A stretch of 64,000 nucleotides of DNA from Verrucomicrobiota bacterium (GCA_038214755.1 JBBQRQ010000003.1:32001-96000), one strand, 5' to 3'. Counted from the first letter of the stretch, positions 1-64,000 are shown. Notes: generated from the letters alone by a model not told the origin. Numbers and translations: made by a program.

Positions 1-30
1 TCAACTCTCAACTATCAACCCTTCCCCATC

Positions 31-290
31 ATGTTCAACTTTGAAAACCTTGAAACCTGGCACGAAGCCATCTCCTTCGCCGACCTGGTTTATATACTCA
101 CGCGCCGTTTTCCCGACGAGGAACGATTCGCCTTACCCATCAGATGCGGCGCGCTGCGGTCTCCATCTCATCGAACATCGCCGAAGGTTGCTCCCGATCT
201 GCCCGCATGGATTACGCGCTTCGTGGAAATTGCGACCGGCAGTGTTTTTGAAGTCGTTTCCCAAGCTACCATCGTGAAGTTCCCCCGAAA
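31..290 (+). pseudogene. Four-helix-bundle (23S rRNA IVS-type) protein, frameshifted and 3'-truncated
   Basis: N-terminus MFNFENLETWHEAISFADLVYILTRRFPDEERF. The family motif LTHQMRRAAVSISSNIAEG is in another frame (~133-217), then the original frame resumes with FVEIATGSVFEVVSQ. Preceded by tcaactc heptamer repeats. Confidence 0.8.
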
Positions 291-344
291 CGGTGGACAA
301 GGGGCATTGAATCTATTCTCCATGGTTCTCCAAAGTAGCGGTTT

Positions 345-1337
345 TTACGGCACCGGCAATTCGTTAAAAATTTTCTGCACGATCGTCTCGCTCGTTTTTT
401 CTTCTGCTTCGGCTTCGTAGGTGATGGCGACCCGGTGGCGCAGGACATCCATGCCGATGCTTTTTACGTCTTGCGGGGTGACGTAGCCGCGTCCGCGTAG
501 AAACGCAAAAGCTTTCGCCGCGAGCGTGAGGGCAATCGTCGCGCGCGGCGATGCGCCGAGTTGAATCATGCCTTGCAATCCTCGAAGTTTGTAAGTGTCC
601 GGCTCGCGCGTCGCGCAGACGACATCGACGATGTAATCCTTCACTTTGTCGTCGATGTAGATGTCGTTGACTACGCGTCGCGCGTCGAAAATTTCGTTCG
701 CGGTGACGACGGGTTGTGCGCTCGGTGGCGGACCGGTGCGCGCCATCAAATCCAAAACCTGCCGTTCTTCCGCGCGCGATGGATAAACAATTTTCAATTT
801 CAACATGAAGCGATCCACCTGCGCTTCGGGCAGCGGATAAGTTCCTTCCTGCTCAATTGGATTTTGCGTGGCGAGAACGAGAAACGGTTCTTCCAATTTA
901 AAAGTTTGATCGCCGATGGTGACCTGCTTTTCCTGCATTGCTTCAAGCAACGCGCTTTGCACTTTGGCCGGCGCACGATTGATTTCGTCCGCGAGAACGA
1001 GGTTCGCGAAAATCGGGCCTTTGCGCGTGGTGAAGCCGCCGCTTTGCGGATTGTAAATTTGCGTTCCAATTAAATCGGCGGGCAAAAGGTCGGGCGTGAA
1101 TTGCAAGCGGGCGAATTTCACGCTGAGACATTGCGCCAGCGTTTTGACGGAAAGCGTCTTGGCGAGACCAGGAACGCCTTCAAGCAAAACGTGGCCGTTG
1201 GCGAGCAGGCCGATGATGAGCCGCTCGACCAGATAAGTTTGGCCGACGATGACATGGCTCATTTCGTTCATGAGCGGGCGCACGAACGCGCTGGCGCGTT
1301 GGACTTCTTCGTTTATCGCAGTGATGCCTGTATTCAT
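345..1337 (-). CDS. moxR: MoxR-family AAA+ ATPase
   Basis: GHVLLEGVPGLAKT Walker A, RLQFTPDLLPAD, LADEINRAPAKVQSALLEAMQE, ATQNPIEQEGTYPLPEAQVDRF. Start placed at ATG 1337. Confidence 0.93.
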   Translation of the reverse strand: MNTGITAINEEVQRASAFVRPLMNEMSHVIVGQTYLVERLIIGLLANGHVLLEGVPGLAKTLSVKTLAQCLSVKFARLQFTPDLLPADLIGTQIYNPQSGGFTTRKGPIFANLVLADEINRAPAKVQSALLEAMQEKQVTIGDQTFKLEEPFLVLATQNPIEQEGTYPLPEAQVDRFMLKLKIVYPSRAEERQVLDLMARTGPPPSAQPVVTANEIFDARRVVNDIYIDDKVKDYIVDVVCATREPDTYKLRGLQGMIQLGASPRATIALTLAAKAFAFLRGRGYVTPQDVKSIGMDVLRHRVAITYEAEAEEKTSETIVQKIFNELPVP

Positions 1338-1543
1338 AAATTGATTTGCAAACTTGTATCGCCAAATGGACAGCAAAAGCAAAAAAACTGTTCAGAGAAT
1401 TTTTTGGTAGGGCGAGACTCCGTCGAGCCTGATTAAATTCCCAAGCGAACTTAAGGCCACGCTTCGACCAAGTTCGCAAGTAAATGACTGAAAGTACCTG
1501 ACACCCTTCTGGGAATAGACTTAACATCCAAGGAAGCTAATCA

Positions 1544-2503
1544 GTGAAGATCAATCCCGAAATTCAAATTCCGAAATCCGAGAGTCGAAAGACATCGGAA
1601 ACCCGAAAGCCGAAAGTGCTGCGGAGCTGTGCTGATCCCAAAGCATTTTTTCGGGCGCCTGCCGGAAATCATTTTCGGCGTTCGGATTTCGGCCTTCTTT
1701 CGGATTTCGGGGATTCGGATTGCGGAGTTCACGCTAATAATTCATCTCCGACTGGTTCCGGCCATAACCCACGCTGGTCTGGTTTTACTCTGATTGAACT
1801 TCTGGTCGTGATTGCGATTATCGCTCTACTCGCCAGCCTCTTGCTCCCCGCGTTATCGAGCGCCAAAGAAAAAGCCCGCCGCACCAACTGTGTGAGCAAC
1901 CTCCGGCAACTCGGCTTGGCGGTTCACACTTACGCCCTGGACAACAGGGACTTTTTATTCGATGGAATCCGAGATCGAGGTGATTCATTTTTGATTAGCA
2001 TTTCGAGTCCCATGTACGTCGCCATCCGGAGCCAGTTTGGGGAAAAGGTGTTTGATTGTCCTAACATCTATCCGGTGCACTTTCCGGGAATCACCGATGA
2101 TCCGAATGGACGCTATCAAACGGGTATCGGCTATTATATCGGCTACCATTATCATGGAGGGCGGACATTTCCGCTCCAAGCGCGCTGGAAATCGCCCTTA
2201 AAAACCACGGATCGTCCTTCTCCCGACACTAATTTTATCTCCACGTCTCAACTGGTGCTTTATTCGGATTTGAATAGCTGGAGCCAGGAATGGGTAACCG
2301 TCCCTCACACAAAATCCGGTGCCTATAAAAGAAATGGCGAATTTTATATCAGACCGTCCGGGGGAATGACCCCACTACAACTGGGAAGTGTCGGGGGTAA
2401 TGTCGCTTACCTGGACGGCTCGGTAAGCTGGAAAAAAATCCAGGCAATGTATCAAAATTATTGGACCTACTCGGAAGATGGCAGTCATCGGGGCGCTTGG
2501 TAG
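1544..2503 (+). CDS. Prepilin-type N-terminal cleavage/methylation protein (DUF1559/H-X9-DG-like); start uncertain
   Basis: [45 protein letters not shown] and C-terminal [13 protein letters not shown]. Confidence 0.88.
1556..1725. repeat. Degenerate ccgaaat/atttcgg short repeats in inverted arrangement
   Basis: ccgaaattcaaattccgaaatccga ... ttcggatttcggccttctttcggatttcggggattcggatt. Confidence 0.6.
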
Positions 2504-2557
2504 TCCTGCAGGAGTTTTCTCGGGTAGGGAGACTTCCGTCGAGTCGTGACAAACCGA

Positions 2558-3481
2558 TTAAAAAAATTTCTTCGCCGCTTCAACGTCTTTCGCGATTTGT
2601 TGTTTCAAAGTTTCCGCTGAAGAAAATTTTTGTTCGTCGCGCAACTTTTCGACAAAAGTTAATTCCATTTCCTTCCCGTAAATTTCGCCGGAGAAATCGA
2701 GCAGATGTGCTTCGACGTGCAGCTGCGGGGAAGAAATCTTCATCGTTGGTCGTAACCCAATGTTGACGGCGGCGCGGAAAATTTTTCCACCCACTTGCGC
2801 GTGCGCCGCGTAAACTCCGTTGGGCGGAAGAGCGAGATTTGTCACGTCGAGATTAGCCGTGGGAAATCCGAGTCGCCGTCCGACTTTGTCGCCTTCAATG
2901 ATTTTTCCAACGAGCGAATAGGCGCGGCCCAACATTTGACTTGCTTGATCCAAATTTCCGGCGCGAATGGCCTCGCGGATACGCGTGCTGCTGACGCGCT
3001 CGCCGTCGAGCGAAACCGCGGCAAGCCCATGCACGATAAAGTTAAAATCTTCACCGAGTTTTTTCAGAAGATCCACATTGCCCAGGCGTTTGTGCCCGAA
3101 AGTAAACGAGCTTCCGACGCAAATGCTGTGAATGCTTTTAAAATCATGGACAAGTCCGGCAATGAATTCTTCAGCGGGAACTTCGCTAAACGATTTGTCA
3201 AAATGAATAAGCAACGTCGTGTCGATGCCGAGCGATTCGATGACACGAAGTTTCTTTGTCAAAGAATAAATCAGCGGCGGCGCGCGGTCAGGAGCGACGA
3301 CGGAACTCGGATGGCAATCAAATGTGACGACCACGGAGATGGCTTCGTGCTGTTGCGCATCGGTAATAGTTTGGCGAACGACTTGTTGGTGTCCGAGATG
3401 CACTCCGTCAAAAACGCCGATAGCCATGCAAACTTTGCGATTGCGGGAATTTATTTGTTCGGCGGAGCGAATGACGTTCAT
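2558..3481 (-). CDS. ribF: Bifunctional riboflavin kinase/FAD synthetase
   Basis: IGVFDGVHLGHQ, VSSTRIR, GRRLGFPTAN, EAHLLDFSGEIYG, LRDEQKF. Confidence 0.96.
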   Translation of the reverse strand: MNVIRSAEQINSRNRKVCMAIGVFDGVHLGHQQVVRQTITDAQQHEAISVVVTFDCHPSSVVAPDRAPPLIYSLTKKLRVIESLGIDTTLLIHFDKSFSEVPAEEFIAGLVHDFKSIHSICVGSSFTFGHKRLGNVDLLKKLGEDFNFIVHGLAAVSLDGERVSSTRIREAIRAGNLDQASQMLGRAYSLVGKIIEGDKVGRRLGFPTANLDVTNLALPPNGVYAAHAQVGGKIFRAAVNIGLRPTMKISSPQLHVEAHLLDFSGEIYGKEMELTFVEKLRDEQKFSSAETLKQQIAKDVEAAKKFF

Positions 3482-3500
3482 GGGAAAATTCGACTTCCTA

Positions 3501-3570
3501 GTAGCCGCCGACGTGAGGAGGCGGATTTTCGGTTGCCCGGCCTAATCCGCCTCCTTACGTCGGCGGCTAC
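3501..3570. repeat. REP-like inverted doublet (GTAGCCGCCGACGTGAGGAGGCGG family)
   Basis: gtagccgccgacgtgaggaggcggat ... atccgcctccttacgtcggcggctac. Same family at 53950-54020, 56287-56357 and inside the CHAT genes. Confidence 0.85.
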
Positions 3571-3592
3571 GAATGGCAAGTTCATGGGAAAA

Positions 3593-4309
3593 TTATTCCG
3601 CCGTCGCGAGTTTGAGAAAAGGAATTACGCGCCTCTCCAATTCACCAAGAGAAAGTATCAAAATGTTTTCCAACGGGATTGCGTCTTTCACATCGAAACT
3701 TCCTGACACCAGCCGCCGCAAAGTTTGCAAGTGAGCGCCACAACCCACCTTTTGCCCGAGATCATGCGCGATGCTGCGGACATAAGTTCCCTTCGTGCAG
3801 GCAACGCGAAACTGTCCAATGGGTTCTTCGTAATTTGAAAAACGAAAACTGTAGATGCGAACCAGGCGCGGCTTGCGTTCCACTTCGATTCCTTTGCGCG
3901 CGAGTTTGTAGAGCGGAACGCCGCCAATTTTTATCGCGGAAACCATCGGCGGCATTTGCATTTGATCGCCTTGAAACGTGGCGGCGGCTTCGTTCAATTC
4001 CGGCAACGTCATCGGCGGGACGGGCAGGGAAGCTACGAGTTCGCCATCGGCGTCGTAACTCGCGGTGGTTTCGCCAAACTTAATTGTGCCTTCATAGACT
4101 TTGTCGCCGCCCATGAGTTTCTCCGAAAGTTTTGTTCCTTTTCCGAGGACGATGATGAGAAGTCCGGTCGCGTTGGGATCGAGAGTTCCGCAATGGCCGA
4201 CTTTTTTAATTCCGAATTTCCGGCGAATCGCATCCACGACATCGTGCGAAGTGGGACCCGCAGGTTTGTCGATGAGGACAGCGCCGTCGAGGGAGTCAAA
4301 TTCTAGCAT
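3593..4309 (-). CDS. truB: tRNA pseudouridine(55) synthase
   Basis: DKPAGPTSHDVV, KVGHCGTLDPNATG, CTKGTYVRSIAHDLG. Confidence 0.96.
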   Translation of the reverse strand: MLEFDSLDGAVLIDKPAGPTSHDVVDAIRRKFGIKKVGHCGTLDPNATGLLIIVLGKGTKLSEKLMGGDKVYEGTIKFGETTASYDADGELVASLPVPPMTLPELNEAAATFQGDQMQMPPMVSAIKIGGVPLYKLARKGIEVERKPRLVRIYSFRFSNYEEPIGQFRVACTKGTYVRSIAHDLGQKVGCGAHLQTLRRLVSGSFDVKDAIPLENILILSLGELERRVIPFLKLATAE

Positions 4310-4314
4310 GACAG

Positions 4315-4509
4315 TTAGCGAGATGAAGGAACGGAGACGGAGAGTTTGCGGCAGATTTTTTTGGCGAGAAAAAAGTCTATCTCAACATGGCGCGGGACAG
4401 GTTCAATTGCGCCGGTCACTGGATTGCGCCAGATGGAATGAGGTCCCGTATCACGCGCGCAAAAACAACCTTCGGCTTCCAAGTGCCGAAGCAATTCGCG
4501 TCGTTTCAT
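4315..4509 (-). CDS. hicA: HicA-family mRNA interferase toxin
   Basis: 64 aa, MKRRELLRHLEAEGC..R..GPHSIW.NP..G....VPRH.EI. Confidence 0.88.
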   Translation of the reverse strand: MKRRELLRHLEAEGCFCARDTGPHSIWRNPVTGAIEPVPRHVEIDFFLAKKICRKLSVSVPSSR

Positions 4510-4721
4510 TCGGAGGTCAATGTGGTTTTTTCCGCCTGCGGAGGAATGTGCGCGAGTCCTTCGTCACGCTTGAATTCCAAAACAGATTGGATGGATGCCT
4601 CCAAATCTTTCAAACATTCCTCACGGGTTAATCCCTGTCCGTTGGCTTCAGGAACTTCGGGGCAAGAACCGATGAGGTATTTTTCTCCTGGCTCGATAAC
4701 AGCGGTAAACTGATATTTCAT
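4506..4721 (-). CDS. hicB: HicB-family antitoxin, short form without DNA-binding domain
   Basis: MKYQFTAVIEPGEKYLIGSCPEVPEANGQGLTREECLKDLEASI; stop overlaps hicA start (ATGA). Confidence 0.85.
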   Translation of the reverse strand: MKYQFTAVIEPGEKYLIGSCPEVPEANGQGLTREECLKDLEASIQSVLEFKRDEGLAHIPPQAEKTTLTSE

Positions 4722-4849
4722 TTGTGGGACACTAAGCTTTTCCCAGTTTGAAATCAATGACCACGACTCGCGCAATGGAGCAACTCGCCCTTTTCCGTCA
4801 CCTCGCGCAGAAAAAAATCTCCGTTGGCCAGGCTGGCGATTGCATGAAA

Positions 4850-5620
4850 TCATTTCCAAACTTCATCGAGCGCCTCGATGAAAAGTTTGTTTAATTCGGC
4901 AGTGTCCACTTGAGCGGCGGATTTCAATTTCTCGACGTTGGATAATCGTTCGAGTTCAACCTCGATAAAATTGTTCAACACTGGAATCTTAGGTTCAAGA
5001 TCGAGTTCGTGGCCGCTCTTCTTACGTTCCAGCAACGCGTGGATTTCCTGTTTCAGAGGGACGGAGAGAACTAACCTTTCCAACAACATGTCGAACTCCA
5101 TCGGCACGGGACCCAAGTCGGCTTCAATCCATTTGCAGCCCAACAAGGGGCGCAACACATAAAAATATTTCTTCACTCGCACAATGTCGCCTCTCAAATA
5201 TTCCCGGAAATTTCCCCTCGCCATATGAAAGTAATGGCTCAAGCAACTTGATGGAGAATAGTACGCTGGAATCAGATTCCTAAGTTTTTCGATCGCGAAA
5301 AATTTTTGTTGATAGATCACCGGAGAACGCAGCCATTCCAAAAGAGGTGGGTTCGACTTTCGGAAAAGACGAAGTGCTTTGCGAATTTCCCAGCCGCTGA
5401 GATCAATATTTTCGGTGAGCGGGCGCTCAATTACCTCTCGCTGTTCGTCAATCGAAAGATACCAGTCGCGCGGATGAAGGTAGATAAATCGAACGTCATA
5501 ATCGCTATTTTCAGAAGGGAAACCCCAAGCTCGGCTGCCGGATTCGCACGCGTAAAAAATGGAAATATTTTCCTGGCGCTCAACTTCCAGGAGCTTTTCT
5601 TTGATGATGTCTTTGACCAT
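4850..5620 (-). CDS. Predicted nucleotidyltransferase (Pol-beta superfamily, PF10127/YcgL-like)
   Basis: YACESGSRAWGFPSENSDYDVRFIY, DLSGWEIRKAL, SNPPLLEWLRSP, KKYFYVLRP. Confidence 0.9.
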   Translation of the reverse strand: MVKDIIKEKLLEVERQENISIFYACESGSRAWGFPSENSDYDVRFIYLHPRDWYLSIDEQREVIERPLTENIDLSGWEIRKALRLFRKSNPPLLEWLRSPVIYQQKFFAIEKLRNLIPAYYSPSSCLSHYFHMARGNFREYLRGDIVRVKKYFYVLRPLLGCKWIEADLGPVPMEFDMLLERLVLSVPLKQEIHALLERKKSGHELDLEPKIPVLNNFIEVELERLSNVEKLKSAAQVDTAELNKLFIEALDEVWK

Positions 5621-5638
5621 GTAGCTGAACAGCGTTTC

Positions 5639-6622
5639 TCATTTTGCGGAATCGAGCGCTTTTTTGATCGCGGCGATGACCCGGCGTTGCGCGGAGAGGG
5701 GACTTCCAGAAATCTTCGCGCCCGCCGCCGCTTGATGTCCGCCGCCTCCGAACAGCGCGGCGATTTCGCTCACGTTCACTTTGTTGTTTTTGGAACGGAG
5801 ACTGATACGGGTCATATCTGGCTCGATCTCTTCAAAGACGCACGCAATTTCCACGGGCCGCATGTCGCGAATATGATCGATCAAACCTTCCGACTCCGTG
5901 GTGTCCGCGCCGGTGCGGGAGAAATCTTTTTTCTTAAGCCAGAGATATGCGATCTGGTCGTTGTGCGTCAGACGAAATTTATTGTAGAGATGTTTCAGCA
6001 ACCGGACACGCGACATCGGATAGGATTGATAAACTTCATCGCAAATTTTGGCGACGTTGGCGCCGCGCTTCACCAGTTCGCCGGCGGTGTTGTAGGTCAT
6101 CGGCTTCGTCGTCGCGTATTGGAACGAGCCAGTGTCGGTTGAGACAGCCGTGAACAAACAATCTGCAATCTTCGGCGTGATCGGCCAGGAAGCGGCCTTC
6201 AAAAGTTTGAAAATGAGTTCGCCCGTGGAAGCTTCGCGCGCGGAAATCCAATTGATGTCACCGTAGCGAGTGTTGCTTTGGTGATGATCGATGTTGATTA
6301 AAAGTTTTCGTTGCTCGATGGCGGGAACACATTTGCCCAAACGCTCGTAACTCGCGCAATCGGTGGCGATGACGCAGTCGAAATCCATTCCGCGTTCTGG
6401 TTTTTCCAGCAAATGATCGGGGTCAAGAAACGCCAGTTTGTCGGGAACAGAATCTTCATTCCAGCAGGAGACTTTTCTCCCTTCGTTTTTCAACGCCAGT
6501 GAAAGCGCCAGTTGCGAACCGATGCAATCGCCATCGGGACGGACGTGGCCCACGACACAAATAGTTTTACTGGCGCGAAGTTGCTCGATGATCCGGCCAA
6601 CGACCTGCGGGTAAGATTTCAT
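5639..6622 (-). CDS. nrnA: DHH-family oligoribonuclease/PAP phosphatase
   Basis: GHVRPDGDCIGS, NIDHH, TDTGSF, SLRS, GGGGHQAAAG; conserved position after rbfA. Confidence 0.92.
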   Translation of the reverse strand: MKSYPQVVGRIIEQLRASKTICVVGHVRPDGDCIGSQLALSLALKNEGRKVSCWNEDSVPDKLAFLDPDHLLEKPERGMDFDCVIATDCASYERLGKCVPAIEQRKLLINIDHHQSNTRYGDINWISAREASTGELIFKLLKAASWPITPKIADCLFTAVSTDTGSFQYATTKPMTYNTAGELVKRGANVAKICDEVYQSYPMSRVRLLKHLYNKFRLTHNDQIAYLWLKKKDFSRTGADTTESEGLIDHIRDMRPVEIACVFEEIEPDMTRISLRSKNNKVNVSEIAALFGGGGHQAAAGAKISGSPLSAQRRVIAAIKKALDSAK

Positions 6623-6999
6623 TCCTCCAGTTCCTGCGGTTGCGGCGCCTCCAGAGGAGAAGACTTGTCGAGTTCTCCGAGTATTTCCAGGACGCGATTT
6701 CCTTTTTCAATGGAATCGTCAACGATGAAGCGGAGTCGTGGCGTGTATTTGAGAACAACCGCTTTTCCGACAAGTCCTTGAAGGCGCTTTTGTTCTTTAT
6801 GCAACAGGGCCGCGCCGCGTTTTTTTTGCTCGGCGGTTCCAAAAATTCCGACATAGACCAGCGCCGAATGCAGATCACTCGAGACCATCACGTCGTTGAT
6901 GTTAATCAAGCCGGCTTCGCTGACGGGAAGTTCGCGGCGGATGACTTCGCCGATTTCGCGTTTCAAAAGTTCTCGAACCCGTTGGAGCCGGAGCGACAT
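6619..6999 (-). CDS. rbfA: 30S ribosome-binding factor A
   Basis: RLQRVRELLKREIG, SSDLHSALVY, LKYTPRLRFIVDDSIEKG. Confidence 0.95.
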   Translation of the reverse strand: MSLRLQRVRELLKREIGEVIRRELPVSEAGLININDVMVSSDLHSALVYVGIFGTAEQKKRGAALLHKEQKRLQGLVGKAVVLKYTPRLRFIVDDSIEKGNRVLEILGELDKSSPLEAPQPQELEE

Positions 7000-7017
7000 A
7001 AAAACCTCCCGTTGGAA

Positions 7018-9405
7018 TTAAAGTTTGGAAGCAGCGACCTTCTCGACGGTGTAACACTCAATGGCATCGCCGATTTGAAATTCATTAAAACCATCGAGAC
7101 GAATGCCGCATTCCATTCCCGCGCGCACCTCGTTGACCTCGTCCTGGAATCGGCGCAACGATTGCGTCACGCCTTCGTAGATCAAACCCTTCTTGCGCAT
7201 AACGCGGACTTTCCCGCGAACAATGCGGCCGCTCGAAACCATGCAACCGGCGACGCTGCCGCCCTTGGACAATTCGAAAAGTTTGCGGACTTCCGCTGAA
7301 CCGATGACCACTTCTTTACTGATTGGATCAAGCAAGCCGGCCATCGCGTCTTTCACGTGATCGATCAATTCGTAAATGATGGCGTAAAGTTTGACCTGCA
7401 CGCCTTCGCGCTTGGCGGCCTCTGAGACTCCGTTGTCGATGCGCGTGTGGAAACCAAGAATAATCGCGTTCGACGCCGAGGCGAGTGACACATCGGATTC
7501 GGTAATCGTGCCGACGGCGCTGTGAATTATTTCCAGCGAAACTTTTTCGGACTCGATTTTTTTCAACGCTTCGACAATCGCTTCGACAGAACCTTGCGTG
7601 TCGGCTTTGACCACGACCTTCAACATTTTGGAAGCGTTGGCGTCGAGCGTGGCGAAGAGAGTTTCGAGCGTGACTTTGGTGCGGGCTTCACCGGCGAGTT
7701 TTCGCGCGTCTTGAAAACGTTGCTCTCCTAAATCGCGCGCCGCTTTTTCGTTCTCGACGGCGCTGAATTCCAATCCGGCTTCCGGGATGCCATTGAGTCC
7801 GAGTAATTTCACGGCGACCGACGGACCCGCTTCTTTTAAGCGCTGGCCTTCCTCGTTGATGAGTGCCCGAACTTTCCCCCAGTACTGTCCGCAAATCACG
7901 ACATCCCCAACCCGCAAAATTCCTTTGCGAACCAGAACAGTCGCCGTCGGGCCGCCCGCTTCCAAACCGGATTCGATGACGTTGCCTTTCGCACGGCGAT
8001 TCGGATTCGCTTTCAGTTCGAGCAAATCCGCCTGGAGCAAAATCATTTCGAGCAACTTGTCCACGCCCTGTTTGGTCAACGCAGAACAATCCACGAAAAT
8101 GGTGTCGCCGCCCCAATCGTCGGGCACGAGACCTTTGTCTTGAAGTTGCTGGCGCACCTTCATTGGATTGGCGTTGGGGTGATCCATTTTGTTGACCGCA
8201 ACGAGGATGGGCACTTTCGCCGCTTGCGCGTGACTGAGCGCTTCGAGGGTTTGGGGCATCACGCCGTCATTGGCGGCAACAACGAGAATGACAACATCGG
8301 TGACATTCGCCCCGCGCGCGCGCATCGCGCTGAACGCGGCGTGGCCCGGTGTGTCGAGAAAAGTAATTTGTTGAACTTCGCCTTTTCGTTCCGGATGCGG
8401 AAACGAAATCGTGTAAGCGCCGATGTGTTGCGTGATTCCGCCCGATTCTCCGGCGGCAACATTGGCCTTACGGATCACGTCGAGCAAACTCGTTTTGCCA
8501 TGATCGACGTGCCCCATGATCGTAACCACCGGAGCGCGGGGCTTCATTTCTTCCGGCTTATCTTCGCTGTCCAGTTCAACTTTTTTAATCGGCGCGTGAA
8601 CCACTCCACCGCCGCGTTCCCGTTTCTCAACTTCAAATCGAAAGCCGTACTTCGCGCATATTTTTTGCGCCGCTTCTTCGTCGATGGATTGATTGACGGT
8701 GGCGAAGACGCCCAATCCCATCAAGTCAGCGATTAATTGAAAGGGTTTGCGATTGAGTTGCTCGGCCAGTTCGCGAACGACCACCGGCGGTTTGAGCGTG
8801 ATCAATGTTCCAGTGGTGGGCGGGACGAATTTTGGCGCGGTCGGTTTTTGCGGTTCGACTTTTCGGACGGGCAGGGCGGGCGCGCCGGGGGCGGACGTTC
8901 CTCCTTGCACCGAGCGAATATCGCCGCGCCGGGTAAAATCAGTGCGAGTGCCGGACTGGTATCGATTCGGAGCGCCTGGTCCGCTGCTCGGTCTTTCGCC
9001 TGTTCGCGGAGCGGCTTTGGTGGGCAACTGCACAAACCCAACTTTTTCGCCAAGCTGCGGCCCGGTGGGGGGTGGAGGAAGTTCGGGAACGGGCGGCGGT
9101 GCGGTAATGGTTTCGACAACGGTCTCTTTGGTTTCCGCCAGAATCTCAACTGGTTTTTCTTCGATGACGGGCGGCTGGGAAATTATTTTAATCGGAGCAG
9201 GTTCCGGCGCTGGGGCAGGGGGTGGTTCGGGCGCGGGGGTGACGTGTTTGACTCCGCCGAGTTGTTGCTCAAGAAATTCAGCGGTGATTTTATCGAGCGA
9301 ACTGGACGGGACTTTTGCGGCAATGCCCAACTCCTTGGCTTTGGCCAAAACTTCCTTGTTCTCGATTCCGAGTTTCTTTGAAATTTCGTAAATACGAACG
9401 GGCAT
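7018..9405 (-). CDS. infB: Translation initiation factor IF-2
   Basis: [52 protein letters not shown]. Confidence 0.98.
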
Positions 9406-9472
9406 AATTTTTTTTCCGCAAACTGTGCGACCAGGTCATCATGCGCGTAACATGTTGAGGCCGCTTTTCATT

Positions 9473-10756
9473 TTAAGCTGCTGTCAATTGTCCAGCGCCG
9501 CCACTCTCGCCGCGTTTAGCCGCTTCAGCTTTGGCGGCTTCAATAATTTCACCGGCACTTTCTTTCAACGCTTCGATTTGTTCGAGGTCGCTCACTTCAA
9601 CCTGCAACAAATCTTCCAAACTCAAAAAGCCCGCGTGAACCAGAGCGTCGGCTTGCTCGCGGGAAATTCCTGGAATGGCCGCAAGCGTCTGCACAGCCTG
9701 CGCTACTTTTTCCTCGAAGCCAAAAGTCACCACCGCTTCCGGTTCGATATCAATTTGCCAACCGGTCAGCTTGGAAGTGAGGCGCGCGTTTTGTCCGCGT
9801 TTGCCGATAGCGAGGGACAACTGATCTTCGGCCACTAAAATTTTTACGCGTTTGCGCGCTTCATCCATTTCAAATGCTTTTATTTTCGCAGGCGAAAGGG
9901 CGTTGGCGATAAAAGTTTTGGAATTCGCGTCCCACTTGATGATGTCCACTTTTTCATTGTTCAACTCGCGCACTATATTTTTCACACGCTGACCGCGCAG
10001 GCCGACGCACGCGCCGACGGGATCGACTTTTTCATCGCGCGTGTAAACCGCCAGCTTGGTGCGAAAACCCGGCTCGCGCGCGATGCCTTTGATCTCAATC
10101 GTGCCGTCGCTGATCTCCGAAACTTCCAGCTTGAAAAGTTTCACGACGAACTGCGGATCCGCGCGGGACAAAATAATTTCGGGACCGTGCGGGCCATTCT
10201 CCACGGCTTTGACGAAGCAACGAATTCGCTCGCCGATTTGATATTCCTCGGTGGGAACACGTTCGCGATTTGGCAAAAGCGCTTCGTATTTTCCCAAATC
10301 AATCGTCACGTCCGAGCGTTCAAAACGACGAACAACTCCGCTGATAATATCTCCGACGCGATCCTTAAATTCCGCGAAGATCATCTGCTTTTCCACGCGG
10401 CGCATGTGGGTCATCAGTGATTGTTTGGCGTATTGCGCGGCGATGCGGCCAAAACCCGTCGGCGTCACTTCGACTTCAACTTCGTCGCCAACTTTTGCAT
10501 CGGGCTTGATTCGGCGCGCGTCGAAAACCGAAATCTCGTCATGCTTGGAAACGACTTTTTCCGAAACCTGCAACTTGGCAAAAGCGCGGATGTCGCCGGA
10601 TTTTTGATCGATCACGCAACGCAGTTCGCGCGCGGGTCCGATCGCTTTTTTCGCGGCAGACAAAAGCGCTTCCTCCACCGCTCCGATCAAAATCTCGCGG
10701 CTGATACCTTTTTCCCGTTCCCAGAAATCCAGGACTGCTAAAAAATCTGCGTTCAT
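9473..10756 (-). CDS. nusA: Transcription termination/antitermination factor NusA
   Basis: FGRIAAQYAKQ, AREPGFRTK, DPVGACVGLRGQRV, SLAIGKRGQNARL. Confidence 0.97.
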   Translation of the reverse strand: MNADFLAVLDFWEREKGISREILIGAVEEALLSAAKKAIGPARELRCVIDQKSGDIRAFAKLQVSEKVVSKHDEISVFDARRIKPDAKVGDEVEVEVTPTGFGRIAAQYAKQSLMTHMRRVEKQMIFAEFKDRVGDIISGVVRRFERSDVTIDLGKYEALLPNRERVPTEEYQIGERIRCFVKAVENGPHGPEIILSRADPQFVVKLFKLEVSEISDGTIEIKGIAREPGFRTKLAVYTRDEKVDPVGACVGLRGQRVKNIVRELNNEKVDIIKWDANSKTFIANALSPAKIKAFEMDEARKRVKILVAEDQLSLAIGKRGQNARLTSKLTGWQIDIEPEAVVTFGFEEKVAQAVQTLAAIPGISREQADALVHAGFLSLEDLLQVEVSDLEQIEALKESAGEIIEAAKAEAAKRGESGGAGQLTAA

Positions 10757-10914
10757 ATTTCAATTTTTCCCCACGTGGGGAACAAAAAAGCCGGTAGAAT
10801 AATTTCTCCGACTTGGCGCGCTGGCGAACCAGCAAAAACTTTACGGCAAGGCAAACCATGCCAATGCTTTCTCGCGTCGTCAAGTTGCAATTCCTTCGCG
10901 CGAGTGCGCAGGAC

Positions 10915-11175
10915 GCATCTCACTTTCTTGCAACTTTCTTTCGTCCCGGAGGGGCGTTTGAGAATAGCCCGGCGTTTCAACGCCGGGTTGGCGTTATACA
11001 TTGGAGAAGTCCCGGAGGGACGGCTGAGAGGCGGAGAGGACTCCTTGGCAATCGTTTTTTCAGCCGTCCCTTCGGGACTCGTTCTGTTTCCACCACGATC
11101 CGGCGTTGAAACGCCGGGTTATTTTCGATTGTCGGACAACCGCACTGGCGAACATCTTGCAAAAAATTGAGATGC
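10915..11175. mobile_element. MITE-like composite: outer IR GCATCTCA..TTGCAA enclosing a GTCCCGGAGGGACG-family palindrome array
   Basis: gcatctcactttcttgcaa ... ttgcaaaaaattgagatgc; inner cccggcgtttcaacgccggg and gtcccggagggacggctga / tcagccgtcccttcgggac; related copy at 41700-41972. Confidence 0.72.
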
Positions 11176-11197
11176 ACTGTTCGCGCGACGTTATGCG

Positions 11198-11344
11198 GCG
11201 CATCTCACCAAATTGCAGGTTTCGATTCTCGAAAGAGGTGGCAACGGAACGCCGATCTCCTGATCGGCATTGGGAACCCTCCATCTTTCCGCGAGCCGAT
11301 CCGGAGATCGGCGTTCCGTTAATTTTGCAAAAATTGAGATGCGC
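11198..11344. mobile_element. MITE-like composite: same outer IR enclosing a GGAACGCCGATC-family doublet
   Basis: gcgcatctcaccaaattgca ... tgcaaaaattgagatgcgc; inner aacggaacgccgatctcc / ggagatcggcgttccgtt. Confidence 0.68.
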
Positions 11345-11476
11345 TCGAGGTTTGTAAAATTTGGGGAACGCGGATGGTCTGCAACACAGCGTGCCTCCTG
11401 CTCAATTATCCAATTCACCGCGCGAATTTTTTTTAATTTTTTGCAATTTGCCGCGCTCTGTTTCAATGTCTGGGCC

Positions 11477-11851
11477 ATGACTGAACCGCTGGCTCTGGTG
11501 TTTTACGAAAAATTGCTGCCCGGCCAACAACTGGTCAATCGTTTGCAGGATTTGGGCTATCGCGTCGAGGCCGTGACGGACGCGGCGTTGCTGGAAGAAC
11601 AGGCGCAACAACAAAGCCCGATGCTGCTCGTCGCAGAATTTCCCGCCGAGAAAAGTGCCGTGCCCGATGTTGTTACCGCGTTGAAAAAAAATCCGGCGAC
11701 CGCGCACATTCCGGTGCTCGCCTATGTGGTGGAAGCCAGTCCGGCGTTTCAGGAAATTGCCCGGAACGCCGGGGCAAATTTAATTGCCAGCGAGGCGCAT
11801 GTCCTCGATCAATTGCCTCAATTGCTCGAACAAGTTTTACGGCTGGACTAA
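11477..11851 (+). CDS. Stand-alone atypical receiver-domain protein
   Basis: Receiver-like pattern RLQDLGYRV..P.LLVAE..LKKNPATAHIPVLA..AR.AGA; the canonical Asp positions are not conserved. Confidence 0.72.
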   Translation: MTEPLALVFYEKLLPGQQLVNRLQDLGYRVEAVTDAALLEEQAQQQSPMLLVAEFPAEKSAVPDVVTALKKNPATAHIPVLAYVVEASPAFQEIARNAGANLIASEAHVLDQLPQLLEQVLRLD

Positions 11852-11891
11852 AAGATTCCTCAACCGAGATTCGAATTCGTCACTTCAAAAT

Positions 11892-12707
11892 ATGTCTATC
11901 CCCGTCGTCAAACTGGATCGCGGCATTCACGCAATACATCTGTTTTATCGGATTGATCGCGTTCGCTGGACGCAATTACCGGCCGGCGAATCGCAAAGGA
12001 CCCGTGAAAAACTGGAGAAACTTTGCTCGGCGAATTCCGCCGTGTCGCATCCGCAATTGCGAAGTTACGCGACGGTCGGCGGCAAAGCAGACCTCGCATT
12101 TTTTCTCCTTGCCGCTGAGTTGGCGCAGATCAGCCAATTGCATCGCGATTTGGAAAATTGTTTTCCCGCCGGAACATTGGTTTCCGTTTTCAGTTATCTC
12201 AGCGTGACGGAGCTTTCCGAATACATGACGAGCGATGAGGAAAATCAGCGGATGCTTTTGCTCGAAGAAAAATTATTGCCCGACTCCGACGAATTCAAGA
12301 AACGCCTCGCCGAAATTCGCGACCGCATGGCCAAGTACGAACATTACCGGCTGTATCCAGAGTTGCCCGATTGGGAAGTGATGGGTTTTTATCCGATGAG
12401 CAAACGGCGCCTGGGAAATGACAATTGGTATTCTCAGGATTTCGCCACGCGCAAAAAATTGATGGCCGGACACGCGCGAGTCGGGCGAAAATTTTCCGGC
12501 CGCATTTCCCAACTCATTACCGGCTCGACGGGTCTCGACGATTGGGAATGGGGCGTCACTTTGATGGCCCATCAGGTCGACGCGCTCAAAGATATTGTTT
12601 ACGAAATGCGTTTCGATGAAGTGACCGCGCGCTTCGGCGACTTCGGGCCTTTCCACGTAAATCTGCGTTTGTCTCCCGAAGATTTGTGGGCGCATTTGCA
12701 TTTGTGA
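11892..12707 (+). CDS. hemQ: Coproheme decarboxylase / chlorite dismutase-like heme protein
   Basis: SYLSVTELSEY, FYPMSKRRLGNDNWY, HARVGRKF, ITGSTGLDDWEWGVTL, VYEMRFDE. Confidence 0.88.
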   Translation: MSIPVVKLDRGIHAIHLFYRIDRVRWTQLPAGESQRTREKLEKLCSANSAVSHPQLRSYATVGGKADLAFFLLAAELAQISQLHRDLENCFPAGTLVSVFSYLSVTELSEYMTSDEENQRMLLLEEKLLPDSDEFKKRLAEIRDRMAKYEHYRLYPELPDWEVMGFYPMSKRRLGNDNWYSQDFATRKKLMAGHARVGRKFSGRISQLITGSTGLDDWEWGVTLMAHQVDALKDIVYEMRFDEVTARFGDFGPFHVNLRLSPEDLWAHLHL

Positions 12708-12856
12708 AATTCTCAAAGGTGGAGCGGAATTCCCCCAAAGTAGCGCGAGACTCCGTCAAGCCCTGACATTTTCCTCCCGCGCAAAAATTTTAAGATTGAT
12801 CTGGACGAAATCGCGCTCCGCCGTTTTTTGCTAGCGGACAAAGCCTTCCTCATTCC

Positions 12857-13942
12857 TTGAGAATTGGTTTGCCCTGCGCGGGGAAATCGCGGTTTACTGG
12901 AGCGGTGATTGACGAGTTTGTCCCCGACATCGACATTCTAAATTCCGAAGGCGCAATCCAGCACCGGCTGCATCAGCGCGCGGCCAGTGTCGCCTTGGAG
13001 CAATTTGGCCGTCGCGTTTTTATCCGCGCCGTGGTCGAGATCTCGAATTTTTGCCGCGAGAATTGTTCTTACTGCGGGATGCGTCGGGACAATCGCACCC
13101 TCGCCCGCTTTCGGGCGCACCATGAACAAATCGCTCAACTGCTCATTCATCATCGGCCCAAAAGTGTGACCGATGTAAACATTCAAGCTGGCGAGGATCC
13201 GGTGGGGGTTCGCGAAATTGTCATCCCGCTGATCAGGACACTTCGCCGTGAAACCTCCCTCGGCATCAGCGTTTGTCTTGGCAGCCTGAATCCAATTCTT
13301 TACTCCGAACTGCAAGCGGCGGGCGCTTCCATTTATATCATCAAGTTTGAAATCGGAGATCCCGCCCATTACCGCGAAATGTTGGCGCCCGGAACCTATG
13401 CAGAACGAATTGAAAATATTCGTTATCTCGCCGGACACGGCTGGAAAGTCAGTTCCGGTTTTATCGCAGGATTGCCCGGCCAAACTGCAAATCGTCTGCT
13501 CGCTAATTTTAAATTGGCGCGTGAGTTGCCCCTTGATGGATGCAGTGTGAGTCCATTTATTCCCGGCGACGAAACGCCCTTGAGCACCGAGCCGACGGCC
13601 AGCATTGATTTGACTTTGAATTGCATGGCATCGCTTCGTTTGATGCGCCCGGACTGGGTCATTCCCGCCGTCAGCGCGTTGAATCTGGCGGAACCGGGAT
13701 GTGGCTATCAACGCGGGCTCCGCACTGGCGCAAATTTGGTCACGATTAACCTGACTCCATCGGAAATGCGGGACGATTATCTCCTCTACAAACGCGATCG
13801 GTTCATTATGACCGAGGAAAAAATTCTTTCCGCAATTTCTGCCGAAAGTTTGGTTCCATCGCAGCAAAGTCTCTCCGAATTTTATCGGGCGCAAAATCCG
13901 ACGGCGATTTTTTCCCGCCCATCCATCGCGGCTCTCGCCTAG
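12857..13942 (+). CDS. Radical SAM enzyme, BioB/HydE/PylB (BATS) family, HydE-like; true start probably GTG 12905
   Basis: RAVVEISNFCRENCSYCGMRRDN (CxxxCxxC), GFIAGLPGQT, SPFIPGDETPL, GANLVTINLTP, YLLY. Confidence 0.85.
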   Translation: MRIGLPCAGKSRFTGAVIDEFVPDIDILNSEGAIQHRLHQRAASVALEQFGRRVFIRAVVEISNFCRENCSYCGMRRDNRTLARFRAHHEQIAQLLIHHRPKSVTDVNIQAGEDPVGVREIVIPLIRTLRRETSLGISVCLGSLNPILYSELQAAGASIYIIKFEIGDPAHYREMLAPGTYAERIENIRYLAGHGWKVSSGFIAGLPGQTANRLLANFKLARELPLDGCSVSPFIPGDETPLSTEPTASIDLTLNCMASLRLMRPDWVIPAVSALNLAEPGCGYQRGLRTGANLVTINLTPSEMRDDYLLYKRDRFIMTEEKILSAISAESLVPSQQSLSEFYRAQNPTAIFSRPSIAALA

Positions 13943-13952
13943 CTGACTGTGA

Positions 13953-14049
13953 GGAGCGCGGACAGCCTTGTCCGCGCGAATTCAGAGGAATGAAAAACGC
14001 TTAGGTTTTCGTCTATTTCAAAACGCACAGACAAGGCTGTCCGCGCTCC
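13953..14049. repeat. REP-like inverted doublet (GGAGCGCGGACAGCCTTGTCCGCG family)
   Basis: ggagcgcggacagccttgtccgcg ... cgcacagacaaggctgtccgcgctcc. Confidence 0.75.
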
Positions 14050-14091
14050 ACTTGGTTTGGTCACGGCCCAGGATGCGTCCCGAATGAACGA

Positions 14092-14300
14092 GTGTGATTC
14101 AAACTGGCGGTCAGTTGCTCGGTTGTAGCGCAGGATTGCATCCTGCCGTATCGCAGGTTTTCAACCTGCGTGATGTCGCGAGAACGGGAGGCCTTCGGGA
14201 ACCAGAGACTTTTTATCGTTGCGACATTCAGCCGGTTTCAAACCGGCGATAGGGCTGGATGCAATCCTGCGCTACGTTTGACCGCCACTTGAAATCACAC
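14092..14300. mobile_element. MITE-like composite: outer IR GTGTGATT..GGCGGTCA enclosing a GTAGCGCAGG-family REP doublet
   Basis: gtgtgattcaaactggcggtca ... tgaccgccacttgaaatcacac; inner gtagcgcaggattgcatcc / ggatgcaatcctgcgctac. Confidence 0.7.
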
Positions 14301-14358
14301 CCGGAATGAAGTGTCTTCTTTCTTTTTTGGTGGGAGGCATTTACCTTTTCGCAAAGCC

Positions 14359-14691
14359 ATGTTGCACGAAACCATTTCAAAAATCGAAGCCAAACTCCGA
14401 ACGGCCAATTCAATCAAGGAGGAACATCGATCAGAACTTCTCGGTCTCCTTTCCACTCTGAAAAATGAAGTCGGCGCTCTCTCGCGCACCCACGATGAGC
14501 AGGCGCAAAGCATTGCCGGTTTCGCCGAACTTTCCGCGCACGAAGCGACCCGCGCGAAAAAAGATCCAGAGTTATTGAAGGTTTCTCTGCAAGGACTCGC
14601 CTCCTCGGTGGATGGATTTGAGAAATCTCATCCAGAACTGGTGGGCATTGTGAATCGCATTTGCACGACGCTCTCGAACATGGGTATTTAA
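14359..14691 (+). CDS. DUF4404-like small protein
   Basis: C-terminal SVDGFEKSHPELVGIVNRICTTLSNMGI typical of this family. Confidence 0.8.
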   Translation: MLHETISKIEAKLRTANSIKEEHRSELLGLLSTLKNEVGALSRTHDEQAQSIAGFAELSAHEATRAKKDPELLKVSLQGLASSVDGFEKSHPELVGIVNRICTTLSNMGI

Positions 14692-14725
14692 AAAAGAACC
14701 GCGGCAAAAGCCGCGGCTCCTTTTA
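14690..14725. terminator. Probable bidirectional intrinsic terminator
   Basis: A-run, ccgcggc-aaaa-gccgcgg hairpin, T-run, between convergent genes. Confidence 0.65.
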
Positions 14726-14781
14726 CTAATTCACAACGCTGGAACAACGCCGAGTGGGTCAGGTTCCGCGACGCTTGGGAG

Positions 14782-15399
14782 TTATTTCACTTCGAGACGA
14801 TTATCGACAGAGGTAACGCCGGAAACCGCTTTGGCCTGCGTTTCGAGATTTTGTTTTTCAGTTTCACTGCGCACGGCGCCTTTCAACGTCACCTTTCCAT
14901 CCCGGGTGATGATGGTGATATTTTTGGCGGCGATAGAATTGTCCGTTCCCAGCGAGTTGACAATGGTCCGCCGAATATCCCGGGTGATTTGTCGATCAGC
15001 GTCAGACTTGCCTTGATCTTGAGCGGTCAACCCAGTGGATTTCGTATTCGCAGTGCCAGCGGCCTCGTCGATTTTTACTTGAGAATTGACCCCAGCTTTT
15101 GCCGCGTCAGCTTGCGCTTCGACTCGTTTCTTCTCTTCGTTGATCTGAGCTTTTTGCGCGTCGGACAATTCTTCGATTTGTTTTTTCTCGGCTTTGGCTT
15201 GCGCGTTTATTTGGGACTTCGCCTGATCGGAGGCCTGCTCAATATTTTTTTTCTCCTGATTCAGCGCTTCCTTTTGCGCATCTTTGGATTGCTCGATTTG
15301 ATCCTTCTCGGTCTTGGCCGACTCTTTCACTCCATTGTCCTGTTTATTGCAGCCCACGAGAGCCAATGAGGCTGTGGCTAGAACGATTATCTTTTTCAT
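14782..15399 (-). CDS. BON-domain lipoprotein with coiled-coil N-terminal region
   Basis: Lipobox LALVGC after MKKII; AGGAG RBS; C-terminal ITIITRDGKVTLKGAV..VSGVTSVDNRLEV. Confidence 0.88.
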   Translation of the reverse strand: MKKIIVLATASLALVGCNKQDNGVKESAKTEKDQIEQSKDAQKEALNQEKKNIEQASDQAKSQINAQAKAEKKQIEELSDAQKAQINEEKKRVEAQADAAKAGVNSQVKIDEAAGTANTKSTGLTAQDQGKSDADRQITRDIRRTIVNSLGTDNSIAAKNITIITRDGKVTLKGAVRSETEKQNLETQAKAVSGVTSVDNRLEVK

Positions 15400-15679
15400 G
15401 TTGCTCCTTTTTAAGTTATTTTGTTGCGACCTATTGATCATAGCATCACGGCGAGAAACGATTCGGTTCAAGAGGCGAAGCCCTGTTTTTTTATCGGGGA
15501 GAAAACTGACAGGGCGATGAGCAACACGGCGTCAGTCGATTGTATTTGTTTTTAGCCATTGCGAGACGACGCGAAAATTGAAGCAGCCAAAAGCGGGTTC
15601 CGGCTCCAACTCACTGAATCAAGAAACAGAACTATGGCGATCCCCGGGTGTTGAGTTCGCTCGAAGAATTTGAAACGCG

Positions 15680-18600
15680 CTATTTTGCCGTGACAATCTC
15701 CAGCGTCTCCTCGCGGGTGTGCGGCGCGTCTTCTTCCGCTTCGATGGAATCGCTCGCGGTCATGTTGACCAGCGACATCGCCGTGTGATCGGTTACGTCT
15801 TTTTCCGCTTTATGGAATTTCACACTCACGATTTTGCTCACGCCATGTTCCTGCATCGTCACGCCATACAAAACGTCCGCCATGCCGATCGTGCGTTTGT
15901 TGTGGGTGATGATGACGAATTGTGAGTGCGCGAGGAAACGTTGCAGCACGCGCACAAACCGATTGATGTTTGATTCGTCGAGTGGCGCGTCCAATTCGTC
16001 GAGCACGCAGAACGGGCTGGGCTTCACCTGGTAAATCGAGAAGAGCAGCGCGACGGCGGTCATCGTTTGTTCGCCCCCGGACAAAAGTGAAATGGTCTGC
16101 AATTGTTTCCCCGGAGGACGCGCCACGATGTCGATGCCGCTTTCCAAAACATCACCTTCATTCACAAGAATCAAATCCGCTTTTCCACCGCCGAAAATTT
16201 CGGTGAACAACAACCGGAAGTTGTCGCGGATTTTCTCAAACGTCTCCGCGAACATCTCCTGCGTCTGCGTGTTGATGCGATTGATCACTTCGAGCAATTG
16301 TGTTTTTGCCTGGGTCAAGTCGTCGTGTTGCGTGGTGAGGAAGGTGTGGCGCTGTTCGGTTTCTTCGTATTCTTCAATCGCGACAAGATTCACCGGCCCC
16401 ATTTCCTCAATCCGTTTTTGTAACGCGCTGACTTGCTCGGCGACCGCATTCCAATCCGTCGAAGCGCCGTGCGCCGCCATTTCTTCTGGAGTGAGCGTAT
16501 GAATTTTCGCTGCGCCTTCATCGGCGAAAGTAATCGTGATGCACTCGCTGCGAACGTCGTCGAGATTCACCTGATATTTTTGCTGAACTCGTTCGCGCAA
16601 ATTTTGCACCGACATATTTTTCTGCGCCAACTCCACTTCGAGGGAGCCCCGCTGCTGTTGAATTTCACTCAGGCGTCGGCGTTGCTCGCGCAAATTTTCT
16701 TCACGCGTCGAAACTTCGTTGTCCTCCGTTTCCTTCTGTCCCATCAACTCGGCGGCTTGCGTGTTCACTTGATCGCGGTCGTGTTGCAACGAATCAATCT
16801 TCTGACGCGACTCAGCAATTTCCGATTCCGCCTGCGCTTTGCGATTTAGAAACGAAGCGATTTCATTTCGACGCTGCTCGGCGAGATGAGTCAGTTCGCG
16901 AATTCGATTTTCCAATGGCTGTTTCTGATTGCGGAATGACGAACAAAGTTGTTCCTCCGTCGCGAGCGCGACTTTGGTTTCCGTCAAAGCGGTGTTCGCC
17001 GCGTCTCGCTGCTGCCTCAATTGTTCCAGCGCGGCATTAAATTCATTCACCTGCGCCTGGAGTTCGCGCTCGCGATTTTCGAAATCGCCAATTTGCGACG
17101 CCAATGCTTCGCGCTTCTGATTACCTTCCTGCTCCTGCGCTGCGAGACTCGTCACTTCGTAAACCACCGTGTCGATTTTCTGGTGCAACACGCGTTGTGA
17201 ATTTTGCAGCGCGTTGAATTCGCCCTGCCGCGTCGCAATCGCCACTTCCTGCGTGCGCAAATCCGTTTGCGCCTGCTGCAAGCTCGCCTGCAACTCGGTC
17301 TGTTCGTTGAGCAACGCGCCTTTGTTGCGGCTGATTTCATTGACCTGTTCTTGCAGTGCGCTCGCCGCAGTTTGCAACTCGGCGATTTGATTTTTGCGTC
17401 CGAGAATCGACGACGCATTTCCAGAACCGTTGCCGTTCGCATTTCCGCCCGTGAAAATTCCGTGGCGATTGAGCAACTCGCCGGTTTGTGTAACGAAATC
17501 AAACGCGCCATTGCTCTCGCGAAAAGCGGAAATGGCCGTGGCTAAATCAGGAACAATCAAAGTCTCTCCGAGCAAACGTTGGAGCAGAGGTTGAATAGAA
17601 GGATCGGCTTCGATGATCCGTAGGGCAGACATTCCTGTCTGCCGGTGCGCGGGACTTCCTAGTCCCGCGTTTTCAGATGGCGCCGTCTCGGAACTGGAGA
17701 CTAGGGAGTCTCCCCCACCGGCAGGCTGGAAAGCCTGCCCTACGAGTCCGAGCGCCGCAATGCTCGCGCGACCTTTTTTGTTCGCGCTCAAATCCGTCAG
17801 AATTTGCTGCGCGGATTCCGGTTGCTCGGTGAGAACCAGTTGAAGGTTGTGGCCAAGTGCGGCTTCGACCGCGACGACATATTCGTTGGGGACTTTGATT
17901 TTGTCTGCGAGCGAGCCGAGAACATTTTGCGCGGTCTTCAAAGCAGCCAAAGTTCCCGCGCTGAAACCTTCATGCGATTCATTCAGTTGTTCGAGCACAT
18001 TGAGCCGCGAACGCTTTTCCGCTTGCTGGCGCAAAACATCGTCAAGCCGTTGCGTGATCTGCGTCAGTTCGATTTGAATTTCCTTCAGACGTTCTTGGCG
18101 TTGTTCGACGGTGCCGCGCTGCGTTTGCACGCTGAGTTTCTCCGCCTCAACATTCGTCGCAAATTCATGCAAGCGCGTTTCGAGGCGTGTGCGTTCTTCT
18201 TCCAACTGAATTTTTTCCGCGGAAAGTTTTTCGAGCCGAACGACGTTGCCTTGCTTCTGCATGTCGAGCGCATTGATTTCGTTGCGGACGCGCGTGAGTT
18301 GTTGCGCGGCGGCGAACAAATCCGACTGCGCTTTGCGAATCGCTTCCTGTTTTGCCGACAATTCACTCTCAACACCTGTGAGCGCAGTACGTTTTGTTTC
18401 CAGATTTTGTTTCTGTTGTTCCAGCGCACTTTGCGACGCCGTCAATTTCTCGGTGACGACCGCGAGTTCCTGTTCCGCCGCGAACCGCCGCTCCTCGGAT
18501 TGCGTGATTTCCGTCAGCGCCTTGTGATTCTGCGATTCGAATTCCCGCAAACGTTCCTCATTGAAATGAATCCGGCTCTCGTGCCGATCAATCTGGCTCT

Positions 18601-19498
18601 TCAATTCCAACCCGCGTTGCTGCGTCTGATTGATCTGCTGCTCCAATTCGGAAAGGCGTTCCCGCAATTGCGCGATTTCATTTTCGCCTCGCAAAACACT
18701 TTCGGAACAAACCTCGATTTCCACGCGCAATTTTTCCACCGACAACTGCCGCTCGCTGATTTCACCCTGCAAAACATCGAACTGATGCCGCGCCAGTTGC
18801 GTGTCGAGATGCTGCAATTCCTGCGCGAGTTGTTTGTAGCGTTTCGCCTTGCCCGCCTGCCGTTGCAACGAACCGATCTGCCGCTTCACTTCGCGAATCA
18901 AATCCGCCACGCGCAAAAGATTTTGGTCGGTGCTTTCCAATTTGCGCAGCGCCTCTTTTTTCTGCGACTTGAACTTCGTGATACCCGCCGCTTCCTCGAA
19001 AACCATCCGGCGATCATCCGGTTTGCTGGAAAGAATCTGCGTAATATTTCCCTGCGCCATGATGCTGTAACTCGTCCGCCCGACGCCCGTGCCCATGAAA
19101 AGTTGCTGAACATCCTTGAGGCGGCACGGCGTTTTGTTGATGAAATATTCGCTGCCGCCATCGCGAAAAACGCGCCGCGTCAAAGTCACTTCGTCGTAAG
19201 CCACCTCCACACCCGCTGTCGTCAGATGTTCGCCATCGACGCCCCCAATCGTCAGGGAAACTTCCGCCATGCCGAGCGGCTTGCGACCGTCCGTGCCGTT
19301 GAAAATCACGTCCGCCATTTCGCCGCCGCGCAACGCCTTGGCCGATTGCTCGCCCAGCACCCAGCGAATCGCGTCCGAAACATTCGATTTGCCACAGCCA
19401 TTCGGCCCGACAATCGCGGTGACGCCGGGCTGGAAATTGAGGGAAGTTTTGTCCGCAAACGACTTGAAACCGAGCACGGTCAAATTCTTCAGATACAT
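15680..19498 (-). CDS. smc: Chromosome segregation protein SMC
   Basis: GFKSFAD, VGPNGCGKSN, long coiled coils, hinge, LLSGGEQT, VLDELDAPLDESN, IITHNK. Confidence 0.97.
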   Translation of the reverse strand: MYLKNLTVLGFKSFADKTSLNFQPGVTAIVGPNGCGKSNVSDAIRWVLGEQSAKALRGGEMADVIFNGTDGRKPLGMAEVSLTIGGVDGEHLTTAGVEVAYDEVTLTRRVFRDGGSEYFINKTPCRLKDVQQLFMGTGVGRTSYSIMAQGNITQILSSKPDDRRMVFEEAAGITKFKSQKKEALRKLESTDQNLLRVADLIREVKRQIGSLQRQAGKAKRYKQLAQELQHLDTQLARHQFDVLQGEISERQLSVEKLRVEIEVCSESVLRGENEIAQLRERLSELEQQINQTQQRGLELKSQIDRHESRIHFNEERLREFESQNHKALTEITQSEERRFAAEQELAVVTEKLTASQSALEQQKQNLETKRTALTGVESELSAKQEAIRKAQSDLFAAAQQLTRVRNEINALDMQKQGNVVRLEKLSAEKIQLEEERTRLETRLHEFATNVEAEKLSVQTQRGTVEQRQERLKEIQIELTQITQRLDDVLRQQAEKRSRLNVLEQLNESHEGFSAGTLAALKTAQNVLGSLADKIKVPNEYVVAVEAALGHNLQLVLTEQPESAQQILTDLSANKKGRASIAALGLVGQAFQPAGGGDSLVSSSETAPSENAGLGSPAHRQTGMSALRIIEADPSIQPLLQRLLGETLIVPDLATAISAFRESNGAFDFVTQTGELLNRHGIFTGGNANGNGSGNASSILGRKNQIAELQTAASALQEQVNEISRNKGALLNEQTELQASLQQAQTDLRTQEVAIATRQGEFNALQNSQRVLHQKIDTVVYEVTSLAAQEQEGNQKREALASQIGDFENRERELQAQVNEFNAALEQLRQQRDAANTALTETKVALATEEQLCSSFRNQKQPLENRIRELTHLAEQRRNEIASFLNRKAQAESEIAESRQKIDSLQHDRDQVNTQAAELMGQKETEDNEVSTREENLREQRRRLSEIQQQRGSLEVELAQKNMSVQNLRERVQQKYQVNLDDVRSECITITFADEGAAKIHTLTPEEMAAHGASTDWNAVAEQVSALQKRIEEMGPVNLVAIEEYEETEQRHTFLTTQHDDLTQAKTQLLEVINRINTQTQEMFAETFEKIRDNFRLLFTEIFGGGKADLILVNEGDVLESGIDIVARPPGKQLQTISLLSGGEQTMTAVALLFSIYQVKPSPFCVLDELDAPLDESNINRFVRVLQRFLAHSQFVIITHNKRTIGMADVLYGVTMQEHGVSKIVSVKFHKAEKDVTDHTAMSLVNMTASDSIEAEEDAPHTREETLEIVTAK
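17619..17744. repeat. REP doublet (GTAGGGCAG family) inserted in-frame in the smc hinge
   Basis: cgtagggcagacattcctgtctgccgg ... ccggcaggctggaaagcctgccctacg; 126 bp; intergenic relatives at 26317-26365 and 36322-36452. Confidence 0.88.
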
Positions 19499-19692
19499 GG
19501 CGAATAAGAAGCCAAAATCGCGAAATAAAGTAAAGTGAAAAACACCATATGAAGGGGTAAGTTGGTTGGAAACGCACAAGTAATGGGCAATTCTCCCAGT
19601 GGCTTAAAAAGCTTCTTCTTTTTCGCACTCGACAAGAACAGCACCCAACACGCTAATCTTGTCTCAAGATATTCAATTCCCCCAACGACGTT

Positions 19693-20688
19693 ATGGCCAT
19701 CGTTCAGAAATATCCACGAATCGACGAACCGGATAAATACGCTGGTTATCTTGACGACAGGAAACTAGTTTCCCATACGGAAACTCTCGAAGAAGACGTT
19801 CTGAAAAAAATCATTGAGCGTTCAGTTGATTACGCCAGTAAAAAATCGAGTCGCGCCATTCTCGAAATCCCAGAGAAAGCCACGGATGAACAAGTACGCG
19901 AAATATATCTTAAAGAGGGAGAATCTCTTCTGATTTATTTCCGGAAGTATTGTGGCGACCCCGCTTCAACGGCCTATGAGTGTCATGGACGGCACTTTTC
20001 CGAAATAGCGAAAGAACAGTTTCACAGTCGGACGCTTCAAAAAGAGCGAATGAACTCTGGTTGGCGTTACCAGCGCATAGCTTACCAATGCGCTGAGGCA
20101 TCTAAGCGCTTCAAATCAGTTTCTGATATCGGTGCCATTGAAGCAGATTTTAATATGACGGTAGAAACGGTGGACTGTCCCGGAATTCCTGTTGTGAATA
20201 TTTACATTTCGGTGAAAAATCGTACGAATACGCTCGGTGGACAGGATTGGCCGAAGGCGATCTACGCACTTGAAGAGGTCGCCTAGAGCGACAAAAACCG
20301 AAGCGGTCCCTACCTTTGTGTTTTTGGTATTGCTATGGAACACGGTCAACGAAATATCAAAAGGAAGCGTAAAACCAAACAGCCCTATTCATTCAACACA
20401 GAGATTTGGCTGTCAGATTTCTTATGGCCATTTGTGGCGAATTATCCTTATGAAGCAATGATGCTCGCTGTGTCAGACTTTTTTGCCGAACAAGGTGTTA
20501 CGATAGAAAACCGAACAATCGGGGTTCCAGTTCCCGACGTATTGATTGAATCTTTTGGCGAAGAATGTCGCAAGCTCGGTCTGGTGGACGGGGAAGGTAA
20601 ATTTAATGATCGGCGAAAGCTGGTAACTTTCTTCTGTACGAAGGCGCAAAAAGCGCTCAGAGTTAAGAAGGCGAAATCACCGACATGA
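19693..20688 (+). pseudogene. Probable type II restriction endonuclease interrupted by an in-frame TAG (20284-20286)
   Basis: ORFs 19693-20286 and 20335-20688 share a frame and read EEVA*SDKNRSGPYLCVFGIAMEH; EADF..ISVKNRTNT resembles a PD-(D/E)xK variant; overlaps the MTase start; lower GC. Confidence 0.65.
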
Positions 20689-21644
20689 ACAAAAATTCCA
20701 ACGGTCATATGCAGGATTGCCGCATTGTCTGCGGTGATAGTCGGTTGGAAATGATTCCATTAAAGAGCCAGGTTGACCTCATAGTAACTTCGCCTCCTTA
20801 CGCCGATGCACGGCGGAGTCACTACGACAGTATTCATCCTGACCAGTTCAAAAATTGGTTTCTCACTTTCCACGAACCATTCTTTGAAGCACTCAAACCA
20901 GAAGGTAGTCTGGTTATCAATATTAAGGACAAAGTCGTTGAGGGTGTCCGGCATCGTTATGTTTGGCGCACGATTGAAGCTCTTTGTGAGAAAGGCTGGT
21001 TTGCTATCGATGATTACATTTGGAGGAAACCGAATCCTATGCCGGGATATTGGCCGACTCGCATGAGAGACGGTTGGGAGTATTGCTTCCATCTAGCAAA
21101 GTCAAAGCGACCCTACATGAATCAGGATGCAGTCCGAATCGCCGTAGGTGACTGGGTAACATCACGCCTCGCAAAGCTTGGAGAGAATGATTTGTCCCGA
21201 CATAATTCAGCAAATAAAAGCGGATTTGGTCGTGATCTTTCTCGGTGGGTCGGGAAACAAACCGTTTTACCTCCGAATGTAATAAGCGCAGCTTTGGTGG
21301 GAAAAAACAAAGGTCATCCAGCCGTCTTTCCAGTCGATTTACCGGCATTCTTCATCAAGCTGCTTTGCCCTGAAAATGGGTTGGTTGTTGATCCATTCGG
21401 CGGAAGCGGAACCACCGGTATAGCTGCTCTGGCACTTTCGCGCCGATGTGTTTTGATAGATAACAACCAAGAATATTGCCGAGTGGCAAAGGAAAGGCTC
21501 AAAAAAGAAGCCGCTGCGCTCCCCGGAGAAATAGTCATTACCAAAAATTCTCTTTATCCACATTGTGGCGTGCCAGTGCCGGATGATCCTGCAAAACAAA
21601 TCGCCTTCTTTGAGAAACCGCCGAAATACCGAATCAAAAAATAG
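20685..21644 (+). CDS. DNA N4-C/N6-A methyltransferase, beta class
   Basis: DLIVTSPPY near the N-terminus, HPAVFP, VVDPFGGSGTT near the C-terminus. Confidence 0.92.
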   Translation: MNKNSNGHMQDCRIVCGDSRLEMIPLKSQVDLIVTSPPYADARRSHYDSIHPDQFKNWFLTFHEPFFEALKPEGSLVINIKDKVVEGVRHRYVWRTIEALCEKGWFAIDDYIWRKPNPMPGYWPTRMRDGWEYCFHLAKSKRPYMNQDAVRIAVGDWVTSRLAKLGENDLSRHNSANKSGFGRDLSRWVGKQTVLPPNVISAALVGKNKGHPAVFPVDLPAFFIKLLCPENGLVVDPFGGSGTTGIAALALSRRCVLIDNNQEYCRVAKERLKKEAAALPGEIVITKNSLYPHCGVPVPDDPAKQIAFFEKPPKYRIKK

Positions 21645-21718
21645 GTTCAGAGTGCGGTTCGGTTACGAAGGAACATCTGATGATACCGCGGCGTTTTGAT
21701 GATCTCTTCCGGTTCGGG

Positions 21719-22053
21719 GCGATGATTGTATCGAGTTGCGAAACGCTGACGCTGAATGCGCCATACTTTTCCTGCCACGCAAATAATCTTTGGTCAGGAA
21801 AATTTTCGTGAATCCATTTCGAGGAACCGCCTTTGATGAGTTGCATGGCTTTGGCGATGGGCATGGTGGCGGGCAGCGAGAGAAGAATATGCACATGATC
21901 TGCAGCTCCGCCGATTTCCATGGCGCGCATTTTATTTTGCCGCGCGATGCCGCCAAGAAATGGCCAAAGTCGTTCTCTTAATTGCGCAGTGATGAGTGGA
22001 CGGCGTTCTTTGGTGCTGAAAACGCAATGGTGATACGAACTCACGTAGGACAT
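21719..22053 (-). pseudogene. tnpA: IS200/IS605-type Y1 HUH transposase (TnpA/RAYT-like), 3'-truncated before the catalytic Tyr
   Basis: HCVFSTKERRP, DHVHIL, IKGGSSKW, FAWQEKYGAFSVS, then diverges at TIIA|PNRK; GTCCC..GGGAC palindromes at 22066-22150. Confidence 0.85.
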
Positions 22054-22186
22054 GGCGATATTTCTGCCGTCCCTTCGGGACTTGTCACGTTGGAATTCCA
22101 ACCCGGCGTTGAAACGCCGAGCTATTTGCGGAACGTCCCTTCGGGACGGGGAATGATGCGCGAGTGTTGTCGAGAATTTTACATCC

Positions 22187-22420
22187 ATTTGTTTCTGAAA
22201 AGGCTCCACCAGTTTCAGTTTGGAATCTTACCGCTGTTCCGAAGGAACATCTGACCATAGCCCGGCGTTTGAACGCCGGGTTTCATGCGCCAAGATGCCG
22301 AGTCCCGAGGGGACGGCTGAAATCAACTTCACCAATAATATCCCGTTGTCTTTCATCTCGTGATTTTTTGACCACGACGTGAACTCCTTCGAAAATTTTA
22401 TCGATGATGTTGTGCCCGGT
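22187..22420. repeat. ~230-bp repeat copy 1: palindromic end plus degenerate tnpA 3' end
   Basis: Alignable by eye with 25088-25318; minus strand reads KEFTSWSKNHE, resembling EEFTALLKKH of tnpA. Confidence 0.75.
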
Positions 22421-22557
22421 TCAGGAACATGATCGATGTCCTTTTCGGGACTCGAAAAATTCCCTCGACAAGATGCGGGGCAAAAATCAAAGTCGGGCGT
22501 TTCCTCGCGACAACGTGGTCCTTGGATTCCCAAAAAAAAACGTTAACGCTTACTTAT

Positions 22558-24999
22558 ATGTCATGCCAATCCATTCATCTCCTGCGTCATCGCATCGTCC
22601 AGATTCAACGCGCCGCCGTCAGCAAACTGAGCCTGCTCGTTTGCTTTGGTTTGACGGCTTTGCATCTGCACGGTCAACCGAGTCCGACGGCTGACCAAAA
22701 ATTCTGGACGCCGGATGGACCGATTAATTCCATCCTGGTCACAAACAACACCGTTTACCTCGGCGGCGATTTTTCTTATTTAGGGCCGCGCACCGGACCC
22801 GCAGTGGTGTTTGACCAGACGACGGGACAATTTCTTTTTTCGCCGCAACGAATCAGCGGCATCGTCAAGGCGATTGTGCCTGATGACGCCGGTGGCTGGT
22901 TTATCGGAGGAACGTTTACGAGGATTGGCGACGTCGCCATCACCAACATTGCCCGACTCAATTCTGATTTGTCATTGGATACGAGTTGGAATGCGCGCAT
23001 GGTCGGTACGACCGTGAACGCGCTTCTTTTGGATAGCGGGCGGCTCTATATCGGGGGACAGTTCACTCGCATCAACGGCCAAACTATTGGAAATCTCGCC
23101 GGGGTGAATGCCAGCAATGCCAGCGTGGCGTGGAATCCGCAACTCTCGGGCACGGTGAACGCGATGCGAATTTCCGCCGGTTTGCTCTATGCGGGTGGGA
23201 GCTTCTTTAGCGTGGGGAGTTCGAACGTGCAAAATCTCGTGGCCATTTCGACCGCGACGGCGTTGGCCACAGGTTGGAATCCCGCGCCCGATGCAGCCGT
23301 GCTCGCTTTGGAAGTTTTGGGCAACACCGTCTATGCGGGCGGACAATTCTCCACCATCGGCACGCGGCCTCGGAATCGGCTCGCTTCCGTGGACGCCACC
23401 ACTGGCATCGCTTTCCAAACGTGGAATCCGAATCCGAATGGAGTTGTCCGCGCGATCTCGGTCGTCGGCAGCACCGTTTATGTGGGCGGTGACTTTACCA
23501 CCGTCAGCGCGCAGAACCGACGTGGTTTTGCCGCGCTCAATTCGGGAAATGGCGCAGCGCAGGCATTGAATCTTCAACTCGAAAGTGTGACCACCGCCAA
23601 TCTTGTCCGATCAATCCTGATTCAGGGCAACTCGCTTTACGTGAGCGGTCTTTTCACCAATGCGTTGGGCGCGCCGCATCTCATGGTGGTGGGGATCGAT
23701 ATTCCTTCCGTCACCGCCCTGCCCGTGCCGCTGGCTTCCGATTTCAATGGACCGTTTGGCGCGGCTTTTGGAGCGAACGCGTTGGCCATCGCGAACGGGA
23801 AAGTCTTTGTCGGCGGTGATTTTTTCTCATTTGGCGGTGTCGCCCGCCAACGCGCGGCGGCTCTTTCGTTGACGACTGGAGCCGCTTTACCGTGGGCGCC
23901 GAAATTTTCCGCGCCGGTCTTGAGCATGGCTTACGGGACGAACCGCATTTATGTGGGAGGCAGTTTCACCAACGTGAACACGACCAATTTTGCGCAAGGG
24001 CTGGTGGCGGTAGATCCGCTTATTGGAGATTTGACGCCGTTCAATTTTTTAGGCACGAACCTATCTCAGAACGTCTCGATTCGATCTTTGATCGTTTCTT
24101 CCAACACATTGTATGTCGGCGGTGACTTCACCATCGTCGGCAGTCAACCACGCCGCTTTGTGGCCGCAGTCGATCCCGCCACGGCGGCGCCCAACGCCGG
24201 TTTTAATGCCCGGTTAGGCGGCGGATTTTCCGGTATCAATGCGATGGTATTGGCCGGAACAAATCTCTACATCGCAGGTGATTTTACCACGGTGAATTCA
24301 TTGGCCATTCCACGTCTGGCTGCCGTTTCACGCACCGATGGAACAAACGTGAATTGGATCCCTAATCCAAACCAATCACCGAATGCTTTGGCCGCTACGG
24401 CGGACACTCTTTACGTGGGCGGGTTATTCTCGCAAATCAGCGGAGTCGCGTTGAAAAACTTTGCCGCCTTCAGTCTCCCGGATAATTCGCTTCTGGGCGT
24501 CGATGCCGCGCTGCCTCCCTTTGCGAATGGTGTGACCGCCATTGCCGCGTCACCCGTCACACTTTATGTGGGCGGCTCGTTCGATTCAATCGGGGGAGAA
24601 TTCAGGTTCAACCTCGCGTGTCTGGCCTCATTCAACGCCTCGGCTTACGATTGGGATCCGGCGCCCGACCAACCTCCCACCGTGATTACCTTGACGGACG
24701 ATAGGGCCTTCATAGGCGGTCCCTTTAGATTTCTCGGACGATCTCCTACGAATACGATCAATGCATTTTTGGCGGTGTTTTCGAGAGCGCCTCAATTTAT
24801 CCAAAGCTCGCTTTCGCCAAACAATATTCACCTCGTCACTACGACCGGTGATCGGACTGATGCGGTTTTGCAGGCGGCGACGGACCTGGCCGGTCCGTGG
24901 ATCAGCATTGCCACCAATGATATACCCGGGTTTCGTTGGACAGTGGATTATCCGACGATCTCGCCTCCCCAAAGATTCTTCCGCACCGTCGCGCGGTGA
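22558..24999 (+). CDS. Secreted beta-propeller-like repeat protein with verrucomicrobial C-terminal domain
   Basis: About 13 repeats of WNP...V.A....G..VYVGG.F..I....R..LA.VD..TG; signal-like N-terminus; C-terminal LQAATDL..PW...QRFFR. Confidence 0.82.
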   Translation: MSCQSIHLLRHRIVQIQRAAVSKLSLLVCFGLTALHLHGQPSPTADQKFWTPDGPINSILVTNNTVYLGGDFSYLGPRTGPAVVFDQTTGQFLFSPQRISGIVKAIVPDDAGGWFIGGTFTRIGDVAITNIARLNSDLSLDTSWNARMVGTTVNALLLDSGRLYIGGQFTRINGQTIGNLAGVNASNASVAWNPQLSGTVNAMRISAGLLYAGGSFFSVGSSNVQNLVAISTATALATGWNPAPDAAVLALEVLGNTVYAGGQFSTIGTRPRNRLASVDATTGIAFQTWNPNPNGVVRAISVVGSTVYVGGDFTTVSAQNRRGFAALNSGNGAAQALNLQLESVTTANLVRSILIQGNSLYVSGLFTNALGAPHLMVVGIDIPSVTALPVPLASDFNGPFGAAFGANALAIANGKVFVGGDFFSFGGVARQRAAALSLTTGAALPWAPKFSAPVLSMAYGTNRIYVGGSFTNVNTTNFAQGLVAVDPLIGDLTPFNFLGTNLSQNVSIRSLIVSSNTLYVGGDFTIVGSQPRRFVAAVDPATAAPNAGFNARLGGGFSGINAMVLAGTNLYIAGDFTTVNSLAIPRLAAVSRTDGTNVNWIPNPNQSPNALAATADTLYVGGLFSQISGVALKNFAAFSLPDNSLLGVDAALPPFANGVTAIAASPVTLYVGGSFDSIGGEFRFNLACLASFNASAYDWDPAPDQPPTVITLTDDRAFIGGPFRFLGRSPTNTINAFLAVFSRAPQFIQSSLSPNNIHLVTTTGDRTDAVLQAATDLAGPWISIATNDIPGFRWTVDYPTISPPQRFFRTVAR

Positions 25000-25087
25000 A
25001 ATGAAATTCACGCAGGGACGTGGCGAAATTTCAACTATCTCTCGGGGACAGGAGAAAAACGCGAATTTGCAGCGAGTTTTAAATCGA

Positions 25088-25318
25088 TTTGTTTCCGAAA
25101 GGCTCCGCCACTTTAGGGTTTGGAATCTGACCGCCGTTCCGAAGAAACATTTGACCATAGCCCGGCGTTAACGCCGGGTATCACGCGACAAGACGTCGAG
25201 TCCCGAAGGGACGGCCGAAATCAATCCCACAAAAATGTTTCGTTGTGTTTCATCTCGTGATTTTTCAAAAACGACGTGAACTCTTTCTCAAAAATTACCG
25301 ATAATGTTCCGCCCAGCT
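25088..25318. repeat. ~230-bp repeat copy 2
   Basis: Diverged direct repeat of 22187-22420. Confidence 0.75.
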
Positions 25319-25921
25319 TTATTTTGGTTCCAATCGTTGACGCCAAAACTCGGCCAGCGGTTTCCAATCCAATTGGTCCGCAGCTCGTAAAGCGCGGATG
25401 TAGATACGCCGGACTTCATCAGTTTCGGGAGCGAGTTCGACCAGCGGTAAATCAAGGTGCCGAAGCAGTTCTGCCAAGAACAATCTTGTCACCCGTCCGT
25501 TGAAATCAGGAAACGGATGAATGGAAAGCAACTGTCCTTCGGCAAAGGCGAGCGTTTCGAGAAGCAACGGATCGTCTGGCGCTGTGATCGCCTCAAGACG
25601 AGCATTCAAATCGGCAAAATAATTCCGAAGGAGAATCGGAATTTGATGCGCCGCCGGAGGCTGATGTTCGCCCACTTTCACTTCCCTGGCGCGAAGGCGT
25701 CCAGCCCACTCGGGAATCAAATCTCCGCAGATTGCTTGGTGAAGTTGGCAGAGCAGGGATTCATCCAATGGCTTTGCAGAAAAAAAGCCTTCTTCAATAT
25801 CCTCTTGTGTTCGCAACACCCGCTCGGCCAGCAATGGCGCAAGCTGAGAATAAGAAAGAATGTCGCGCGTGGTTTCTACGAAACGCGTGGCGTGCGGCGG
25901 TTGTGTAGAGCCTTCAGCCAT
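25319..25921 (-). CDS. Fic-domain protein (FicT-like toxin)
   Basis: LHQAICGDL..WAGRLR; signature HPFPDFNGRVTR (canonical HPFxDGNGRxxR). Confidence 0.88.
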   Translation of the reverse strand: MAEGSTQPPHATRFVETTRDILSYSQLAPLLAERVLRTQEDIEEGFFSAKPLDESLLCQLHQAICGDLIPEWAGRLRAREVKVGEHQPPAAHQIPILLRNYFADLNARLEAITAPDDPLLLETLAFAEGQLLSIHPFPDFNGRVTRLFLAELLRHLDLPLVELAPETDEVRRIYIRALRAADQLDWKPLAEFWRQRLEPK

Positions 25922-26052
25922 TCGAGATCAACGGGTTCACCTTCAAAAGCCATGCTGGCGGCAACTTGTCGCGGAATTTCCTTCCAACGCCGCGCCTTGC
26001 GTTCTGCTGGCGAAAGTTTTCGCCAATGCGCAATGTTTTGTTGCCAAGTCAT
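25876..26052 (-). CDS. Putative FicA/VbhA-like antitoxin
   Basis: 58 aa upstream of and overlapping fic; VAASMAFEG fits the (S/T)xxxE(G/N) inhibitory motif. Confidence 0.65.
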   Translation of the reverse strand: MTWQQNIAHWRKLSPAERKARRWKEIPRQVAASMAFEGEPVDLEWLKALHNRRTPRVS

Positions 26053-26079
26053 GACGGGAACGTAGCGGAACAATACGAG

Positions 26080-26298
26080 TTAAGGAAGCAGGACTTTCCA
26101 GAATGCGAACGTGTGCTTTTTCAACAACGCGGTGAACTCCTCTTGAAAAGTCATTTTCCGATGATGTTCCTCCTGGTTCTTGATGTAGGCGATGATCGTT
26201 TCGAGTTGCGAAACGCTGACGCTGAATGCGCCATACTTTATCTGCCACGCAAATAATCTTTGGTCAGGAAAATTCTCATGAATCCATTTCGAGGAACC
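26080..26298 (-). pseudogene. tnpA: IS200-type tnpA C-terminal fragment
   Basis: GSSKWIHENFPDQRLFAWQIKYGAFSVSVSQLETIIAYIKNQEEHH; overlap nearly identical to 21719-21828. Confidence 0.85.
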
Positions 26299-26428
26299 GT
26301 GGTGCCGAATCGTATCGTAGGGCAGGCTTTCGAGCCTGCCGGTGAGCGCGAATTCCTAGCCCGACTTGGCGGATTCGAGGAGTTTAGCTGAATTGGATTT
26401 GCAAAAAAAAATCTATTTCAACAACGCC

Positions 26429-27437
26429 TTAAAGCGCGCGGCTCAACGTGATTTCGTCGGCGAATTCCAAACCGCCGACACGCCTTCCCGCGCCACTTGC
26501 CAGGGAATTCCCCCGCCGCCAGCGCCGCATGAATTCCGTCATCAACTCGCTGGTGCCCTTGTCGCTGACTTTCCAATGACTGGCCAACACGCTCTCCGCT
26601 CCCTTAATCCTAAACGCGCGGCGCAACGACATCACGCCTTCGCCAATCTTCACCTCGCCCGAACCGGAGTCGCACGCGCTGAGGATCACCAATTCCGTTC
26701 CCTGCAAATTGAGCAGCGACGCCTCCAATCCGGTGAGCACGCCGTCTTCCGCGTCAAACCTCGTAGCAGCCGACGTGAGGAGGCTCTGAACTCCCGGTTG
26801 AGAGTTGGTAGTTGAGAGGTGAGAGGTTGAGGTTAGAGCCTCCTCACGTCGGCTGCTACCAACCAGATTCGTCGCGTGATTCGCCCCGGCCAACGCGATG
26901 CCGTAACGCACCAGCGGATTTTCCCAATCGTTTTGTGGTAGGGAAGCGTTCCACCGCGTCCCTGAATTCCTCACGAATGAATCCAATGAATCCATCGAAT
27001 TCGTATGTTTCAATTCCTGATCGCTCAGAAAAAATCCATGCGTGGCCAGATGCAACACGCGCGGCGAAACTACCGCTTTCAATTCCGCCTCACGCGCTTC
27101 GGCGCCGAGTTTCAAAACAGCGTCATCGCCCAGCAACTTCGCCACCGAACGCGCTTCTTCCGCCGCGCTCGGCAACGGTGTAAATTTGAACCCACGAAAC
27201 GAACGGCTCAAAAACTTCATCGGAGGGACGCGCTCCACAAGTCCCAAACCTTTTTTCGGAGAAATGGTCTCCGCAGGTCCCGAACCCGTTCCGTTTTTCC
27301 CAATTAAATCAGGGACTTGCGGAGCGCGTCCCTCCGGAAATGAATTCAAATCCAAATCGAAATCTGGTTTGCCCATGACCAGCGATTTTGAACTTTGAAC
27401 CTTAAACTTTGAACTCGTTCGCGCGAGCCGGACAATA
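26429..27437 (-). pseudogene. CHAT (caspase-like) domain fragment, paralogue of 28363-29799
   Basis: LHLATHGFF and LVILSACDSG; lacks a 5' region; 3' end frameshifted after EFMRRWRRG. Confidence 0.85.
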
Positions 27438-27488
27438 CCTTGACGAACACCTTGCCACTCGGGACGCCGATAGATTAAGTTTGTGACC

Positions 27489-27797
27489 ATGACAACAGCA
27501 GCCACCGTTCCCCACATTCGCCTCGATGACCGAGGACGCACCTGGGTGGACGACACGAATGTGAAAGTCATCGAGATTGCGCTGGATCATCTCGCTTACG
27601 GCTGGAGCGCGGAAACCATCCAGGAAAATCATCCTCATCTTTCGCTGGCCCAGGCTTATGCCGCACTGGCGTGGTATTATGACCATCAAACGGAAATGGA
27701 TGCCGAGATTAAGCGGCAAGGAGAGCGGGTAAAAGCCCTTCGCGCCGAGGCCAAACCGTCGCCTCTCGCCCAACGAGTTTTGCGTCGCGGCGCATGA
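27489..27797 (+). CDS. DUF433 protein (putative antitoxin)
   Basis: G.TWVDDTNVKV..I..GWSAETIQENHPHLSLAQAYAALAWYYDH. Confidence 0.88.
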   Translation: MTTAATVPHIRLDDRGRTWVDDTNVKVIEIALDHLAYGWSAETIQENHPHLSLAQAYAALAWYYDHQTEMDAEIKRQGERVKALRAEAKPSPLAQRVLRRGA

Positions 27798-28135
27798 GCC
27801 TCGGCCTTTATATGGATGTTCATGTTCCGCTGCCCGTCACGCGTGGTTTGCGGCGACGCGGGGTGGACGTGCTGACCGCTCAGGAGGACAAAACCACGAG
27901 CCTTCCCGATCCAGAATTGCTCGACCGGGCCACTGCGCTGGGCCGCATCCTCTTCTCGCAGGATGACGATTTGGTGGCGGAAGCTGTGCGTCGCCAACGG
28001 AAGGGAGAACCATTCGCCACCGTCGTCTATGCGCGACAACTCGACCTCTCGATTGGACGTTGCATCATGGATTTGGAAGCCCTGGCCAAAGCGGCTGAAC
28101 CCGGCGATGAGCAAGGTCAGATCATCTTTCTGTGA
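27794..28135 (+). CDS. DUF5615 PIN-like protein (putative toxin)
   Basis: LYMDVHVP..LRRRGVDVLTAQED..DPELLDRA..GRILFSQDDD; coupled by ATGA overlap. Confidence 0.88.
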   Translation: MSLGLYMDVHVPLPVTRGLRRRGVDVLTAQEDKTTSLPDPELLDRATALGRILFSQDDDLVAEAVRRQRKGEPFATVVYARQLDLSIGRCIMDLEALAKAAEPGDEQGQIIFL

Positions 28136-28362
28136 AGAAATTCTGGCGAATGGCCGGAAAGCCGCCAGAACTTACCCAGAGCCGGGACTGATGCCTTTGG
28201 AGCCAAGCAGATTTCTTTGACTGGGAAAAAATGTGAAGCGCTCTTCGGTGGTTGGAAAGAAGCCCAAAAAACTCTCCGTAACCGACCAAGGCGAGAAAGT
28301 TGTCATTACTTTTGACTCACCCCTTTCAGGGTAATGAGCTTCACGAAGATGTTAACGGAATG

Positions 28363-29799
28363 TCATCGCCACTGCCCCGTCAACGTGAACGCGGCCCAAA
28401 AGTAGGGATTGGAGTAATCACTTTTCATTCCCTTCGAGCGCAAAGACGACAACTGCGCCTCGCGCCAAGCCTTCGCGCGCGGTTCGCCCGAATGCCAGCG
28501 ACGCATGAATTCTGTCATCAACTCGCTGGTGGCCTTGTCGCTCACTTTCCAATGACTGGCCAATACGCTCTCCGCTCCCGCAATCCTGAACGCGCGGCGC
28601 AACGACATTACGCCTTCGCCGATCTTCACCTCGCCGGAACCGGACTCGCACGCGCTGAGGATCACCAATTCCGTTCCCTGCAAATTGAGCAGCGACGCTT
28701 CCAATCCGGTGAGCACGCCGTCCTCGGCGTCAAACCTCGTAGCAGCCGACGTGAGGAGGCTCTGAACTCCCGGTTGAGAGTTGGTAGTTGAAGGTTGAGA
28801 GGTTGAGGTTAGAGCCTCCTCACGTCGGCTGCTACCAATCAGATTCGTCGCATGATTCGCGCCCGCCAGCGCGATGCCGCAACGCACCAGCGGATTTTCC
28901 CAATCATTATTCGGTACGGCGAGACTCCGTCGAGCCGTGAAATTATTTCCGGCCAGCAACGAATCGCCCATCGAATTCGTCTGTTTCAATTCCTGATCGC
29001 TCAGAAAAAAACCATGCGTGGCCAGGTGCAACACGCGCGGAGAAACCACCGCCTTCAATTCCGCCTCACGCGCGTCGACGCCAAGTTTCAAAACCGCGTC
29101 GTCGCTCAGCAATTTCGCCACCGAACGCGCTTCATCCGCCGCGCTCGGCAACGGCGTAAAGTTGAACCCGCGAAACGAACGGCTCAAAAACTTCGTAGCA
29201 GCCGACGTGAGGAGGCTCTGATTTCCGGGTTGAGAGTTGAAAGTTGGGAGTTGAGAGTTTGATTTCAGAGCCTCCTCACGTCGGCTGCTACGTGGCGCTG
29301 GCAAATCCAAATCGAAATCCGGATTGCCCATGACCAACGACTTTGAACTTTGAACTTTAGACTTTGAACTCGCTTGGTTTGCCAAGCGAACAATCTCCCG
29401 CCCACTTGTGACGTAGCTGATGGTTTTTTCTTCCAGCAAAAACTTATTGCCGACAGGAAGTATCTCGAACGGCAAGCGACTCAACTGGCCATCGGGACAA
29501 ATAATCAGGTGCGAAACATTCGTCAGATATTTGGCGAGCGGCGCATAAACCAATTCGCTCAAGCGTTGCAAAGCGGGCGGCAAATCGCGCGCGGCAAATT
29601 GTCCAGCGGACATCCGTTTGCAAATCAACTCCACAGTCTCATTGACCGGCGCAGCTTCGCCCAAATCCACGCGCTCGACGATGATGTTGGTGGAGTCACG
29701 CGCCAGCGGAAAAGTGAGATACGCGGCGTAACGTCGCTCCTTCCATTGGTTCGTCTTGGCGGCAAAATCGTAATGCTGATACTGAATGAAATCCACTAG
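28363..29799 (-). pseudogene. CHAT-domain protein, C-terminal part; 5' end removed at the IS1182 junction
   Basis: ICPDGQLSRLPFE, LHLATHGFF, LSACESG, SHWKVSD, NPYFWAAF; frame runs up to the CTAG at the IS end. Confidence 0.88.
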
Positions 29800-31420
29800 C
29801 AGCCTGTCGGACTTAGCCGAAAGATTTTTTAAAAATTTTTGAATGCGAGGAGGCGTGCGAGCATCAGTAAAATATGCCTGCACGATTCGTCAATCTCGAC
29901 CGCCAAACACCGATGTTCCTGCCGTGCGATCTGCGGGATTGGATTCCCGACGGTCACATCGTTCACTTCATCCTGGAGGCCGTCGAGCAGATGCCCCTGG
30001 CCCATTTTCACGTCAATCATCGGGGCACCGGCAGCGAACAATACCCTCCGGCCATGATGCTGGCCCTGCTGATTTACTGTTAGGCCACCGGGCGCTTTGG
30101 CTCGCGCACCATCGAAGCGGCGACTTACAGCGACGTGGCCGTGCGCTACCTTTGCGCCAACACGCATCCCGATCACGATTCGATTTGCACGTTCCGCACC
30201 CAGCATGAAACGGCCTTTCGCGCGGCGTTTGTCCGCGTGCTGCAACTGGCGCAGGAATTGCGCCTGAGCAAAGTCGGGGCGGTCAGCGTGGATGGAACCA
30301 AAATTCAAGCCAACGCCAGCAAACATGCGGCGGTGAGCTATCAGCGCGCCGGTGAAATGATCGCGCAATTGGAACTGGAAGTGAATCAACTGCTGGAGCG
30401 GGCCCAACAAGCCGAGGCGCAGGAAAGCCAGGAGCCGCTGGACATCCCCGCCGAACTTAAACGGCGCGAGAACCGTAAAGCGGCGTTGCAAAAAGCGCGG
30501 CAGATCATCGAGGAACGGGCCAAGGAAATGGCCGCGGCGCAGCAAGCCGACTACGAAGCCAAACAGGCGGCGCGACAACAGCAACGCGACGCGGGGAAAA
30601 AGCCGCGCGGCAAGGAGCCAAAGCCACCGAGTGCGGAGCCTGAGCCCAAAGCGCAATATAATTTTACCGATCCGCAGAGCCGGATCATGAAAGCCGGCAG
30701 CGGGAACCATTTCGAGCAGGCGTATAACGCGCAAGCGGCGGTGGACCAAGCGATGTTGATTGTGGGAGAGCGAGTGAGCGAGGCTCCCAATGACAAAGAG
30801 GAACTGGCGCCGACGGTGGCAGCGATCAGCCCGGTGGTGGCAGCCGAAGTCAAGGCGGTGTTGGCGGACAGCGGATTTTACAGCGAGGCGGCGGTGGCGG
30901 CGGTGGAGCAAAACGCCGATGGGACACCGAGCGGTCTCACGGTTTATGCGGCGGTGGAAAAACATTCCCATCACAAAACGGTGGAAGACTTATTGCCGCA
31001 AGCCGAACCTGATGCGCCGGGATCGGAAGCTGGCGCCAAAGAGAAGATGGCGCACCGATTGAAAACGGAGAAGGGAAAGGCGCTTTACAAATTACGCAAG
31101 CAAACGGTGGAGCCGGTGTTTGGGATCATCAAGGAAGTGATGGGCTTTCGGAGGTTTTTACTGAGGGGGCGGGCGAAAGTAAGTTTGGAATGGACGCTGG
31201 TGTGCGTGAGTTACAATCTCAAGCGGTTGTTCGCGCTCAAAAACCTGGCGATGGCGGGATAAAAAGGAGCCCAAGCGGTCGGGTTGGGCAAAAAGAGGGA
31301 GGAACGATGTCCCAAAGCGTATCCGGGCCATGATGAGATAACTAAAAATGAATTTTCCCAGCGGGCTGGCAACATACAAAAACCCGCGACTGAAATTTTT
31401 TTCTCAAGCCCGACAGGCTG
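29800..31420 (+). mobile_element. IS1182-family insertion sequence
   Basis: TIRs CAGCCTGTCGGACTT / AAGCCCGACAGGCTG; CTAG on both sides (29796-29799, 31421-31424). Confidence 0.9.
29874..31262 (+). pseudogene. IS1182 DDE transposase with in-frame TAG at 30081-30083
   Basis: YPPAMMLALLIYC*ATG, PDHDSIC.FR, VDGTKIQANAS, TDPQSRIM, YNAQ, LADSGF, RKQTVEPVFG.IK. Confidence 0.9.
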
Positions 31421-32509
31421 CTAGAGGATCCCCAACAAGTATTTGAAGCTGCCTTTGCTGCGGATGGAAACTTCCTGGTGACCTCAGGTAAACATCATGC
31501 CCGGCTATATCAACTGAAGGTGGACGGTGAGAAGTTGAGCCTGCTCGGACACACTCGCGCCGTCCCCGGAGTCGCTTTCAGTCCCGATGGAACTCAGCTT
31601 GCCTCTGTCAGCCCAGACAAGACCGTGAGAGCATGGGATGCGGTTACAGGTCGCAAAGTTTGGGACGATGTCGCACTTCCAGGGCGTGGCCAAGCCTTGG
31701 CCTACAGCCCGGACGGAGAGTTGTTAGCGGCTGCCGATTTACAGACCCATTGGGTATGGGTGTTGGATGCCCGCACTGGAAAGCGGCTCCTCGAATTGGG
31801 AACGAACGAATATGGCGCGACGCACTCGGTCCAGTTCAGTCCAGACGGTCGCTGCTTGGCAACTGCGAGCTCTGTTCACGGAATCGAAGTTTGGGCGATT
31901 GAGCGCCGGGCACTTACAAATGGAGGAATTGGCGTCATCGCCTCAGTCGTAAAATCAACGCCTGGCCGCTTTCATAGCCTTGTTTTTGCACCAGACAGTC
32001 AAAAAATGGCATTCGTTGACTTTGGCGGTAGGACATGCCGCGTGTATGTCTGGCAACTTGATGGAGCAGGTCCCCCTCGCATCGTGGGGACCAACCTGCT
32101 GATGTCCCACCAGGCCGTGAGTTTCGGGAAGGACAGCCGCCATTTGCTGGTGGTCAATCGCAACCAAGATGTCGTCACCATAGATGCGGAGACAGAAAGT
32201 GAGATTTCTTCCTTTCCAACTGTCGATCCCGAGCGCGAGGGAACTGGGAATGGCTTGTTAAGCCTTTGCCTCAGCCCCGACGGAACCAAACTCGCCGGGA
32301 CGTCTATTGACCACCTTGCCGTTGATATCTGGGACCGGAATACCCGTCGGCTTTTATATTCACTTCCAGCGCAGAAGGGCTCAGTCTGGTGGCTGGCTTG
32401 GAGCGCCGACAGCCAGCGCCTCGCCGTCTCTCGGGCCAACAGCGACATCGCGGTTTGGAACCTCAAGGAGGTCGAGCAGGTTCTTGCCAAACTGGGATTA
32501 AATCCATGA
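31421..32509 (+). pseudogene. WD40-repeat C-terminal fragment, probably of a Ser/Thr kinase-WD40 protein
   Basis: GHT.AV.GVAFSPDG.QLAS...D.TVRAWD and further SPDG repeats; frame open from the IS boundary with no convincing start. Confidence 0.8.
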
Positions 32510-32540
32510 TCGCCCTCGAAGCATGCCATCATTCCGCTGC

Positions 32541-33101
32541 ATGAGCGACGTCACTCAAATCCTCGACGCGATGCAGCAAGGCAATCCCAAAGCCGCCGAT
32601 GAATTGCTGCCGCTCGTCTATCAGGAACTGCGCCGGCTCGCAGCGTCCAAGATGGCGAACGAATCGCCCGGGCAAACGCTCCAGCCCACCGCACTGGTAC
32701 ACGAAGCGTGGTTGAAACTCGTCGGCAATGAGCCACAGGCGTGGCAAAACCGCGCCCACTTTTTCGGCGCGGCAGCGGAGGCGATGCGCCGTATCCTCAT
32801 CGACAATGCCCGTCGCAAAAAGGCCCTCCGCCACGGCGGTGGCCAGCAGCGATTGGATATTCAGGAACTCGAAATCGCCGTCGACACGGCAGACGATCAA
32901 CTTCTCTCGGTGAACGAAGCTTTGGACAAACTTGCGGCCCAAGACAAAGAGGCCGCCGACTTGGTCAAACTGCGTTACTTCGTTGGCATGACAATTCAGG
33001 AAGCTGCGCAAACTTTGGGCATTGGAGAAGCGACGGCCTATCGTTACTGGGCTTACGCGCGCGCCTGGCTCTTCAAGGAAATCAAATCACAACCTAAGTG
33101 A
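32541..33101 (+). CDS. ECF sigma-70 factor (TIGR02999 type)
   Basis: MSDVTQIL..AADELLPLVYQELRRLA..GQTLQPTALVHEAW..HFFGAAAEAMRRILID..WAYARAWL. Confidence 0.93.
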   Translation: MSDVTQILDAMQQGNPKAADELLPLVYQELRRLAASKMANESPGQTLQPTALVHEAWLKLVGNEPQAWQNRAHFFGAAAEAMRRILIDNARRKKALRHGGGQQRLDIQELEIAVDTADDQLLSVNEALDKLAAQDKEAADLVKLRYFVGMTIQEAAQTLGIGEATAYRYWAYARAWLFKEIKSQPK

Positions 33102-33458
33102 CACAATCAACTCGGCGCGAAAACTTTGTTCGCAACCCATTACCATGAACTGACCGAACTGGCCGCGCGTTTGCCGCGCCTCAAAAATTTCAACGTCGCG
33201 GTCCGCGAATGGAACGATCAAATTGTTTTCCTGCGAAAAATTGTCGAAGGCGGCGCGGACAAAAGTTACGGCATTCAAGTGGCGCGCCTCGCCGGTGTTC
33301 CCAAATCGGTGTTGGAACGAGCCAAGGAAGTTTTGCGGAATCTCGAAGACTCCGAACTCACGCCCGAAGGGAAGATTCGATCCTCATCGCCGCTGCGGGC
33401 CGAGCGTGAAAAGCTAAAAAAACTACCTCCCTCTTTGCAGATGGATTTATTCGGCTAG
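33102..33458 (+). pseudogene. mutS: 3' fragment of DNA mismatch repair gene mutS (~118 codons)
   Basis: [42 protein letters not shown]-terminal clamp-binding-like QMDLF; starts immediately after the ECF stop. Confidence 0.9.
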
Positions 33459-33631
33459 GAAAAAATAGAGCGCCCTTTGCGCCAATGGAGTCAACACGGC
33501 GAGCGGGCTCGGAGCCGTTCTCAACTTTGCCGCTTGATGCAAAAATAAAATTTTAACTTCTGCTTCCCACTTTCGCGACGGGCTGTTAGGGGTAACTCCG
33601 AAATCCGTTTGGATTTCCGGCGCAAATTAAA

Positions 33632-35677
33632 ATGGATTCCAAACCGATCAAAGTTTTGTTGGTGGAGGACAACCCCGATGACGTTGCTCTTCTGGAAATC
33701 GCTTTGCGGAAATCCTCCGGAGCGCGATTTCAACTCGAATCCGTTGAGAGTCTGCAAAAAGCTTTGGCGCGATTAGAGCGGGGAAATATCGACGTCATCC
33801 TGCTTGATTTATCTCTAGTGGATAGTCGAGTTCTTGAAACTTTTTCGGTCCTTCAGGCCAAGGCCCCTGAAGTTCCCATCATCGTCCTGAGCGGGCTGGA
33901 TGATGAAACGATGGCCCTCAACGCTGTTCACGCGGGGGCGCAGGATTATCTGGTCAAAGGCCGGGTTGACAGCCAACTCATCAGCCGCTCGATGATTTAC
34001 GCCATTGAACGGGCGCAAGCTAAAGTCGCTCTGTTTAAAGCGGAGGAAAAATTTCGCAGCATTTTCGAAAATGCGGTGGAAGGAATTTTTCAAACGACCC
34101 CGGACGGACGCTATTTGAGCGCGAATCCGGCGCTCACGCGGATTTATGGATATAGCTCGCCGGAAGAATTAATAGCGTCCCTGACCAACATCGAAAAATC
34201 ACTGTATGTCGATCCACATCGGCGCGCGGATTTTATCAAGTTGATGCAGGAGAATGGCGTGGTAACAGATTTTGAATCTCAAATTTATCGCAAGGACGGG
34301 AGCATCATCTGGATTTCTGAAAATGCGCGGGCGGTGCGGGACCAGCAGGGGAAACTGATCTATTACGAAGGGTTGGTTGAAGACATTACCAAACGAAAAT
34401 TGACGGAAGAAACGCTGCGGTTTTCCGAGATGCGATTTCGTTCGGTTTGGGAAAATGCGTCCGATGGAATGCGTTTGACCGACGCGCACGGAACTATTCT
34501 CGCGGTCAATTCCTCCTTTTGTAAAATCGTTGGAATGTCTGCGGAGGAACTGGAAGGCAAACCGTTCACCGCCGTTTATTCAGAGCAGGAAGACCTCGCC
34601 GAGATGGTGGAAAAATATAAAGAACGATTCGCCGAAAGAAAAATTGACACCCAATTGGAACGGCACGTGATCTTTCGCTCCGGCAAGTCCGCCGATCTGG
34701 AATTGTCCAATTCGTTCGTCGCTCTGGCGCATAAAGATTCGTTGCTCCTCAGTGTCTTTCACGACATCACCGTGCGGCGTCAAGCAGAGGAGCGCGCGCG
34801 CCAGGCCAACCTTGAACTGGCCCGCAGTCAGGCTGAGTTGCGCAAAAAAAATGAGATGATGGAAGATGACCTGCTCATGGCGCACGAAATCCAGCAGGCC
34901 ATTCTTCCGCAGCAATACCCAACCTTCCCGCCCGAGGTGGCCCCTGAAAAGAGTTTGATTCGATTCTGTCATCGTTATCACCCGACCGGCCAGGTGGGCG
35001 GGGATTTTTTCACGGTGTTGCCGCTGTCCGAAACCAAAGCCGGCTTGTTTATTTGCGACGTGATGGGTCACGGCGTTCGCTCCGCGCTGGTCACGGCGAT
35101 GGTGCGAGCGATGGTTGAGGAATTAAAATCAGTCGCGGCAGATCCAGGCGAATTGTTGGCGCGCATTAATCGGGATCTTCGCGCCATTCTGCAGCAGACG
35201 GGAACGCCGCTGTTCACCACCGCTTTTTATCTCATCGCTGATGTCGAGAGCCGTCAATTTTTTTACGCCAATGCCGGGCATCCCAAACCTTTTTTGATTC
35301 ATCGCGGATCAAACACGGTCGAATTGTTGAAAAATGCCGACGGAAAATCGCGACCGGCTTTGGGCCTTTTGCAAGACTCGGTTTATCCCACGGCCCGTGT
35401 GCCGATGCTCCCCGGCGATCTGGTGATGCTTTTTACCGACGGCCTTTATGAAATCGAAGGCGCAGATGAAGAACAATACAACCCGGACCTTTTATTATTA
35501 GCGGTGAAAAAACATTCGGAAAAATCGTGCGCCGATTTGTTTGACGCGCTTCTGGCGGAGGTGCAAAAGTTTTCCACGACCAAAGAATTTGCGGATGACG
35601 TTTGTCTGGTCGCGGTGGAAATTGCCGAGGCGCTTCCTCCTCCGTGCAATCCTGCGCTCCAACGCATCCTGCCGTAG
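33632..35677 (+). CDS. REC-PAS-PAS-PP2C (SpoIIE/RsbU-like) phosphatase
   Basis: VLLVEDNPDD..ILLDL; two PAS domains; VGGDFF, CDVMGHG, NAGHP, LFTDG, DDVC. Confidence 0.93.
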   Translation: MDSKPIKVLLVEDNPDDVALLEIALRKSSGARFQLESVESLQKALARLERGNIDVILLDLSLVDSRVLETFSVLQAKAPEVPIIVLSGLDDETMALNAVHAGAQDYLVKGRVDSQLISRSMIYAIERAQAKVALFKAEEKFRSIFENAVEGIFQTTPDGRYLSANPALTRIYGYSSPEELIASLTNIEKSLYVDPHRRADFIKLMQENGVVTDFESQIYRKDGSIIWISENARAVRDQQGKLIYYEGLVEDITKRKLTEETLRFSEMRFRSVWENASDGMRLTDAHGTILAVNSSFCKIVGMSAEELEGKPFTAVYSEQEDLAEMVEKYKERFAERKIDTQLERHVIFRSGKSADLELSNSFVALAHKDSLLLSVFHDITVRRQAEERARQANLELARSQAELRKKNEMMEDDLLMAHEIQQAILPQQYPTFPPEVAPEKSLIRFCHRYHPTGQVGGDFFTVLPLSETKAGLFICDVMGHGVRSALVTAMVRAMVEELKSVAADPGELLARINRDLRAILQQTGTPLFTTAFYLIADVESRQFFYANAGHPKPFLIHRGSNTVELLKNADGKSRPALGLLQDSVYPTARVPMLPGDLVMLFTDGLYEIEGADEEQYNPDLLLLAVKKHSEKSCADLFDALLAEVQKFSTTKEFADDVCLVAVEIAEALPPPCNPALQRILP

Positions 35678-35800
35678 CGCAGGTTTTCCACCTGCGGGGC
35701 GCTGCCAAAACCGGAGATTTTCGAACGGAATACTTTCTTTTATTTGCAACGTTCCGCCGGTTTCAAACCGGCGATACAGCAGGATACATCCTGCGCTACG
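35674..35800. repeat. REP doublet (GTAGCGCAG family); its TAG is the upstream stop codon
   Basis: gtagcgcaggttttccacctgc ... gcaggatacatcctgcgctac; relatives at 14125-14276, 36905-37015, 40342-40458. Confidence 0.8.
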
Positions 35801-35887
35801 TGACCTTCACCTGAGTCACGCCGGATCATCGCGCCTATTGACAACGCTGCTTGATGAGCCGAAATTTTTTTCGTTAAGGAGAATTTT

Positions 35888-36298
35888 ATGAAACAAGTTT
35901 TTAATTTCGCAATCGGCCTCTCGGTCTCTTTGGCTCTCAACGCATTTGCGCAAACGACCACGGGTCCGGCTCCTGTCGCAGCAACAGCGCGTCCGGTCAC
36001 TGGTCTGGCGCCAAACGCGGTTTCTGGTTTTGCGCCAAAGCCGGTGAGTGGGTTTACGTCGCGGCCCGTCAGCGGATTTTCGCAATCGCCAGTGACAGGC
36101 TTCGCCAATCAACCTGCATCGTCACCGATAACTACTGCATCGCCGTTGTCCTCTCCCATCTCGGGAAATAATCCGCTGGCGCGTCCCAATGTTCTCACGC
36201 CCAGTCCAAACGTTGTCGTCGTGCCGCAAACTCGCCTTGCTCCGGCGCGTCCGGTTTTCACGACGGGAACGAATCGCATTTTGACTCCGTTGTTTTGA
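35888..36298 (+). CDS. Small secreted Pro/Ser/Thr-rich protein with 8-aa repeats
   Basis: AAGGAG RBS, signal peptide ending AFA, repeats PVTGLAPN/AVSGFAPK/PVSGFTSR/PVSGFSQS/PVTGFANQ. Confidence 0.7.
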   Translation: MKQVFNFAIGLSVSLALNAFAQTTTGPAPVAATARPVTGLAPNAVSGFAPKPVSGFTSRPVSGFSQSPVTGFANQPASSPITTASPLSSPISGNNPLARPNVLTPSPNVVVVPQTRLAPARPVFTTGTNRILTPLF

Positions 36299-36300
36299 AA

Positions 36301-36487
36301 TTAAGGGCGTGTTGCCCAAACCGTAGGGCAGGCTTTCGAGCCTGCCGGTTACGAAACTTTCCAGTTTCGTGAAAATAAGTTGAGGTTTTTTCACACATAT
36401 CCGCGGGACTAGAAAGTCCCCGGAACCGGCAGGCTGGAAAGCCTGCCCCACAATCTATGGAAAAACATTTGGCCAACGCGCCCTTAA
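36301..36487. mobile_element. MITE-like composite: TTAA-bounded IR GGGCGTGTTG enclosing a GTAGGGCAG REP doublet
   Basis: ttaagggcgtgttgcccaaa ... tttggccaacgcgcccttaa. Confidence 0.72.
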
Positions 36488-36861
36488 GTTCCGCTCTTGG
36501 CGAAATTGGGGTTTTGCGCGAACGCGAATTCGGAGACAATTTTTCCTTCGATTAAATGTTCTTGAATGATGCGTTCCAACACGGCGGGCGAACAGGAGTG
36601 ATACCACGTGCCCTCGGGATAAACGACGGCGATTGGCCCGTTTTGACAAACGCGAAGGCAATTGACTTTGCTGCGATAAACCAACGGTTCGGCTCCAGCG
36701 AGATTGAGTTCCTTCAATCTTTTCTTTAAAAATTCCCAGGACTCCAATCCTTCTTTTTTCGCGCAACATTTTGGTTCGGTTTGGTCCGCGCAGAGGAAGA
36801 TATGCCGCGTATATCGGGTCAGACCCAACGTTTCTGCCGCATTGATTAATTCGTTTTTCAT
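36484..36861 (-). CDS. Thioredoxin-like [2Fe-2S] ferredoxin
   Basis: [43 protein letters not shown]. Confidence 0.9.
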
Positions 36862-37030
36862 TCGGCGATACTGTCAAAATTCTTGAACCGGGATTTGCGC
36901 TGGACGTAGCGCAGCTTTGCAAGCTGCTGTATCGCCGGTTTGCAACCGGCAGTGCTTGGCCACGGTCCAGCAGGTTGCAAACCTGCGATACGGCAGGTTA
37001 AAAACCTGCGCTACGTTTTTTTTGGAGCGA

Positions 37031-37858
37031 TTAAAGTCCTCGTTCCGTCGGTGACCAAACTATTCCCGGCAAAGAGTCGGCGCGTTCATCGCGTTTTGGC
37101 GTGTGATGAAGAGCTTTTTCGGAACGCGCCAGCAAATCAAGCAACGCATCCGCCACCGCTTTCGGCGACTCCAAAGGCGACGCATGTCCGACACCGGGAA
37201 GTTCAATATAATTTGCTCCGGGAATAATTTGAGAAAGTTGCCGGGCGCGATCCGGTGGAATTATTTTGTCCTCGGCTCCATGCAGAATCAAAGTGGGCAC
37301 GCCCAACTTTTTTGCGATCTCAGTGCGATCCGGCCGCCGCGCCATCGCTTCCAGCGCCCAACACATTCCATCGACGCCCGCACGCTCTGCGCCGTCCAGC
37401 GCGATCCGGTTCAATTCGGCTTTGCTTTGATTTGCCGCCGCAAAAAGTTTTGGCAGCAAAGCGTCCACCGCAGGTTTGGTCCCTTCGCGACGAACTTTTT
37501 CAATCAGAGTTCGGCGCGCTTGCTTTCCTTCGTCCGAATCCGCCGCCGTTTGCGTGCTGATCAATCCGAGTCCCGCCACGCGCTCGCTGTGCCGCTCGGC
37601 CAAGGCGAGCGCCACATATCCGCCCAGGGACATTCCCGCGACAACGGCCTGACGAATTCCATGAAGCTCGAATATTTTGGCGAGATCATCCGCCGTCAAA
37701 TCGAGGGAAGGATCGCCTGTTAAAACTGGTTGAGACCCAAAACCGGGAAGATCAGGCGTAATTATTTTCGTTTTACTTTTGAGCGCGGCCACCACCGGAT
37801 TCCACATCGTGTGATCGAAGGGATAACCGTGAATTAAAATCAAAGGAGGCAGGGGCAT
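37031..37858 (-). CDS. Alpha/beta-fold hydrolase
   Basis: LIHGYP, PDLPGFG, GMSLGG, ILHGAEDKI, GHASPLE. Confidence 0.92.
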   Translation of the reverse strand: MPLPPLILIHGYPFDHTMWNPVVAALKSKTKIITPDLPGFGSQPVLTGDPSLDLTADDLAKIFELHGIRQAVVAGMSLGGYVALALAERHSERVAGLGLISTQTAADSDEGKQARRTLIEKVRREGTKPAVDALLPKLFAAANQSKAELNRIALDGAERAGVDGMCWALEAMARRPDRTEIAKKLGVPTLILHGAEDKIIPPDRARQLSQIIPGANYIELPGVGHASPLESPKAVADALLDLLARSEKALHHTPKRDERADSLPGIVWSPTERGL

Positions 37859-37914
37859 GGAATTGGATGATTGGATTGTTGGATTCTTGGATAGTTGGTT
37901 GGGAAGAATTTTTG

Positions 37915-39345
37915 CTACACGTTTTTATTTCTTCGATGCGAAGATTTGTTGCCCAATTCGCCAAAATATTTTTCCCACGTTTCCGTTTGCTCAGGCGATG
38001 CATCAAATGGATCGAGCAGATGCAGCGACTCGCCACCGTCCGCTCCCGTAATTTCCCAATCGATATAATAATCAACCGATTGTTTTCGCAAAAGTTGCAT
38101 GGCACGAGAGCGAACTTGCGCGCGCGTATTTTGTGGCGGAATCATTTTCGCTTCCACGATTTCCTCGTCAGGAATTTTCCACGCGGCGGGAGTTTGCGCT
38201 AGCGCCAGCCCGAGACTGCGCGCGGGATCGACGTTATGAAATTCCAAATCCTGCGACTTCAACCACGGATGGCTCCAATCAATTTTCTCCTGCTCCTTGA
38301 ATTGATTTAAAAGCCAGTGCTTGGTGATCCAATCCACCTGGCCGATGAGTTCGTCAGGTTTGCGGGCCAGCGAATCGAGCGTCGCGCCCCAAATTTTTAA
38401 CAGGTCATCCGTCTCCTTGTCGCGCCCGCGAAGCTCGGCCCGCGCCGCCTCGTGATATTGCTGCAAAATCCCGACCGCTTCCAAACATCGACCGTCGCTC
38501 AACGGGACGAGCCACGGGCCGGTGAGTTGATGAGCGAGCGTGCGAAACGTCATCACTGCATCGGCCAACATTATTTTTGGCAGGCAATCGAGTTCGAACA
38601 AATCCAGCACAAGCGAAGTCGTCCCCACTTTCAAAAGAAGCGTGGCCGGCAAGACATTGGTGTCGCCGTGCAAAAGATGGAGGCGTCGATACTTCCGAGC
38701 GTCGGCCAGCGGTTCGTCGCGAGTATTGATGATGGCGCGATTGAATTGGACCCATTCAAAAAGATCGTTGTTGATGTAATCGGCGCGCTGGCTGATCTGA
38801 AAAACATTGTCCGCGCCAGGCCGGGTGAATTCTCCGCGAGACTCCGCCGCCAGCGTCGCGCCAACCCGTCCTGCGCTGACGTAAAGAAGTCGCAAAGTAA
38901 GAAACGCCAGCAGTGAATGGACATTGGTTTCCGTCAGAGGAGCCGAGCGGCGCACCAGATAATTTTCGTGGCAGCCGAAAGTCGCGCCGGAATAATGATC
39001 GATATTGTTCCGAATGAAACTTACGTCTCGATCCAGCCGCAAATCTTTCAACGCGTCCAACAGAATGGCGTCGCCCGCCTGATCGTAACGAAGCACATCC
39101 AGGAGCGACATGCATTCGGGCGTGCAATATTCCAAATGCCCCATGTCGATGTAAGCGCGTCCGCCATTGAAAAGAAAACCGCCATTGCCCGCTGGCTCGT
39201 CCCAATCCCGCTGATGAACATCGATCAGGCCATGACGTTGCTCGCGAAAAATCCAGTCGCGCACCCGCGTCACCGCGCCGGGAATGCCTGGCGTATCGTT
39301 TGTTAAACAGCCGTATTCGGTTTCAAGTCCAACCACGCGATTCAT
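37915..39345 (-). CDS. pafA: Pup/UBact-protein ligase (PafA family)
   Basis: GLETEYG, FLFNGGRAYIDMGHLEYCTPEC, GCHENY, FQISQRAD, IINTRDEP, RRLHL. Confidence 0.85.
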   Translation of the reverse strand: MNRVVGLETEYGCLTNDTPGIPGAVTRVRDWIFREQRHGLIDVHQRDWDEPAGNGGFLFNGGRAYIDMGHLEYCTPECMSLLDVLRYDQAGDAILLDALKDLRLDRDVSFIRNNIDHYSGATFGCHENYLVRRSAPLTETNVHSLLAFLTLRLLYVSAGRVGATLAAESRGEFTRPGADNVFQISQRADYINNDLFEWVQFNRAIINTRDEPLADARKYRRLHLLHGDTNVLPATLLLKVGTTSLVLDLFELDCLPKIMLADAVMTFRTLAHQLTGPWLVPLSDGRCLEAVGILQQYHEAARAELRGRDKETDDLLKIWGATLDSLARKPDELIGQVDWITKHWLLNQFKEQEKIDWSHPWLKSQDLEFHNVDPARSLGLALAQTPAAWKIPDEEIVEAKMIPPQNTRAQVRSRAMQLLRKQSVDYYIDWEITGADGGESLHLLDPFDASPEQTETWEKYFGELGNKSSHRRNKNV

Positions 39346-39360
39346 AAAACGCTTAACTTG

Positions 39361-39516
39361 TGCGCACCTTCACTGCTACCAAAGTAGAGGGGCAGACATC
39401 CTGTCTGCCAAGGGGTTTCCAGCCCCAAAGACAACGATTCGCGGGCAAGATGCCCGCTTGACAGGCTGGCAGCCTGCTCCACTATTCGTCCCAGCGTAGC
39501 AGTGGCAAGATACGCA
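39361..39516. mobile_element. MITE-like composite with GGGGCAGAC/GGCAGCCTGC core
   Basis: tgcgcaccttcactgctac ... gtagcagtggcaagatacgca; inverted relative of 41524-41685. Confidence 0.62.
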
Positions 39517-39544
39517 TCCTTCACTCCGTTCCGAAAAAATTCGG

Positions 39545-40282
39545 CTACAAATTCAAGTCCGCCAGGGTCAAAGATTCGTAACGCGCCAGCCGCGAGGTTT
39601 TTCGCGCGAGCCATCCTAGTTCGACGACTTTATCTTTCACTGCTTCCTTCCAGCCGGCGCGACGCTCTTCTTCCGATGGCACGGACTCAAAAGATTTATT
39701 GGCGATCAAACACCACCATGCCTGCAAAAGAAGATCAGCCATTTCGTCGCGCGAATTTTTTCCTTTGGCCGCTTCACTCAACCATTTGTGCGCGGCGGAC
39801 TCAGCCTCCGTCTGGCTGGCCGCGATGGCGATACCGCCATTTTGGGTTTGATAGGAACCATCGAAATGGAGCCGGACAATCAAATCGTGCTCGGGCGCGA
39901 GACCAATTTCCACCAGCAGCAATTCAACGAGAAACGGCGCGCTGAAGATTTGTTCGAAATTAATTTTAAGTTGCGGGCTTAATCCGAAACTGACCAGGCG
40001 GCGCAGGCTCACATCTTCGGGCGCGCGGGTGAATGCTTCCATGTGCGCGGCGTCGATGGCGGCCTGGCGAATTTTCTCGATGTCAGCAGGATGGCCAAGT
40101 CCGGCCAGCGCGTGACGATCGAACAACTCAAAAACTTTCGATTGGCCGCCGCCGACACCGAGCAGAAGAATTCCGTCGGGCAGACTCGCGGCGAAAACGG
40201 GCGAACCGCCCTTGAGTTGCTCGCGCACGTACTCGCGGCGATTCCCGACTGCTTCCAGCCAACGATATGGTTCTTCGGTCAT
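39545..40282 (-). CDS. prcA: 20S proteasome alpha subunit
   Basis: NRREYVREQLKGGSPV, SKVFELFDR, GHPADIEKIR; position between beta subunit and pafA. Confidence 0.85.
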   Translation of the reverse strand: MTEEPYRWLEAVGNRREYVREQLKGGSPVFAASLPDGILLLGVGGGQSKVFELFDRHALAGLGHPADIEKIRQAAIDAAHMEAFTRAPEDVSLRRLVSFGLSPQLKINFEQIFSAPFLVELLLVEIGLAPEHDLIVRLHFDGSYQTQNGGIAIAASQTEAESAAHKWLSEAAKGKNSRDEMADLLLQAWWCLIANKSFESVPSEEERRAGWKEAVKDKVVELGWLARKTSRLARYESLTLADLNL

Positions 40283-40289
40283 TTGTTAA

Positions 40290-40320
40290 ATTTACGATTT
40301 ACGATTTACGATTTACGATT
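40290..40320. repeat. Tandem heptamer (ATTTACG)x4
   Basis: atttacgatttacgatttacgatttacgatt. Confidence 0.85.
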
Positions 40321-40485
40321 CACGCAGATTTTGCATTCGATCGTAGCGCAGCTTTGCAAGCCGCTGTATCTCCGATTTGCAATCGGCAGGACGCTGGATT
40401 GAGCGACAGCCTACAGGTTGCAAACCTGTGATACGGCAGGTTAAAAACCTGCGCTACGATTTTCACGATTCAACGATTCAACGAT

Positions 40486-41265
40486 TTACGCCGACATTTT
40501 CAAAAATTCTTTCTGCTGTTCTTCCGTGATTGTTTCGACTCCAGTCGGCCGTAAAAGTTTTATCGTCGCAAAAGTTTCCGTCGCCGGATTGACGCCGCCA
40601 GTGGCTGAGTCGAATTCCGACGCGGTCATCAAAATTCGCAACGCGAACTGCACGGCCTGGTTGAGATTCATTTCCGATGGACGCGGGTTGCCGTGACTCT
40701 CTTGAAAACTCAAAATGCTGCGAATCGTTCCTGAGCCAGAGCCGGACGCCGCGTAACCGACCGCTTGAAATTGCGCGCCGAGTGGATCGTAAAAATAAAC
40801 CTGCGGCTTGGCCGGGGAAGCAGCGTGATCGAGTCCCGCGAAAAGCGGGACCACCACTCCCACGCCCTGCATCGTCATCGGCAAGTTGTCGCGCAACAAT
40901 CTGGCCAGCGCGCGGACTTTTGCGGGAAGGCTCAGCGCCTGCAATTGGCTGCGCCGATAATATTCAAAAGAAGTTTGCAGCACGCGCGCCATTTCAAAAG
41001 CTGTCGCCGGAACGCCCGCAATCGCGAGCAACGACGTGGAATCGATCTCAATGATTTTATCAACACGGTCGGTGACGATGACATTGCCTGCCGTCGCTCG
41101 ACGGTCACCCGCCATCAAAATTCCTTCGGCGAAATGAAATGCGAAAACTGTCGTCGCTTGCGTTTGTACGGGAGCGTCGCCGGAAATTTCCGAACGAACG
41201 GGCGACAGTTTGTGCTCGGAGAGAAGCGAAAGAAAATCTCCGGCGATCGAGGCAGTGGGACTCAT
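40486..41265 (-). CDS. prcB: 20S proteasome beta subunit
   Basis: Propeptide then TTVFAF, AGDRRATAG, VDKI, YDPLG, SGSGS, DSATGG. Confidence 0.9.
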   Translation of the reverse strand: MSPTASIAGDFLSLLSEHKLSPVRSEISGDAPVQTQATTVFAFHFAEGILMAGDRRATAGNVIVTDRVDKIIEIDSTSLLAIAGVPATAFEMARVLQTSFEYYRRSQLQALSLPAKVRALARLLRDNLPMTMQGVGVVVPLFAGLDHAASPAKPQVYFYDPLGAQFQAVGYAASGSGSGTIRSILSFQESHGNPRPSEMNLNQAVQFALRILMTASEFDSATGGVNPATETFATIKLLRPTGVETITEEQQKEFLKMSA

Positions 41266-41432
41266 TGGCCGGTGCGTTGCCGATAGCGTTTGGCTTGGTC
41301 GGGATCCACTTTGCGCATTCGTTTCAAAAGTTCTTCGGTGTTGGGCTTCTCGACTTTCGGCGCACTCGGGCCATCGCCGCCACCGCTGGGGCCGGGAGTC
41401 ATCGGTCGGCTTTTTTGTGCTTGGTCGGGCAT
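41262..41432 (-). CDS. ubact: UBact (Pup-analogous protein modifier)
   Basis: 56 aa with disordered Gly/Pro N-terminus, ELLKRMRKVDPDQAKRYRQRTGQ; stop overlaps prcB start. Confidence 0.88.
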   Translation of the reverse strand: MPDQAQKSRPMTPGPSGGGDGPSAPKVEKPNTEELLKRMRKVDPDQAKRYRQRTGQ

Positions 41433-41523
41433 AATTTTTTGATTGGTGTTACGACGAATTGCTAAACCAAATTCGCAGAAAAATTTCATCTGACAAGCGG
41501 GGAAAACAGCGGCGCTCGCAGAG

Positions 41524-41972
41524 GGCGCATCTTGATACTACCACCAAAGTGATTCGATGTAGTGGGGCAGGCTTCCAGCCTGCCAAACGGGCATCTTGCC
41601 CGCGAATCCTGCTCTTGGGGCTGGAAGCCCCGCAGGCAGACAAGATGTCTGCCCCACTACTTTGGTGGTAGTGGCAAGATGCGCCGCTCGCAGACGGGAC
41701 GCATCTCACTTTCTCGCGAATTTCTTTCGTCCCGGCGGGACGTTTGAGAATAGCCCGGCGTCTCAACGCAACGTCGCCGATATAAAATTAAGAGTCCCGG
41801 AGGGACGGCTGAGATGCGGATGCACTCCTTGGGAATTGTTTTTTCAGCCGTCCCTTTGGGACTCGTTCTTTTCCCACCACGACCCGGTCCCGCGCCTGCG
41901 GGACCGGGCTATTTTCGATTGTCCCTCCGGGACAACGGCACTGGGGCACATCTTGCAAGAAACTGAGATGCG
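41524..41972. mobile_element. Two adjacent MITE-like composites (41524-41685, 41700-41972)
   Basis: ggcgcatcttgatactaccaccaaagt / actttggtggtagtggcaagatgcgcc and cgcatctcactttctcgc / gcaagaaactgagatgcg, each enclosing a different palindrome family. Confidence 0.72.
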
Positions 41973-42006
41973 CACCTCGCAGACGCCGCGAGACGGCAAG
42001 AAAATT

Positions 42007-42780
42007 TTATTTGCTGATGCCACGTTCGCTGGTGCGGACAAACTCAATGAGATGTTTGAGTTCAGGTGACATGGCCAAATTGCTTTCGATTTGCGCAAGT
42101 GCGTTGGGGGTGGTCAGGCCATCGCGGAATAAAATTTTGTAAGCTTGCTTCAGCGCGGATTGAACTTCGGCCGGAATTCCATTTCGTTCCATCCCGATTT
42201 TATTGATCGTGCGCGTTCCGGCGGGATTTCCGTCGGCCATCATGAACGGCGGAACATCCTGCACCACCTTCGAACAACCGCCGATGATCGACATTTTTCC
42301 GATGCGACAAAATTGATGAATCGCCGCCAAACCGCCGATGATCGCGTAATCTTCCACGGTCACGTGTCCGGCGAGAGTGGCGACGTTGGACATGATGACG
42401 TGATTTCCAATGGTAACGTTATGAGCGATGTGGGAATACGCTAGGATATGATTATACGAGCCGACTTTGGTGACTTCGCCATCGCCTGTGGCGCTGTTGA
42501 CGGTGACGTATTCGCGAAAAACATTCTGGTCGCCAATTTCGGTTCGAGTGATTCCGCCTTTCCATTTCAAATCCTGGGTTTTCAAACCGATGCTGGCGAA
42601 TGGAAATATTTCATTGCCGCTTCCGAGACAAGTGTGGCCGTCAATAACGACGTGGGAATGCAACCGGCAATTTTCGCCGAGAGAAACATTTTCGGCGATG
42701 ACGCAAAACGGGCCGATGAAACAGTCCGCCGCAATGCTGGCCTTGGGATGAACGATGGCAGAGGAATGAATTTCAGTCAT
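42007..42780 (-). CDS. lpxA: UDP-N-acetylglucosamine acyltransferase
   Basis: Hexapeptide repeats, QDLKWKG, REYVT, HIAH, LAGHV, HQFCRIG, QDVPPF. Confidence 0.96.
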   Translation of the reverse strand: MTEIHSSAIVHPKASIAADCFIGPFCVIAENVSLGENCRLHSHVVIDGHTCLGSGNEIFPFASIGLKTQDLKWKGGITRTEIGDQNVFREYVTVNSATGDGEVTKVGSYNHILAYSHIAHNVTIGNHVIMSNVATLAGHVTVEDYAIIGGLAAIHQFCRIGKMSIIGGCSKVVQDVPPFMMADGNPAGTRTINKIGMERNGIPAEVQSALKQAYKILFRDGLTTPNALAQIESNLAMSPELKHLIEFVRTSERGISK

Positions 42781-42932
42781 AGATCGATTGCCGAAAAATT
42801 TTCAAAAAAAGGAACGCCGATTCCCCCATCGGCTCGGCGAAACGCTCAATTGCCATGCGCCGAACTGGAGTTCGGCGTTCCGTTTGCACGACGCCATTCC
42901 AGAAATTTATTTTGGCAACTCTTCTTTCCAAA

Positions 42933-44300
42933 CTACGCGTCCATCAAAATAAAAGTCACTTCGGCCTCGCTCACCACTTCTCCATCAACCGTGCAAACAC
43001 CTTTCGCTTTCCCGATTTTTCCGCGCGATTTCGTCAGCTCGACTGAGATGGTCAACGTGTCGCCCGGTTTGACAGGCCTTCTCCATTTCACACTGTCGGC
43101 CGCCATGAAATAAGCGAGCTTACCGAAATTTTCCGCGCGCCGCATGGTGAGAATTCCCGCTGCCTGCGCCATCGCTTCGAGCTGCAGCACGCCCGGCATG
43201 ATGGGGTGATTTGGAAAATGCCCCTGAAAATACGGCTCGCCCATCGTCACGTTTTTCACGGCGACGATTTTCGTTTCCTCGATTTGCGTCACGCGATCCA
43301 CCATTAGAAACGGATAGCGATGCGGCAGGACTTTCATCACTTGATTGACGTCCATGCTCGTCGCGCTCAACGCCGCGGTCCAATCTTCTCTCGTCGGCAT
43401 GGGAACGCCTTCGGGCTTCGGCGCGGAGGGCAAGGGAGGGGGCGCGAAAGTCTGCGCGGCGACCAGCGGCTTGCGCATTTGCGCGGTGATTTGCCGGGCG
43501 AGTTCGCAATTGGCGGTGTGACTTGGTTTCACAGCCAACACGTGCCCGGTGATAGGACGACCGATCAAGGAAAGGTCTCCGATGATGTCCAAAATTTTGT
43601 GGCGAACGAATTCATCCGGATAACGCAACGGCTCGGTGGTGAGAATCGCGTCCTCGCGAATGACGACGGCATTTTCCAAACTCCCGCCTTTGATCAAACC
43701 GTTTTTGATGAGAGCTTCGATCTCCTCGAAAAAACAAAACGTGCGAGCATGAGCCAGGTCGCGTTCCCAGGTTTCCGGCGAAAGTTCGACGCTGAAAAAT
43801 TGGGAGAACCGCCCCTTTTTGTCGGCGCTGGTGCAACTGATTTTAAAACGGTCATGTGGAAAAATCGCGATGACCGATTCCTCATTCTCCAGTTCGATAG
43901 GCGTGTGAATCTGAAAAGTTTCACGTTGCGCGCCCTGCGGAACGACGCCGGCGGCGTGAATGATTTTCACGTAATCGCGCGCGCTGCCGTCGCCAACCGG
44001 CGGCTCATTCGCGTCCAGTTCAACGATGGCATTGTCAATCCCGCGACCAGCGAAGGCCGCGAGCACGTGTTCGACGGTGTGAATTTTCGCGTTGCCCTTG
44101 AAAAGCGAAGTAGAGCGGTTGGTCGTGCTGACATTTTCGATGCGCGCTTCAATTTCCGGTTTGCCTTCGAGATCGAGTCGGCGAAAGCGAATTCCGCCAT
44201 CCGGCGGCGCAGGCAAAAAAGTCATGTTGACGCGATTGCCACTGTGCAAACCGATCCCGGAAAAACTCGCGGGTTGCCGCAGGGTTTGTTGCTGTAACAC
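42933..44300 (-). CDS. lpxC-fabZ: Bifunctional LpxC deacetylase / FabZ dehydratase
   Basis: GIGLHSG, TVEHVLAA, ARTF, RHKILDIIGDL; then LPHRYPFLMVD, GHFP..PIMPGVLQLEAMAQ; GTG start inferred. Confidence 0.95.
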   Translation of the reverse strand: MLQQQTLRQPASFSGIGLHSGNRVNMTFLPAPPDGGIRFRRLDLEGKPEIEARIENVSTTNRSTSLFKGNAKIHTVEHVLAAFAGRGIDNAIVELDANEPPVGDGSARDYVKIIHAAGVVPQGAQRETFQIHTPIELENEESVIAIFPHDRFKISCTSADKKGRFSQFFSVELSPETWERDLAHARTFCFFEEIEALIKNGLIKGGSLENAVVIREDAILTTEPLRYPDEFVRHKILDIIGDLSLIGRPITGHVLAVKPSHTANCELARQITAQMRKPLVAAQTFAPPPLPSAPKPEGVPMPTREDWTAALSATSMDVNQVMKVLPHRYPFLMVDRVTQIEETKIVAVKNVTMGEPYFQGHFPNHPIMPGVLQLEAMAQAAGILTMRRAENFGKLAYFMAADSVKWRRPVKPGDTLTISVELTKSRGKIGKAKGVCTVDGEVVSEAEVTFILMDA

Positions 44301-44403
44301 TCGCGCATTAGAGCAATCGAAAAGTTCATTGGCAAGCGAGCAGTGCCCGGACTGCGGGCAAAGAAAATCCAAGCGAAGCTTGTTCGGCGGAAACGCCGAT
44401 GCG

Positions 44404-47322
44404 ATGCTTAAGCTAGTGAACTTTTTGGGATTTTTTAAAAACTGTCTGGGAATTTTCTTTCTGGCTGTTTGTCTTTCGTCATTCAATTTATATGGCGGAA
44501 TCATCCTCGTTAATTCAACCGCTCCGATGGGAGGAACCGGCCAGAGTTGGGCGACCGCGTTTTCGAAAATTCGAGAAGCGATAAATTCTTCCGCAGCCCA
44601 CGATGAGATTTGGGTTGCCGCCGGAGTTTATCAGGAAAATCTGCTTCTTCACGAAGGCATTATTCTCTTCGGCGGCTTTTCAGGAGTAGAAACAAATCGT
44701 TCAGAACGCGATTGGAATATTCATTCCACCGTCATTGATGGGCGCAATCTCGGCCCTGTGCTCAACTTGCCCTTTCACACTTCAATCCCGACTCGGCTCG
44801 ACGGCTTTGTGATTCAAAAGGGCCGCGCAGATTTTGGCGCGGGAATTTATTCTGCGGGTGGAGAATTTATCTCCGCCAATAATTTGATAATTCACAATAG
44901 CGGAGACGGAATTTTTGGCGGTGGCGGTCTGTTCGTGGATGAAACCGCGCAACTGGCAAACGGGTCTCCGATTACTTTTTTCACAAATGTCGCGAGCCAA
45001 CTTCTCCGACTCCATTCGCCTGGACTGAGCGCGGAGCGAATTCAGGTTTTCCCGACTAACTGTTACTCGCCCGAAGTGCATCGCCTGCTTCAACTCGCGG
45101 CCAACATTTACGATGCGACGACAAATCGCGGGAGCAGTTATCCCTTCTATCCGTCCGTTTTTCGTCCGCTCTTTACCAACGAAAGCGGAAATATTTTTAT
45201 TTCCGGTTATGTAGAGGCCAGCAATACCAACTTTCTCGAGAATCAATGGCTCGACGTTTCGACACCGGCAGACCGCCAACTCTTGAGCAATCCCTCCATC
45301 GCATCGAATGCGAACATCTACGGACAACCGATCACCATCGGGACGAAAAAAGGTTTTCCGAATTTCAACGAGTTTTCGATGGAAACAATTTCACAGATCA
45401 CCCGTTCATTGGAATTGCGCAAACCCACGACGAATTCAATTTCAAATGAAACCAACCAAATGTATTCGCTGATGTTCTCGAATGTGTTCGGTGTGGAAAC
45501 GTGGAATTCTTATCCGCAAATATTCGCCCGCCCTTTGGAGTTGCATGTCTCGCATAAATTCGCCGCATGGATTACCGACGAAACGGGTGCAACGATTTGG
45601 CCGACGAGTGGAGTGTGTTTCACGACTAATTTTTCCCCCGTCCCGATGATCGTTTCAAACTGGCCAGGCTTTTTTCTTTCAAGTTCAAATTCTTTCGTCC
45701 TTCCCTACTTCACGAATATTTTCACGCTTCCGCTTTCTCAATATCTAAGTGCTTCTCCGCATTTTCAGATCGCCCCATCGAGTGTTGGCTTCGAAAGATT
45801 TGTCGGTTTTCCGGTGCCCCAGTGGAAGTTGCATCTAAAAAATCGAATTCAATACTGGGCGACAGACGCGGAACGAGTCGTGGATTTTGTAAACCTGGGC
45901 GAGCAGGTAACTGAGATTGATCTAACGCGGGAATTGTTTGATCCCTTTCTCTACTCTTCGCCCGTGATTGCTGGAATGTGGGCTACCAATCGGTTAAACG
46001 GTTCTATTAATTCTGGCGTGCCGACTCTTGGCATACTTAAACAAATGGTTGTAGCTCTCGGCCAAATTGCCGTGAACGATTCGGACTGGTATTCCTTCAA
46101 TGCCACTGCCGGGCCGAATAAGGATCAAGCCATATCAGTGTTTCGGAAGTTCATGGGCTTCACACCATTTCCGCCGTATCAAAATATTCCGATGCCAACG
46201 AACCTGACGATGCAAGCGCCATTTGCTCCGACGCTAAAAATTTATCATCGCGCAAGTGTGGGAGCGAATGATCCGATCATTCATTTTCTCCTCGAGGATT
46301 TGAAAGATGAGACCCTCTCGAGCGTCACTCTCGCGATGGTCCCTCCATCTTCTCCGCAGCCCAACTCAAATCTCCGCCGTCTTAACGAACGGTATCGGCC
46401 TTACGGATTCAGTGCGGACTATTCTTACGATCCTTCATTCGAGGACGAGGGCATTCACCATTCGAGAGACTGGGATTTTCCCACCAACAATTTGTTTAAT
46501 CTGCAATGGCTTGATCGCGTGCATCGAGGAACACCGTGGCAAACCATTTACACCGGCTTCGATTCCTCTTTATTGAACAACGCCAAAATGGCCGAGTGGT
46601 TGGTTTGGTCTGGAAGCCGGGAAACCTATCCGACAAACGATTGGAAAATTGCGGAATTACTTTTGAACGAACGGGCGAATTTGGGAACGACCGTCTCAAA
46701 CGGTTCCCCCGCTTTCGTGAACAACACATTTGCGGCAAATACGGGAATCAATGGCGCGGCCGCTTCATTCGCTGGTCCGGCATCTTTTGTGAACAATATC
46801 GTCGCTGAAAATTCTTCCGGCTTATTTCGTCTTTCCACGACAAACGAAGTCATTTTTCAAACGAACTGCGTCTTCAACAACGTCCACTATAATTTTTTAA
46901 ATCTCAGCGGCGGCTCAGGAAATATTGCGGCAAGTCCGCAGTTTGTTTCGGCAGGAACCGACAACTTTCATTTGTTGGCGACTTCCCCATGCATTGATGG
47001 GGGCAGCGCTGATGCTTTTACTTCGGGTTGGCTGTTGAACGATTCCGCGCGCATGCAAGGGGCAGGAATTGATCTTGGGGCATTTGAACTCAGTTCGTTG
47101 GATAGTCCCGTGGTCACTTCCCCAACGATTTCTCCTGTGTCGAATCAATTCACATTTCAAGTAACCGGATTTACCGGCGAACGGTATGTCGTTGAAATCT
47201 CCAACGATCTGATTCAGTGGATGCCGCTTTCAACAAATGTGACCACCAATGGTTTTTTCCAGATCAATGACGCAGTGAGCGTTGCATCAAATCGTTTTTA
47301 TCGAGCCGTCCGCGCGCCTTAG
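44404..47322 (+). CDS. Large secreted protein: beta-helix-like regions with a large central domain, choice-of-anchor-Q-like and C-terminal verrucomicrobial domain
   Basis: Signal peptide; G.SWATAF..I..A..EIWVAAGVY, LFGGFSG.E; FHLLATSPCIDGG, IDLGAFE; YVVEISNDL..W..RFYRAV. Confidence 0.8.
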   Translation: MLKLVNFLGFFKNCLGIFFLAVCLSSFNLYGGIILVNSTAPMGGTGQSWATAFSKIREAINSSAAHDEIWVAAGVYQENLLLHEGIILFGGFSGVETNRSERDWNIHSTVIDGRNLGPVLNLPFHTSIPTRLDGFVIQKGRADFGAGIYSAGGEFISANNLIIHNSGDGIFGGGGLFVDETAQLANGSPITFFTNVASQLLRLHSPGLSAERIQVFPTNCYSPEVHRLLQLAANIYDATTNRGSSYPFYPSVFRPLFTNESGNIFISGYVEASNTNFLENQWLDVSTPADRQLLSNPSIASNANIYGQPITIGTKKGFPNFNEFSMETISQITRSLELRKPTTNSISNETNQMYSLMFSNVFGVETWNSYPQIFARPLELHVSHKFAAWITDETGATIWPTSGVCFTTNFSPVPMIVSNWPGFFLSSSNSFVLPYFTNIFTLPLSQYLSASPHFQIAPSSVGFERFVGFPVPQWKLHLKNRIQYWATDAERVVDFVNLGEQVTEIDLTRELFDPFLYSSPVIAGMWATNRLNGSINSGVPTLGILKQMVVALGQIAVNDSDWYSFNATAGPNKDQAISVFRKFMGFTPFPPYQNIPMPTNLTMQAPFAPTLKIYHRASVGANDPIIHFLLEDLKDETLSSVTLAMVPPSSPQPNSNLRRLNERYRPYGFSADYSYDPSFEDEGIHHSRDWDFPTNNLFNLQWLDRVHRGTPWQTIYTGFDSSLLNNAKMAEWLVWSGSRETYPTNDWKIAELLLNERANLGTTVSNGSPAFVNNTFAANTGINGAAASFAGPASFVNNIVAENSSGLFRLSTTNEVIFQTNCVFNNVHYNFLNLSGGSGNIAASPQFVSAGTDNFHLLATSPCIDGGSADAFTSGWLLNDSARMQGAGIDLGAFELSSLDSPVVTSPTISPVSNQFTFQVTGFTGERYVVEISNDLIQWMPLSTNVTTNGFFQINDAVSVASNRFYRAVRAP

Positions 47323-47409
47323 TTTGTTCCCGAATTACCCCCATTTACCCATGCGAAATTATTTTTGCTCGCCAGCTTGAGCAACTCATCACGCTTTTTT
47401 TCTCACCTC

Positions 47410-48280
47410 GCAAAGTAAATGTCCCTGTCCAACCTTGCGGTCAAACAGGGACAAAAATGGGGATGGGAGTTCGCCACTCTCTCTTTCCCGCGCTGACATT
47501 TGGCGCCAAATTGGCTGCCAGCTTCCCGACGCCATTCTCCACGGCAAGCGGAGTTTTTCTCGGCCTCATAGCAGGGCCGTCCAGCGCTTTGCAGCGTCTG
47601 AATTTTTGAGTGAGGCCTCTTGGCTCGCTTGGGCTGGCGTTTGCGGACGCCAACTCGCGAACCGGGTGAAGACACGTTTGTGATTTGCGTATCCGCGTCT
47701 TCACCATTTGCCCTGGGTCGGCCATCGCTTTTGACGATGCGTTGCCCCAGTGCCACGGGTCTGACCTCTTACCTCTCAGGTTGCCTTTCGCTCACAAGTC
47801 AGCGGCGTCGTTTTTAACACCGCCGACGTTTTGGAAGTTTGACGAGCCTTGCCTGGGCTTCGTTTCCTTGCCGGTGCGCGCGCTCATTTTGTTGCGTCTT
47901 TCGACGTTTTTCGTTTGGCAGATTTTGTTTTGCAAAACCGCCAGAGTCGCTCGCTCCGTGCTGGCGCACAGTAGCAACCGTTTACCCTCCGGGTAACTGC
48001 GATTCGCTCAAACTCGAAACGGGTTTGAACTACTTGACTCGGCTCGAAACGGTTTCTAATCGCCTCTCGCCGCTCAGTTCCTTCTTCGCGTTACTGGCAC
48101 GCGCGAACGTGTCAGAGGAACTGGTGAATCCTGCCTCCATTTTTGAATCTTGCGATTCGAACCTGGAGGGGTTGAGCCAACCAGCCTGACTCGACCTTTC
48201 CCCGGTCGCCCGGGATTATCCTTGAGACGCCTTGCAATTTCTTTCGTTCTCACCGGCCATCTCAGCTCTTTCAATGAACT
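47410..48280 (-). ncRNA. Candidate large (~870 nt) structured non-coding RNA of unknown family
   Basis: No credible ORF; more than 15 consecutive hairpins; GCAA/GAAA loops and G-U pairs mostly favour the minus strand; A-rich linkers; promoter-like motif upstream and terminator downstream. Confidence 0.7.
47411..47453 (-). terminator. Terminal hairpin / intrinsic terminator of the candidate RNA
   Basis: UGUCCCUGUUUGACC-GCAA-GGUUGGACAGGGACA (15 bp, 3 G-U) followed by UUUACUUU. Confidence 0.7.
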
Positions 48281-48314
48281 GCGAACATCCTAATGAATTT
48301 TTAAAATATTTCTA
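48269..48314 (-). promoter_or_regulatory. Putative sigma70-type promoter followed by boxA-like motif
   Basis: TAGAAA-16 nt-TAGGAT in an AT-rich context, then GTTCATTGAAA. Confidence 0.4.
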
Positions 48315-48563
48315 CGAATTCTTATGCACAGGCTTATTCGCTGAATCGTTTCGACGGAGGATTTGAAAACGACTGAAGCGTCGAGGAGGAAGAGCGCACA
48401 AACCGTTTTAAATTTTTGTTATTCACCAAAAAAATCTTCGGGATTTACCGAGGGTGAATAAGTTTTTTTGCGGAGAGAATTACTTTTCAAAGTTTTTTCG
48501 GCCACAACCTCTTTGTAGCTGCGTCTCGTAAGAGCGCGGATTAAACCAATCGCCATTTCTTAA

Positions 48564-48814
48564 CCGTAACTATTCAGCGGAGAAAGTTGCTCGCCCTCAC
48601 CCTACCCTCTCCCCCGAGGAGAGGGAATAGTATCAGCGTTTCTCGAAAGTTAGAAAGCTCGAGGTGTCATTGCCGCCTCTTCATCAATCGACGAAAAACG
48701 GACAGAAGAATCCGGTGACTTCGTTTTTACATAAGCGCGGCAAACGTTTCTCCCTCTCCTCGGAGGAGAGGGCCGGGGTGAGGTCGAGCGTTTCTTTTTT
48801 ACTGAATGGTTCGG
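48564..48814. mobile_element. MITE-like composite with CCCTCACCC..CCCTCTCC REP-like core
   Basis: Outer ccgtaactattcag / ctgaatggttcgg; inner ccctcaccctaccctctcc / ggagagggccggggtgagg. Confidence 0.65.
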
Positions 48815-48856
48815 GCTTCAAGCGGGTGACGCTGCAATTCAGTAAACGCCTCTTTT

Positions 48857-48935
48857 CAACGCAGAGGTCGCAAAGGTTCTCGCAGAGGAGCGCAGAGAAA
48901 CAACCTTTGCGTCCTCTGCGACAACCTCTGTGCCC
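48857..48935. repeat. CGCAGAG/CTCTGCG short-repeat inverted cluster
   Basis: cgcagaggtcgcaaaggttctcgcagaggagcgcagag ... ctttgcgtcctctgcgacaacctctgtg. Confidence 0.65.
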
Positions 48936-48971
48936 GCTGCCTTGAAACCGGTTGGAAACACACGACTGCGC

Positions 48972-50333
48972 CTACATCTTCGCAATGATGTTGTCGCCAA
49001 ACTCGGAGCATTTAATTTCGGTCGCGCCTTCCATCTGTCGCGCGAAATCGTAGGTGACGCGCTTGGAAGCAATCGCGCCATTGAGTCCTTTGATGATGAG
49101 ATCGGCGGCTTCGGTCCAGCCCATGTATCGCAACATCATTTCGCCGGAAAGAACGACTGAGCCGGGATTGACGCGGTCTTGATTCGCATATTTCGGGGCG
49201 GTGCCGTGCGTCGCTTCGAAAATGGCGTGACCGGTGACGTAATTGATATTCCCGCCGGGTGCGATGCCAATTCCACCGACCTGCGCGGCGAGCGCATCGC
49301 TCAAATAATCGCCATTCAAATTCAACGTGGCGATGACATCAAACTCTTCCGGTCGCGTAAGAACCTGCTGCAAGACGATGTCGGCGATGGCGTCTTTGAT
49401 GAGCACCGCGCCATTCTTCAAAGCGGCTTTCTGTTCATCATTGGCGGCGGCTTCACCTTTTTCCTTTTTGGTTTTTTCCCATTTTGCCCAGGTATAAACT
49501 TTGTCGCCGAAAATCCGTTCCGCGGCGGAATAACCCCAATCACGAAATGCGCCTTCGGTATATTTCATGATGTTTCCTTTGTGAACGATGGTGACGCTTT
49601 TGCGTTTGAACTTCAGCGCGTATTCGACGGCCGCTTTGACCAGACGAATCGTGCCGATATTTGAAACGGGTTTGATACCAATGCCGACTTGCACAGGAAT
49701 GTGCGAAGTGTCGTGATCCGGCGAAGCGAGTTTCATGTACTCGGCGATTTTCTCTTTGGTGCCAAAACGAATTTTGCTGAAATCCTTTGGAAATTCCTTG
49801 GCGAGAAAGCCCAAAACCTTTTGCGCTTCGGGCGAACCTCCGACGTATTCGATGCCCGCGTAAATGTCTTCCGTGTTCTCGCGGAAGATGGTCATGTCCA
49901 CTTTTTCGGGATGTTTCACGGGCGAGGGAACGCCGGTAAAATATTGCACCGGGCGCAGGCAAACATAGAGATCAAGCATTTGGCGCAAGGCCACATTAAG
50001 CGAGCGAATGCCTCCGCCAACCGGCGTGGTCAGCGGGCCTTTGATGCCGACGAGAAATTCCTTGAAGGCTTCAACAGTATCATCGGGCAGCCAGTTATTA
50101 AATTTTTTGAAAGAAGTTTCGCCAGCGAAAACTTCAAACCAGGAAATTCTTTTGTTGCCGCCGTAAGCTTTGAGAACCGCAGCGTTAAAAACGCGTTCGC
50201 TGGCCGCCCAAATATCCGGCCCAGTGCCGTCACCGCGAATGAATGGGATAACGGGATTTTCGGGAACGTTCAGCTTGCCGTTGGCGATGGTGATTTTATT
50301 TCCGGCGGGCGGGGTGATGTTTTGGTAGGGCAT
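48972..50333 (-). CDS. icd: NADP-dependent isocitrate dehydrogenase
   Basis: [62 protein letters not shown]. Confidence 0.97.
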
Positions 50334-50426
50334 AAATTAAATTTTGGCCGAAAGGAAAATGGGGGTGGCAGAGGAAAGCAAGGAAAGAAACTTGCTGGCA
50401 ACGCCGCCAACAATTAACTTTCCAAC

Positions 50427-50774
50427 GTGACGCTGGAACTGATCGATTTGGACACGCTCAAGGAAGCAGCCATCAAAAAGTTTGACGCCTCGGTTGCGCA
50501 CCAGGCGGAGGGAGGTTCCATGGATCGAGAGGTGGCCCAACTTCAGGCGGAATTTGAGCAAATTTATCGAGTCGTCGTGTTGCTTCAGAAGAATGAACCA
50601 AATATGGAGCGAGTGGCAGAGATCTGGAGCAAAATGGTCACAGTCTGCGATGAATTCGCGCGACGGCTTTCCGACTGGGCCGGAAAACATCCCGCCTCCC
50701 GCGCGCCCTATGATCGAATTCTGGACATGCGCAATGCAGCGGAGGAGCGTTACCAACTCCACCGGCGCGCATGA
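50427..50774 (+). CDS. Hypothetical helical protein
   Basis: 115-aa ORF coupled (ATGA) to the next ORF. Confidence 0.6.
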   Translation: MTLELIDLDTLKEAAIKKFDASVAHQAEGGSMDREVAQLQAEFEQIYRVVVLLQKNEPNMERVAEIWSKMVTVCDEFARRLSDWAGKHPASRAPYDRILDMRNAAEERYQLHRRA

Positions 50775-50989
50775 TTCCAGCCGGGCAAATCGCGCGGCTC
50801 GCCGAACTCTACGACCGCTACAATAATGCGCTTGACCCGGTTTCCCGCGATTGCAAGGAAGCTAAACTGGAATTTGACGAATTGGCGGACAGCCTGTTCG
50901 CGACTCATGCCTCGGATGTAAAATTCATCGACTTTCGTTACGAGCTTGTCTCGCGTTGTCGGGAATATTTGCGAAAGAATCGGGCGTGA
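50771..50989 (+). CDS. Hypothetical small protein
   Basis: 72-aa ORF overlapping the previous stop. Confidence 0.6.
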   Translation: MIPAGQIARLAELYDRYNNALDPVSRDCKEAKLEFDELADSLFATHASDVKFIDFRYELVSRCREYLRKNRA

Positions 50990-51112
50990 AGTTTGAGCGG
51001 GACTATCCTTGCAACGCACCGGAGAATATTTTTACCGACATAACTGCGACAAATTCTTCGAGCTGCTTCTTCCGCATCAGAGTGGAGTAATTGCGGGAAT
51101 TCAAAAGACGAC

Positions 51113-51355
51113 TTAAGCCGGCTTGCGCGTTCTGCGCGAAAGCATTTCCACGCGGCCAACGTGTTCGTAGGGAATTAGATTCAAACCGCCAGGGACGCCT
51201 TCGGGTAATTCGGTAGCGACGACGATCATATCGGAGCCAACGAGGATGAAATCCGGATGCGGGACCCGCAAAGTTTTACCATTGGCCAGATGCAATCGAA
51301 ATGGCTTGAAGGGCCTGGTCCGAACCCGGTCGCGCACTTCTTTCGGCGTGAACAT
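51113..51355 (-). CDS. Small hypothetical protein (RPFxPFRLHLxxG type)
   Basis: RPFKPFRLHLANGKTLRVPHPDF, a pattern recalled from PVC-group small proteins. Confidence 0.7.
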   Translation of the reverse strand: MFTPKEVRDRVRTRPFKPFRLHLANGKTLRVPHPDFILVGSDMIVVATELPEGVPGGLNLIPYEHVGRVEMLSRRTRKPA

Positions 51356-51461
51356 GGAATTAAGATAAGCGGTTAAGAAAAACGCTCAATCGTTTTGGAA
51401 AAACTTTATTCAGTGAGTTCTCTCCCAGTTGAAGAATATTCAGCTATGACCTTCAACCAAT

Positions 51462-51698
51462 TTATTTGAGGCGTTTGACGGAGGGGATTTTGCGCTCGAA
51501 CTTCAATAATTCGTTTTCGAGCCGCAGTTCAAGTTTCTCCAGATCGTGGCGCTGCTTCTGGGCTAGCAATTAGATGGCAATAGCAAGATCACGCAGTTCA
51601 CGGCGAATTTCTTTAATCTCGGTTTTATTCTCGCGTGTGGCGTCAGCCAACGTCAACAAGTTGGTGAAATAATCGAACAGCTTTTTCCACAGGGTCAA
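51462..51698 (-). pseudogene. Small coiled-coil protein with in-frame TAA (51570-51572)
   Basis: LWKKLFDYF..EIKEIRRELRDLAIAI*LLAQKQRHDLEKLELRLENELLKFERKIP; TTG start overlaps the upstream stop. Confidence 0.5.
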
Positions 51699-51874
51699 GC
51701 GGCCTTCAATCCCGCGATTATTGTGCGGGTTTCACGTTTGAGCTTCTCGATTTCCGCCTGATCTTTTTTCATTTGTTGAAAGACTTTGGTCAATGCAGCC
51801 TCGCATTTCGCAATGCCGGATTCGATTTGCGAAGCCTCGTCATCGCTCAACTTAATTTCCACTGTCTTTTGCAT
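51695..51874 (-). CDS. Hypothetical 59-aa protein (not in the ORF track)
   Basis: MQKTVEIKLSDDEASQIESGIAKCEAALTKVFQQMKKDQAEIEKLKRETRTIIAGLKAA. Confidence 0.55.
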   Translation of the reverse strand: MQKTVEIKLSDDEASQIESGIAKCEAALTKVFQQMKKDQAEIEKLKRETRTIIAGLKAA

Positions 51875-51918
51875 AACGACTATTTAACTCAAAATGTAAT
51901 TTCTACAAAACGCTTTGT

Positions 51919-53910
51919 TTACGCCACGGCGATCAATCCGATTCTATTTTCATGGTTCGCGGCAAACTGCTCTTTCACCCGCGCAATCGTATTCGCCACC
52001 GTCAACCCATGTTTCTCACGGAGATAATCCACCGACGACGCGTGCTCGATGAAAACATCCGGCCAGCCGATGCGCACCACTGGCGTTGCGATTCGTCTGT
52101 CCGCGAGCGTTTCCAAAACGATGCTCCCGTAACCGCCCATGAGCGCGTGATCTTCCAACGTCACCACCAAATCCGCCGCGCGTGAGAAAAATTCCGTCGC
52201 CGCCGCGTCAATTGGTTTTGTGAACCGTGGGTTGATGATGGCGCAATCGTATCCATCCGCCACGAGTTGTTCTGCCGCTTTTTTGGCGAGCTTGAGCATG
52301 TTGCCCAAACCGAACAGCGCGACTTTTTTTCCGTTGTTGTTGGAAAAATTTTGAATGACTTCCGCTTTGCCGACTTCGAGAAGTTTCGGTTGCTCTTTCA
52401 CCGCGACTCCTTCACCCGCGCCGCGCGGATAACGAATAAACGTTGGGTGATTAACGTGCGTGCAAGTGAACATCATGTCCTGCAACTCGTCCTCGTCCTT
52501 CGGCGCCATCGCAATCACGTTCGGCAAACAACGAAGATATGCAATGTCGAAAAGCCCGTGATGAGTCGGCCCGTCGTTGGCGGAAAGTCCCGCGCGATCC
52601 ATGCAAAAAATCACCGGCAAATTTTGCAAACAAACATCGTGATGAATACAATCGTAGGCGCGTTGCAGGAACGTGGAATAAATTGCGCAGACCGGACGGA
52701 ATCCCATCGTCGCCATTCCCGCCGCGAAAATGACGCCATGTTCTTCGGCAATGCCGACATCGTAATAACGATGCGGCATTGCTTTTTCCAAATGTTTTAA
52801 ACCCGTTCCCGTGGGCATCGCGGCCGTGATTCCAACCACGGAATTATCTTTTTGGCAGAGCTTCACCATTGCCTGGCCAAACACATCCTGATAATTTGGC
52901 GGTGTTCCTGCCTTGGTCGCAGGGGTCGCGCCGGTCTTCGCATCGTAAGGTCCAAGCCCGTGAAATTTTTCCGGATGTTGCAGAGCGGCTTCAAAGCCTT
53001 TTCCCTTTTTCGTGAGAACGTGAATGACGATCGGCGTATCGCAAGTTTTCGCAAATTCCAAAACACTGATGAGCAAAGGCAGGTTGTGTCCATCAATCGG
53101 GCCGAAATAGCGGATGCCCAACTCCTCGAAAATCAAACTACTGCTCGCGCCGCCGCGTCCATCGGTGAGTTCTTTATTTGGATTCGGCTGCAAGGCGACA
53201 TCCGACAAAACACCCTTCAACGCTTCTTCCGCTTTGTGGCCGAGACGGACGGCGAGTTCGCCTTTCGCGCCCCATTTTTTCAACCAGCGTTCGAAATCAC
53301 TGTGCAACCGATTATAGCGCGGATTGGTGATGAGCTTGTTTAAATAATTTGAAATCGCGCCGACATTTTTTGCGATGCTCCACTCATTATCGTTGAGAAT
53401 GCCGATAAATTTTTTCGTGGTGTGCGCAATGTTGTTCAGCGCCTCAAAAGAAATTCCGTTCGTCAGCGCGGCGTCGCCAAAAATGCAAACCACATTTTCG
53501 TCTGTCCCTTTCTGGTCGCGCGCCGCGCACATGCCGAGCGCGGCGGACAACGACGTTCCCGCGTGACCCGCGCCGAAGCAGTCGTGTTCGCTCTCGGTGC
53601 GGAGCGCGAAACCGTTCAAGCCATTGGTCGTGCGGATGGTGTGAAAACGGTCTTTGCGTCCGGTCAAAAGTTTGTGGACATAAACCTGGTGGCTCACGTC
53701 CCAGACAAACTTGTCGCGCGGCGTGGAAAAAACTTTGTGCAACGCGATGGTCAACTCGACCACGCCAAGATTCGGACCGAGATGTCCACCGTTGGCCGCG
53801 AGTTTGGTGATGAGTTCGTAACGAACTTCTTCGGCCAGTTCCTGCAGTTGGGGCACTGTCAATTTTTTGACGTGCGATGGGTGATCGACCATTTCGAGAT
53901 ATCGGCTCAT
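51919..53910 (-). CDS. dxs: 1-deoxy-D-xylulose-5-phosphate synthase
   Basis: GGHLGPNLGVVELT, WDVSHQ, GHAGTS, LNDNEWSI, DVGIAEEH, IYSTFLQRAYD, DGPTHHG. Confidence 0.97.
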   Translation of the reverse strand: MSRYLEMVDHPSHVKKLTVPQLQELAEEVRYELITKLAANGGHLGPNLGVVELTIALHKVFSTPRDKFVWDVSHQVYVHKLLTGRKDRFHTIRTTNGLNGFALRTESEHDCFGAGHAGTSLSAALGMCAARDQKGTDENVVCIFGDAALTNGISFEALNNIAHTTKKFIGILNDNEWSIAKNVGAISNYLNKLITNPRYNRLHSDFERWLKKWGAKGELAVRLGHKAEEALKGVLSDVALQPNPNKELTDGRGGASSSLIFEELGIRYFGPIDGHNLPLLISVLEFAKTCDTPIVIHVLTKKGKGFEAALQHPEKFHGLGPYDAKTGATPATKAGTPPNYQDVFGQAMVKLCQKDNSVVGITAAMPTGTGLKHLEKAMPHRYYDVGIAEEHGVIFAAGMATMGFRPVCAIYSTFLQRAYDCIHHDVCLQNLPVIFCMDRAGLSANDGPTHHGLFDIAYLRCLPNVIAMAPKDEDELQDMMFTCTHVNHPTFIRYPRGAGEGVAVKEQPKLLEVGKAEVIQNFSNNNGKKVALFGLGNMLKLAKKAAEQLVADGYDCAIINPRFTKPIDAAATEFFSRAADLVVTLEDHALMGGYGSIVLETLADRRIATPVVRIGWPDVFIEHASSVDYLREKHGLTVANTIARVKEQFAANHENRIGLIAVA

Positions 53911-54049
53911 ATTTTTTTTGATTATGAATTACGGATTCCGCATGACGACGTAGCCGCCGACGTGAGGAGGCGGAGTTTTGCTTTTCCAGCCCGAATCCGC
54001 CTCCTCACGTCGGCGGCTGCCATTTATCATCGGCAAATTTTTTCGACAG

Positions 54050-54325
54050 TCATTCATCGTTGGAAACTTTTTCAAACTCCACTGGCTTGAGCGTCAGTTC
54101 GCCGGAAGAATTTTTTTCCAACTGTTGAATTTTCACTTCTGCTTCGGACAATTTCGTCTGACAAACCTTGGAGAGGCGAGTGCCTTCTTCAAATTTCGCC
54201 AGCAATGTTTCCAGCGGCAAATCCTCGCCTTCCATCGACTCGACGATGGCTTCAAGTTTTTTCAACGCCTCTTCAAAAGGCATCTCTCCATTGCTGCTAA
54301 GTACATTTTTTGCCGGTTTCGACAT
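54050..54325 (-). CDS. xseB: Exodeoxyribonuclease VII small subunit
   Basis: FEEALKKLEAIVESME..LPLE..FEEG..C..KL..AE. Confidence 0.95.
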   Translation of the reverse strand: MSKPAKNVLSSNGEMPFEEALKKLEAIVESMEGEDLPLETLLAKFEEGTRLSKVCQTKLSEAEVKIQQLEKNSSGELTLKPVEFEKVSNDE

Positions 54326-54401
54326 GGCCGGAACTTAGATGAATCTTTTTCGCGCGTCCAGTTTGTTGTCAAAACCCCTGCGATCGGTTTCGGAACGATT
54401 G

Positions 54402-55060
54402 TTATGACAGCCCAGCCGGGTCCAATTTCTTTCGATCCAACATTTCCACTCCTTTGATAGTGTTGAGAACCTTTACCGCCTGCCCTGGCCGGGCAAGAGG
54501 GAGGTTGCGGAAGTAAATCGGACGAACTCCAAAGGCGAGAATGATGACTTCTGTATCCGACTTTAGTTGGCCATTGGATGTTGCGACATTGAACCCTGCT
54601 TTTTTGAGAGCGTCGGCTGGTTCAATTGACACCGGCTTGGTTTCGAACGCCGACATGCCGTGATCCGAGCTAAAAACAATTACCGTCTCTTCGTAGATCC
54701 TTTGCTCCTTCAATCCGCGAACCAACCGGCCAATCGCTGCGTCAATTTCCAGCACGGCGCGTTTGACCTGGTCACTGCGTGGCCCATAACTATGTCCGGC
54801 ATGATCGGTTACTCCCTAGATCGCCGCTACGAACCGTGCTTTCTTTTTTTTCAATAGGTCCAGAATGGCGGTGGTAGTTGCTTCGCTGTTATCGTAACCG
54901 GCAGTGAGATAGATATCGAACCTCTCTTCTCCAGCATAAAATGATTTACCGCCGCCGTAGTCCAACCTGCTTTGTGAAGCGTCTCTGCGATGGTTTCGGC
55001 TTTATTGTCGCGCGGATATTCCACGATCTTATCCAACTCCTTTACGTACTGAGAATTGGC
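54402..55060 (-). pseudogene. Fragmented alkaline phosphatase/nucleotide pyrophosphatase-family gene
   Basis: ETIAETLHKAGWTTAAVN in one frame; DHAGHSYGP..IDAAIGRLV..IVFSSDHGM in another; no intact 5' end. Confidence 0.7.
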
Positions 55061-55101
55061 GGCAATACGGCAGATGCAATCCTGTGCTACAAGGTGACCT
55101 A

Positions 55102-56145
55102 TTATTTTTTTAAAGTCCTATCAAAGAAGTCGCCGATCATTTGGGTCAACTCGTTGCGATCCGGTTGTGGCGTTCCACCTTCAGGTTTGAAGCTGTGACC
55201 CGCATTCTTAACTACGACAAGCGTCGAATCTACTCCGGCAGTCTTGAGACGTTCGTGCAGTTTTTCTGATTGGCTCAACGGCACCACACGGTCGCTGTCA
55301 CCGTGCAAAATTAAAAAGGGCGGGTCATCTTTAGTGATGTAGGCGACCGGGCTGGCGCGCTTCATCACTTTATCCGCGTTCGACGACGCGCCGAATACCG
55401 TTTGGGCAACGCGGGAGTTGCCGCCCGGAAACTCCACCGTTAAATCCGCCGGTCCGAACATGTCCACCACCGCCTGCACGCGACTCGATTGTTCCGCCCA
55501 ACCACCCTTTCCTTCAAGGCCGGCGCTCGCATCGCTGGTGCCAAGCAACGCCACCAGATGGCCTCCGGCACTGCCGCCCCAAACACCGATACGGTTTGGA
55601 TCAAGGTTGTAGTCGTTGGTATGAGCGCGAAGAAATCGAATGGCGCATTTTACATCCTCAATCTGCGCGGGAAATTTGTGAGCAGGGGCGAGACGGTAAT
55701 TGACGGAGGCAACCAGGTAACCTCGCTTGACCAACTCACCGATTGCCATAGCACCAGCACCCGAACCTTTATCTCCATTTTGCCAGCCGCCGCCATGCAC
55801 ATAGACGGTCACGGGAAGTTTGCCTTCTCTTTTCCTGGGAAAATAAAGGTCGAGCTTCAACTCGACCTCGTCTGCTTTTCCGTAAGTCACTTCGCGTTCA
55901 ATTTTGCGGGCATCCACCGCGAGAGCGGCAAGACCAGCGCGTCGATTGGGTCGAGCGGCCGGTTCTCCTGGGGAATTGGTCGTCGCTCCGTCAATTTCTG
56001 ATTCAGATTTGCGCGGCGGAAGATTAGTGGAAGAAGCGGATGATTTCTCAGTGGGCTGCGGTGTTTTGTCTTCGGCAATGGTGGTTGAGCCTGCGAGCAA
56101 AAGAGCGCAAGCAAATAAAACGAAGGAGATAGAAATGGCTTTCAT
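55102..56145 (-). CDS. Secreted alpha/beta hydrolase (esterase/lipase)
   Basis: Signal peptide, HGGGW, NYRL, GGSAGGHL, LHGDSDRVVP, AGHSF. Confidence 0.92.
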   Translation of the reverse strand: MKAISISFVLFACALLLAGSTTIAEDKTPQPTEKSSASSTNLPPRKSESEIDGATTNSPGEPAARPNRRAGLAALAVDARKIEREVTYGKADEVELKLDLYFPRKREGKLPVTVYVHGGGWQNGDKGSGAGAMAIGELVKRGYLVASVNYRLAPAHKFPAQIEDVKCAIRFLRAHTNDYNLDPNRIGVWGGSAGGHLVALLGTSDASAGLEGKGGWAEQSSRVQAVVDMFGPADLTVEFPGGNSRVAQTVFGASSNADKVMKRASPVAYITKDDPPFLILHGDSDRVVPLSQSEKLHERLKTAGVDSTLVVVKNAGHSFKPEGGTPQPDRNELTQMIGDFFDRTLKK

Positions 56146-56482
56146 AGGCAGTCGGGTAAAGAGACGACAACGCGCGCGAAAACGTTACGTAATAAATCCA
56201 GCGGACACACACACTGCATCGGACATTTTCTGCATGGCAGGAAATCGATCCCTGCGTTCGTGAGAGACTACTCTGTCTCATAATTGTAGCCGCCGACGTG
56301 AGGAGGCGGACTTCGGCGTCTATCAACTGGAATCCGCCTCCCCACGTCGGCGGCTACAGCACTGTCACGAAGACATCGTTATCTCCGCATCCTGAAAAAC
56401 CTGGCTTGATCTGCGCCTAAGCGTTTGATTGCATCCACAAAAAATTGTCAGCGAAAGGCGAGCCTGCCGGAATGAAGTTGGA

Positions 56483-57373
56483 CTACGGAGCTTGAAGGTT
56501 TCGCGAGCCGTTGGTGTTAACAGTGACTTGAGTATAAAACGGAACCCCTCGTATATCCCATTTTGTATTCATACGAAACGCTAGTTTAGCGAAAAATTGT
56601 CCGTTTCTCGCGGTGAGATAATATGTCCCTTGGTGCTGGGCTCTCCAAGGTTCAATTCCAGGTCCGTATTCCCATGATAGGGTTTGCTCGTAGCCATTTT
56701 CCGGTGCCAGCAACATAAACTCTAACTGATCTTCCGCAGCCGCCACGAGTCCCCCGTGTGAAACTTGAATGCTCAACTTCCACGGAAATCTCTTTTCTTC
56801 GCTGTATGGCTCAGGACAGAAAATTGAAATAACCAAATCTCCGTTTTGATTCACCGATTGTCCTGTGGATAAATCAATCTGCACTGGCTCTCCATTATTA
56901 GGTGCGCCCCACCACCTGGAAAATTTAAAGAATGAATCCTCAATTTGTTTTTTTGTGAGTTTAAAAATCACTGGTTCCGAAAAGTTTGGTTGATGAATTG
57001 GGTCGCTTCCAACAGGTCCGTATTGAAATCTCTGCGGGGGCGGATTGATGTAGTTCGTGCTGCCAGTCACCGTCACCATGACCTGCTGGCCCCACGGAAT
57101 ATGCAAGTCAAAACGCCCGTCAACATCAGAGGTCGTCTGGACTATTTCTCGGTGTTGAGTTTGGGTGGGAGAACTAATCAAGCCATTGGCTTCAACACTG
57201 GCACCTGAAACGGTGTTGGATTTTTCATCAATCACGAGTCCATAAAAAACTAATTCTTCCGTCAACTTAACCTTTGAGGGCTTTCCCACTGGAGATACTT
57301 GATACGCCCAAACTAGAACACCGCCAGCGACCAGAAGCAGAAGATTAAAAACCAAAAGAGTTTTGCGCTTCAT
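56483..57373 (-). CDS. Membrane-anchored putative immunity protein, paralogue 3
   Basis: N-terminal TM; FYG.V.D, DL.TG, GDLVISI.C.EPY, WD.RGVPF, VNTN.SR shared with the other two paralogues. Confidence 0.75.
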   Translation of the reverse strand: MKRKTLLVFNLLLLVAGGVLVWAYQVSPVGKPSKVKLTEELVFYGLVIDEKSNTVSGASVEANGLISSPTQTQHREIVQTTSDVDGRFDLHIPWGQQVMVTVTGSTNYINPPPQRFQYGPVGSDPIHQPNFSEPVIFKLTKKQIEDSFFKFSRWWGAPNNGEPVQIDLSTGQSVNQNGDLVISIFCPEPYSEEKRFPWKLSIQVSHGGLVAAAEDQLEFMLLAPENGYEQTLSWEYGPGIEPWRAQHQGTYYLTARNGQFFAKLAFRMNTKWDIRGVPFYTQVTVNTNGSRNLQAP

Positions 57374-57380
57374 CCCAGTC

Positions 57381-58526
57381 TCAAGGCTCCAAATGCAAAT
57401 AACGCGAAGCATTCGTGTTAACAACGGCACGAATGCCAAAGGGTACTCCGCGCTCATCCCAATACGTGTTCATGGTAATCCGCAATTTTGCGTAAATTTG
57501 GCCGTTGCGGCTTGTTAAATAATAAAGGCCATCGTGCTGTCGTTTATATTCCGGGGTGTCAGGTCCGTATTCGACTTGAAAACCGTTTTCGTACGCGGTT
57601 GCTGGCGCTTCCAACATATTTTCAATGCGTTGATCGACGGGATGCGCTTGGATGAGTCCTCCGTTTTCAACACGCACGGATAAAGACCACGGGGTTTTCT
57701 TGGAGTTGTCGTAACGTTCAGGACAATTTATCGACACGATCAGATCACCGCCGGTCGCGACAATTGTTCCGGTCGTTAAATCAAACCGCACCGGCGTTCC
57801 TTCATGTGGAAGCCCTTGTCCCATAGAAAAACTAAATAATGATTCAGACGTTTTTTTCTCGTGGAGAATAAAAGTGACTGGATCGGCAGGGTTGGGAATG
57901 TGTTTTGGGGAAGAGGTATCGTTGTTTCCGTAATGAAATACCTGAAAAGGAGCATCGATGTATCCGTTTTTTTTGACCTTGATGGTGAGTTGCTGCCCCC
58001 AATCTTCTTCCACCGAGAAACTGCCGTCGCTCGCTGATAACAAGTGATTCTTTTTCTGCTCCGCATTTTTTCCGGGAACCATGACTAGCGTCATCGTTTC
58101 GACGGAAGCTCCCGCAATCCCATTACTCATATTATCAAGGACACGACCATAAAAGCTGAGATGACTTTCCAAAACATCGGTCGGCTTCACTGGTTTGGGG
58201 ACTTTTGGCTCGGCGAACAGAGTTGCTTCAAGTTGCTCCGCTGAAATTTGCATCGTGGGCGGAATGAAAGCGCTTTTTTCCACGCCATTTTTCATCACCC
58301 GAACAATTCGCCCTGTTGCGGTCAGTTGATCAGAGAGAATTTCAAATCGGTTCGATGCCGCGGCTTCACTTTGGGCCAATAGGGAATTCGAGGCTATGGC
58401 TGGTCGATTATTATTTCCAGAAACAATTGGAATCTGTCCTTCCTTTCTAATACTGTCCACCACCCTGAAAACGAAGGGAAAAAGCACCAGTAATAAAACC
58501 AACAATAAAATTTTACTTTTTTTCAT
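57381..58526 (-). CDS. Membrane-anchored putative immunity protein, paralogue 2
   Basis: Same motifs; directly downstream of a hydrolase ORF. Confidence 0.75.
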   Translation of the reverse strand: MKKSKILLLVLLLVLFPFVFRVVDSIRKEGQIPIVSGNNNRPAIASNSLLAQSEAAASNRFEILSDQLTATGRIVRVMKNGVEKSAFIPPTMQISAEQLEATLFAEPKVPKPVKPTDVLESHLSFYGRVLDNMSNGIAGASVETMTLVMVPGKNAEQKKNHLLSASDGSFSVEEDWGQQLTIKVKKNGYIDAPFQVFHYGNNDTSSPKHIPNPADPVTFILHEKKTSESLFSFSMGQGLPHEGTPVRFDLTTGTIVATGGDLIVSINCPERYDNSKKTPWSLSVRVENGGLIQAHPVDQRIENMLEAPATAYENGFQVEYGPDTPEYKRQHDGLYYLTSRNGQIYAKLRITMNTYWDERGVPFGIRAVVNTNASRYLHLEP

Positions 58527-58530
58527 TTCG

Positions 58531-61284
58531 TTAAGGAGTCAAAAATATTCTGAACCCGTTTAATCCGATTAACGTTCTCCAATATGTGTTTTGTTGAATA
58601 AAATTTGATCGAAACTGACCACTATGCCATTTGTGACGACTGAAAATACCGTTGAGAGGTTCAGGGTCAGTTGGCCAAATCGTCCATAAATTCAATTTTT
58701 CGTCGAGAGCATTTTCGTCGGACAACATGCCCAATGGATACGATCTGGCCTCGGAAGCGAAAGCCATTGCTTCGTAAGTATCGTTGATTCGAAATTCGAA
58801 ATCGAGAAAACGATAATTGAAAAACCCTCCATCTGCGGTGATATATCCAGGCCGTTGTCTAATTCCGGTCAAAACCGGCAACCCGCTACGCGCGGGAGAC
58901 GGAATTAAAAAATAAGCGGGCGTGGAAGCACTCGCTCCGATGACAGGAACACCGCCGCCGGAGAAACGGAAATAACTGTAAGTCACGCTTCCCATGATGT
59001 CCGGCTTAATTAATTGGTTCATTCCCCAAGCAGGCATGTTCAACGCATAATCGTTCGGATTATAAAAGTTCACTCGCCTGGTTGCACTGGCTCTATTTGT
59101 GTTGAGCCATCCTTGATAAACGTTCGGCGTATGACTATCCCAATCAATGGGACCATTCAGTGCAGAAAGAATCCAGCCAAAGCCCGGTATCAATGCCAAG
59201 TAGGGCCCAAACTCTTCTTGTTTGGGGTGCTGATATTGAAAAGGCATTTGAAAAACAGGGTCGCTACCATTTGGCTTATAACAATCCAACGGCACGGCAG
59301 CTTGACTTGCCACATACGTATTCACAATTTGTCCGCCATGATATTTTTCAGCATTCAACGCCAGCGCTTCACCCGCCACAATGTTTCCCATGCTGTGCGC
59401 CATCATAGAAACTTTTCCCGGATAGCGTTGATTCAAGTTCACCAAATGGCTCCGTAAACCCTCACCGGATTTCCAGGCGATAAATTCGCTACTGTCATAG
59501 TGTGTTGGATCGGTAAAGGGACCGGTTGTGGAAAAAAGTTTGTCATTAAACCCGTATTTTGTCGGCCAGCGCAGAGAACCAAACCGGTTGGTATAACCTT
59601 GCCAGTAAAGCCGTTTGAAAGCCGTCTCGGCAAAGTAGTTTTTTTCCCACAGGGCCATGTTCCAACCATGCACGAATACGATGTAATCGCGCCCACTATT
59701 TGAAGGATCGGAAAATTGCGTGGCGGATAGTCCCACAGGCAAACCGTCAGTCACAGCCACCGCATTAGTGGCTGGCTCGCTCCCGTTCCCGTCACCAATC
59801 GTCCAGCGTTCGTAGAGCTCCTTCACATCTCGTAAATCAAGAAAGACGGAAGTCTCGGCCAGCAAATTTCCGCTTTTGTAAACACTCACAGCTAACTCGC
59901 CCGCGCCTCGGCTGGTACCGCAATAAATAAAATAATCGTTTGTCCCGCGATAGGTGTCATTCTGTAGAACCGGACTCAAACCCGCTTCCACCCGCCCGAC
60001 AGCGAGCGGACTGATTCCCGGTGAACCGCTCGGCGGATAAGTGGTTGGCGCAATCTGCGCATTGGCAACGGTAGAATTGGTCAAGTAACCACGGCCGCCA
60101 TCGGCATCGCTTCCTTTAAAAACGAAAATCCCTGGACTACCGGACAGAATCGTTTTCCAACGCATGCTGATCGTGTATCCTTGTCCCGTCGGCAAATCAC
60201 GACACAGTTCCCGCAAACCGCGAACATGGAGCCGATCGTAATCTTCCAAATCACGCAACGTTGGAACACGAAAGTTGCTTTGGGCAAATGCTGCGTCGGT
60301 GATATTCGTGGATAAGTCTAACTCCAGTTCGTCCCATAAATCATCCTCCGTATAAACGGGACGGTCACAATCATTGTTCACCCAGAAAACGTACGGGTTG
60401 GAGGAACTGGTCACGTCATTAGTAGTCAGAAGTCCATCGCGGTTTTTATCCACCAACATCTGCAAAGCGTAAAAAGGTAATTCACCGTAGAAGCCATTTT
60501 CAAGAGGACGGGTCCTGATGATTTGTTTGCCTGCTGCGATAGGAATAAATCCACCTTGTGGGTTAATCAGACCGGTGCTGGCAGTCGTGTTGGTGTCGAT
60601 TTTTCCGAGGCCATTCCAGTTGGTCGCGGCGAGCCGGGTTGGATTACCACTGATAGGATCACACTTCCAAGCTCCGTCAAAGTATTGCTGCAGGTAGGTG
60701 TAAAGGCGCGGGACGGAGTAACCGGGCTGCAACGCGAAACCCGGGCGATATACTCCTTCCTGAACCCACGCGATCAACAGCTTCGATTCTCCGACTCCTC
60801 CCACTAAGCGCGCGCCTTGCGTTTGTCGCTGGGTGTCCTGCGGCCCCACCACCAGCGCGTCCACTGGAAAATTCGGATAATAACCGAAATGATAGTCCGC
60901 GATTCTGAACGAAGGAATTTCCACCTGCTGCGCCAAATCAAAGGTGCGGCTGCTCGAGTACTCCTCACTGGCAAAAAAACTTTGACCGGGCTGGATGAGA
61001 TACCCGGCGTAATTACCGGAAACAATTCCATCCACAATAAAAAGGGAAAGGTACTTGAGGCCAGCCACGTTGTAGTTGGCTGCATCCATGTTGAAATGAT
61101 ATTTCGTCAAATACGGATTTAATGATTGCTCGTGCAATCCGAAATAATCAAAACGAACTCCCGTGTTGGCCCGATTAGGATCGGAAAGACTCCAGACCCC
61201 GGAATTCCGATAACCGAAAAAATATTCCGAACCGGTGGTCCCGAGGTGCCCGTAATTGCTGGTGAAGTGATATTCAAAACGCAC
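58531..61284 (-). CDS. Putative secreted effector with C-terminal alpha/beta hydrolase; likely 5'-truncated
   Basis: VDKNRDG, FWVNND, FVHGWN, FKRLYWQGY, AHSMGN, YNPND, HKWHS; no ATG or signal peptide at the 5' end. Confidence 0.75.
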   Translation of the reverse strand: MRFEYHFTSNYGHLGTTGSEYFFGYRNSGVWSLSDPNRANTGVRFDYFGLHEQSLNPYLTKYHFNMDAANYNVAGLKYLSLFIVDGIVSGNYAGYLIQPGQSFFASEEYSSSRTFDLAQQVEIPSFRIADYHFGYYPNFPVDALVVGPQDTQRQTQGARLVGGVGESKLLIAWVQEGVYRPGFALQPGYSVPRLYTYLQQYFDGAWKCDPISGNPTRLAATNWNGLGKIDTNTTASTGLINPQGGFIPIAAGKQIIRTRPLENGFYGELPFYALQMLVDKNRDGLLTTNDVTSSSNPYVFWVNNDCDRPVYTEDDLWDELELDLSTNITDAAFAQSNFRVPTLRDLEDYDRLHVRGLRELCRDLPTGQGYTISMRWKTILSGSPGIFVFKGSDADGGRGYLTNSTVANAQIAPTTYPPSGSPGISPLAVGRVEAGLSPVLQNDTYRGTNDYFIYCGTSRGAGELAVSVYKSGNLLAETSVFLDLRDVKELYERWTIGDGNGSEPATNAVAVTDGLPVGLSATQFSDPSNSGRDYIVFVHGWNMALWEKNYFAETAFKRLYWQGYTNRFGSLRWPTKYGFNDKLFSTTGPFTDPTHYDSSEFIAWKSGEGLRSHLVNLNQRYPGKVSMMAHSMGNIVAGEALALNAEKYHGGQIVNTYVASQAAVPLDCYKPNGSDPVFQMPFQYQHPKQEEFGPYLALIPGFGWILSALNGPIDWDSHTPNVYQGWLNTNRASATRRVNFYNPNDYALNMPAWGMNQLIKPDIMGSVTYSYFRFSGGGVPVIGASASTPAYFLIPSPARSGLPVLTGIRQRPGYITADGGFFNYRFLDFEFRINDTYEAMAFASEARSYPLGMLSDENALDEKLNLWTIWPTDPEPLNGIFSRHKWHSGQFRSNFIQQNTYWRTLIGLNGFRIFLTP

Positions 61285-61305
61285 CTTGAAGACACGGCTT
61301 AGTCC

Positions 61306-62463
61306 TTAAGGTTCCGTATGCAAATAACGCGAAGCATTAGTATTGACGACGGCGGAAATGCTGAAAGGAACACCCCTTTCATCCCATATGGCAGATATGA
61401 ACACCTTCATTTTGGCATATACTCGTCCATTGCGACTTTGCACATAATACATGCCATCGTGTTGTAAACGATAAGTCGGCGTGTCAGGTCCGTACTCGAT
61501 TTGAAAACCTGGCTGGTAGCCTGTTGCCGGAGCTTCTGGAAGATATTCTAAACGCATCGGAGTTACATTGTTTTCAATCAAGCCTCCATTGACCACTGCA
61601 AAGGAGGCCTTCCAAAGAAATTTTTTTAAGTTGGTATAGGGTTCGGAACAAAAAAGGGAGACAACCAGATCGCCACCGCTTGCGGTCACATCCCCTGTGG
61701 TTAAATCGATTCGAAGAGGTTCCCCCGTAACCGCAGCGCGATAGACGCGGGTAAAACTGAACAACTGTTCCGCTTCCTTCTTTTTATATAGAACAAAAAC
61801 GACTGGATCGTTGGCATCAGGTTGATGTAGGGAATCGCTTCCTACCGGACCGTATTGAAATGATTGCACTTGAGGACTGATGTAGTTGGTTTTGCCTGTT
61901 TGAATCACAATTTGCTGTCCCCACGGAATATTAAATGAGAACCGGCCATCATTTGCAGAAATCGTTTCAAACGTTTTGTGCATAGTAGATAGAGCGGGAT
62001 TCACCACCAAGACATTCGCTTCGACTTTTACGCCCGATAAAACATTGCTCTCTCCGTCCACCGCCAGTCCGTAAAACACGAGGTCATGCGTCAGTATCTT
62101 ATTTGGATCGCTTCTGCCGGGCCGGTGAGGTTCGGAAAATGCCAGCGCTTCCAATACCTCTGGTGAAACGATCAATCCTGGTTGTAATGCTACCTGCGCC
62201 CGACGGCCGTCCTTTTCCACAGTCACCACCCGACCCGTTGAGTTGGTGATGTCTGAAATAATTCGGAGATGATTTGAGGAGTTTGGCAGTCCAGTATCCC
62301 CTAGGTGAGAGGGATCAGGAGATTCAGAATACTTGCTCGTTCTAGTTTTTTCGGACGTGCCAGTTACCGTTTCTTTGAGCGACGATAATGGTTTCCAAGT
62401 TAAGACGCCCAAGCCGACAAAAAAAAGAATAATTAAAACCAAAATAATTTTTCGGCGCTTCAT
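61306..62463 (-). CDS. Membrane-anchored putative immunity protein, paralogue 1
   Basis: MKRRKIILVLIILFFVGLGVL TM; same conserved motifs. Confidence 0.75.
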   Translation of the reverse strand: MKRRKIILVLIILFFVGLGVLTWKPLSSLKETVTGTSEKTRTSKYSESPDPSHLGDTGLPNSSNHLRIISDITNSTGRVVTVEKDGRRAQVALQPGLIVSPEVLEALAFSEPHRPGRSDPNKILTHDLVFYGLAVDGESNVLSGVKVEANVLVVNPALSTMHKTFETISANDGRFSFNIPWGQQIVIQTGKTNYISPQVQSFQYGPVGSDSLHQPDANDPVVFVLYKKKEAEQLFSFTRVYRAAVTGEPLRIDLTTGDVTASGGDLVVSLFCSEPYTNLKKFLWKASFAVVNGGLIENNVTPMRLEYLPEAPATGYQPGFQIEYGPDTPTYRLQHDGMYYVQSRNGRVYAKMKVFISAIWDERGVPFSISAVVNTNASRYLHTEP

Positions 62464-62468
62464 AAGTT

Positions 62469-63998
62469 TTAAGGCGCCTGGGTAATTTGAAAACCACGCA
62501 ACCCCAACAAGGTTGACCAATAATTTCCTTGTTGAATGAAATTCGAACGAAACTGTGCGCTGTGCCACTTGTGACGACCGTACAAGCTAAAGATGCCTAT
62601 TGGATCAACATCCGCCGGCCAAACCGTGGTTAAATCGACTTGTTGTTCAAGCGCGTTTTGTGCGGCCGACGCTCCCAATGAAAAAGTTCTGGCCTCAGAA
62701 GCGAAAGACATGACTTGATACATATCCTTCAGATTATATTCCCAATCCAAGTTTGTGACGGAAAGAAAAAAGACGCCTTCACGATACCTGAAATAGCCGG
62801 ACAATTGGCGAAAGGTCGGGGGAGTTATTCCCTGCCGGGCGCGCACAGGCAAGGTAACGGAAGGTAATGTCGATGAACTTCCGCCGACAGAAGGCACAGA
62901 GGTCCCGCCATTGCCTATTCGAACATATGAATAATCACTCGTTGGGAGAATCTGCGGTTTTATCATCTGATTGAAACCCCAAAGAGGCGTGGCCGTTGCG
63001 AAGTCGTGAATATTGTAGAAATTTATCCTTGCGCCACAACTAACCCGGTTGGTTTCAAGCCAACCCGGATAAACATCAGCGGTGTGTGAGTCAAATTCGT
63101 TTGGCGCAAGAGGATCTTTCAAAAATAACCAGACCGAAGCAAGCGGAACGGTTTTGAGTAAATCCAACCACGGATGAACGTATTGGAAGGGGGTCTGATA
63201 AATGGAATCATTATTGGTTGCGTAACACGATAAAGCCACAGCAGCTTGACTGGCCACATATCTATTCACGATCTGCCCGCCCTGATATTTCTCAGCATGG
63301 AGAGCCAATGCCTCTCCCGCGACAACCGCTCCTTGACTATGAGAAACAAGATAAACTTTTCCGGGGAACCGAGAATTCGCATTTGTCAGTAGATTGCGCA
63401 GACCTTCGCCGGATTTCCACGCGACAAATTCGCTGCGGTTGTAGTTGTCTATATCGGTGAAAGAGAACGAGGTTTCACCGAATCCATAATCAGTTGGCCA
63501 GCGTAAAGCGCCGAACCGGCCAGTATATCCTTGCCAATAAAGACGTTTAAAACCGGTATCACTCCAAATATCTTTCGAATCAGGAGTGACGTTCCAGCCA
63601 TGCACGAGAAGAATGTAGGGAGAATTAGCTGGAGAACTGGCGAAATAGGTTGCGCTCACTCCTGTTGGTAATCCACCGGCGAACAAGGACGAGGTAATGG
63701 CCGGCTCGCCACCTTTGGTATCTCCAAGCGTCCAGCGTTCATAAAGTTCTTTGACATCACGTAAGTCCAAAAAGACAGAGGTCTCCGATAGTAGAACGCC
63801 ATTCTTGTAAACGCTGACCGCCAATTCTCCCGCGCCCCGACTCGTGCCACAATAAATAAAATAATCGTTGGTGCACCGATAATTATCATTATGCAAAATC
63901 GGACTCAAATTAGATTCGACCCGCCCCGCCGCCAAGGGACTAATTCCCGGCGAACCCGATGGCGGATAAGTTGTGGGCGAAATCTGAGCATTCGCTAG
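62469..63998 (-). CDS. Putative effector with C-terminal alpha/beta hydrolase; partial, runs off the window
   Basis: LVHGWN, FKRLYWQGY, SHSQG, YNIHD, HKWHS; clear paralogue of 58531-61284. Confidence 0.78.
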   Translation of the reverse strand, partial: LANAQISPTTYPPSGSPGISPLAAGRVESNLSPILHNDNYRCTNDYFIYCGTSRGAGELAVSVYKNGVLLSETSVFLDLRDVKELYERWTLGDTKGGEPAITSSLFAGGLPTGVSATYFASSPANSPYILLVHGWNVTPDSKDIWSDTGFKRLYWQGYTGRFGALRWPTDYGFGETSFSFTDIDNYNRSEFVAWKSGEGLRNLLTNANSRFPGKVYLVSHSQGAVVAGEALALHAEKYQGGQIVNRYVASQAAVALSCYATNNDSIYQTPFQYVHPWLDLLKTVPLASVWLFLKDPLAPNEFDSHTADVYPGWLETNRVSCGARINFYNIHDFATATPLWGFNQMIKPQILPTSDYSYVRIGNGGTSVPSVGGSSSTLPSVTLPVRARQGITPPTFRQLSGYFRYREGVFFLSVTNLDWEYNLKDMYQVMSFASEARTFSLGASAAQNALEQQVDLTTVWPADVDPIGIFSLYGRHKWHSAQFRSNFIQQGNYWSTLLGLRGFQITQAP

Positions 63999-64000
63999 AG

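What the first reader, a model, noticed from the sequence alone, without database searches (positions are those of the whole stretch)
47410..48314. Candidate undescribed ~870-nt highly structured non-coding RNA with its own promoter and terminator
Seen: the interval has no credible ORF, and the minus strand reads as back-to-back stems. Examples are CCUCCA/UGGAGG enclosing GAAUC-GCAA-GAUUC, CAGUUCCU/AGGAACUG, UUACCC-GGA-GGGUAA, CGUC-GAAA-GACG, GUCGGCGGUGUU/GACGCCGCUGAC, GGUGAAGACGCG/CGUGUCUUCACC, GGUUCGC/GCGAGCC enclosing UUGGCGU/ACGCCAG, GGCCUCA/UGAGGCC enclosing CGCU-GCAA-AGCG, and a 15-bp GCAA-capped terminal stem plus U-tract. Most imperfect pairs are G-U on the minus strand (A-C on plus), loops are often GNRA and linkers are A-rich. 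That pattern fits selection on RNA structure and differs from the repeated DNA palindromes elsewhere in the window. Upstream lie TAGAAA-N16-TAGGAT and a GTTCATTGAAA motif resembling rrn boxA. Known: large bacterial ncRNAs of this size class exist (GOLLD, ROOL, OLE). I do not recognise the hallmarks of RNase P, tmRNA, rRNA or group I/II introns. Inference: an independently transcribed large RNA of unknown function.
Basis: partly seen in the sequence, partly recalled or inferred. Interest (0 to 1): 0.92.

Follow-up and report, generated by a model that had tools for sequence, protein, structure and literature searches.

The report
Known MISL RNA gene, DnaA boxes
The flagged stretch is a gene for MISL RNA, a large folded non-coding RNA of Verrucomicrobiota that is already catalogued but has no known job; its promoter is preceded by conserved sites that look like binding sites for the replication initiator DnaA.

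Summary
Window 48221-47466 (minus strand) is a full-length Rfam MISL RNA (RF03079; model 1-751/751, 597 bits against a cut-off of 274.6). It is single-copy here and over cut-off in 33 of 61 related genomes. Folding (z -9.0 minus strand, -4.5 plus strand), compensatory changes in 83 homologues and unconserved ORFs support a non-coding RNA.

Homologues also conserve parts outside the Rfam match: a sigma-70-type promoter, a 5' boxA-like word matching rrn leaders of related genomes, a covarying 5' stem-loop, a terminator, and an upstream array of DnaA-box-like 9-mers (88 in 27 loci, against 15 in shuffles and 8 and 4 at 30 RNase P and 30 tmRNA loci). A matrix from those boxes also picks out the dnaA and dnaB promoters. 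The array is not oriC in one complete chromosome.

Best reading: a dispensable, stand-alone, DnaA-regulated structural RNA; its role is inferred, not shown. This scan has reported MISL before on other genomes (23 findings), DnaA boxes and boxA included.

The parts
48453..48461 (-). DnaA-box-like 9-mer, distal (TTATTCACC, 1 mismatch to TTWTNCACA)
   Evidence: Position about -184 from the 5' motif recurs across homologues
48419..48427 (-). DnaA-box-like 9-mer, opposite orientation (GGTGAATAA)
   Evidence: Position about -149 recurs in many homologues
48334..48342 (-). Degenerate DnaA-box-like 9-mer, first of a tandem pair (2 mismatches here; GGTGAATAA-like in most homologues)
48322..48330 (-). 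DnaA box, perfect match to the reverse complement of TTWTNCACA, ending 7 nt upstream of the -35 hexamer
   Evidence: Position -51 in most order-level homologues; consensus from PMC13438810
48309..48314 (-). -35 hexamer (TAGAAA here; TTGTCG-like consensus in homologues)
   Evidence: Column profile of 28 homologues
48287..48292 (-). -10 hexamer (TAGGAT; consensus TAnnnT, often with an upstream TG); predicted start about 48280
   Evidence: start site inferred from spacing
48265..48279 (-). 5' boxA-like word GUUCAUUGAAAG, which can also close a 4-5 bp hairpin GUUC/GARC; outside the Rfam match
   Evidence: Present in 28 of 28 order-level loci with upstream DNA; rrn boxA of related genomes GCTCWTTGARA and GTTCTTTGAMA; hairpin pairs kept in 81-83 of 83 without compensatory change
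48223..48264 (-). 5' stem-loop with GAAA-type loop, outside the Rfam match
   Evidence: Closing stem paired in 70-79 of 83, with compensatory changes in 34-50 sequences at 4 of 5 pairs
47466..48221 (-). MISL RNA core (Rfam RF03079), full length
   Evidence: 597.2 bits, gathering 274.6, E 7.4e-181, model 1-751/751
47678..47797 (-). Pseudoknot-type helix UUGUGA (47797-47792) with the loop UCACAA (47683-47678); not in the nested Rfam structure line
   Evidence: 78-83 of 83 paired per position, compensatory changes in 23, 33 and 33 sequences at three pairs
47779..47979 (-). Long-range pairing GGUUGC (47979-47974) with GCAACC (47784-47779)
   Evidence: 83 of 83 paired at all 6 positions, only 1-2 compensatory sequences at three pairs; weakly supported
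48016..48056 (-). Candidate kissing loop GAAAC (48056-48052) with GUUUC (48020-48016)
   Evidence: 82-83 of 83 paired, no compensatory change; conservation alone could explain it
47459..47465 (-). Conserved 3' CAUCCCC-like tail after the Rfam end
47412..47453 (-). Intrinsic terminator (15-pair stem, GCAA loop, T-rich tail)
   Evidence: a similar hairpin follows all 30 order-level loci shown (read by eye)
48972..50333 (-). Upstream neighbour: NADP-dependent isocitrate dehydrogenase (not part of the unit)
   Evidence: NCBIfam NF005425, TIGR00183 over cut-off; among the Pfam hits Iso_dh appears only for this locus
44092..47322 (+). Convergent downstream neighbour: 1076-aa choice-of-anchor Q protein (not part of the unit)

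Best explanation
This is the single chromosomal gene for MISL RNA. Shown by sequence comparison: identity, full length, conserved fold, non-coding character, own promoter and terminator. Inferred: (1) RNA polymerase starts at about 48280 and stops at the hairpin near 47413, giving about 868 nt, some 58 nt longer at the 5' end than the Rfam model. (2) DnaA binds the 9-mer array and tunes this promoter; the last box ends 7 nt before the -35 hexamer, so output would follow DnaA level or nucleotide state, as described for E. coli nrdAB and dnaA. (3) The first 12 nt act as boxA, loading NusB-S10 so that a long untranslated RNA escapes Rho, as rRNA does. (4) The product is a stable, compactly folded RNA (pseudoknot, candidate kissing loop, GNRA loops) that works as a structural scaffold or protein-binding platform, alone or as an oligomer, in an accessory growth- or replication-linked role that many lineages have lost. 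My odds: identity 0.99, stand-alone transcript 0.9, DnaA binding 0.8, boxA function 0.55, scaffold role 0.45.
For: Rfam match. Single copy. Covariation. Conserved promoter columns and 5' word. DnaA-box counts in the 200 nt upstream: 88 in 27 order-level loci against 15.0 +/- 3.4 in shuffles, 8 in 30 RNase P and 4 in 30 tmRNA upstream regions; 88 in 29 Opitutaceae-type loci against 6.8 and 78 in 27 further loci against 11.5. A matrix trained without this genome ranks the dnaA promoter first of 11 tandem pairs in G000 and also finds one before dnaB. The array follows MISL, not its usual neighbour gene. boxA-like word: rrn leaders of 7 of 7 genomes carry GCTCWTTGARA, 0 of 30 RNase P and 0 of 30 tmRNA loci carry the word, and G000 encodes NusB- and Rho-domain proteins. 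Contigs from 4 of 4 metatranscriptomes laid cover 47406-48314, the 5' extension included. boxA and DnaA mechanisms from PMC13753749 and PMC13438810.
Against: No binding, start site, strand or level was measured. The RNA contigs come from relatives, were chosen for holding this stretch and may include DNA. With the strict E. coli box TTATCCACA the upstream region ranks only 275 of 5,748 clusters in G000; its first rank with the lineage matrix is partly circular because the matrix came from MISL promoters of kin. Most of the other 8 tandem hits have no evident replication link. The 5' word drifts from rrn boxA in Opitutaceae-type copies (GTTCCTTGATAG) while its hairpin stays intact, and a paired boxA would be a poor NusB site. 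In the mutual-information scan only 2 canonical pairs beat the highest non-canonical score and 17 beat the fifth; counts are sequences, not events, and many values near 30 reflect one split between two lineages. No partner protein co-occurs: the usual neighbour gene is in 61 of 61 genomes, MISL in 36. Step 4 has no direct evidence.
Confidence: 0.5

Rival explanations
1. The DnaA-box array works at the DNA level as a datA-like or DnaA-box-cluster titration site, with MISL transcription changing its occupancy; the RNA's own role is separate.
For: Four to six boxes in both orientations over 90-185 bp, more than one tandem pair needs; top cluster in G000 with the lineage matrix and in a 460-kb stretch of G120, above the dnaA promoter. 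datA and B. subtilis clusters are described in PMC13438810.
Against: The proximal boxes hold a fixed distance to the -35 hexamer. The array is missing at the usual locus when MISL is absent or has moved. In G120 the locus is far from the skew-defined origin. Most boxes carry mismatches (23 perfect of 88). An IHF site was not tested.
Confidence: 0.15
2. MISL is an RNA-only homo-oligomer or nanocage like ROOL and GOLLD, storing or enclosing cargo.
For: Similar size; a covarying pseudoknot-type helix and a candidate kissing loop could be intermolecular; such contacts build the ROOL and GOLLD cages (PMC12286853 passages); no dedicated partner gene among flank Pfam hits.
Against: No sequence or model match to those families; no tRNA in 29 of 29 loci within 1.5 kb and no phage-type Pfam hit in 106 flanking frames, unlike ROOL and GOLLD; 285 of 797 columns are at least 95% conserved, which fits ligand or protein contacts as well.
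Confidence: 0.2
3. MISL is a ribozyme or ligand-binding RNA, perhaps a domesticated intron or RNase P-like element.
For: 152 invariant columns of 797, many in single-stranded segments; long-range contacts suggest a compact core. In one genome (G049) MISL lies directly upstream of rnpB.
Against: No match to group I or II intron, RNase P or other ribozyme models at gathering score; the genome has its own RNase P, tmRNA and 6S genes elsewhere; no reverse transcriptase or nuclease among flank Pfam hits; one copy with its own promoter and terminator.
Confidence: 0.12
4. The upstream array is the chromosomal origin oriC and MISL transcription assists initiation.
For: Densest lineage-type box cluster found; this genome's dnaA lies on another contig, so oriC is not pinned.
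Against: In the single-contig genome G120 GC skew changes sign near 0/4.32 Mb and near 2.1 Mb, not at MISL (2.448 Mb; 40 stretches of 20 kb sampled); no clear switch on G000 contig C3; MISL not found in 5 of 5 well-assembled relatives re-searched at E up to 1, nor the array at their usual locus where checked.
Confidence: 0.02
5. The region is a cis-regulatory leader or terminator-side element of a neighbouring gene, or codes for a small protein.
For: A PALP-family gene follows on the same strand in 4 of 27 loci scanned; ORFs of up to 117 aa overlap.
Against: Here the downstream gene is convergent; neighbours vary widely; a strong terminator closes the unit; ORFs stay open in at most 8 of 82 homologues.
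Confidence: 0.01

Closest known systems
MISL RNA (Rfam RF03079, typed 'Gene; sRNA')
   Same: Full-length match, 597 bits, same nested structure; Verrucomicrobiota distribution by record titles of homologues. That it comes from Weinberg et al. 2017 (PMC5737381) is recalled: the word MISL is not in that paper's main text and its supplement could not be read.
   Different: The transcription unit extends about 58 nt 5' of the model (boxA-like word plus covarying stem-loop) and about 50 nt 3' (C-rich tail, terminator). The DnaA-box array and the UUGUGA/UCACAA pseudoknot are not in the structure line printed by cmscan; Rfam's seed alignment or the paper's supplement may already draw them.
ROOL, GOLLD and OLE large ornate RNAs
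   Same: Size class, dense helices, candidate kissing loops and pseudoknots, unknown or partly known function (PMC12286853 passages).
   Different: No model match; no tRNA or phage context found; single-copy chromosomal gene with DnaA boxes.
rrn leader boxA (Nus-factor antitermination)
   Same: 5' word differs by 1-2 bases from rrn boxA of related genomes; in three rrn leaders a similar word also follows the upstream promoter directly.
   Different: In MISL the word is closed by a conserved GARC arm into a possible hairpin; rrn leaders carry no DnaA array (at most 3 scattered one-mismatch hits in 600 nt).
DnaA-regulated promoters (E. coli dnaA and nrdAB, P. aeruginosa gidAB-parAB)
   Same: Several 9-mers matching TTWTNCACA just upstream of a promoter, tandem pairs 11-12 bp apart.
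   Different: The target is a non-coding RNA gene; the lineage box prefers TTATTCACC/A; binding is untested.

Membership tests
MISL RNA (RF03079) | Covariance-model score above the gathering threshold | tested here: met
   597.2 bits against 274.6
MISL RNA (RF03079) | Full-length match with the consensus helices | tested here: met
   Model 1-751/751, not truncated; compensatory changes in own alignment
MISL RNA (RF03079) | Host in Verrucomicrobiota (recalled as the family's range) | tested here: inconclusive
   G000 is unnamed; most record titles of homologues name Verrucomicrobiota, 5 of the 80 shown name other groups
ROOL / GOLLD / OLE | Match to their Rfam models | tested here: not met
   Only MISL and two Acido-Lenti-1 hits in the window
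ROOL / GOLLD | Prophage or tRNA-island context | tested here: not met
   0 tRNA genes in 29 of 29 loci, 1.5-kb flanks only; no phage-type Pfam hit in 106 frames
ROOL / GOLLD | RNA-only oligomer or cage | not testable with these tools
   Needs mass photometry or cryo-EM
RNase P RNA / tmRNA / 6S RNA | Model match; role not already filled by another gene | tested here: not met
   No match at this place; own copies on C122, C17 and C16
Group I / group II intron | Model match, insertion in a host gene, linked RT or endonuclease | tested here: not met
   intergenic with its own terminator
boxA antitermination element | Sequence like the lineage's rrn boxA, near the 5' end of an untranslated RNA | tested here: met
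   weaker in Opitutaceae-type copies; G000's own rrn is not assembled
boxA antitermination element | NusB and Rho encoded | tested here: met
   PF01029 and PF07497 over cut-off
boxA antitermination element | Binds NusB-S10 and blocks Rho | not testable with these tools
   The competing hairpin reading stays open
DnaA-regulated promoter | Enriched, positionally conserved TTWTNCACA-like boxes | tested here: met
DnaA-regulated promoter | Same motif at the lineage's dnaA promoter | tested here: met
   Top tandem hit in G000; seen upstream of dnaA in 6 genomes (read by eye)
DnaA-regulated promoter | DnaA binding changes transcription | not testable with these tools
   Needs EMSA, footprint or reporter
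oriC | At the GC-skew switch of the chromosome | tested here: not met
   G120, one genome
datA-type site | IHF site plus titration of DnaA | not tested
   IHF motif not scanned; titration needs experiments

The most novel reading that the evidence does not exclude
MISL is a large, stable RNA whose gene belongs to the DnaA regulon beside dnaA and dnaB, is transcribed with rRNA-style antitermination, and folds through pseudoknots and kissing loops into a particle that links the replication cycle or growth state to an unknown RNA-based function in two orders of Verrucomicrobiota. That would make it a large orphan ncRNA wired directly to the replication initiator, and possibly a feedback regulator of initiation.
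Probability: 0.25. Interest if true: 0.7.

Novelty: already known. Interest (0 to 1): 0.24.

Why it matters
As a discovery of a new RNA class it does not matter: the family is in Rfam and this scan has met it many times. What is useful is that MISL has no functional study in the papers I could search, and the conserved signals outside the Rfam match give concrete tests: the correct construct boundaries (about 868 nt rather than 756), a candidate regulator (DnaA), a candidate antitermination signal and a covarying tertiary contact. If DnaA control is real, it narrows the search for the function of one of the largest orphan bacterial RNAs to replication or growth.

Tried and rejected
oriC reading: rejected on GC skew in G120 and no clear switch on G000 C3.
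Strict E. coli DnaA box scan: the region did not stand out (rank 275 of 5,748).
Dedicated partner protein: the divergent SecDF_P1_head-domain gene sits next to MISL in 17 of 30 order-level loci and in none of 8 more distant loci, but it is in 61 of 61 genomes with or without MISL and unlinked in G000 (C56), so it is a synteny neighbour, not a partner.
Boxes belonging to that neighbour gene: no array upstream of it in the 15 genomes where MISL is absent, partial or elsewhere and at least 600 nt were available, 0-2 scattered hits each; one locus had only 106 nt; G007 shows an array at a contig end where its MISL is cut.
Protein coding: rejected. tRNA or prophage context: not found. Internal repeats: only short chance-level pairs inside the RNA.
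The bins without cover upstream and downstream of the RNA prove nothing about ends, because those flanks are not conserved; depth was not used to rank genes.
rrn boxA of G000 itself could not be read (no 16S assembled).
Literature: 'MISL RNA' occurs in one work only, as a figure example (Ribonanza); other searches gave nothing relevant. The Harris and Breaker review of large ncRNAs is not held.

Full report
Identity. A gathering-threshold scan of the whole window against 4,227 Rfam families gave three hits: MISL RNA (RF03079) at 48221-47466 on the minus strand, model positions 1-751 of 751, 597.2 bits against a cut-off of 274.6, E 7.4e-181, and two Acido-Lenti-1 repeats elsewhere. The gene is single-copy in this genome. 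Among 61 relatives 36 have a match and 33 pass the cut-off; among the 44 well-assembled ones 26 match. In a phylum-wide sample 9 of 151 match, 6 of them in one family. Five well-assembled relatives, one a single contig, gave nothing at E up to 1 (the tool warns that a blank does not prove absence), so MISL looks patchy and dispensable.

Observation. The stems, promoter hexamers and terminator quoted are in the sequence. The minus strand folds far better than shuffles (z -9.0) and better than the plus strand (z -4.5; 20 shuffles each). I aligned 83 distinct units from the 5' word to just past the model end. They came from 153 candidate loci (28, 125): 60 were dropped for short flanks or a missing anchor, and 10 as duplicates or as the unpublished genome. 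Mean identity is 69.5%, and 152 of 797 columns are invariant. Many helices show compensatory changes. The mutual-information scan was modest: 17 canonical pairs beat the fifth-highest non-canonical score and 2 beat the highest. Counts are sequences, not events, and the split between Limisphaerales-type and Opitutaceae-type copies drives many of them. One reader helix, GGCCUCA/UGAGGCC, has no compensatory change and conflicts with CGGCC/GGCCG. Eight overlapping ORFs are open in 3-8 of 82 homologues.

Parts outside the Rfam match. In 28 of 30 order-level loci (the other two lack upstream DNA) a near-invariant GTTCWTTGAAAGARC lies 55-62 nt before the model start, preceded at fixed distance by TAnnnT and a TTGTCG-like -35. 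Between this word and the model start is a stem-loop with compensatory changes in 34-50 of 83 sequences at four of five closing pairs. After the model end come a C-rich tail and a terminator. The inferred transcript runs from about 48280 to about 47413. Inside the core, UUGUGA (47797-47792) pairs with the loop UCACAA (47683-47678) with compensatory changes in 23, 33 and 33 sequences; it crosses the long-range stem that Rfam draws, so it is a pseudoknot. GGUUGC/GCAACC and GAAAC/GUUUC are fully complementary but nearly invariant, so weakly supported. I could not see Rfam's seed alignment or the 2017 supplement, which may already show these features.

boxA. rrn leaders from 7 of 7 related genomes carry GCTCWTTGARA 119-142 nt before 16S, and all 5 fetched 16S-23S spacers carry GTTCTTTGAMA. 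The MISL word differs from these by one or two bases. It occurs at 0 of 30 RNase P and 0 of 30 tmRNA loci. G000 encodes NusB- and Rho-domain proteins. PMC13753749 (passages) gives the E. coli and B. subtilis consensus and the NusB-S10 mechanism. Against: in 29 Opitutaceae-type copies the word reads GTTCCTTGATAGAAC while their family's rrn boxA stays GCTCTTTGAAA, and GUUC/GARC can pair in 81-83 of 83 sequences. The word may be a boxA, a 5' protective hairpin, or both in turn.

DnaA boxes. Nine-mers within one mismatch of TTWTNCACA (consensus in PMC13438810, passages) recur near -184, -149, -63 and -51 from the 5' word. In 200 nt upstream there are 88 in 27 loci (one locus too short) against 15.0 +/- 3.4 in 30 shuffles; RNase P and tmRNA upstream regions hold 8 and 4 in 30 each, no more than shuffles. 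Opitutaceae-type loci hold 88 in 29 against 6.8, and 27 further loci 78 against 11.5. Kin are not independent, so these are not formal tests. A weight matrix from 82 boxes of other genomes finds 11 tandem pairs in G000: the best is the dnaA promoter, the fourth is MISL, the ninth precedes dnaB; the third precedes a protein with a weak NUDIX hit and the rest were not all identified. MISL's upstream region is the top cluster with this matrix, which is partly circular, and only 275 of 5,748 with the strict E. coli box. The array travels with MISL: upstream of its usual neighbour gene there is no array where MISL is absent or elsewhere, and here, where the neighbour is icd instead, the boxes are kept. 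It is not oriC in the one complete chromosome tested: skew flips near 0 and 2.1 Mb, MISL lies at 2.448 Mb.

Expression. Twenty-four runs hold a small share of the stretch. In the four laid, from four studies, hundreds to thousands of contigs at 80% identity or more cover every bin from 47406 to 48314; contigs in X4 and X6 lie on 48230-48250, inside the 5' extension. These are relatives' sequences in RNA libraries; contigs show neither strand, ends nor level, and DNA carry-over is not excluded.

Context. Neighbours vary (106 frames from 27 loci). A SecDF_P1_head-domain gene is divergent upstream in 17 of 30 order-level loci but is universal in the order. No tRNA lies within 1.5 kb in 29 loci. 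The genome has separate RNase P, tmRNA and 6S genes.

How it most likely works. Shown: a conserved, non-coding, self-contained gene with a defined fold. Inferred: DnaA tunes its promoter; a 5' boxA recruits Nus factors so the long untranslated RNA survives Rho; the RNA folds into a compact particle that serves as a scaffold or binding platform in an accessory, growth- or replication-linked role (0.5 overall). Rivals: RNA-only oligomer like ROOL and GOLLD (0.2; comparison from passages of PMC12286853), DNA-level DnaA titration (0.15), ribozyme or ligand binder (0.12), oriC (0.02), cis element or small protein (0.01).

Literature and novelty. 'MISL RNA' appears in the searchable library only in Ribonanza, as a figure example from Rfam (listing and two passages). 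Searches pairing MISL with Verrucomicrobia, GOLLD, noncoding RNA, the large-RNA cryo-EM terms, the accession and the recalled full name found no study of it. Weinberg et al. 2017 was seen as passages only; MISL is not in its main text and the attribution is recalled. Most subscription papers are outside the library. This scan holds 23 earlier findings with the words MISL RNA in at least 18 genomes, several already noting DnaA boxes and the rRNA-style leader; my reading was written down before I looked. Tallies include the unpublished genome G009; no conclusion depends on it.

Verdict. Real feature, already known family, function open. Interest 0.24, carried by the testable DnaA and boxA leads rather than by this copy.

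Noticed in passing
window 39545-41489 (-): UBact (NF033388 over cut-off) followed by bacterial proteasome beta- and alpha-like genes (below their cut-offs): a UBact-proteasome operon.
   Followed up: partly
window 10942-10987 and 22235-22280 (-): Two Acido-Lenti-1 RNA matches just over the gathering score.
   Followed up: no
window 48600-48947: Palindromic repeat elements between icd and the MISL promoter: inverted arms 48600-48626/48751-48777 and 48854-48889/48912-48947; REP-like DNA repeats, distinct from the RNA.
   Followed up: partly
window 50427-51355 (-): Three small ORFs (115, 72, 80 aa) upstream of icd with no NCBIfam hit.
   Followed up: partly
G120:C1: dnaA (2.293 Mb) lies near the skew-defined terminus side, about 2 Mb from the skew-defined origin, and a short stretch near 2.59-2.63 Mb has reversed skew.
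   Followed up: no
G000 C83:8900 and C147:6190: Tandem DnaA-box-like pairs upstream of dnaB and of a gene with a weak NUDIX hit: a possible small DnaA regulon.
   Followed up: partly
G049:C7:15013-16266: MISL lies 90 nt upstream of the RNase P RNA gene on the same strand; not seen in the other genomes listed.
   Followed up: no
L059, L064, L081, L085, L087: Record titles name Dongiaceae, Saccharimonadales and Bifidobacteriaceae, yet the loci are Limisphaerales-type MISL units; mislabelled titles or misbinned contigs are likelier than transfer.
   Followed up: no
L043, L068, L116; G045; G025: Expanded or divergent MISL copies: longer 5' halves in L043, L068 and L116, an 844-nt match in G045 and a 214-bit full-length match below cut-off in G025.
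   Followed up: no
G000 C16:58385-59746: DnaA's DNA-binding signature reads GGRDHGTVLHA; the E. coli motif, recalled, has T at that G, which might explain the lineage preference for TTATTCACC/A.
   Followed up: no
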